A stretch of 27,443 nucleotides of DNA from a bacterium (lineage in GTDB: Bacteria > Patescibacteriota > Minisyncoccia > Phycocordibacterales > GWA1-40-21), in the NCBI GenBank assembly GCA_043818495.1, contig JBDRFT010000056.1:1-27443 (forward strand), in the 5' to 3' direction. Positions 1 through 27,443 of the stretch are shown here, piece by piece (position 1 is the stretch's first letter; every line of letters begins with the position of its first letter). The position numbers and the translations under genes are program-made. The notes under the pieces were generated by a model. The model worked only from the letters and a program-made list of their open reading frames with translations, was not told the origin of the DNA and did no database searches.

Positions 1-28
1 AGAGAGAGAGAGAGAGAGAGAGAGAGAG
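1..28. repeat. (AG)14 dinucleotide tract, truncated by window edge
   Basis: Positions 1-28 are pure alternating AG; reads ERERERERE in the frame of the downstream ORF. Confidence 0.95.
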
Positions 29-679
29 TTAAAAAAACTGAGTGAAAAATCAGTAGAAATTTTTGAAGAAAATTTTTCAAAATATCCAAAAGTTGATGAG
101 AAAGAAGCTAAAAAAATAGCTGAAAAATGGAATTTTGATAAATTAGGAATAAATTTAATTCAGCGAGAAACAGATGTGATTCTTTATCAAATAAAAGATG
201 AAAAGGAAAGTAATATAGAGCTTGGTATTTTAGATCTAAATTATCAGGAAGAAAAAAATGCAGGAACTCATGCCAGAATAAAATTTTGTACAAGCAAAAA
301 GTTAGGGGTTTATATTGATTGGCGGTCAACACATATTGAAGAAGGATTAGGTTGTGGTGAAAAAAATGCACAAAAAAGAAATTGGTGTAATATTCAACAC
401 ACAATAAAAGGGTATATATGCGAAGGTGATCAAGAAAAACGTTATTTAATAGTCGTAAATGATACTGGAAAATTTGAAATGGTTAAAGATATAATTAAAG
501 AAGATAAAATATTTTCTAAAAAATTATCAGATATGTTAGTTCGTTATCAAATTTCTAAATTATTTTTAGGAAGAGTCGAACATAAACTTGAAATAGAAAA
601 AAGAACTTGGGATGCTCAAACGGTTGGTCGTAAAAAAGAAATTTATAAATACAAAAGAAGTCAAGAAACAAGTGAATAA
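2..679 (+). CDS. Hypothetical protein, 5'-partial
   Basis: The frame of track ORF 176..679 has no stop back to position 2 (ERERERERELKKLSEKSVEIFEENFSKYPK...), so the real start lies outside the window; no family recognised. Confidence 0.6.
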   Translation, partial: ERERERERELKKLSEKSVEIFEENFSKYPKVDEKEAKKIAEKWNFDKLGINLIQRETDVILYQIKDEKESNIELGILDLNYQEEKNAGTHARIKFCTSKKLGVYIDWRSTHIEEGLGCGEKNAQKRNWCNIQHTIKGYICEGDQEKRYLIVVNDTGKFEMVKDIIKEDKIFSKKLSDMLVRYQISKLFLGRVEHKLEIEKRTWDAQTVGRKKEIYKYKRSQETSE

Positions 680-798
680 TCAATACGAAAAATTATTAAT
701 AATTTAAAAATTTGATTGGTTGGAGAAAATAAAACAAGGAGGTCGTGCTTCTTCAATGTTTGAGTTTTTTAAAAATTTTATCATTAAAAATTTATTTA

Positions 799-830
799 CC
801 CTGTTAAATAAAAATTCAAATTTAACAAGG
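799..830. repeat. REP-like hairpin family G (CCCTGTTAAAT...ATTTAAC)
   Basis: ccctgttaaat-N10-atttaacaagg; second copy at 23519-23553. Confidence 0.6.
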
Positions 831-860
831 TGAAAGTTTAAAAATTTAGAAAATTTATTA

Positions 861-921
861 ACAGAATTTATAACTTTCAACTTTACAAACTTTATAACTT
901 GATAAACTTTTAACTATTTTC
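861..921 (+). repeat. Degenerate ACTTT(A/C)A tandem array directly upstream of rnc ATG
   Basis: taactttcaactttacaaactttataacttgataaacttttaac; similar arrays at 7525-7570, 13450-13510, 18690-18725, 22368-22425, 23595-23640. Confidence 0.75.
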
Positions 922-1614
922 ATGAATCCAGATTTTTCAATTTTTGAAAAAAAAATAGAAATTACCTTTAAAAATAAGGATATTTTGAGACAGGCTTTTA
1001 CACATAGGTCTTTTTTAAACGAGCATAGAAATTCTAAATTAGCTCATAATGAAAGATTAGAATTTTTAGGAGACGCAGTTCTTGAGCTTATTGTTACAGA
1101 ATATCTTTATGAAAAATATCCTAATAATACTGAAGGCGAACTTACCGCTTATAGATCTGCACTTGTAAATGCGATTACTCTTTCAGATGTGGCTTCAAAA
1201 TTATATATGAATGATTTTTTATTACTTTCTAAAGGTGAAGCGAAAGATACGGGAAGAGCCAGACAAATAATTCTCGCGAATACGATAGAGGCTCTTATTG
1301 GCGCCATTTTTCTTGACCAAGGATATGAAATTACAAAATCTTTTATAGCAAAAAATATTTTTAATCTTATCGAAAAAATTATTAAAGAAAAAACTTGGCT
1401 TGATGCAAAAAGTAAATTTCAAGAACAAGCTCAAGATTATGAAAGTATTACTCCGATGTATAAAACTTTAAAAGAAGAAGGCCTAGACCATGATAAACAA
1501 TTTACGGTTGCTGTGTTTTTGAATGATAAAAAAATTGCGGAAGGAAGGGGCAAATCAAAACAAGAAGCTGAACAGGTCGCAGCAAACAATGCTCTTAAAA
1601 TTAAATTTAATTGA
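922..1614 (+). CDS. rnc: Ribonuclease III
   Basis: AFTHRS, NERLEFLGDAVL signature, EALIGAIFLD, C-terminal dsRBD (GKSKQEAEQVAA). Confidence 0.98.
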   Translation: MNPDFSIFEKKIEITFKNKDILRQAFTHRSFLNEHRNSKLAHNERLEFLGDAVLELIVTEYLYEKYPNNTEGELTAYRSALVNAITLSDVASKLYMNDFLLLSKGEAKDTGRARQIILANTIEALIGAIFLDQGYEITKSFIAKNIFNLIEKIIKEKTWLDAKSKFQEQAQDYESITPMYKTLKEEGLDHDKQFTVAVFLNDKKIAEGRGKSKQEAEQVAANNALKIKFN

Positions 1615-1666
1615 GTTTAATTTTCGCGGAAATATGCGGAATTTAACGCAGAAAAACGCAGAAAAA
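1615..1666 (+). repeat. ACGCAGA-type degenerate repeat module after rnc stop
   Basis: ttgagtttaattttcgcggaaatatgcggaatttaacgcagaaaaacgcagaaaa; longer homologous module after rsmE stop. Confidence 0.65.
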
Positions 1667-1865
1667 ATTCATAAACAAAGTAATTAAATTAAAAAATATT
1701 TGATAAAATAAATTTTTTAATTTGTAATGGTTTAAAAAATATTTAGAAATAAGGATATTTTGGAAAGTGTATAATTACTGCAAATAAATTACTGCAAATA
1801 AATTTGACTTTTTATCGACAAAAAAAATTCTTTACATTTTTTTATTTTTAAATTACATTTAAAAT

Positions 1866-2648
1866 ATGCGTCTACATAGATTTTATTTAAATAAAAAAAT
1901 AGAAAAAGAAGTTCATATAAATGATAAGGAACTTTTGCATCAATGGTTAAAAGTTTTTAGATTAAAAGCCAGTAATAGAATTATTATTTTTAATGGTGGG
2001 GATATTGAATATGAAGGATATTTTAAAATTCTTAAGAAAAAAGAAGCAGTTTTAATAATTGATAAAGAAAAAAAAGTAGAAAAAAATCAACAAATTGAAT
2101 TATATTATTTTTGCTCAATTATTAAAAAAGATAAATTTGAATTGATAGTAGAAAAATGTACAGAAATAGGAGTTTCTTTTTTTTACCCTATTCTTTCTGA
2201 AAGAAGCGAAAAGAAAAATTTGAATATTGAAAGATTAAATAAAATCGCAAAAGAAGCAGTGGAACAATCTGGAAGAATTATTTTGCCTAAAATCTTCAGT
2301 CCAGAATTATTGGAAAAAATAATTTCTGATTTTTCTGATTTTAATGGAAAATTATTTGTTTTAGATTTTGACGGCGCGAGTTTTGCAGAAACTTTTATTA
2401 AAAATATAAATAATGAAAATATTCAAAATAAAAATGAAAATGAAAAAACTAGGCAAAAAATAGGTTTATTTATTGGGCCAGAAGGCGGTTGGTCAGATAA
2501 AGAAAAAAAATTTTTTAAACAAAAAAAAATACAAAGTATTTCTCTTGGTTCTCAAATACTTCGTGCTGAAACATCAGCAATCGTAGCAAGTGCTTTGATT
2601 TTAACAAACGACTATCTTACAAAATACAAAGTTTTGTGTAAAAGTTAA
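1866..2648 (+). CDS. rsmE: 16S rRNA m3U1498 methyltransferase RsmE
   Basis: EKCTEIGV, EAVEQSGR, IGPEGGWS, LGSQILRAETSAI motifs. Confidence 0.96.
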   Translation: MRLHRFYLNKKIEKEVHINDKELLHQWLKVFRLKASNRIIIFNGGDIEYEGYFKILKKKEAVLIIDKEKKVEKNQQIELYYFCSIIKKDKFELIVEKCTEIGVSFFYPILSERSEKKNLNIERLNKIAKEAVEQSGRIILPKIFSPELLEKIISDFSDFNGKLFVLDFDGASFAETFIKNINNENIQNKNENEKTRQKIGLFIGPEGGWSDKEKKFFKQKKIQSISLGSQILRAETSAIVASALILTNDYLTKYKVLCKS

Positions 2649-2652
2649 ATTT

Positions 2653-2778
2653 ATTTGAGAGTTTATTATATTTTGCGGAAAAAAGCAGAAATTAACACAG
2701 AAAAACACAGAAAACACCAAAGATACGGATAAACGCGGATGAAAATGCAACGCGGATAAACGCAGATAAATACAGAAA
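2653..2778 (+). repeat. ACGC(A/G)GA-type degenerate repeat module after rsmE stop
   Basis: tttgcggaaaaaagcagaaattaacacagaaaaacacagaaa...acggataaacgcggatgaaaatgcaacgcggataaacgcagataaatacaga. Confidence 0.65.
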
Positions 2779-2801
2779 AATAATAAAATCAACTTTTTTT
2801 G

Positions 2802-2872
2802 TGCGGGCAGAGGTAATCGAAACCTCGACTGATCCTTGGCAAGGACCTGTTTTACCACTAAACCATGCCCGC
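2802..2872 (-). tRNA. tRNA-Gly(GCC), no encoded CCA
   Basis: Cloverleaf gcgggca/tgcccgc, D arm gttt/aaac, anticodon arm ggtcc-ttGCCaa-ggatc, T arm gaggt-ttcgatt-acctc. Confidence 0.95.
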
Positions 2873-3106
2873 AATAATTATTAAAATTCTTTTTTTATAA
2901 AACTGATATGAAATTCACAAAATTATTTTCATAGTTTATTATATATAAAAAAATAAAAAAAGAAATACTTACTTGCGAATAGAAAAAATAGAATATAGAA
3001 TAAGAAGAAATAAAAAATAATTATAAATTATGAATTATGAAAAAAAGTAATTTGTAATAAGTAATAATTAAAATCATTAAAACATGAAAACATTAAAACA
3101 AAAATT

Positions 3107-3138
3107 AAAAGGGTTTTCGGCTTTGCCGAAAACCTTTT
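3107..3138. repeat. REP-like hairpin family A (GGGTTTTCGGC-NNN-GCCGAAAACCC)
   Basis: aaaagggttttcggc-ttt-gccgaaaacctttt; 7 copies in window. Confidence 0.9.
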
Positions 3139-3204
3139 TTTATTTTTCTCTTATTTATTATGTTTTATTTTTTTTATTTTTATTTTCTTATTTTGTATTT
3201 TTTC

Positions 3205-3305
3205 ATAAATCTTGAATCCTGAATCTTAAATCTTTTCTCATAATTTATAATTTATAATTTATAATTCGTAATTTTTTCTCTACCAACTACTCACTACAAA
3301 CTATA
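3205..3305 (-). repeat. Heptamer tandem module downstream of argS
   Basis: Minus strand tagtttgtagtgagtagttggtagagaaaaaattacgaattataaattataaattata...gatttaagattcaggattcaagattt; similar to 25083-25150. Confidence 0.7.
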
Positions 3306-3318
3306 AACTTATTATCAA

Positions 3319-5148
3319 TTACATCTTTTCTAAAACCTGTATTCCTAAAAGATTAAGACCTTTTTTTAAAATGATAGAAAAAATTTCTGTTAACATTATT
3401 TTATAGGAAGATTCGGTATTTGTTTTGTCTATAATTTTTTCTTTTGCGTAAAAATTATTAAAAGCTGAAGCAAGTTCAATAAGATATACGGCAATATAAT
3501 GAGGAGAATATTCAACCCCAGCTCTTTCCACAATTTCTGGAAATCTATAAAACATTTTTTCTAATTGAGTTATTTGTTTTATTTTTAAATTTTTCCAATT
3601 AATTTTTTTTATTTTTTCTTCTTTAGCTTTTCGTAAAATTGATCTTGCTCTTGCATATGAATATTGCAAATAAGGTCCAGAATCCCCTTCAAAAGAAATT
3701 GATTTATCAAAATCAAAAATAATATCTTTTCCCGCAACTTGTTTTAATATTGAATATTTCAAAGCGCCAATAGCAACTTTTTTATTAATTTCTTCTTTTT
3801 CTTTTTCACTTATTTTTTTATCAATTATTTTCTCCGCAACTTTTTCTTTTATTTCTGAAATTAAAGACATCGCGGTAATTACATTTCCAGTACGTGAACT
3901 CATTTTTCCTGTAGAAAATTTAAGCATACCATGTGAAATATGTTTTGTTTTTTCTGTTATATTTGGATAAAGAAAACTTAATACTTTTAACATAACTTTA
4001 AAATATTCATTTTGTTCATTAGCGGTTATAATTATTGAATAATCTGGTTTAAAAATTTCCTCTTTTTTTTTAGCAACACCTAAATCTTTTGCTTCATATG
4101 TTGGAATTCCTTTTGAATTAACAAAAACACGGGTATGAAGTCCATAATTTTCTCCTTTAAAAATAATCGCACCTTCGCTTTTTTGAAAAATATTTTTTTC
4201 TAATCCTTCTTTTATAATTGATAATGAATCTTCCGCGACTTCACTTTCCCAAATCATTTTATCAAACTTTGTATCTAAAATTTGATAAATTTCTTCAAAA
4301 TGTTTAATACTTATTTCTCTGCCCCATTTATACCAAGATAAAATATCTTCATCGCATTTATCTTTCAATTTTTTCTTAAAGTATAAAATATCAAAAATTC
4401 TTTTATTAAGATTTTGAATTTCAGTATTAATTTCAATATTTTCTTCATAATTAGACGCGCCTAAATAATAAGCAATGCCTAAAAAAAATATTTTATAATC
4501 CAAAGTATCATTTTTTTCAGGTATTTTAATTTTAATATCTTCATTTTTAAAATTAACAATATAATTACCTTTATTTTTAAAACATTCACATTGAATTTTT
4601 TTAATACCCCATATTGTTTTTGTAATATGAAGACCAATATCTCCACCATATGATATTCTTTTTATTTTTGCTCCATTATTTTCAATAATTCTTGATATTG
4701 ATTCGCCAATAGCATTAGACATAAGATGACCGATATGAAATTGTTTAAAAACATTAGGGTCAGTATATTCTATTATTACTTTTTTCCCATTTAACTTTTT
4801 GCTTGAACCAAATTTTTTATTTTCTTTTAAGATTTTTTTATTTTGTGAAATAAAAAAATTTGAAGACAAATAAAAATTTATAAATCCTTGACCCGCCGTT
4901 TCCACTTTTGAAATTTCTTTTGGTATTTTTTTAATAATTTCAGCAACAATATTTTCCGCGAGTTTTTGCGGATTTTGCCCAATTTGTTTTGCCAGCATCA
5001 TTGCTATATTTGTAGAATAATCTCCATTAGAAAGTTTTTCAGGATGTTCCAAAATTATTTTAGAAATTTTTATTTCATCTATTTTAAGATTTCTAAGTGC
5101 CATTTTTATTAAGTTTTCCAATATATCTTTAATCATTAATTTAATCAT
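3319..5148 (-). CDS. argS: Arginine--tRNA ligase (start may be ATG at 5136)
   Basis: GDYSTN, IEYTDPNVFKQFHIGH (HIGH), GKMSSRTG, GDSGPYLQYSYARARSI, FNNFY. Confidence 0.98.
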   Translation of the reverse strand: MIKLMIKDILENLIKMALRNLKIDEIKISKIILEHPEKLSNGDYSTNIAMMLAKQIGQNPQKLAENIVAEIIKKIPKEISKVETAGQGFINFYLSSNFFISQNKKILKENKKFGSSKKLNGKKVIIEYTDPNVFKQFHIGHLMSNAIGESISRIIENNGAKIKRISYGGDIGLHITKTIWGIKKIQCECFKNKGNYIVNFKNEDIKIKIPEKNDTLDYKIFFLGIAYYLGASNYEENIEINTEIQNLNKRIFDILYFKKKLKDKCDEDILSWYKWGREISIKHFEEIYQILDTKFDKMIWESEVAEDSLSIIKEGLEKNIFQKSEGAIIFKGENYGLHTRVFVNSKGIPTYEAKDLGVAKKKEEIFKPDYSIIITANEQNEYFKVMLKVLSFLYPNITEKTKHISHGMLKFSTGKMSSRTGNVITAMSLISEIKEKVAEKIIDKKISEKEKEEINKKVAIGALKYSILKQVAGKDIIFDFDKSISFEGDSGPYLQYSYARARSILRKAKEEKIKKINWKNLKIKQITQLEKMFYRFPEIVERAGVEYSPHYIAVYLIELASAFNNFYAKEKIIDKTNTESSYKIMLTEIFSIILKKGLNLLGIQVLEKM

Positions 5149-5247
5149 ACTATAATTTGATAAAATTGAAAATAAAATTTAACATTTAATCGCAATTAAT
5201 AATTAGTAAATTTAACAAAAAATAAAAAAATCTAAAACAAAAATAAA

Positions 5248-5552
5248 AAGCAAAAAAGGTTTTCGCGAAGCGAAAACCTTTTTTGCTTGTGAATTTTTTT
5301 TATTTTTTTATTTTTTGAAATTTTTTAAACTAATTTTTTTAATTTTTCTCTAAAACAAAAATGTCTACGGAAAATACTAGGTAGTGTTTTCCGTAGACAA
5401 GTCTAAAAATATGAAAACTTGGAATCAAAGTTAGATGCAAAGTTGGATATCCAACTTTACATCCAACTTTACACTAAATTGAAAGGCAAGGCCTCTCAAA
5501 TTTATAAGAAAATAAAAAACTAAAGGGTTTTCGGCGGAGCCGAAAACCCTTT
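5248..5552. repeat. Mosaic of REP-like hairpins (A-B-E-F-A)
   Basis: A 5248-5288; B tgtctacggaaaatactaggtagtgttttccgtagaca 5362-5399; E perfect 20-bp palindrome aaagttggatatccaacttt 5439-5458; degenerate F about 5478-5500; A 5522-5552. Confidence 0.88.
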
Positions 5553-5604
5553 CGGTTTTTATTTTTTGGCCTTTTACATATTACTTATTGCATATTACTT
5601 TTTT

Positions 5605-7518
5605 TTAAAGCAAAGAATCTAATAATTTTTTAAGAGAAACTGTCGCAACTCCAACTACACTATCAGCTCCACCATAATATATAAACAATTTCTCTTTTCT
5701 AATTGCAGTTCCACAAGGGAAAACCACATTTGGCGTAATTCCTTTTAATTCATATTCAGTTTCTGGTTGAAATATTGGCTGACTAGCTCTTGCTATAACA
5801 CTTAATGGATTTTTTAAATCTAAAAGAGCCAGCCCTATTCTATAAGTATGATGATTTGAAGAAACTCCATGATAAAGCAGTAGCCAACCTTTTTTAGTTT
5901 TTATTGGAGGAGCTGTAATGCCGACTTTTTCACTATCCCACATTCCTTTTCTTGGTAAAAGAATAGGTGTGGAAATTTCTAATAGTTTTTCATTTTCTAA
6001 TGAATCAATAAAATCGGCGCATATATCATTGTTTACTCTATGAAGTATTAAAAATTTTCCATTTATTTTTTCAGGAAAAATACAAGCATCTTTATCATCT
6101 TTATCTTTTGGAGAAATAAGTATTGGTTCGCTCCAAATCCAATTTTTATTTTCAAAATTTTCAAAAGATATGGTAGTAATAGCAACTCTTGGAGGATTAG
6201 TTCCATCATATGCTGTATAGCACATATAAATTTTATCATCTATAAGTGTAAGTCGCGGGTCTTCACAACCAGAATTTCCCGAACGAATTTTTATTTCAAA
6301 AAATTTTCTTGGTGTATAAATTGGTTTATCATCTCTTTCATTTATATTAAAACCATCTTTTGAAGAAGCATATCCTATAGAAGAAGTCCAATCATCTGAC
6401 ATTGCTCTATAAAGTATATGAGTTATATTTCCTATTTGAAGCGATGCGGGATTAAAAACTCCATTTGCTTCCCAAGAAAAATTTGGGCGAGATTTTAAAA
6501 TAGGATTTTTATCATATCTAGTGAGATATGAACTTAAAGCATTTGGCTTCATACTAATTAAAAGGTCATTTAATTTTACTGATGCAATAGCACAAACAGT
6601 ATCCGCCGCTCCATAATATATTTCTAAAATATTTTTTTTTAACATACTTCCAGAAGGAAAAATTATATTAGGCATTTGTCCAAATTTTTCATAAACTTCA
6701 GAAGGAGCAAACATCGGACCCTTTGTCTGTCCTATTATTTTTTTAGGATTTTTTAAATCTAAAAGTAAAGCTTCCACACCAAAAACTAAAACAAAAGGAT
6801 TATTTTCTCTATGATAATTTTCTATATAACTATAAATAAAAAACCAACCACTTTTTGTTTTTATTGGAACAGCGCCAACTTCAATATGGTCCATTTTTGA
6901 CCTTCTTGGGTCAAAAATATGAGAATCAATTTCTTTATACCATTTTTCCCAATATTCTTTATTCCACATATCTTCTAATTTATCAAATTCTGCAAAACAA
7001 ATTTTTTCATGCGGAGGCTTATCGGTATCTACTGATAAAACTGCAATATATTTTCCATTTATTTTTTCTGGAAATAAAACCATCGCTTTGGCATTAAATG
7101 GAGTGATTAAATGTTTTTCTTCTATTTTTTTAAAATCTTTTGTAATAGCAAGAGCAATTTTAATTCCTTCCGCATTAAAAGGATAATTTGAAAGCGCTGT
7201 ATAAAAAATATAAAATTTATTTTCTATTTTTGTAATTCTTGGGTCCTCGCAACCATATTTTTCCCATTCATATTCAGGAGCAATGAGCTGTTTTCTTTCT
7301 GAAAAATGAATACCATTTTTACTTGATGTATAACCGATAGAAGAAATGCTTATATTATTTCCAAAATAAGATTCATTTGAAGACATCGCTCTATAAATAT
7401 AATGTATTTTATTTTTATCTTTTATTGGACACCAATTAAAAACAGCCTTTGATTCCCACGGGTCATTAGTGTTCGGAGAAAGCAGTGGGTTATGTGTTGA
7501 TTTTTTTATTGTGAACAT
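5605..7518 (-). CDS. GH130-like glycosidase/phosphorylase with two tandem beta-propeller domains
   Basis: Motif set NP(L/I)L...FN(W/P)...YRAM...GCEDPR...FPEKINGK...FP(S/C)G...YYG(A/G)AD occurs twice. Confidence 0.85.
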   Translation of the reverse strand: MFTIKKSTHNPLLSPNTNDPWESKAVFNWCPIKDKNKIHYIYRAMSSNESYFGNNISISSIGYTSSKNGIHFSERKQLIAPEYEWEKYGCEDPRITKIENKFYIFYTALSNYPFNAEGIKIALAITKDFKKIEEKHLITPFNAKAMVLFPEKINGKYIAVLSVDTDKPPHEKICFAEFDKLEDMWNKEYWEKWYKEIDSHIFDPRRSKMDHIEVGAVPIKTKSGWFFIYSYIENYHRENNPFVLVFGVEALLLDLKNPKKIIGQTKGPMFAPSEVYEKFGQMPNIIFPSGSMLKKNILEIYYGAADTVCAIASVKLNDLLISMKPNALSSYLTRYDKNPILKSRPNFSWEANGVFNPASLQIGNITHILYRAMSDDWTSSIGYASSKDGFNINERDDKPIYTPRKFFEIKIRSGNSGCEDPRLTLIDDKIYMCYTAYDGTNPPRVAITTISFENFENKNWIWSEPILISPKDKDDKDACIFPEKINGKFLILHRVNNDICADFIDSLENEKLLEISTPILLPRKGMWDSEKVGITAPPIKTKKGWLLLYHGVSSNHHTYRIGLALLDLKNPLSVIARASQPIFQPETEYELKGITPNVVFPCGTAIRKEKLFIYYGGADSVVGVATVSLKKLLDSLL

Positions 7519-7579
7519 TTGACCATAGAGTTATAAAGTTTGTAAAGTAAAAAGTTTATAAAGTTTAAAGAAAAAAAAT

Positions 7580-9472
7580 TTAAGAAAAAATTACTTTTTT
7601 AATAAAAGGAACAATGCCTTTATTATTTTCTAAATTTTCTAAAAATTCTTTTAAAGGAGTTGTTGCTATACAAATATATTTATCTCCTCCACCATAATAA
7701 ATAAAAATTTTTTCATCTTTAATTATTGCTCCGCAAGTAAAAATAATTCCAGGCTTCCAATCATTTTCATACCACATATCAGGTTCAAGTATTGGTATAA
7801 TAGAACGAGCAATTATTTTTGTAGGTTCTTTTAAATCTAAAAGCATTGCACCCATTTTATATTTTTCTGGTTCAGCTAAATCTGTCGCATGATAAAAAAC
7901 TAACCAGCCTTTTTCTGTTTTAACAGGCGGAGGACCAACACTTCTCATTCTATGATGCCATGTAATTTTTTTATTTGGCATTTTTTGAGGATCTGAACTT
8001 ACAAAATTGAGACCTTCTGGTCCAATAGAATCTAAATTATCAATATAATCAATTACAACTTTATTTGAATCAATGGCAAAAAGATTGTGTAAAATAGCAA
8101 ATTTACCATTTATTTTTTCTGGAAATAATACCCAACTTTTATGTCTTTGACCTTGTGGAGAAATGAGTTTTGGTTCACTCCAATTCCATATATTATTTAC
8201 AAAATCACTTTCTTTAATTGAAGATAAACCAACACGAATATTGCTCCAATTATCAAAAGCATTAAAAGTTATATAGATAGTATCATCAATTTTTACAATT
8301 CTTGAATCTTCACATCCACCCCAACTTCCTCCCGAGGGATACATAACTCTATCATATTTATGTTCACCAAGTTTAAATCCAAAATGAGAATATCTTAATG
8401 AAAATGCTGGTTCTGGATAAATAAAATCAACATTAAAACCATCTTTTAATAAAGCATAACCAACTTTTGAAATGCCATCTATTCCCATAGCTCTGAATAA
8501 AATATGAATATTCCCATCTATATTTACAGCAGTTGGATTAAAAGCACATTCAGACATCCATCCTTTTCCATCAATTATTTTTGGGGAAATTATAGGATTT
8601 TTATGATGTCTGCTTAATATTTTAATTTTTTCTTTTGTAAGATTTGAAGAAAAAGGAATATTTAAAGAAGTTGTAAATATTCCAGTATTTTTTGAATACC
8701 AATAAATAGTCATTTCATTTTTCATAAAAAATATACCCTTGCAAATAAAATCTTTTTGATATGGGACTTGCTCCTCAAAAATAGGTTCATCTGCGCGCCA
8801 AATAATATTATGCGGATTTGACAAAGAAAACATCGCTACTCCTATTTGTATTTTTAATTTATCACCATCTTTAATTGAAGAATCATAAAAAACCAAAATA
8901 CCTTTTTCGGTTATTTTTGAAGCAATAAATTTTAATTTTTCTTTATCAAAAAAAGCTGGTCTCGGTTTTAATAATGGTTCTTTATTCTTTTTTGTTTTAA
9001 GAAAATCTGGAGAAGAAATATTATAAATAGAAGATTCTCCATAATAAATAAAATAATTTTTTTCTTGTTTATAATCAGAAATCACACCACCAATTTCTTT
9101 TATTTTTGAAATTGAATTTTGAATTACCCAAATATTTTCTTTTTTAGAAATCGCCCAATAAAGATGTTTATTCTCGCCTTTTTTATAAATAAAAGTAATT
9201 ATTTTTTTATTATCAATTTTGGAAGAAATTATATTATCAATATTTTCTAGTTTTAATTTTTTTCCTAAAAATTTATTTTTAAAAATAATAATCTCTTTCT
9301 TTTCAGAAAAATGGCTTGGGTCATTTTTTTTACTTGAAACAATATAAATATTATCAGGATTTTCTTTTACTCTGCAAAAAATATAATGATTATTATTATT
9401 TTCGTAAAGACCAAGAAGAATAATATTTTCATTATTTATATTTTCTAATTCTTTTTTATTTTTTGAAATCAT
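7580..9472 (-). CDS. GH130-like protein: divergent N-terminal propeller plus C-terminal GH130-like domain (track ORF starts 9517; ATG 9472 preferred)
   Basis: C-half KNPIISP, AFNPTAV, FRAMG, GCEDSR, HKSWVLFPEKINGK, YYGGGD; N-half keeps YYGES, EPLLKPRPAFFD, IGVAMFSLSNP but no EDPR. Confidence 0.8.
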   Translation of the reverse strand: MISKNKKELENINNENIILLGLYENNNNHYIFCRVKENPDNIYIVSSKKNDPSHFSEKKEIIIFKNKFLGKKLKLENIDNIISSKIDNKKIITFIYKKGENKHLYWAISKKENIWVIQNSISKIKEIGGVISDYKQEKNYFIYYGESSIYNISSPDFLKTKKNKEPLLKPRPAFFDKEKLKFIASKITEKGILVFYDSSIKDGDKLKIQIGVAMFSLSNPHNIIWRADEPIFEEQVPYQKDFICKGIFFMKNEMTIYWYSKNTGIFTTSLNIPFSSNLTKEKIKILSRHHKNPIISPKIIDGKGWMSECAFNPTAVNIDGNIHILFRAMGIDGISKVGYALLKDGFNVDFIYPEPAFSLRYSHFGFKLGEHKYDRVMYPSGGSWGGCEDSRIVKIDDTIYITFNAFDNWSNIRVGLSSIKESDFVNNIWNWSEPKLISPQGQRHKSWVLFPEKINGKFAILHNLFAIDSNKVVIDYIDNLDSIGPEGLNFVSSDPQKMPNKKITWHHRMRSVGPPPVKTEKGWLVFYHATDLAEPEKYKMGAMLLDLKEPTKIIARSIIPILEPDMWYENDWKPGIIFTCGAIIKDEKIFIYYGGGDKYICIATTPLKEFLENLENNKGIVPFIKKVIFS

Positions 9473-9587
9473 ATAATTAAAAAAACTAATACAAAATTTA
9501 TTAACACAAAAAAACAACTTTTATTTTAAAGGTTGTTTATATTATATTATTTTTAAATATTTTATGCAAATATTTTATGCAAATTAA

Positions 9588-9755
9588 TGAATAACCCCAC
9601 CCTCTTTTGCACTCTGCTGATAATTTACTCACATAATACCCTGAACTATTTAAAACAGCAAACAACAACGGTGTTAATTTATTCTTGAAAGCACAATGAA
9701 CTCTTTTGGTATTGTAGAAGATTAAATAATCTTTTAGTTTTTCATTACAAAAAAA
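9588..9755 (-). mobile_element. Remnant of IS481/IS3-type (integrase-core) transposase C-terminus with probable right terminal repeat
   Basis: Minus frame reads FFCNEKLKDYLIFYNTKRVHCAFKNKLTPLLF...SAECKRGWGYS, matching the rve-transposase tail pattern (Y..FYN.KR.H); end reads TGAATAACCCCACCC on +, close to a TGT-type IR. Confidence 0.6.
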
Positions 9756-9759
9756 TCAT

Positions 9760-9788
9760 TTGACATTAAAAGTCAAGTAGTGTATAAT
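9760..9788 (+). promoter_or_regulatory. Consensus sigma70 promoter for the 348-aa gene
   Basis: TTGACA (9760-9765), 17-bp spacer, TATAAT (9783-9788); overlaps inverted repeat TTGAC-N7-GTCAA. Confidence 0.85.
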
Positions 9789-9826
9789 AGCATCTAGTTA
9801 ATTTATTAAAAAATTTAAAAAATAAA

Positions 9827-10873
9827 ATGAAAGAAACAATAAATAAAAAAACAGTTTGGGAAAAAATTAAGGAATCTTTTACTTCGGCTTTAATATCAGC
9901 TGGGATTGTCCTTATTGTATTATTATTAATTTATATTCCTTTTAAAATTATACCTGCTATATATGGAAATGGTTCACGTTTTGTTGCCACTACCCTTTAT
10001 TCTTTACTTATTCCGGGAGATGTAAGTTCAACTTCAACTTCAATTTCAGAAAATATAAATTCAAATGCAAGTTCAACTTTAAAACAAAATAAAAATGATA
10101 TTATAAATAATAATGACAAATTGACAGAAAAATCAAAAGTTAATTATAAATCGGTGCCTAATTATTATGGCAAATCAGATTTACAAATTACTCTTATCGG
10201 AACTGGTATTATTGATTCTGCATCTAAACAATTTATGTTAACAAATTATGCGGGCTATAATGATGAAATTGCTATAAAATTTGAAGTAAAAAATATTGGA
10301 ACAAATATTTCTGGTGAATGGAAATTGAGAATTAATACTCCTTCAAAAACAACTCCTTATTATGATTCTCCTTATCAAGTTTCTATAAGACCCGGAGACA
10401 AAATTATTTTTACAACAAGTTTTAATAGTCCAATAAATACAGGAATTAATACTGCATATATAACAGCTGACCCATTAAATATGATTAATGAATATTTGGA
10501 AAATAATAATTTACTTATAGTTCCAATTAAAATAGAAGGGACTTTTTATAGTTATAATAATAATTACAATTATGGAAATAAAGCGGTAATATCAAATCTT
10601 CCATATGGTTCTTTATATACTTGGACAAATTTAAATGTAAATTGTTATGCTAATCCGCAAACATCATATATAGGCAGTCCGATTACTTGGTATGCTACGG
10701 TTTCAGGAGGAAATGGATATTATTCATATTCATGGGCTGGCTCAGATTTATTAAATTCAAATGAAAGTGCTATTACAAAAACATATTATTCTTCAGGAAA
10801 TAAAACAGCTTCTATTACAGTAATTTCAAATGGCGTATCAGTGACAAAACAATGTAATGCGTATGTAAATTAA
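9827..10873 (+). CDS. Membrane-anchored surface protein with CARDB-like Ig domain and C-terminal PKD-like domain
   Basis: N-terminal TM; Ser/Asn linker; SDLQITL...FEVKNIG...ITADPLNMINEYLENNN; C-terminal ITWYATVSGGNGYYSYSW...KTYYSSGNKTASITV. Confidence 0.7.
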   Translation: MKETINKKTVWEKIKESFTSALISAGIVLIVLLLIYIPFKIIPAIYGNGSRFVATTLYSLLIPGDVSSTSTSISENINSNASSTLKQNKNDIINNNDKLTEKSKVNYKSVPNYYGKSDLQITLIGTGIIDSASKQFMLTNYAGYNDEIAIKFEVKNIGTNISGEWKLRINTPSKTTPYYDSPYQVSIRPGDKIIFTTSFNSPINTGINTAYITADPLNMINEYLENNNLLIVPIKIEGTFYSYNNNYNYGNKAVISNLPYGSLYTWTNLNVNCYANPQTSYIGSPITWYATVSGGNGYYSYSWAGSDLLNSNESAITKTYYSSGNKTASITVISNGVSVTKQCNAYVN

Positions 10874-10877
10874 AATA

Positions 10878-10920
10878 GAATATGGAATGTGGAATAAAGA
10901 ATATTGAATATGGAATATGG
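10878..10920 (+). repeat. Heptamer tandem array (GAATATG)n
   Basis: gaatatg gaatgtg gaataaa gaatatt gaatatg gaatatg starting 5 nt after the stop. Confidence 0.8.
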
Positions 10921-10970
10921 AAAAAAAATTTAGTAATTAAAAAAATTTAAAAAATAAAAAATTAGCAACT

Positions 10971-11012
10971 AAGCAAAATGGGTTTTCGGCTCCGCCGAAA
11001 ACCCTTTTGCTT
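10971..11012. repeat. REP-like hairpin family A
   Basis: aagcaaaatgggttttcggc-tcc-gccgaaaacccttttgctt. Confidence 0.9.
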
Positions 11013-11030
11013 TTTTATTTTTTATTTCTA

Positions 11031-11039
11031 TGTTAATAT
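11031..11039 (+). promoter_or_regulatory. Extended -10 element, probable leaderless start of the DoxX gene
   Basis: TG-t-TAATAT followed by 6 nt and ATG (11046); no SD. Confidence 0.5.
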
Positions 11040-11045
11040 AATATT

Positions 11046-11450
11046 ATGTTAAATATATTTCCACATTTATTAACATTTAGTGTTCTCTCACCTTTTATAT
11101 TGAGAGTTGTTTTGGGTTTTATTATTATAAATCTTGGATATTTAAAATTAAAAAAAGAAAAAGAACTTTGGCAAAAACTTTTTGAAATAATAAAAATAGA
11201 ACCAGCTAAAATTTTTGTAAAAGTTTTAGCTTTTGTAGAAATTATTGGAGGACTTATATTAATAATGGGAGCTTATACTCAATTAATTGCAATAATATTT
11301 ACCATATTATTTTTTTGTGAAATGGTATTAGAATATAAGGAATCAAATTTAGAAAAAAGAAATCTTACTTTTTATATTTTAATGTTCACAATTTCTTTTT
11401 CCTTAATTTTTTTAGGTGCAGGAATTTTTGCTTTTGATTTGCCTCTTTAA
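11046..11450 (+). CDS. DoxX/MauE-family membrane protein
   Basis: FILRVVLG, FVEIIGGLILIMGAYTQLIA, FLGAGIFAFDLPL C-terminus; 4 hydrophobic segments. Confidence 0.85.
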   Translation: MLNIFPHLLTFSVLSPFILRVVLGFIIINLGYLKLKKEKELWQKLFEIIKIEPAKIFVKVLAFVEIIGGLILIMGAYTQLIAIIFTILFFCEMVLEYKESNLEKRNLTFYILMFTISFSLIFLGAGIFAFDLPL

Positions 11451-11452
11451 TT

Positions 11453-11732
11453 TCAAATTTTTTGTTTGTTTTTATAGGCTTCGTATCTTTTGATAAATTC
11501 ATCAATATCATCTTTGTGAATTTTAACATCACAATAATTACCTGGATCTCCCGTAATGCGAAGATTTTTCCCTAAATTTGGGCAGTCGCAACTTTTATCT
11601 CCAAAAGCGTAATCAACACCAGTGACATTGTTTATTAAGAAGTTTCCTTGATACATCACCAAAATTAACGAAGCCGTCCTTGTCTACTTTAAAAGTTGTT
11701 TTTTGTTCAAACGATTTTTCTCTAGATTCCAT
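11453..11732 (-). pseudogene. Probably frameshifted hypothetical gene (about 93 aa if joined)
   Basis: ATG 11732 ORF MESREKSFEQKTTFKVDKDGFVNFGDVSRKLL... (stop 11613) overlaps track ORF 11453-11662 in another frame; the latter has only a TTG/GTG start. Confidence 0.45.
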
Positions 11733-12048
11733 ATGATTATAGTTAAAAAAATTTTAAAATTATTTTTTATTTCCGATAACGTATTAGAATAAGCAGAGAA
11801 GCAAAACCCTGGCCAGTTTACTTAAAGAAATGGGGTTATGTTAAAATTAAAAAATTATAGTTACAAAACTATAAAAAGTTATTTATTTTATGTCCGTGAT
11901 TTTTTGTTTGCATACAGATATATTATACTTATTATCTGTTGCGTTAAATTATTGACTATAATATAAATAACATTACTAATAATTATAACATAAATAAAAT
12001 TATAAAGTTTATTAAATTGCTAATTAAAAAAATAAAAATATTTAAAAT

Positions 12049-12080
12049 TTTGGTCACTCTCTTTAATGAGAGTGACCAAA
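12049..12080. repeat. REP-like hairpin family C (GTCACTCTC-N6-GAGAGTGAC)
   Basis: tttggtcactctc-tttaat-gagagtgaccaaa; copies at 18382-18405 and 18507-18530; downstream flank shared with the 18507 copy. Confidence 0.85.
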
Positions 12081-12216
12081 CTTTTTACCAAATTTTTTAT
12101 CTCACTATTATTTTTTTTAGTTAGCCACTCTCTCTAAGGAAAGCAACTAAAAATTTTTGTTTTTTTATTTTATTGCTCTCCCTAAAAAATAACTAAACTT
12201 TTTTTATTCTTATCAA

Positions 12217-12281
12217 AGTTGGATGTCGGATATCCAACTCTGAGTTTTCTTTTTTTAATTTTGTCCAAGGCCGGACCTTGG
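12217..12281. repeat. REP-like hairpins: family E and ccaagg-ccgga-ccttgg
   Basis: agttggat-gtcggat-atccaact 12217-12239; second hairpin 12265-12281. Confidence 0.7.
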
Positions 12282-12288
12282 TAAACAT

Positions 12289-12570
12289 TTAATTTAATCT
12301 CAAAATAGTTTTTAATTTGAAAGAAATTAAATAAAAAATAAATATTATTAAAATAAAAAAATAAGCAAAATTTAAACCAAAAATATTTCCACCACCATAT
12401 AATAAATTTATAAGAAAAATCCAAATAATAGCTTCTATAAAATTATTGAAAAGAAAAATTGCCAAAAATATTAAAAAAACTGATATATAAATAGGCAAAA
12501 TAAACACAGACAAAACAATCAGTAAATCTGAAAAAAATCTAAATGTTTTTATATGAGAATTTGATATCAT
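12289..12570 (-). CDS. Small multi-pass membrane protein, hypothetical
   Basis: 93 aa, three hydrophobic segments, TAAAAT-N7-ATG upstream. Confidence 0.7.
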   Translation of the reverse strand: MISNSHIKTFRFFSDLLIVLSVFILPIYISVFLIFLAIFLFNNFIEAIIWIFLINLLYGGGNIFGLNFAYFFILIIFIFYLISFKLKTILRLN

Positions 12571-12752
12571 TTTTATAATTTTAAAAAGTAATTAATTTTT
12601 TTAATAAAAGCAATAAACAAATTAAAACTAACTATCATTTTATACATATTATCATATCAAAATGATAGTTAAAAACAATATTTTTTTTAGTTTGTAATTT
12701 GTAGAAATAAATTGATATAAGATTTCTCAGTTGGAAAAAAAAATAAAAAAAC

Positions 12753-12781
12753 TTGACAAAAAAATTAAGATATGCTTTACT
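12753..12781 (+). promoter_or_regulatory. Putative sigma70 promoter for the 51-aa ORF
   Basis: TTGACA 12753-12758, 17-bp spacer, TGc-TTTACT extended -10. Confidence 0.45.
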
Positions 12782-12826
12782 TGCTTTGAATTCATGACAT
12801 AAGTTCTTTAAAAATTAAAAAGAAAA

Positions 12827-12886
12827 TGTTGAATTTTAGCATCAAGTTTTAAAAATAATTTTAAAACTTGATGCTGAAATTCAGCA
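12827..12886 (+). other. 28-bp stem hairpin in putative 5' leader
   Basis: tgttgaattttagcatcaagttttaaaa-ataa-ttttaaaacttgatgctgaaattcagca; both mismatches are G.U on the + strand. Confidence 0.8.
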
Positions 12887-12913
12887 AATTTAAAATAAAA
12901 GAGGTGAAAAAAA

Positions 12914-13069
12914 ATGGAAATAGAAAAAAAGGATATTATAGAGACAAAAGAAACCTTAACAAGGATCGCGGACGCGCTGGAGGGGATTGAGAGGTTAGTG
13001 CGTGAAGTAAAGGAATATTATATGAGAAAAAAACCTTTCCTTATGCCTTGCTCTTACTCTACAAAATAA
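12914..13069 (+). CDS. Small hypothetical protein (51 aa), not in ORF track
   Basis: MEIEKKDIIETKETLTRIADALEGIERLVREVKEYYMRKKPFLMPCSYSTK; strong SD AAGAGGTG 7 nt before ATG; higher GC than flanks; hairpins downstream. Confidence 0.65.
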   Translation: MEIEKKDIIETKETLTRIADALEGIERLVREVKEYYMRKKPFLMPCSYSTK

Positions 13070-13108
13070 GAATCGCGTACTCACCAAAAATCTGCTAGTT
13101 AAATTAAA

Positions 13109-13173
13109 TGGGAGAAAAATGCCCCCTCATTTTTCTCCCACCTTCTAAAATGAGAGGCAAGACCTCTCATTTT
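13109..13173 (+). terminator. Two consecutive hairpins, second followed by a T-tract (family F)
   Basis: tgggagaaaaatg-ccccct-catttttctccca 13109-13140; aaaatgagagg-caaga-cctctcatttt 13147-13173. Confidence 0.6.
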
Positions 13174-13256
13174 TTATATATTTATCAAATATCAAATATT
13201 AAATATTTTTTACATAGTTCTATTTTTTTTATAAAGGTCAAACAAATAGCAAAATA

Positions 13257-13430
13257 AAAAAATTCATTATTTCAAAGTTCAGTTGGTGAACTTTAAAATA
13301 AATAAAAAATAAAAAAAATAAAAATAAAAATGTCTACGGAAAACACTACCTAGTGTTTTCTGTAGACATTTTTGTTTTAGAAAAAATTGAGAAAAATTAG
13401 TTTAAAAAAAATTTAAAAAATAAAAAAAAT
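13257..13430. repeat. D-B hairpin mosaic; inverted near-copy of 18203-18320 and of 5300-5399
   Basis: D atttcaaagttca-gttgg-tgaactttaaaat; B tgtctacggaaaacactacctagtgttttctgtagaca 13331-13368; A-rich spacers also conserved. Confidence 0.88.
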
Positions 13431-13568
13431 AATTGTTGTGGGGGTTTATAATTTTTTAACTTTATAACTTTACAAATTTTATAACTTTTTACTATTATTC
13501 AACTTTTCAAATTAATAAAAATATGATTAAATTAAATTCTGATAAAAAAAGTGTTTAATAATTTTTAA

Positions 13569-13657
13569 GGAGAGGTGTCAGAGTGGTCTAATGTACTTCT
13601 TTGCTAAAGAAGTGGACTCTTTAAACGGTCCCGCGAGTTCGAATCTCGCCCTCTCCG
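13569..13657 (+). tRNA. tRNA-Ser(GCT), long variable arm, no CCA in this copy
   Basis: ggagagg/cctctcc acceptor, cttct-ttGCTaa-agaag, ggac/gtcc variable arm, gcgag-ttcgaat-ctcgc. Confidence 0.97.
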
Positions 13658-13842
13658 CAGTTTTGAACGCAGTGAAAAACTGCGGAGAGGAGCAAGCAAA
13701 CTGCTTTGCTTGCGTGCGAGATTCGAAAGATTTTTCTTTATAAATTTTTATGAACAATAAAAATTTATGGAAAAATACCTGGCTATGTAATAGCCGAAAC
13801 CGCCCTCTCCGCCAGTTTTGAACGCAGTGAAAAACTGCGGAG
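13647..13842. mobile_element. Putative 154-bp tRNA-targeted non-coding element flanked by 41/42-bp direct repeats of the tRNA 3' end plus hairpin
   Basis: cgccctctccgc(c)agttttgaacgcagtgaaaaactgcggag at 13647-13687 and 13801-13842; internal antisense to tRNA at 13680-13690 and 13716-13727; three internal hairpins. Confidence 0.6.
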
Positions 13843-13855
13843 TATATTAAAAATA

Positions 13856-13933
13856 GCTCGAACGGAATTCTTCCCTCGCCCGCCTGTGGCGGGCTCGGGT
13901 CGGGAGGGCAAAAAATCCGTGCGGCTTTGCCAC
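13856..13933. other. GC-rich structured non-coding segment
   Basis: acggaatt-cttccctc-gcccgcc-tgt-ggcgggc-tcgggtcg-ggaggg-caaaaaa-tccgt nested stems in very AT-rich context. Confidence 0.55.
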
Positions 13934-13969
13934 AAAAATTAACAATTTCAAGTTTTTTTTAGAGGTGCA

Positions 13970-14117
13970 TTATTTCGTAAATTTGAAGGTAGAAAGCATT
14001 TGGTTAAAAGTGGCTAAATCTTTACTGAATTGTCCCAAATACAAAATACCCGACGACACCTATGAGTACGACAATTACTATAACCCAAACTATGTTCATA
14101 AAACTTTTTTGATTCAT
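13970..14117 (-). pseudogene. Internally deleted pilin-like-anchored protein gene
   Basis: ATG 14117: MNQKSFMNIVWVIVIVVLIGVVGYFVFGTIQ* (stop 14022); shifted frame continues GQFSKDLATFNQMLSTFKFTK* (stop 13970). Confidence 0.6.
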
Positions 14118-14507
14118 ATTTATAAATTTATTAGTTAATAATTTTTATGACTTTATGAAAAAATTTCTTTTTTATAATTAATAAATAAAAATAAATTAAA
14201 CTAAATTTAAATTAATTATCGACCTTTTTTTTAATAATTTTGATAATTTCTTTTTATAAATTTTTAAAAATAAATTCACAAAACTTTACTATATTATGTC
14301 AATACTTAATATTTTAATGCAAATTAAAAAGTTTATAACTTGTAAGAACAACATTTTTGTAAGCGAAAGCGAAGCAAACCAGATTAAATTATAAATTATT
14401 AAGAAAGTAATAATTAGACCTGTTGCTTAATAGAAATAAATGTTAAAATATTTCTATGTGTAATTTTAATAAAAATTTTTAAAAAAGTAAATACTATAGC
14501 ATGATAA

Positions 14508-14603
14508 ATAATAGGAGTCTTGAGTATTCAAGACGGAGATAATCCCAGAATTATTGAGGAGAAGTTATCAGCTATCACTGGGATTAGAATAGAAGAAGAG
14601 TAA
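14508..14603 (+). pseudogene. C-terminal fragment of a MotA/TolQ/ExbB-family (MotA-like) protein
   Basis: IIGVLSIQDGDNPRIIEEKLSAITGIRIEEE*, resembling MotA EG(V/I)LSIQ.G.NPR.IEEKL; in-frame stop directly upstream, no start. Confidence 0.55.
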
Positions 14604-14608
14604 GATAA

Positions 14609-14655
14609 AAAGAGCATTTTTGTTTTCTTATTTTAGGAAAACAGAAATGCTCTTT
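14609..14655 (+). terminator. Rho-independent terminator after MotA-like fragment
   Basis: aaagagcatttttgttttct...aggaaaacagaaatgctcttt followed by gtttttt. Confidence 0.7.
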
Positions 14656-14879
14656 GTTTTTTAAAAATTAAAATTAATTGTTTATAACTTTGTTTACGAA
14701 ACTTAGTGTAGTAATTATATTTTATAATTTATATTTAACTTTTTGATAAAATTTAAATATTTAAACAAAGTACGGTTGGCGTACTTCGCAAATAGATGAC
14801 ATTACTTAAATATTTTTTAAAATTTATAAAATGTCGCATTATTAACTTTTTTTGTCAAGTTATTTTATTTTTAAAAAAA

Positions 14880-14888
14880 TGATATATT
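14880..14888 (+). promoter_or_regulatory. Extended -10 element, probable leaderless start of proS
   Basis: TG-a-TATATT, 6 nt, ATG (14895). Confidence 0.5.
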
Positions 14889-14894
14889 TAAATT

Positions 14895-16154
14895 ATGAGA
14901 CAATCAATATTGTTTAGTAAAACTCGCAAAGAAGCCCCAAAAGATGAAATATCAAAAAATGCGAATTTTCTTATTCGCGCTGGTTTTATACATAAAGAAA
15001 TGGCCGGAGTGTATTCGTATTTGCCTTTAGGTTTGAGAGTGATGAAAAATATTGAAAACATAATTCGTGATGAAATGAATAAACTTGGTGGTTTAGAAAT
15101 GAAAACATCTATAATTCAAAATAAGGAAGTATGGGAAAAAACAAATAGATGGAGCGATGAAATAGTTGATAATTGGTTTAAAACTAAATTAAAAAATGGT
15201 ACCGAAGTTGGTTTATCTTTTACAAATGAAGAAGCATATGCAAATATTTTGAAACAATATATAAGTTCTTATAAAGATTTACCTATTTACCCATATGATT
15301 TTAAAAGTATTTTTAGAAATGAAACTAGAAGCAAATCCGGATTATTAAGAGGAAGAGAATTTTATTGGAAAGCAATGTATTCTTTTTCAAAAGACGAAAA
15401 TGAACATAATGAATTTTATGAAAAAGCAAAAAAAACTTATATGAATATTTTTAAAAAAGTTGGTATCGGTGATTTAACTTATTTAACTTTTGCATCAGGT
15501 GGTTCTTTTTCAAAATTCTCCCATGAATTTCAAACCATAACTAATGCTGGCGAGGACACAATTTATTTTGATGAAAAAAAAAGATTTGCTGTAAATAAAG
15601 AAATATATAATGATGAAGTTTTGAAAAGTTTAAATTTAGAAAAAAATAAATTGATTGAACTTAAATCAATTGAAGTTGGAAATATATTTTCACTTGGAAC
15701 AAAATTTTCCGAGCCGTTTGATTTAAAATATAAGAATGAAAAAGGTGAAGAAAAATTTGTAATAATGGGCAGTTATGGCATTGGTCTCGGAAGATTAATG
15801 GGAACAATAGTTGAAATTTTCGCTGATGATAAAGGTCTTATTTGGCCTATTTCTATTGCTCCATTTAAAATTCATATAGTTGAAATTAGTTCAGAAAATA
15901 AAAAAGTAAAAAAAAGCGCGGAAAAATTATATAATTTATTTATTAAAAATAATATTGAAGTATTATATGATGATAGAGAAATTCGCGCGGGAGAAAAATT
16001 TAATGATTCAGATCTCATTGGTATTCCAATTAGAATAATAGTAAGTGAAAAAGGATTAGAAAAAGGCGAATTTGAAATTAAATTAAGAAAAGACGGGAAA
16101 ATTTTAAATTTGAAAGAAGGGGAGATTTTGAGTTTTGTTAAAAAATATGAATAA
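14895..16154 (+). CDS. proS: Proline--tRNA ligase, short form without INS editing domain
   Basis: LIRAGFI, GVYSYLPLGLRV, FRNETRSKSGLLRGREF, IEVGNIFSLGTKFS, MGSYGIGLGR, anticodon domain DDREIRAGEKFNDSDLIGIP; 419 aa. Confidence 0.97.
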   Translation: MRQSILFSKTRKEAPKDEISKNANFLIRAGFIHKEMAGVYSYLPLGLRVMKNIENIIRDEMNKLGGLEMKTSIIQNKEVWEKTNRWSDEIVDNWFKTKLKNGTEVGLSFTNEEAYANILKQYISSYKDLPIYPYDFKSIFRNETRSKSGLLRGREFYWKAMYSFSKDENEHNEFYEKAKKTYMNIFKKVGIGDLTYLTFASGGSFSKFSHEFQTITNAGEDTIYFDEKKRFAVNKEIYNDEVLKSLNLEKNKLIELKSIEVGNIFSLGTKFSEPFDLKYKNEKGEEKFVIMGSYGIGLGRLMGTIVEIFADDKGLIWPISIAPFKIHIVEISSENKKVKKSAEKLYNLFIKNNIEVLYDDREIRAGEKFNDSDLIGIPIRIIVSEKGLEKGEFEIKLRKDGKILNLKEGEILSFVKKYE

Positions 16155-16202
16155 TTTTATTCATAAATCATAAATTATAAATCTTAAATCATACTTTAAA
16201 TT

Positions 16203-17264
16203 ATGTTCAAAAATCTCAAAAAAAAAATAAATAAATATTTATCCAATGATATTGGTATAGATCTTGGAACTACAAATACTTTGGTTTATGTTTCTGGTAA
16301 AGGAATTGTTATCAATGAACCTTCTGTTGTTGCTTTAAATCAAAAAACAGGAAGAGTTGTTGCTATTGGAATACAAGCAAAAGAAATGTTGGGAAGAACA
16401 CCTCCGCATATTATAGCGATAAAACCCTTAGTAGATGGAGTTATTTCTGATTTTGAAGTGACAGAAGAAATGATTACTTATTTAATTAAAAAAGCTGAAG
16501 AATTTTCTCCAAAAATATTAGGTCCAAGAGTTGTGGTTGGTGTTCCTTCTGGAGTTACAAATGTAGAAATTCGCGCGGTTAGAGACGCTACAAAAAATGC
16601 TGGAGCTCGCGAAGTGCATATAGTGGAAGAACCAATGGCTGGAGCTATCGGTATTCGTTTACCTATAAATGATCCTATTGGAAGTATGGTAATAGATATT
16701 GGAGGAGGAACTACGGATATTGCAATTATATCTCTGGGAGGAATTGTTAAATCTAAAAATTTAAGAATTGCTGGAGAAAAATTAAACAATGATATTATTA
16801 GTTATATAAGAAGTGAATTTAAAATTTTAATAGGAGAAAAAACTGCTGAAAATATTAAAATTGCAATAGGAGTAGTTGTTCCGGGAGAACATTTAGAAGC
16901 TCCAATAAAAGGCAGAGATTTAATTACAGGTTTACCGAGAGAAATTATTTTAACAGATTCTGATGTAAGGGAAGCAATGTCGTTTTCTATTGAAAGTTTA
17001 GTGGAAGCTACCAAAGAAGTATTGGAAACTACTCCACCAGAAATTCTTACAGATATTATGCAAAGAGGAATTTTTCTTTTTGGAGGAGGGGCTCTTATTA
17101 AGGGTTTAGATATTCTCTTAAATGAATATTTAAAAATTCCAGTACAATTTGTTGATGATCCTTTAACCGCAGTCGCAAGAGGTACAGGTATTATTCTTGA
17201 AAATATGGAACTTTATAAAGATTGTTTAATTCAAAACGAAGATGAACTTCCACCCAAAAAATAA
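16203..17264 (+). CDS. mreB: Rod shape-determining protein MreB
   Basis: IGIDLGTTNTLV, INEPSVVA, EEPMAGAIG, DIGGGTTD, GGGALIKG, DDPLTAVARG. Confidence 0.98.
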   Translation: MFKNLKKKINKYLSNDIGIDLGTTNTLVYVSGKGIVINEPSVVALNQKTGRVVAIGIQAKEMLGRTPPHIIAIKPLVDGVISDFEVTEEMITYLIKKAEEFSPKILGPRVVVGVPSGVTNVEIRAVRDATKNAGAREVHIVEEPMAGAIGIRLPINDPIGSMVIDIGGGTTDIAIISLGGIVKSKNLRIAGEKLNNDIISYIRSEFKILIGEKTAENIKIAIGVVVPGEHLEAPIKGRDLITGLPREIILTDSDVREAMSFSIESLVEATKEVLETTPPEILTDIMQRGIFLFGGGALIKGLDILLNEYLKIPVQFVDDPLTAVARGTGIILENMELYKDCLIQNEDELPPKK

Positions 17265-18030
17265 AAATTTTTTATTTAAAAAAAATATTTTTTTATTAAC
17301 TATTATTGTATTTTTTTTAATTATTATTTTTTCCTTATCTTGGACAAGAAATATATTATTTAGCATCGGCTCTCCTTTGTGGATTATTAAAAATAATTTT
17401 ATTTCTTTTTTTTCTGATAATATTGAAGTTTTAAATTCAAAAACAAAACTTTTAAAGGAAAATGATTTATTAAAAAAACAAATTAAAACAAATGAAAAAA
17501 ATCAGGTTTTATTTAATTTATTAAAAAATGAAAATGAAGATTTAAAAAAAATTCTTAATATAAAAGACACAAATAAAAATCTTTTACTTTCAGCGGTTTT
17601 AGTTAAACCTTTTTTATCTCCATACGACACGCTTATTATAGATGTCGGTTTATTAAATGGTGTAAAAATTAATGATAAAGTTTTAGTTGATGGAAATATT
17701 TTTATCGGATATATTTCAGAAGTTTATAAAAGAACATCAAAAGTTATTTTGTATTCATCTCCCGGAGAAAAAGTAAAAATTTTAATAGGTGATAATAATA
17801 TAGAAAAAGAAGCAATCGGTTTGGGTGGAAATAATTTTAAAGTTGAAGTTCCAAGAGAAATAGAAATTAAAGAAGGGGATTCTATTATTATGCCATCAGT
17901 TTCAACTAATATTTTTGGCATGGTGGAAAAAATAGAATTTAAAGAATCAGATTCTTTTCAAAAAATTTTATTCAAAAATCCTGTAAATATAGCGGAGCTT
18001 AAATGGGTGGAAGTGTTGATGATGGAATAG
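17242..18030 (+). CDS. mreC: Rod shape-determining protein MreC
   Basis: Overlaps mreB end; TM, coiled coil, PYDTLIIDVG..GV, IGYISEV. Confidence 0.9.
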   Translation: MNFHPKNKNFLFKKNIFLLTIIVFFLIIIFSLSWTRNILFSIGSPLWIIKNNFISFFSDNIEVLNSKTKLLKENDLLKKQIKTNEKNQVLFNLLKNENEDLKKILNIKDTNKNLLLSAVLVKPFLSPYDTLIIDVGLLNGVKINDKVLVDGNIFIGYISEVYKRTSKVILYSSPGEKVKILIGDNNIEKEAIGLGGNNFKVEVPREIEIKEGDSIIMPSVSTNIFGMVEKIEFKESDSFQKILFKNPVNIAELKWVEVLMME

Positions 18031-18713
18031 GTAAAGTTAAAAGTATAAAAGTATTAAGTATAAAGTATTAACTAAAAAAAGATTTAAGATTTAGGATTTA
18101 AGATTTAGGAAAAAAAAATAAAAAGCAAAAAGGGTTTTCGGCTTCGCCAAAAACCCTTTCTGTTTTTTTATTTTTTTTGCTTATTAAGTTTTTTTTTTAA
18201 ATAAAAATGTCTACAAAAAACACTAGGTAGTGTTTTCCGTAGACATTTTTATTTTCATTTTTTTTGTTTTTTATTTATTTCAAAGTACACCATGGTGAAC
18301 TTTGAAATAATGAATTTTTTACTTTTTTTAACATTCTTTTTTTATAAAATTATCTTTTTGTTAATTTATTTTTTCTATTTAGTCACTCTCATTGATGAGA
18401 GTGACAAGTTTTTTAAATAAAGTTTTTGTCTATGAAAATAAACTTACTTTTTTATAAACTTTTTCATAGACATTTTGTTTTAAGAAAATTAAAATAAAAT
18501 TATTCTGTCACTCTCATTGATGAGAGTGACCAAATTTTTTACTAAATTTTTTATTTCACTATTGAGTAAAAGCAAACAAAAATTAAAAGGGTTTTTGGCT
18601 CTGCCAAAAACCCTTTTGATTTTTTAGTTTTGATGTTTTCTTATTTTTTTCATAATTCACAATTCACAAGCAAAATTCAAAATTTTTAATTTCACACTTT
18701 CAACTTTACAACT
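18031..18713. repeat. Large mosaic filling the convergent mreC/pyrG gap: heptamers-A-B-D-C-B'-C-A-heptamers
   Basis: gatttaa/gatttag array about 18081-18109; A 18129-18159; B 18208-18245; D 18278-18309; C 18382-18405; B' 18427-18472; C 18507-18530; A 18585-18617; ACTTT array at 18690. Confidence 0.88.
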
Positions 18714-20420
18714 TTATAAACTTTTTATTTTTTTCTTTTTCTTAATACATTCTTTTATAAAAGCAGTGAAAAGTGGGTGTGGTGTAAATGGTCGTGCTAA
18801 AAATTCTGGATGAAATTGTGTTCCAAGAAAAAATGGATGAATTTTTTTTGGAAGCTCCGCTATTTCCATAAGAATATCGTTTGGAGATTTGCCAGAAAAA
18901 ACTAAACCCGCATCAGTAAGTTTTTTTATATATTTAGGATTAACTTCATATCTATGTCTATGTCTTTCGTCAACAATATCTTTTTGATAAGCTTCATAAG
19001 CAATAGTATTTTTTTCTAAACAAGTCGGATAAGTGCCAAGTCGCATACTTCCACCATAATTATTTTCTTCTAGTTTTTTCTTTTGGTCAGGCATTATATT
19101 TATAACAAGATTTTCAGAAATTAAATTAATTTCAGCTGTATTTGTATCTTTAAGATTTAAAATATTTCTCGCATATTCTATAATCATAAGTTGCATACCA
19201 TAACAAAGTCCAAAATAGGGAATTTTATTTTCTCTCGCATATTGAATCACAGCAAGTTTTCCTTCAATTCCTGATTCTCCAAAACCTCCGGGAACAATGA
19301 TACCGTCAAATTTTTCTAATGCTTTAAAATCTATTTTATGTTTATTCTCGCTTTCATAATCGCGAGAATTTATAGTGTGTATAATTGTTTTTCTATTTAA
19401 ATGATAAGAAGAATATTTAATTGCTTCAAGAACAGAAACATATGCGTCTGTAAGAATAAAATTTCCCGTATTAAAATATTTTCCAACAATTGCTATGTCC
19501 AAACTATCTTTTGTGTTTTTAATTTTATTTGCAAAATCAATCCAATTTTCTATTCCAGTTTCAGTTTTTTTTTTGCGTAAATGCAAAAGCTTTAAAAGAA
19601 TATAACTAATATTATCTTTTTCAAAATTTATAGGAACATTAAAAATATTTTCAATATCTGGAGCAGAAATAATTTGTTCTACTGGCAAACCACAAGAAAT
19701 TGCAATTTTTTCTTTTCTTTTATGGTCTATAGGAATTTCACTTCTTGCAATAATGATATCTGGATTTACTCCATATGAGTTTAATTGATGAATTGCATTT
19801 TGTGTTGGTTTAGATTTCATTTCGCCTAATTTTGAAGGAATAGGCAAATAACTTACCATAACAAAAGCAATATCATTTGGATGAAGAACTTTCATATAAC
19901 GAGCCGCTTCTATAAACATTATATTTTGATAATCTCCAATAGTTCCTCCTATTTCAATAACTGTAATATCTGATTTATTTACTTTTGCAGATTTTGTAAA
20001 TCGATAAATAATTTCATCTCTTATATGTGGAATTGCTTCCACGCATTTCCCATCATATTTAAGAGCTCTTTCAGCCTCTATGACATGTTTATAAATCATT
20101 CCCGAAGTAATATAATCATCTTTTGTGAGACTTTTATTTAAAAATCTTTCATAATTTCCCATATCTTGGTCCGTTTCAAGCCCTGAATCAAGAACAAAAA
20201 CCTCGCCATGTTCAATTGGATTCATAGTTCCTGCATCTATATTTAAATAAGGGTCCACTTTTAGAAGATTTATAATAAAACCTTTTGATTGTAAAAGGGC
20301 TCCGATAGAAGAGGTTGTGATTCCTTTTCCAATACCAGACATTACGCCACCAAGGACAAAAATATATTTATGAGTTTTTTTTATTTTATGCGAACTTTTA
20401 TTTTGTTTTAGATTTAACAT
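18714..20420 (-). CDS. pyrG: CTP synthase
   Basis: GGVMSGIGKG, KVDPYLNIDAGTMNPIEHGEVFV, EIGGTIGD, KSKPTQ, GLCYGMQ, ERHRHRYE, QFHPE. Confidence 0.99.
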   Translation of the reverse strand: MLNLKQNKSSHKIKKTHKYIFVLGGVMSGIGKGITTSSIGALLQSKGFIINLLKVDPYLNIDAGTMNPIEHGEVFVLDSGLETDQDMGNYERFLNKSLTKDDYITSGMIYKHVIEAERALKYDGKCVEAIPHIRDEIIYRFTKSAKVNKSDITVIEIGGTIGDYQNIMFIEAARYMKVLHPNDIAFVMVSYLPIPSKLGEMKSKPTQNAIHQLNSYGVNPDIIIARSEIPIDHKRKEKIAISCGLPVEQIISAPDIENIFNVPINFEKDNISYILLKLLHLRKKKTETGIENWIDFANKIKNTKDSLDIAIVGKYFNTGNFILTDAYVSVLEAIKYSSYHLNRKTIIHTINSRDYESENKHKIDFKALEKFDGIIVPGGFGESGIEGKLAVIQYARENKIPYFGLCYGMQLMIIEYARNILNLKDTNTAEINLISENLVINIMPDQKKKLEENNYGGSMRLGTYPTCLEKNTIAYEAYQKDIVDERHRHRYEVNPKYIKKLTDAGLVFSGKSPNDILMEIAELPKKIHPFFLGTQFHPEFLARPFTPHPLFTAFIKECIKKKKKIKSL

Positions 20421-20491
20421 ATTTATTTTTTAAATTTTATAGATTTTTATAGTTATAATTTTACCAAATTTTTTTAAAAAAGAAATAAAAA

Positions 20492-20567
20492 AATTAGGGG
20501 AAAAATTAGAGGAAAAAAAGCCACACCCTTCGGGTGTGGCTTTTTTCCCTCTAATTTTTCCCTAATT
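20492..20567. terminator. 36/37-bp stem hairpin, likely bidirectional terminator
   Basis: aattaggggaaaaattagaggaaaaaaagccacaccc-ttc-gggtgtggcttttttccctctaatttttccctaatt; 9 nt past the stop of 20576..20926. Confidence 0.7.
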
Positions 20568-20575
20568 CTTAAACT

Positions 20576-20926
20576 TTATTCCCTTTCAATTTTCTCAAAT
20601 TCTTCCCATAAATTATTTTTATTACAAAGTTCAATAAAATTCCAAATTTGTTCAGTTTCATATATATTACGGTTACTTCTATTTTCTTCTGAATATTTTG
20701 CTTTTATTAATTCTATACAAGCCTCTTTGGAATTTAAAATTTTAAATTCTTTTTGAAGCTTACTATCTATTACAAATTTAATTAAATCGCTAACTTTTGC
20801 ATCTTTTATACCAACAACAAAAAAATTTTCCTTGTTTTCTAGCTTTCGAATTATTTTCCAAACTTGCTCTGAAAATTTTCTTTCTTTTTCTAAATTTTCT
20901 AATATATTTTTTTCTTGATTTTCCAT
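20576..20926 (-). CDS. Hypothetical protein
   Basis: 116-aa charged helical ORF, same strand as and just downstream of rplU; no family recognised. Confidence 0.6.
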   Translation of the reverse strand: MENQEKNILENLEKERKFSEQVWKIIRKLENKENFFVVGIKDAKVSDLIKFVIDSKLQKEFKILNSKEACIELIKAKYSEENRSNRNIYETEQIWNFIELCNKNNLWEEFEKIERE

Positions 20927-20965
20927 TTTTTTTTATTTTTTTTATTTTTGCTAAAATTTTCGACC

Positions 20966-21283
20966 TTATTTTAAGTTTTCAATTTTTACTTTAAAATACG
21001 GTTGCTTATGCCCATTTTTTTTGAAATATCTACTTTTTTGTTTATAATGTATTACATTAATTTTTGGAAGTTTTCCTATTTCTTCAATTACTGCTTCAAC
21101 TTTAGCTCCTTTTATAAAAGGATTTCCTATAATTGTATTTTTACCATCATCCATTAATAAAACTTCTTCAAAAATGACTTTGTCGCCAACTTTTGCTGTA
21201 TTAGAAAGTTTTTCTATTTTTATAGAATCATTTTTAGAGATTTTATATTGTTTCCCCCCTGTTTTTATTATTGTAAATTCCAT
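20966..21283 (-). CDS. rplU: 50S ribosomal protein L21
   Basis: IIKTGGKQYKI, IGNPFIKGAKVEA, GHKQPY. Confidence 0.97.
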   Translation of the reverse strand: MEFTIIKTGGKQYKISKNDSIKIEKLSNTAKVGDKVIFEEVLLMDDGKNTIIGNPFIKGAKVEAVIEEIGKLPKINVIHYKQKSRYFKKNGHKQPYFKVKIENLK

Positions 21284-21289
21284 AATTAG

Positions 21290-21298
21290 ATATTATCA
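21290..21298 (-). promoter_or_regulatory. Extended -10 element, probable leaderless start of rplU
   Basis: TG-a-TAATAT-ctaatt-ATG. Confidence 0.5.
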
Positions 21299-21457
21299 AA
21301 AATTTAATTTTTTGCAAATCAATTTATTACATTTATTACATTTTAATTTAATTTATCAAATGATAAACCTTGCTTATCCTTATTTTATCATCAATTTGGG
21401 TCGTATCCAAGTTAATTAAGTTAATTATTTTTTGAGAAGCAATGCTTATTATTAAAG

Positions 21458-21530
21458 AGCCATTGATCGGGATTGAACCGATGACCTCGTCATTACCAAT
21501 GACGTGCTCTACCAACTGAGCTACAATGGC
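21458..21530 (-). tRNA. tRNA-Thr(GGT), no encoded CCA
   Basis: gccattg/caatggc, cgtca-ttGGTaa-tgacg, atcgg-ttcaatc-ccgat. Confidence 0.97.
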
Positions 21531-21559
21531 GCAATTTTTTAAAAAAAGTAAAAAGCAAA

Positions 21560-21946
21560 TTAATTTATTTTAAAAAAATTTTTAAATTTAGCTTCTTCAA
21601 TCTCCATTTTTTTTCCATGCCTATAATTTAATAAATGAATACTGCCATGAATAAAAAGAAAAATAATAAAATTTTCATATACCATTTCAAATTTTTTAGC
21701 TTCACTTTTAGCTATTTTTTTACAGATAAAAATTTCACCTAAGTTTTTATTGATAGAAAAACTAAGAATATCAGTAGGGGAATTTATTTTTCTATATATA
21801 TTATTAAGTATTTGTATTTTTTTATCACTTATAAAAATTAAATTTAGCTTATATTTTTTACCAAGTATTTTATTTTTTATTTGAATAAAAGGCAAATGAG
21901 GAAGTTTGCCTTTTGTTTTATTTATAATCAAAAATTTTTCCTCCAT
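21560..21946 (-). CDS. ybeY: rRNA maturation RNase YbeY
   Basis: NIYRKINSPTDILSF, LGEIFIC, HGSIHLLNYRH (H-x3-H-x5-H). Confidence 0.9.
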   Translation of the reverse strand: MEEKFLIINKTKGKLPHLPFIQIKNKILGKKYKLNLIFISDKKIQILNNIYRKINSPTDILSFSINKNLGEIFICKKIAKSEAKKFEMVYENFIIFLFIHGSIHLLNYRHGKKMEIEEAKFKNFFKIN

Positions 21947-21966
21947 ATTTTATAATTATCCATAAT

Positions 21967-22239
21967 TTATTTCTTTTTTGTTTTCATTTTCATTCTTTTT
22001 TGATTTTCTGTTTTATCAGCCATTTTTCCTAATCTTATAAGTTCCTCTATTTCTTTTTTCTTATTAACTGATGATAATTTTTGAATTTTTATTTTATATG
22101 GAGAAAGTTTTCTTTTAGAAAATCTTATAGACCTAACTCTAGAAAGTATTCCTGAGTTTTGAACTTTTTTCGTAAAACGCCTAAGCATATTTGTATTATT
22201 TTCATTACTATTTTTTTCAATTTCTATATTTATTGTCAT
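21967..22239 (-). CDS. rpsU: 30S ribosomal protein S21-like
   Basis: NENNTNMLRRFTKKVQNSGILSRVRSIRF pattern; small and basic. Confidence 0.7.
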   Translation of the reverse strand: MTINIEIEKNSNENNTNMLRRFTKKVQNSGILSRVRSIRFSKRKLSPYKIKIQKLSSVNKKKEIEELIRLGKMADKTENQKRMKMKTKKK

Positions 22240-22473
22240 ATTTTAAATTAAAAGTTAAATTATTTTTAGTATTTTATTTCAAATCAAAAATTAAATCAAA
22301 ATTGATTAAAAGTTTGACTAAAATAATATTAGCATTTTGTTTATAAAAAGGCAATTTAAAATAGTTATAAAGTTTATAAAGTAGAAAGTTGTAAAGTTAA
22401 AAGCTGTAAAGTTAAAAGCTTTTAACTTATTTTAATATTGTTATTATTAAAAATTAACTATATAATTAAACTA

Positions 22474-23391
22474 ATGATAAAAAAATATAAAAATAATTTT
22501 ATAGAATGGATAGATGTGGAAGTTCCAAAAATAGAAGAGATTAAAAATTTAATGAGTGAATATGATATAAGCTCAGACATTGCTTGTGAACTCCAACTTC
22601 CAACATATAAAGAAAAAATTGTCGTGGACAAGAATTATATTTATTTAGTTTTACATTTTCCTACTCTTCGTCATACACATAAAAATAATACTAGCGAGCA
22701 AGAAATAGATTTTATTATTGGTAAAAATTTTTTAATTACAACAAGATATGAACATATAGACGCTCTGGAAAAATTTTCTAAAATTTTTGAATTAAATAAT
22801 TTACTTAATAAAGATATTACAGAAGAAAACGCTATCTACATTTTTTATCATATGATTAAAGAAATTTACAAATCTATGTCTGATGAAATAGATAGTATTG
22901 ATGATACATTAAAACAAATAGAAAAAGATATTTTTAAAAATAGAGAAAAAGAAATGGTCATTAAAATTTCCAAAGTCAATAGAGACCTTATAAGTTTTAA
23001 TCATATTATTCTTACACATAGAGATGTTCTTTTTTCTTTAAAAGATACTGGTGGAAAATTATTTGGTGGAGATTTTATTGAAAATTTTTCAAAAATAATA
23101 AATGAATATTATAGAATAGAAAAAGTTTTACACAATAATATAGATTTTTTAAAAGAAATTAGAGAAACAAATGATTCTTTACTTTCTTCAAAACAAAATG
23201 AGATAATAAAAATTCTTACTGTTATTACTTTTTTATCTCTTCCTTTTTTTATCATTACTGGTTTTTTTCAAATGAATACAATTTACACTCCATTTATAAA
23301 TAATTCATATAGTTGGCAAATAATAATTTTTGTGGAAATTATAGTAGTAAGTTTATTTTTCCTTTTTGCAAAATGGAGGAAGTGGATTTAA
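22474..23391 (+). CDS. CorA-family divalent cation transporter (track start 22438; ATG 22474 preferred)
   Basis: WIDV..P..EE, YLVLHFP, EIDFIIGKNFLIT, NEIIKILTVIT, two C-terminal TMs; signature reads QMN rather than GMN. Confidence 0.88.
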   Translation: MIKKYKNNFIEWIDVEVPKIEEIKNLMSEYDISSDIACELQLPTYKEKIVVDKNYIYLVLHFPTLRHTHKNNTSEQEIDFIIGKNFLITTRYEHIDALEKFSKIFELNNLLNKDITEENAIYIFYHMIKEIYKSMSDEIDSIDDTLKQIEKDIFKNREKEMVIKISKVNRDLISFNHIILTHRDVLFSLKDTGGKLFGGDFIENFSKIINEYYRIEKVLHNNIDFLKEIRETNDSLLSSKQNEIIKILTVITFLSLPFFIITGFFQMNTIYTPFINNSYSWQIIIFVEIIVVSLFFLFAKWRKWI

Positions 23392-23518
23392 AAAAGTAGA
23401 AAGTTATAAAGTAGAAATAAAGATTTATGATTTATGATTTAAGAATAAAATACAAAAATAAAAAACATAATTAAATTTAAAATTATTTGTTTTAAATATT
23501 CATTCATTTAAAATTTAT

Positions 23519-23553
23519 CCCTGTTAAATTTGCTTCGCAATTATTTAATGAGG
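23519..23553. repeat. REP-like hairpin family G with inner ttgc-TTC-gcaa
   Basis: ccctgttaaat-ttgcttcgcaa-tt-atttaatgagg. Confidence 0.65.
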
Positions 23554-23642
23554 TAAATTCAAAATTTGAAATTCAGTTTAAAAATTATTAATTTCACACT
23601 TTATAAACTTTCAACTTTATAAACTTTATAACTTTTCAAAAA

Positions 23643-25085
23643 ATGTTTAATATTTTTAAATTATTTAAATTAAATAAAAATAAAAAAAATAATTTTCCTA
23701 TTTATCTTTATAATACGCTTACAAAGAAAAAAGAATTATTTAAATCCATTAAAAATGGGGAAGTTTTATTTTATCAATGTGGACCGACTGTTTATTGGAC
23801 ACAACATATAGGTAATATGAGAGCAATGGTTATATCTGATTTAATAAATAGGACTTTTAAATATTTTAATTATAATGTTAAATTTGTTCGCAATTATACT
23901 GATGTCGGACATTTTACATCTGACCAAGATGAAGGCGAAGATAAAATGGAAAAAGCTTCTAGGCAAGAAAATATTTCTCCAAAAGAAATTGCGGAAAAAT
24001 ATATAAAAGTTTTTGAAAATGATATTAAAGAATTAAATACTCTTTCTCCCAATTTCAAACCAAGAGCTACAGAATATATAGATGAAATAATTGATATGAT
24101 TCAAATTATGCTTGATAAAAATTTTGCTTATTCTACAAATTTAGCAATTTATTTTGATATTTCAAAAGCAAAAGATTATACAAAATTATCTAAACAAAAT
24201 TTAGAAGAAAATATCTCTGGCGCAGGTTCTGCTGATGTAGAAGATATGCAAAAAAAACATCCTGCAGATTTTTCTGTTTGGTTTTTTAAAGCAGGCACAC
24301 ATAAAAACGCTTTACAATTTTGGGAATCACCTTTTAAATCTTCTCTTGTTCAAAAAGGCGAAGGTTTTCCGGGTTGGCATATAGAATGTTCCGCAATGAT
24401 AAGAAAAATTTTAGGAAAAACTATTGATATTCATCTGGGAGGAATTGAACATATTCCAATTCATCATACAAATGAAATTGCTCAAAGTGAAGCTGTAAAT
24501 AATGTTCCACTTGCGAATTATTGGTTGCATAATGAATGGCTTACTGCAAATAATAATAAAATGGCAAAATCAGAAGGAATGAGTTTTTGTTTAAATGATA
24601 TAAAAGAAAAAAAATTTAATCCCCTAGTTTTAAGATTTTTCTTTTTACAAGCACATTATCGTTCACAACAAAATTTTACATGGGAAGCATTGTCCTCGGC
24701 TCAAAATGGATATAAAAATTTATTAAATCATATTTTTTTACTCGGAGATAAAATTGGAATAATTGATGAAAAATTTAAAAAAACTTTTTCAGAAAAAATT
24801 GCAGATGATTTTAATATTCCACAAGCTTTTGCTGTTTTATTTGAAATGTTAAAGTCCAATATTTCAAATGCTGACAAACTTGCTACGGCATTAAATTTTG
24901 ATAAAGTTCTTGGTTTAAAATTAAATGAAGAACAGAAAGGAAAAAAAGAAATAGAAATGCCCATTGAAATAAAAATTCTTATAGAAGAAAGGGAAAAAGC
25001 CAGAAAAGAAAAAAATTGGTCAAAAGCTGATGAATTAAGAAATAAAATAAAAAATTTAGGATATGAAGTAAAGGACGAGAAATAG
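23643..25085 (+). CDS. cysS: Cysteine--tRNA ligase
   Basis: CGPTVY, HIGN, GFPGWHIECSAM, DIHLGG..HIPIHHTNEIAQS, KMAKS, DDFNIPQA. Confidence 0.98.
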   Translation: MFNIFKLFKLNKNKKNNFPIYLYNTLTKKKELFKSIKNGEVLFYQCGPTVYWTQHIGNMRAMVISDLINRTFKYFNYNVKFVRNYTDVGHFTSDQDEGEDKMEKASRQENISPKEIAEKYIKVFENDIKELNTLSPNFKPRATEYIDEIIDMIQIMLDKNFAYSTNLAIYFDISKAKDYTKLSKQNLEENISGAGSADVEDMQKKHPADFSVWFFKAGTHKNALQFWESPFKSSLVQKGEGFPGWHIECSAMIRKILGKTIDIHLGGIEHIPIHHTNEIAQSEAVNNVPLANYWLHNEWLTANNNKMAKSEGMSFCLNDIKEKKFNPLVLRFFFLQAHYRSQQNFTWEALSSAQNGYKNLLNHIFLLGDKIGIIDEKFKKTFSEKIADDFNIPQAFAVLFEMLKSNISNADKLATALNFDKVLGLKLNEEQKGKKEIEMPIEIKILIEEREKARKEKNWSKADELRNKIKNLGYEVKDEK

Positions 25086-25150
25086 TTTGTAGTTGTTAGT
25101 GAGTGGTGAGTGGTGAGTAGGGGAAAAAATTATGAATTATGAATTATAAA
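25083..25150 (+). repeat. Heptamer tandem module downstream of cysS
   Basis: tagtttg tagttgt tagtgag tggtgag tggtgag tagggga aaaaat tatgaat tatgaat tataaat. Confidence 0.75.
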
Positions 25151-25293
25151 TATTTTGTAAATAATTTTGAATTTTTAAACTGAAACTGAATAAATTTTAT
25201 TGATTGAATGTTTTAAACAAATAAAAAAATATTTGATAATTAACAACAATTTTATAACTGTGTAGCGGTTATATATTAAATGAAAGTGAACAC

Positions 25294-26484
25294 CTAATTT
25301 TTAAGTATTTTTAATAATTTATGTATATCTATAATTTTTGTATCTTTACCTAAACTAAATCTAAGAACTGATTTTGCTCTATCATTTATTTTTTTTTCAT
25401 CCATTTCTATTTTTTGAGCTATTTTTTTAACTACAATAGATTCTCCAGTTCCAGAAGCACAAGCACTTGAAGATGAACAAATTATTCCCGCTTCATCTAA
25501 TCTAAAAACTAACATTTCTCCATCTAAGTCTTGCCCTAATATAGAAATATTTATATTATTTGGAAGTCGCTCTTTTGGATGACCATTTATTATGACATTC
25601 GGGATGAATTTTTTGACTTTGTTAAAAAACTCATCCCGAATTTTAACAAGTCGCTTACTTTCTTTTTCTTTTCTTTTTTGTGCTAATTCACAAGCCTTTG
25701 CAAAACCCACAATCAATGGAATATTTTCTGTTCCGCTTCTTCTATTATTTTCTTGCCCTCCTCCAAACATCATTGTTTCAATTTTTATTCCATCACGAAC
25801 AAAAAGAGCCCCAATACCTTTTGGTCCATACATTTTTTGAGCATCCAAAGTCATAAAATCAATTCCAAGTTCTTCTACATTCATATTCAAATAAAGTCCT
25901 GCTTGAGAAGCATCTATATGTAAATAAGGAAAACTTATTTTTTCTCGTCCAAATTCTTTTCTTTTATGTCTAATTTCTTTTATAATTTCTTTTATAGGTT
26001 GAATAACTCCAATTTCACTATTTGCATAACCGATAGACACGAGTATCGTTTGTTCTGTAATCATTTCTCTCAAATTTTTTGGATTAACTAATCCAAATTC
26101 ATCAACTTTTAAATAACTTACAAACGAACCCCTTTTTTCCAATTCTTTAAAACATTCCAAAATAGAACCATGTTCAATTTCTGTAGTTATTAAATGAATT
26201 TCAGAATATTTTTTATTTTCTTTTCTTATAAAATTTATTAAACCAAAAATTGCTAAATTATTTGCTTCTGTTCCTCCTGAAGTAAAAATAATTTCTCTAC
26301 TATGAGCGTTAATAAAATCGGCTATTTTTTTTCTACTATTTTGTAAGATAATTTTTGCTTTCACCCCCATAGAATGTATAGAACTCGGATTAGCAAATTC
26401 ATTTGACCAATACTTACTCATCGTAGACAAAATTTTTTTATCCACAGGTGTTGTAGACGCATTATCTAAATATATTTTTTTCAT
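25294..26484 (-). CDS. iscS: Cysteine desulfurase (IscS/NifS type; track start 26523, ATG 26484 preferred)
   Basis: IYLDNASTTP, ANPSSIH, FTSGGTEANN, HIDASQA, DAQKMYGPKGIG, RSGTENIP, SSSSACASG. Confidence 0.92.
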   Translation of the reverse strand: MKKIYLDNASTTPVDKKILSTMSKYWSNEFANPSSIHSMGVKAKIILQNSRKKIADFINAHSREIIFTSGGTEANNLAIFGLINFIRKENKKYSEIHLITTEIEHGSILECFKELEKRGSFVSYLKVDEFGLVNPKNLREMITEQTILVSIGYANSEIGVIQPIKEIIKEIRHKRKEFGREKISFPYLHIDASQAGLYLNMNVEELGIDFMTLDAQKMYGPKGIGALFVRDGIKIETMMFGGGQENNRRSGTENIPLIVGFAKACELAQKRKEKESKRLVKIRDEFFNKVKKFIPNVIINGHPKERLPNNINISILGQDLDGEMLVFRLDEAGIICSSSSACASGTGESIVVKKIAQKIEMDEKKINDRAKSVLRFSLGKDTKIIDIHKLLKILKN

Positions 26485-26490
26485 AAAAAA

Positions 26491-26499
26491 ATAATAGCA
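26491..26499 (-). promoter_or_regulatory. Extended -10 element, probable leaderless start of iscS
   Basis: TG-c-TATTAT-tttttt-ATG. Confidence 0.5.
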
Positions 26500-26537
26500 A
26501 TTTAAATGCTTTCTTACAAACAAAAATTAGTATAAAA

Positions 26538-26632
26538 TTAGCTTGCCTGCCTGCCGAAGCTTCGGCGCAGGCAGGTAGTTTTTTAGCTTGCCTGCCTGCC
26601 GAAGCTTCGGCGCAGGCAGGTAGTTTTTTAGC
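26538..26632. repeat. Exact 45-bp tandem duplication of GC-rich palindrome (family H)
   Basis: ttagcttgcctgcctgccgaagcttcggcgcaggcaggtagtttt x2 plus ttagc; core gccgaagcttcggc is a perfect palindrome. Confidence 0.92.
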
Positions 26633-26674
26633 AAAAACTCATTAAAACATTAAAAAATGAAAACAAAAAAAACA

Positions 26675-26708
26675 AAAAAGGTTTTCGGCGAAGCCGAAAA
26701 CCCTTTTT
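26675..26708. repeat. REP-like hairpin family A
   Basis: aaaaaggttttcggc-gaa-gccgaaaacccttttt; upstream attaaaacat.. flank shared with the 3107 copy. Confidence 0.9.
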
Positions 26709-26722
26709 ATTTTTTATTTTTG

Positions 26723-27442
26723 TTAATCTACGAGCACATAATCTATTTGTCTTTTATCTAAATCTGCCGAGACAAGTTTAATTTTTATTTTTTGTCCTAG
26801 CGAATATTTTTTATTTGTTTTTTCTCCAATTATAGAATAATTTTTTGCATCAAGTTTATAAAAATCATTATTAAGAGAAGAAAATTTTATCATACCTTCA
26901 ACTTTTGTTTCAATGTCTTCCGCATAAATACCCCATTCAGTAACTCCTGTAATTATACCATCAAAAATATTTCCAATTTTATCTAACATAAATTCTATTT
27001 GTTTATATTTTTTTCCATTACGTTCTGCTTCGGAAGCTTTAATTTCTTGTTCTGTGCTATGCAAGCAAGCCTTTTCATAAAAAATTAAATTTTTTTCTGC
27101 AACATTTTCTTTTATAAGAATTTTTTGTAATATTCTATGAACCAAAAGGTCTGGGTATCTTCTAATAGGCGAGGTAAAATGTGCGTAATATTCAAAAGCT
27201 AATCCAAAATGACCAATATTTTTTGTTGAATAAATTGCTTTTGCCATTGAACGAATAGCTGTTGTTTTTACAAGTGCTTCTTCAGCTTTTCCTTCTACTT
27301 GAGCAAAAAGCGCTTGCATATCTTTTCCTGTAACATTTCCAGTTTTTCCAATAATAAGTTCATGACCTAAAGCTTTTACAAAAATGGCAAGTTCGGCGAT
27401 TTTTTCTTTATTAGGAAGATTATGAATACGATAGGGAAGGGG
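26723..27442 (-). CDS. rnr: Ribonuclease R, 5'-partial (RNB C-terminus plus S1 domain)
   Basis: Frame open to the window edge (PLPYRIH...); GHFGLAFEYYAHFTSPIRRYPDLLVHR; S1 FDGIITGVTEWGIYAE. Confidence 0.95.
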   Translation of the reverse strand, partial: PLPYRIHNLPNKEKIAELAIFVKALGHELIIGKTGNVTGKDMQALFAQVEGKAEEALVKTTAIRSMAKAIYSTKNIGHFGLAFEYYAHFTSPIRRYPDLLVHRILQKILIKENVAEKNLIFYEKACLHSTEQEIKASEAERNGKKYKQIEFMLDKIGNIFDGIITGVTEWGIYAEDIETKVEGMIKFSSLNNDFYKLDAKNYSIIGEKTNKKYSLGQKIKIKLVSADLDKRQIDYVLVD

Positions 27443-27443
27443 A

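Follow-up and report, generated by a model that had tools for sequence, protein, structure and literature searches.

The window, ie the whole stretch of 27,443 nucleotides analysed here, poses a question at the 3' end of its tRNA-Ser(GCT) gene. A gene-less stretch of 154 bp begins there which carries a second copy of the tRNA end and also an antisense copy of that end, divided in two by a hairpin. Is this an insertion that has landed in the tRNA gene, a guide that chooses its target, or a part of the tRNA precursor that is of use to the cell? The sequence-only reading of the locus took it to be a non-autonomous element whose antisense arms specify or record the target, or alternatively a trailer of the pre-tRNA that invades the T and acceptor arms.

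Parts of the tRNA-Ser(GCT) locus

The tRNA-Ser(GCT) gene was located by ARAGORN at 13569..13658 on the + strand and matched Rfam RF00005 with 51.4 bits. According to the tRNA list it is the sole tRNA in the assembly for AGY codons. Its 3' terminus is N73(G)-C-A, and CCA is not gene-encoded. A repeat search gave two exact direct repeats, 13647-13658/13801-13812 (12 nt) and 13658-13687/13813-13842 (30 nt). Their spacing differs by one extra C, with the result that G-CCA (13811-13814) occurs only in the second copy. The repeats at 13647 and 13801, and the restriction of CCA to the second of them, were thereby confirmed as they had first been described. Perfect inverted repeats are found at 13650-13664/13676-13690 (15 nt, 100%) and 13638-13649/13716-13727 (12 nt, 100%), ie the contiguous block 13638-13664 is the complement of the two antisense arms combined, and the split antisense copy around a hairpin insert is equally well founded.

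From 5' to 3', the parts are as follows. The proximal sense block, sense1 (13638..13664, +), comprises the T loop, the 3' strand of the T stem, the 3' strand of the acceptor, G73, CA and five nucleotides of the trailer, and is the strand paired by both arms. Inverted repeat and fold agree on P2 (13650..13690, +), a perfect 15-bp hairpin with the loop GAACGCAGTGA, the 3' strand of which is the L, or anti-acceptor, arm. Between the arms lies a 25-nt insert composed of A (13691), GCAAGCAAACTGCTTTGCTTGC (13692..13713, +) and GT (13714-13715); the central 22 nt form the conserved hairpin P3, referred to below as CH. The R arm (13716..13727, +) is the exact complement of tRNA positions 54-65 (13638-13649) and, by forming P1, closes a three-way junction. 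The hairpin splits the antisense copy exactly at tRNA position 65/66. There follows an X domain of type A (13728..13795, +), supported by an alignment of 21 copies (A1), in which the junction GAAAG, a stem S1 (13730-13737/13769-13776) around a variable hairpin, the linker ACCT and a small GNRA-looped hairpin, ggctatGTAAtagcc at 13781-13795, succeed one another; the two further hairpins noticed earlier, at 13730-13776 and 13781-13795, are real. The last part is a distal partial copy of the tRNA end, sense2 (13796..13842, +). In it gaaac, a decayed remnant of the T loop, is followed by cgccctctccG-CCA and by the P2 hairpin once more, the copy being cut off ahead of any conserved hairpin. Its 'gccgaaac' is a decayed 'gccgaatc', the form present in the sister copy on contig C31. 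Most likely sense2 is either the original, displaced 3' end of the tRNA or a decayed second unit.

The fold of the stretch gave z = -10.5 against shuffled sequences, and none of 200 shuffles was as good. Two other readings, an intron within the tRNA and a split tRNA whose missing part is the distal copy, were considered and rejected for this locus, since the distal T-stem strand ccgcc is unable to pair with the 5' strand gcgag and since the proximal copy alone gives an intact tRNA. The neighbouring genes are housekeeping genes, encoding a class II aminoacyl-tRNA synthetase, MreB, MreC, CTP synthase and DoxX.

Two simple explanations had been named at the outset, a one-off template switch and an assembly artefact. 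The former is excluded by the size of the family to which the stretch belongs. The latter is unlikely, since a unitig at single-copy depth (30.6) from an independent groundwater run spans 13768-13879, which takes in part of the X domain, the CCA copy and unique sequence beyond it, and since the same architecture is seen in more than 100 loci of unrelated assemblies. The interior of the cassette is 7-25x deeper in groundwater-metagenome unitigs, as expected of a repeat. Contig-level read data for this locus contained neither a circular or excised form nor an empty site within the population. None of 19 other tRNA-Ser(GCT) loci in the genus has the flanking genes of the window, and an exact empty site is therefore not definable.

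A separate module lies further downstream (13851..13937, +), consisting of TAGCTCGAACG followed by a GC-rich hairpin, and is probably outside the cassette proper. The combination of TAG(C/T)T(C/T)GAACG with a GC-rich hairpin occurs at four loci behind tRNA genes or cassettes (the window and contigs C29, C57 and C58). In run X1 a minority contig (depth 6.8, compared to about 35) is without 13871-13937, ie the GC-rich hairpin is present or absent within the population.

Spread and fold of the cassette family

The 154-bp stretch is a complete type-A copy of a family of gene-less cassettes. About 20 copies of the 22-nt hairpin are present in this 686-kb genome, and about 16 of its 40 tRNA genes have the hairpin behind them if stem variants are counted. 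Allowing up to two mismatches, the hairpin was found in 26 of 41 related genomes, which are non-independent samples (17 of the 24 in the genus, plus eight other families of the order), and a reversed-pattern control gave no match. In a scan of one genome per prokaryotic species, the 18-nt core appeared in many Paceibacterota lineages and in Saccharibacteria. The sequence-only reading had proposed to look for the scaffold beside tRNAs elsewhere, and it does adjoin many tRNAs in many genomes. The cassettes measure 150-230 nt and are also found behind tmRNA (L009 and L060) and behind the protein genes topA (L044) and rplE (L153 and L161). Tandem arrays occur at C31, C46, C70, L023, L025 and L048. 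The present locus has the features that define the family. A folded module without genes follows immediately on a tRNA or tmRNA gene and contains both an antisense and a sense copy of the end of that gene.

Besides Paceibacterota and Saccharibacteria, the exact 22-mer was found in one isolate, a Thiohalobacter, and in MAGs carrying the labels Campylobacterales, Elusimicrobiaceae and Gammaproteobacteria; the five genomes searched have one to three exact copies each, and mis-binning is possible for the MAGs. These loci are L085 (Thiohalobacter thiocyanaticus Hrh1, NZ_QZMU01000002.1), L090, L125, L131 and L147. Their copies have X-like flanks and the loop motif GAGCGTAGCGAG, and mostly do not adjoin a tRNA.

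No Rfam family matched the cassette at the gathering score or at E <= 1, and only tRNA and tmRNA scored above the thresholds. A known RNA family, ribozyme, riboswitch or sRNA in the X domain was discarded, the rest of the Rfam matches being chance hairpin matches. No description of the cassettes was found in the literature, and the family is apparently undescribed, though widespread in ultra-small CPR (Candidate Phyla Radiation) bacteria. A role of the hairpin as a DNA-uptake sequence was also rejected. Uptake sequences are far more numerous and dispersed than the roughly 20 copies seen here, most of which are at tRNA or module sites.

Throughout the family the order is the 3' end of the gene (for tRNAs, from the T loop to N73-CA), P2, CH, R arm, X domain and a second, partial copy of the gene end. 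The base of P2 usually takes in the 3' strand of the acceptor, with the descending strand as L arm, and the R arm pairs back to the T loop and the 3' strand of the T stem. The resulting junction of P1, P2 and CH includes tRNA positions 54-76 and a few bases of the trailer. The working 3' end of the gene is either provided by the cassette or adjoins it. Several types of X domain are interchangeable across the family. Of the 22 pairs predicted in the type-A alignment (21 copies), 11 have changed on both sides in a compensatory way; they belong to the outer part of CH, to stem S1 and to the small hairpin with the GNRA loop. GAAAG and GAAAAGYACCYG, the motifs of the junction, do not vary. The outer stem pairs of CH covary (GCGAGC..GCTCGC, ACAAGC..GCTTGT, GAAAGC..GCTTTC and others), and the inner part, AGCAAACTGCTTTGCT, is almost invariant. 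The fold is clearly under selection. Of 68 units, 56 fold better on the tRNA-sense strand than on the opposite strand. G.U pairs in the arms outnumber A.C pairs by 19 to 10 overall and by 16 to 5 in the L arm; as proof of RNA-level selection this asymmetry was set aside, being only modest.

One further feature of the loops was observed. The motif GA(R)CG(N)AG(Y)GA(G), with a C-GNA-G mini-hairpin core inside it, is strand-specific. It was seen repeatedly in the loops of P2 and X, always on the tRNA-sense strand, for example at 13665-13675 in the window and in the X loops of L030, L051 and L059.

Gain, loss and the role of the arms

Orthologues of tRNA-Ser(GCT) in the genus are empty in at least nine genomes (four with CCA, five without), and others are filled with cassettes that have different central hairpins and X types. 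At rplE, 6 of 31 relatives of one Nomurabacteria genome are filled by a cassette subfamily, at the same codons. On the L5 tree this distribution needs five gains or losses, of which at least three are forced by well-supported branches alone. The sister genomes L229 (filled) and L225 (empty), supported at 100/97, differ at rplE in that L229 has an insert of 226 nt and, in addition, repeats the VPLQK codons imperfectly over 15 nt. In L229 the native tail PAEAK* and its terminator have been moved downstream, where they make up the distal copy, and the gene now ends at a new stop codon within the P2 hairpin. The crossover point is not placeable because filled and empty genomes are about 20% diverged. 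This filled and empty sister pair, together with the patchy spread on the L5 tree, argues that the cassettes are insertions. The rplE arrangement is what would be expected of integrative elements which substitute a 3' end of their own for that of the gene they enter. The window fits this as well, since its distal copy keeps CCA, as in four of the empty tRNA-Ser(GCT) orthologues.

With somewhat more confidence than doubt, we read the stretch as a non-autonomous insertion cassette, in which the 3' end of the target is folded, sense with antisense, around a conserved hairpin that has the look of a protein-binding site. Such a cassette would recombine into the T loop, where the repeated block has its left edge, and would bring its own CCA-less tRNA end and the antisense to that end. 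The original, CCA-bearing end would be pushed downstream, much as tRNA-integrating islands make attL and attR, and the proximal copy would then be of foreign origin. The arms would be structural, ie a folded, duplex-like version of the site whose complementarity to the proximal copy is maintained. Tandem arrays would arise as each insertion regenerates the site. Apart from the turnover at tRNA-Ser(GCT), the patchy rplE occupancy and the sister pair, insertion fits the tandem arrays and the sporadic copies in distant phyla. To be counted against it is, firstly, that no mobilising enzyme was found in the 94%-complete genome. Secondly, one scaffold has to exist with matching sense and antisense pairs for more than 20 different tRNAs. 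Thirdly, conservation of fold and hairpin across CPR classes would fit a host-useful RNA equally well.

The tyrosine recombinase profile PF00589 had no match in the genome, not even XerC or XerD, and all of 14 control genomes gave matches. There was no match to the IS110-type (DEDD) transposase PF01548, and no reverse transcriptase was found in this genome. The Y1 transposase PF01797 is represented by two broken fragments with internal stop codons and no intact ORF. The sequence-only reading had suggested a search for a co-occurring recombinase, and the genome offers no candidate apart from one serine recombinase on another contig. That gene, a large serine recombinase (C53:3698-4934), has an in-frame TAG or is truncated at the contig end. 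It is accompanied by XRE- and SET-domain-like genes, as read by eye from the sequence, and lies about 2.9 kb downstream of a second, cassette-free copy of tRNA-Leu(CAA).

The arms do follow the neighbouring gene. Mean Watson-Crick pairing was 23.9 with the cognate upstream block, compared to 14.2 with non-cognate blocks (non-cognate 95th percentile 19), which bears out the expectation that the arms covary with the adjacent tRNA. In 47 of 74 non-redundant units a single uninterrupted stretch upstream offers each arm 8 or more Watson-Crick pairs, and the arms are complementary to the gene end just upstream whatever the gene, including tmRNA, rplE and topA. This tracking, seen in every genome examined, is what favours the proposal of the sequence-only reading that the arms specify or record the target, in the manner of IS110/IS1111 bridge or seek RNA and with a putative recombinase. 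Two more observations point the same way. The R arms of the rplE subfamily follow the own synonymous codons of each genome, and the X cores of the tRNA-Glu cassette on contig C37 and a tRNA-Ser cassette on C46 are identical (60/60 nt) while their arms are gene-specific. This is the only pair found with near-identical cores and gene-specific arms, and the C37 copy, which may be chimeric, falls within a repeat where its contig ends.

The preference of the arms for the proximal, working copy over the distal one speaks against a guide. Among 166 non-redundant CH matches, taken with no pre-selection, the proximal copy is the better partner of the R arm in 107 and the distal copy in 45. Good, contiguous pairing of the two arms was found with the proximal side in 70 matches and with the distal side in 24, only 3 of the latter being distal-only. 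Within the window it is the CA copy, together with the intact sequence of the T loop, that the arms match, rather than the CCA copy. The two arms are antisense to the same strand, and no DEDD transposase is present. The split is not fixed relative to the insertion point, since CH splits the trailer instead in L091, L092, L101 and L109, and some units are without CH altogether (L026). Because the position of CH shifts in this way and some units do without it, the hairpin-split antisense copy is to be seen as a consequence of the junction and not as the design of a guide. The arms look like part of the cassette's own fold rather than a programmable guide, and we consider a guide-bearing element improbable. 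From the original proposal of a non-autonomous, tRNA-targeting element, the gene-less family at tRNA 3' ends is thus retained; the specification of the target by the arms, like a guide-bearing IS RNA, is given up in view of the proximal pairing.

The end of C37 (17049-17196) has an arrangement of its own. The tRNA-Glu cassette there has Glu-specific arms, yet its X domain is the one found in the tRNA-Ser(TGA) cassette, without any difference, and the sense copy that comes next, at the contig end, is of the Ser type. In reads, a type-A X domain was found joined to a Glu-type sense copy, a junction absent from the assembly. The arrangement is either a mixed array or a repeat-induced chimera.

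Several known classes of element share features with the proposed insertion cassette. Integrative elements of tRNA and tmRNA genes (tyrosine-integrase islands, prophages, CIMEs and satellites) share the direct repeat of the gene's 3' end from the T loop, a working end that is the proximal copy with the original displaced distally, the capacity for tandem insertion, and the use of tmRNA and of protein-gene 3' ends with a replacement coding tail. In the window an attL/attR-like pair is found at 13647-13687/13801-13842; the repeats in the family are of 8-60 nt and start in the T loop or T stem. The cassettes differ in being only 150-230 nt, without cargo and without an integrase in the genome, in having a conserved three-way junction with the antisense of the site, and in presenting one scaffold at more than 20 different tRNAs. 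The direct repeat from the T loop and the CCA kept in the distal copy would also suit the decayed scar of an integrase-bearing island or prophage in tRNA-Ser, with attL and attR left and the interior mostly deleted. However, the interior is a complete, conserved and covarying fold, of nearly equal size in hundreds of copies, the genome has no tyrosine recombinase and the neighbours are housekeeping genes. Such a scar is very improbable, and is effectively refuted by the family-wide conservation of the interior.

Like CTXphi-type IMEX and integron attC sites, the cassettes have a sense and antisense site which can fold to mimic a duplex, encode no recombinase, and on integration would regenerate the site and form tandem arrays. 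Those systems need the tyrosine recombinases XerCD or IntI, whereas there is no PF00589 in this genome, and their target is dif or attI rather than a tRNA end. The likeness to the IS110/IS1111 bridge (seek) RNA is one of working principle only, ie a structured non-coding part with segments complementary to the integration site; here there is no DEDD transposase, and arms antisense to the same strand match the cassette-proximal copy, not the target. REP/BIME, Correia and RUP elements (MITE-like) are likewise high-copy, gene-less, hairpin-rich and modular, with effects expected at both the DNA and the RNA level, but the cassettes are strictly at gene 3' ends, in the orientation of the gene, and each is matched to its host gene. 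Unlike MITEs they have no terminal inverted repeats and no fixed-length target duplication, the repeat being 8-60 nt of the gene's 3' end. Unlike RAYT-mobilised REP/BIME, they occur in a genome with no intact Y1 (HUH) transposase, only the two PF01797 fragments. Other hairpin families are also present in this genome. RtT repeats (E. coli tyrT operon, RF00391) are tandem non-coding units distal to a tRNA gene, and each unit repeats the 3'-terminal bases of the tRNA. They have no sequence or structure match to the cassette, and a search with their covariance model gave nothing in this genome or, at E <= 1, in 13 loci. To our knowledge RtT occurs at a single locus only and lacks antisense arms, a conserved hairpin and a three-way junction.

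The cassette in the tRNA precursor

If transcribed with the tRNA, the cassette would compete with it for the same strand. The predicted energy of the invaded pre-tRNA is -116.8 kcal/mol, compared to -32.1 for the cloverleaf plus -67.2 for the trailer, ie the invaded state is about 17 kcal/mol more stable. An invasion of the T and acceptor arms by the trailer is thermodynamically plausible in this model. CCA is encoded in none of 16 cassette-bearing tRNA genes but in 8 of the 24 without a cassette (p = 0.013). Position 74 is C in all 40 tRNA genes. The full CCA is present in eight, and most of the others end N73-C-A, with a few N73-C-T; a partly encoded CCA end seems to be general in this genome, whether or not a cassette is present. 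A CCA-adding enzyme is encoded. A canonical RNase Z was not detected in it, though 32 of the 40 tRNA genes are without CCA; the only RNase Z-like gene encodes a divergent 329-aa MBL-fold protein (C7:3047-4036, - strand; L204:1132-2121), with 54.7 bits against the TIGR02651 cut-off of 293. Endonucleolytic maturation by RNase Z of the B. subtilis type is inhibited by CCA. The absence of CCA from cassette-bearing tRNA genes would be expected if the trailer blocked exonucleolytic trimming. Conceivably the cell cuts the precursor early, or the structure serves as a signal for processing or termination. An RNA-level role, or an RNA-level cost that the cell manages, seems plausible from these predictions, and either would be compatible with an insertional origin.

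These considerations lead to the main competitor of the insertion cassette, a cis-acting RNA module useful to the host, ie a conserved 3'-end clamp or switch for highly expressed stable RNAs. Its R arm would pair either with the T region of the tRNA or with the distal copy, the latter closing the X domain, and this bistable switch would control termination, endonucleolytic 3' processing or release of the tRNA. The repeat of the gene end would then exist since both partners must match one arm, and not by insertion. The compensatory changes, which extend to all helices, and the invariant junction motifs suit such a module, as do the preference for the tRNA-sense strand, the excess of G.U in the L arm, the predicted stability of the invaded state and the lack of encoded CCA in every cassette-bearing tRNA gene. 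The R arm has a distal-side partner of at least 7 bp in 88 of the 166 copies. A 948-nt contig from an RNA library that contains the hairpin of a relative's tRNA-Arg cassette is a weak pointer in the same direction. A host module is harder to reconcile with the patchy presence at orthologous tRNA-Ser and rplE sites, where X types and central hairpins are swapped, with an L5 tail truncated by the rplE insertion, and with tandem arrays that have no obvious RNA logic. In several copies, moreover, the distal copy has decayed (here in its T part) while the arms are intact, and sporadic copies occur in distant phyla, at 1-3 per genome where counted. We regard a purely host-useful module as rather unlikely.

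The two properties need not be alternatives. It is possible, though we hold it with more doubt than confidence, that the family is a new kind of element, a protein-less cassette which provides in its three-way junction both the substrate for integration, perhaps by a host enzyme, and an RNA clamp on the 3' half of about one third of the tRNAs. A selfish insertion would then also gate the maturation of tRNAs throughout the Candidate Phyla Radiation.

It is in a tiny, streamlined CPR/Patescibacteria genome that about 16 of 40 tRNA genes have a folded appendage of 150-230 nt. The appendage is present even on single-copy essential tRNAs such as tRNA-Ser(GCT), the T and acceptor arms of which it is predicted to unfold at equilibrium. 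One possible explanation is a dedicated processing of the precursors, which would bear on how tRNAs mature in CPR bacteria when only a divergent RNase Z-like protein is found. The other is a highly successful selfish element without protein, for which gene 3' ends would be a safe harbour. The conservation of the hairpin from Paceibacterota to Saccharibacteria, and in the few records labelled as non-CPR, points to a putative conserved binding partner. The cassettes are also a practical nuisance. Assemblies break at tRNA loci, and many of the copies in this genome are at contig ends.
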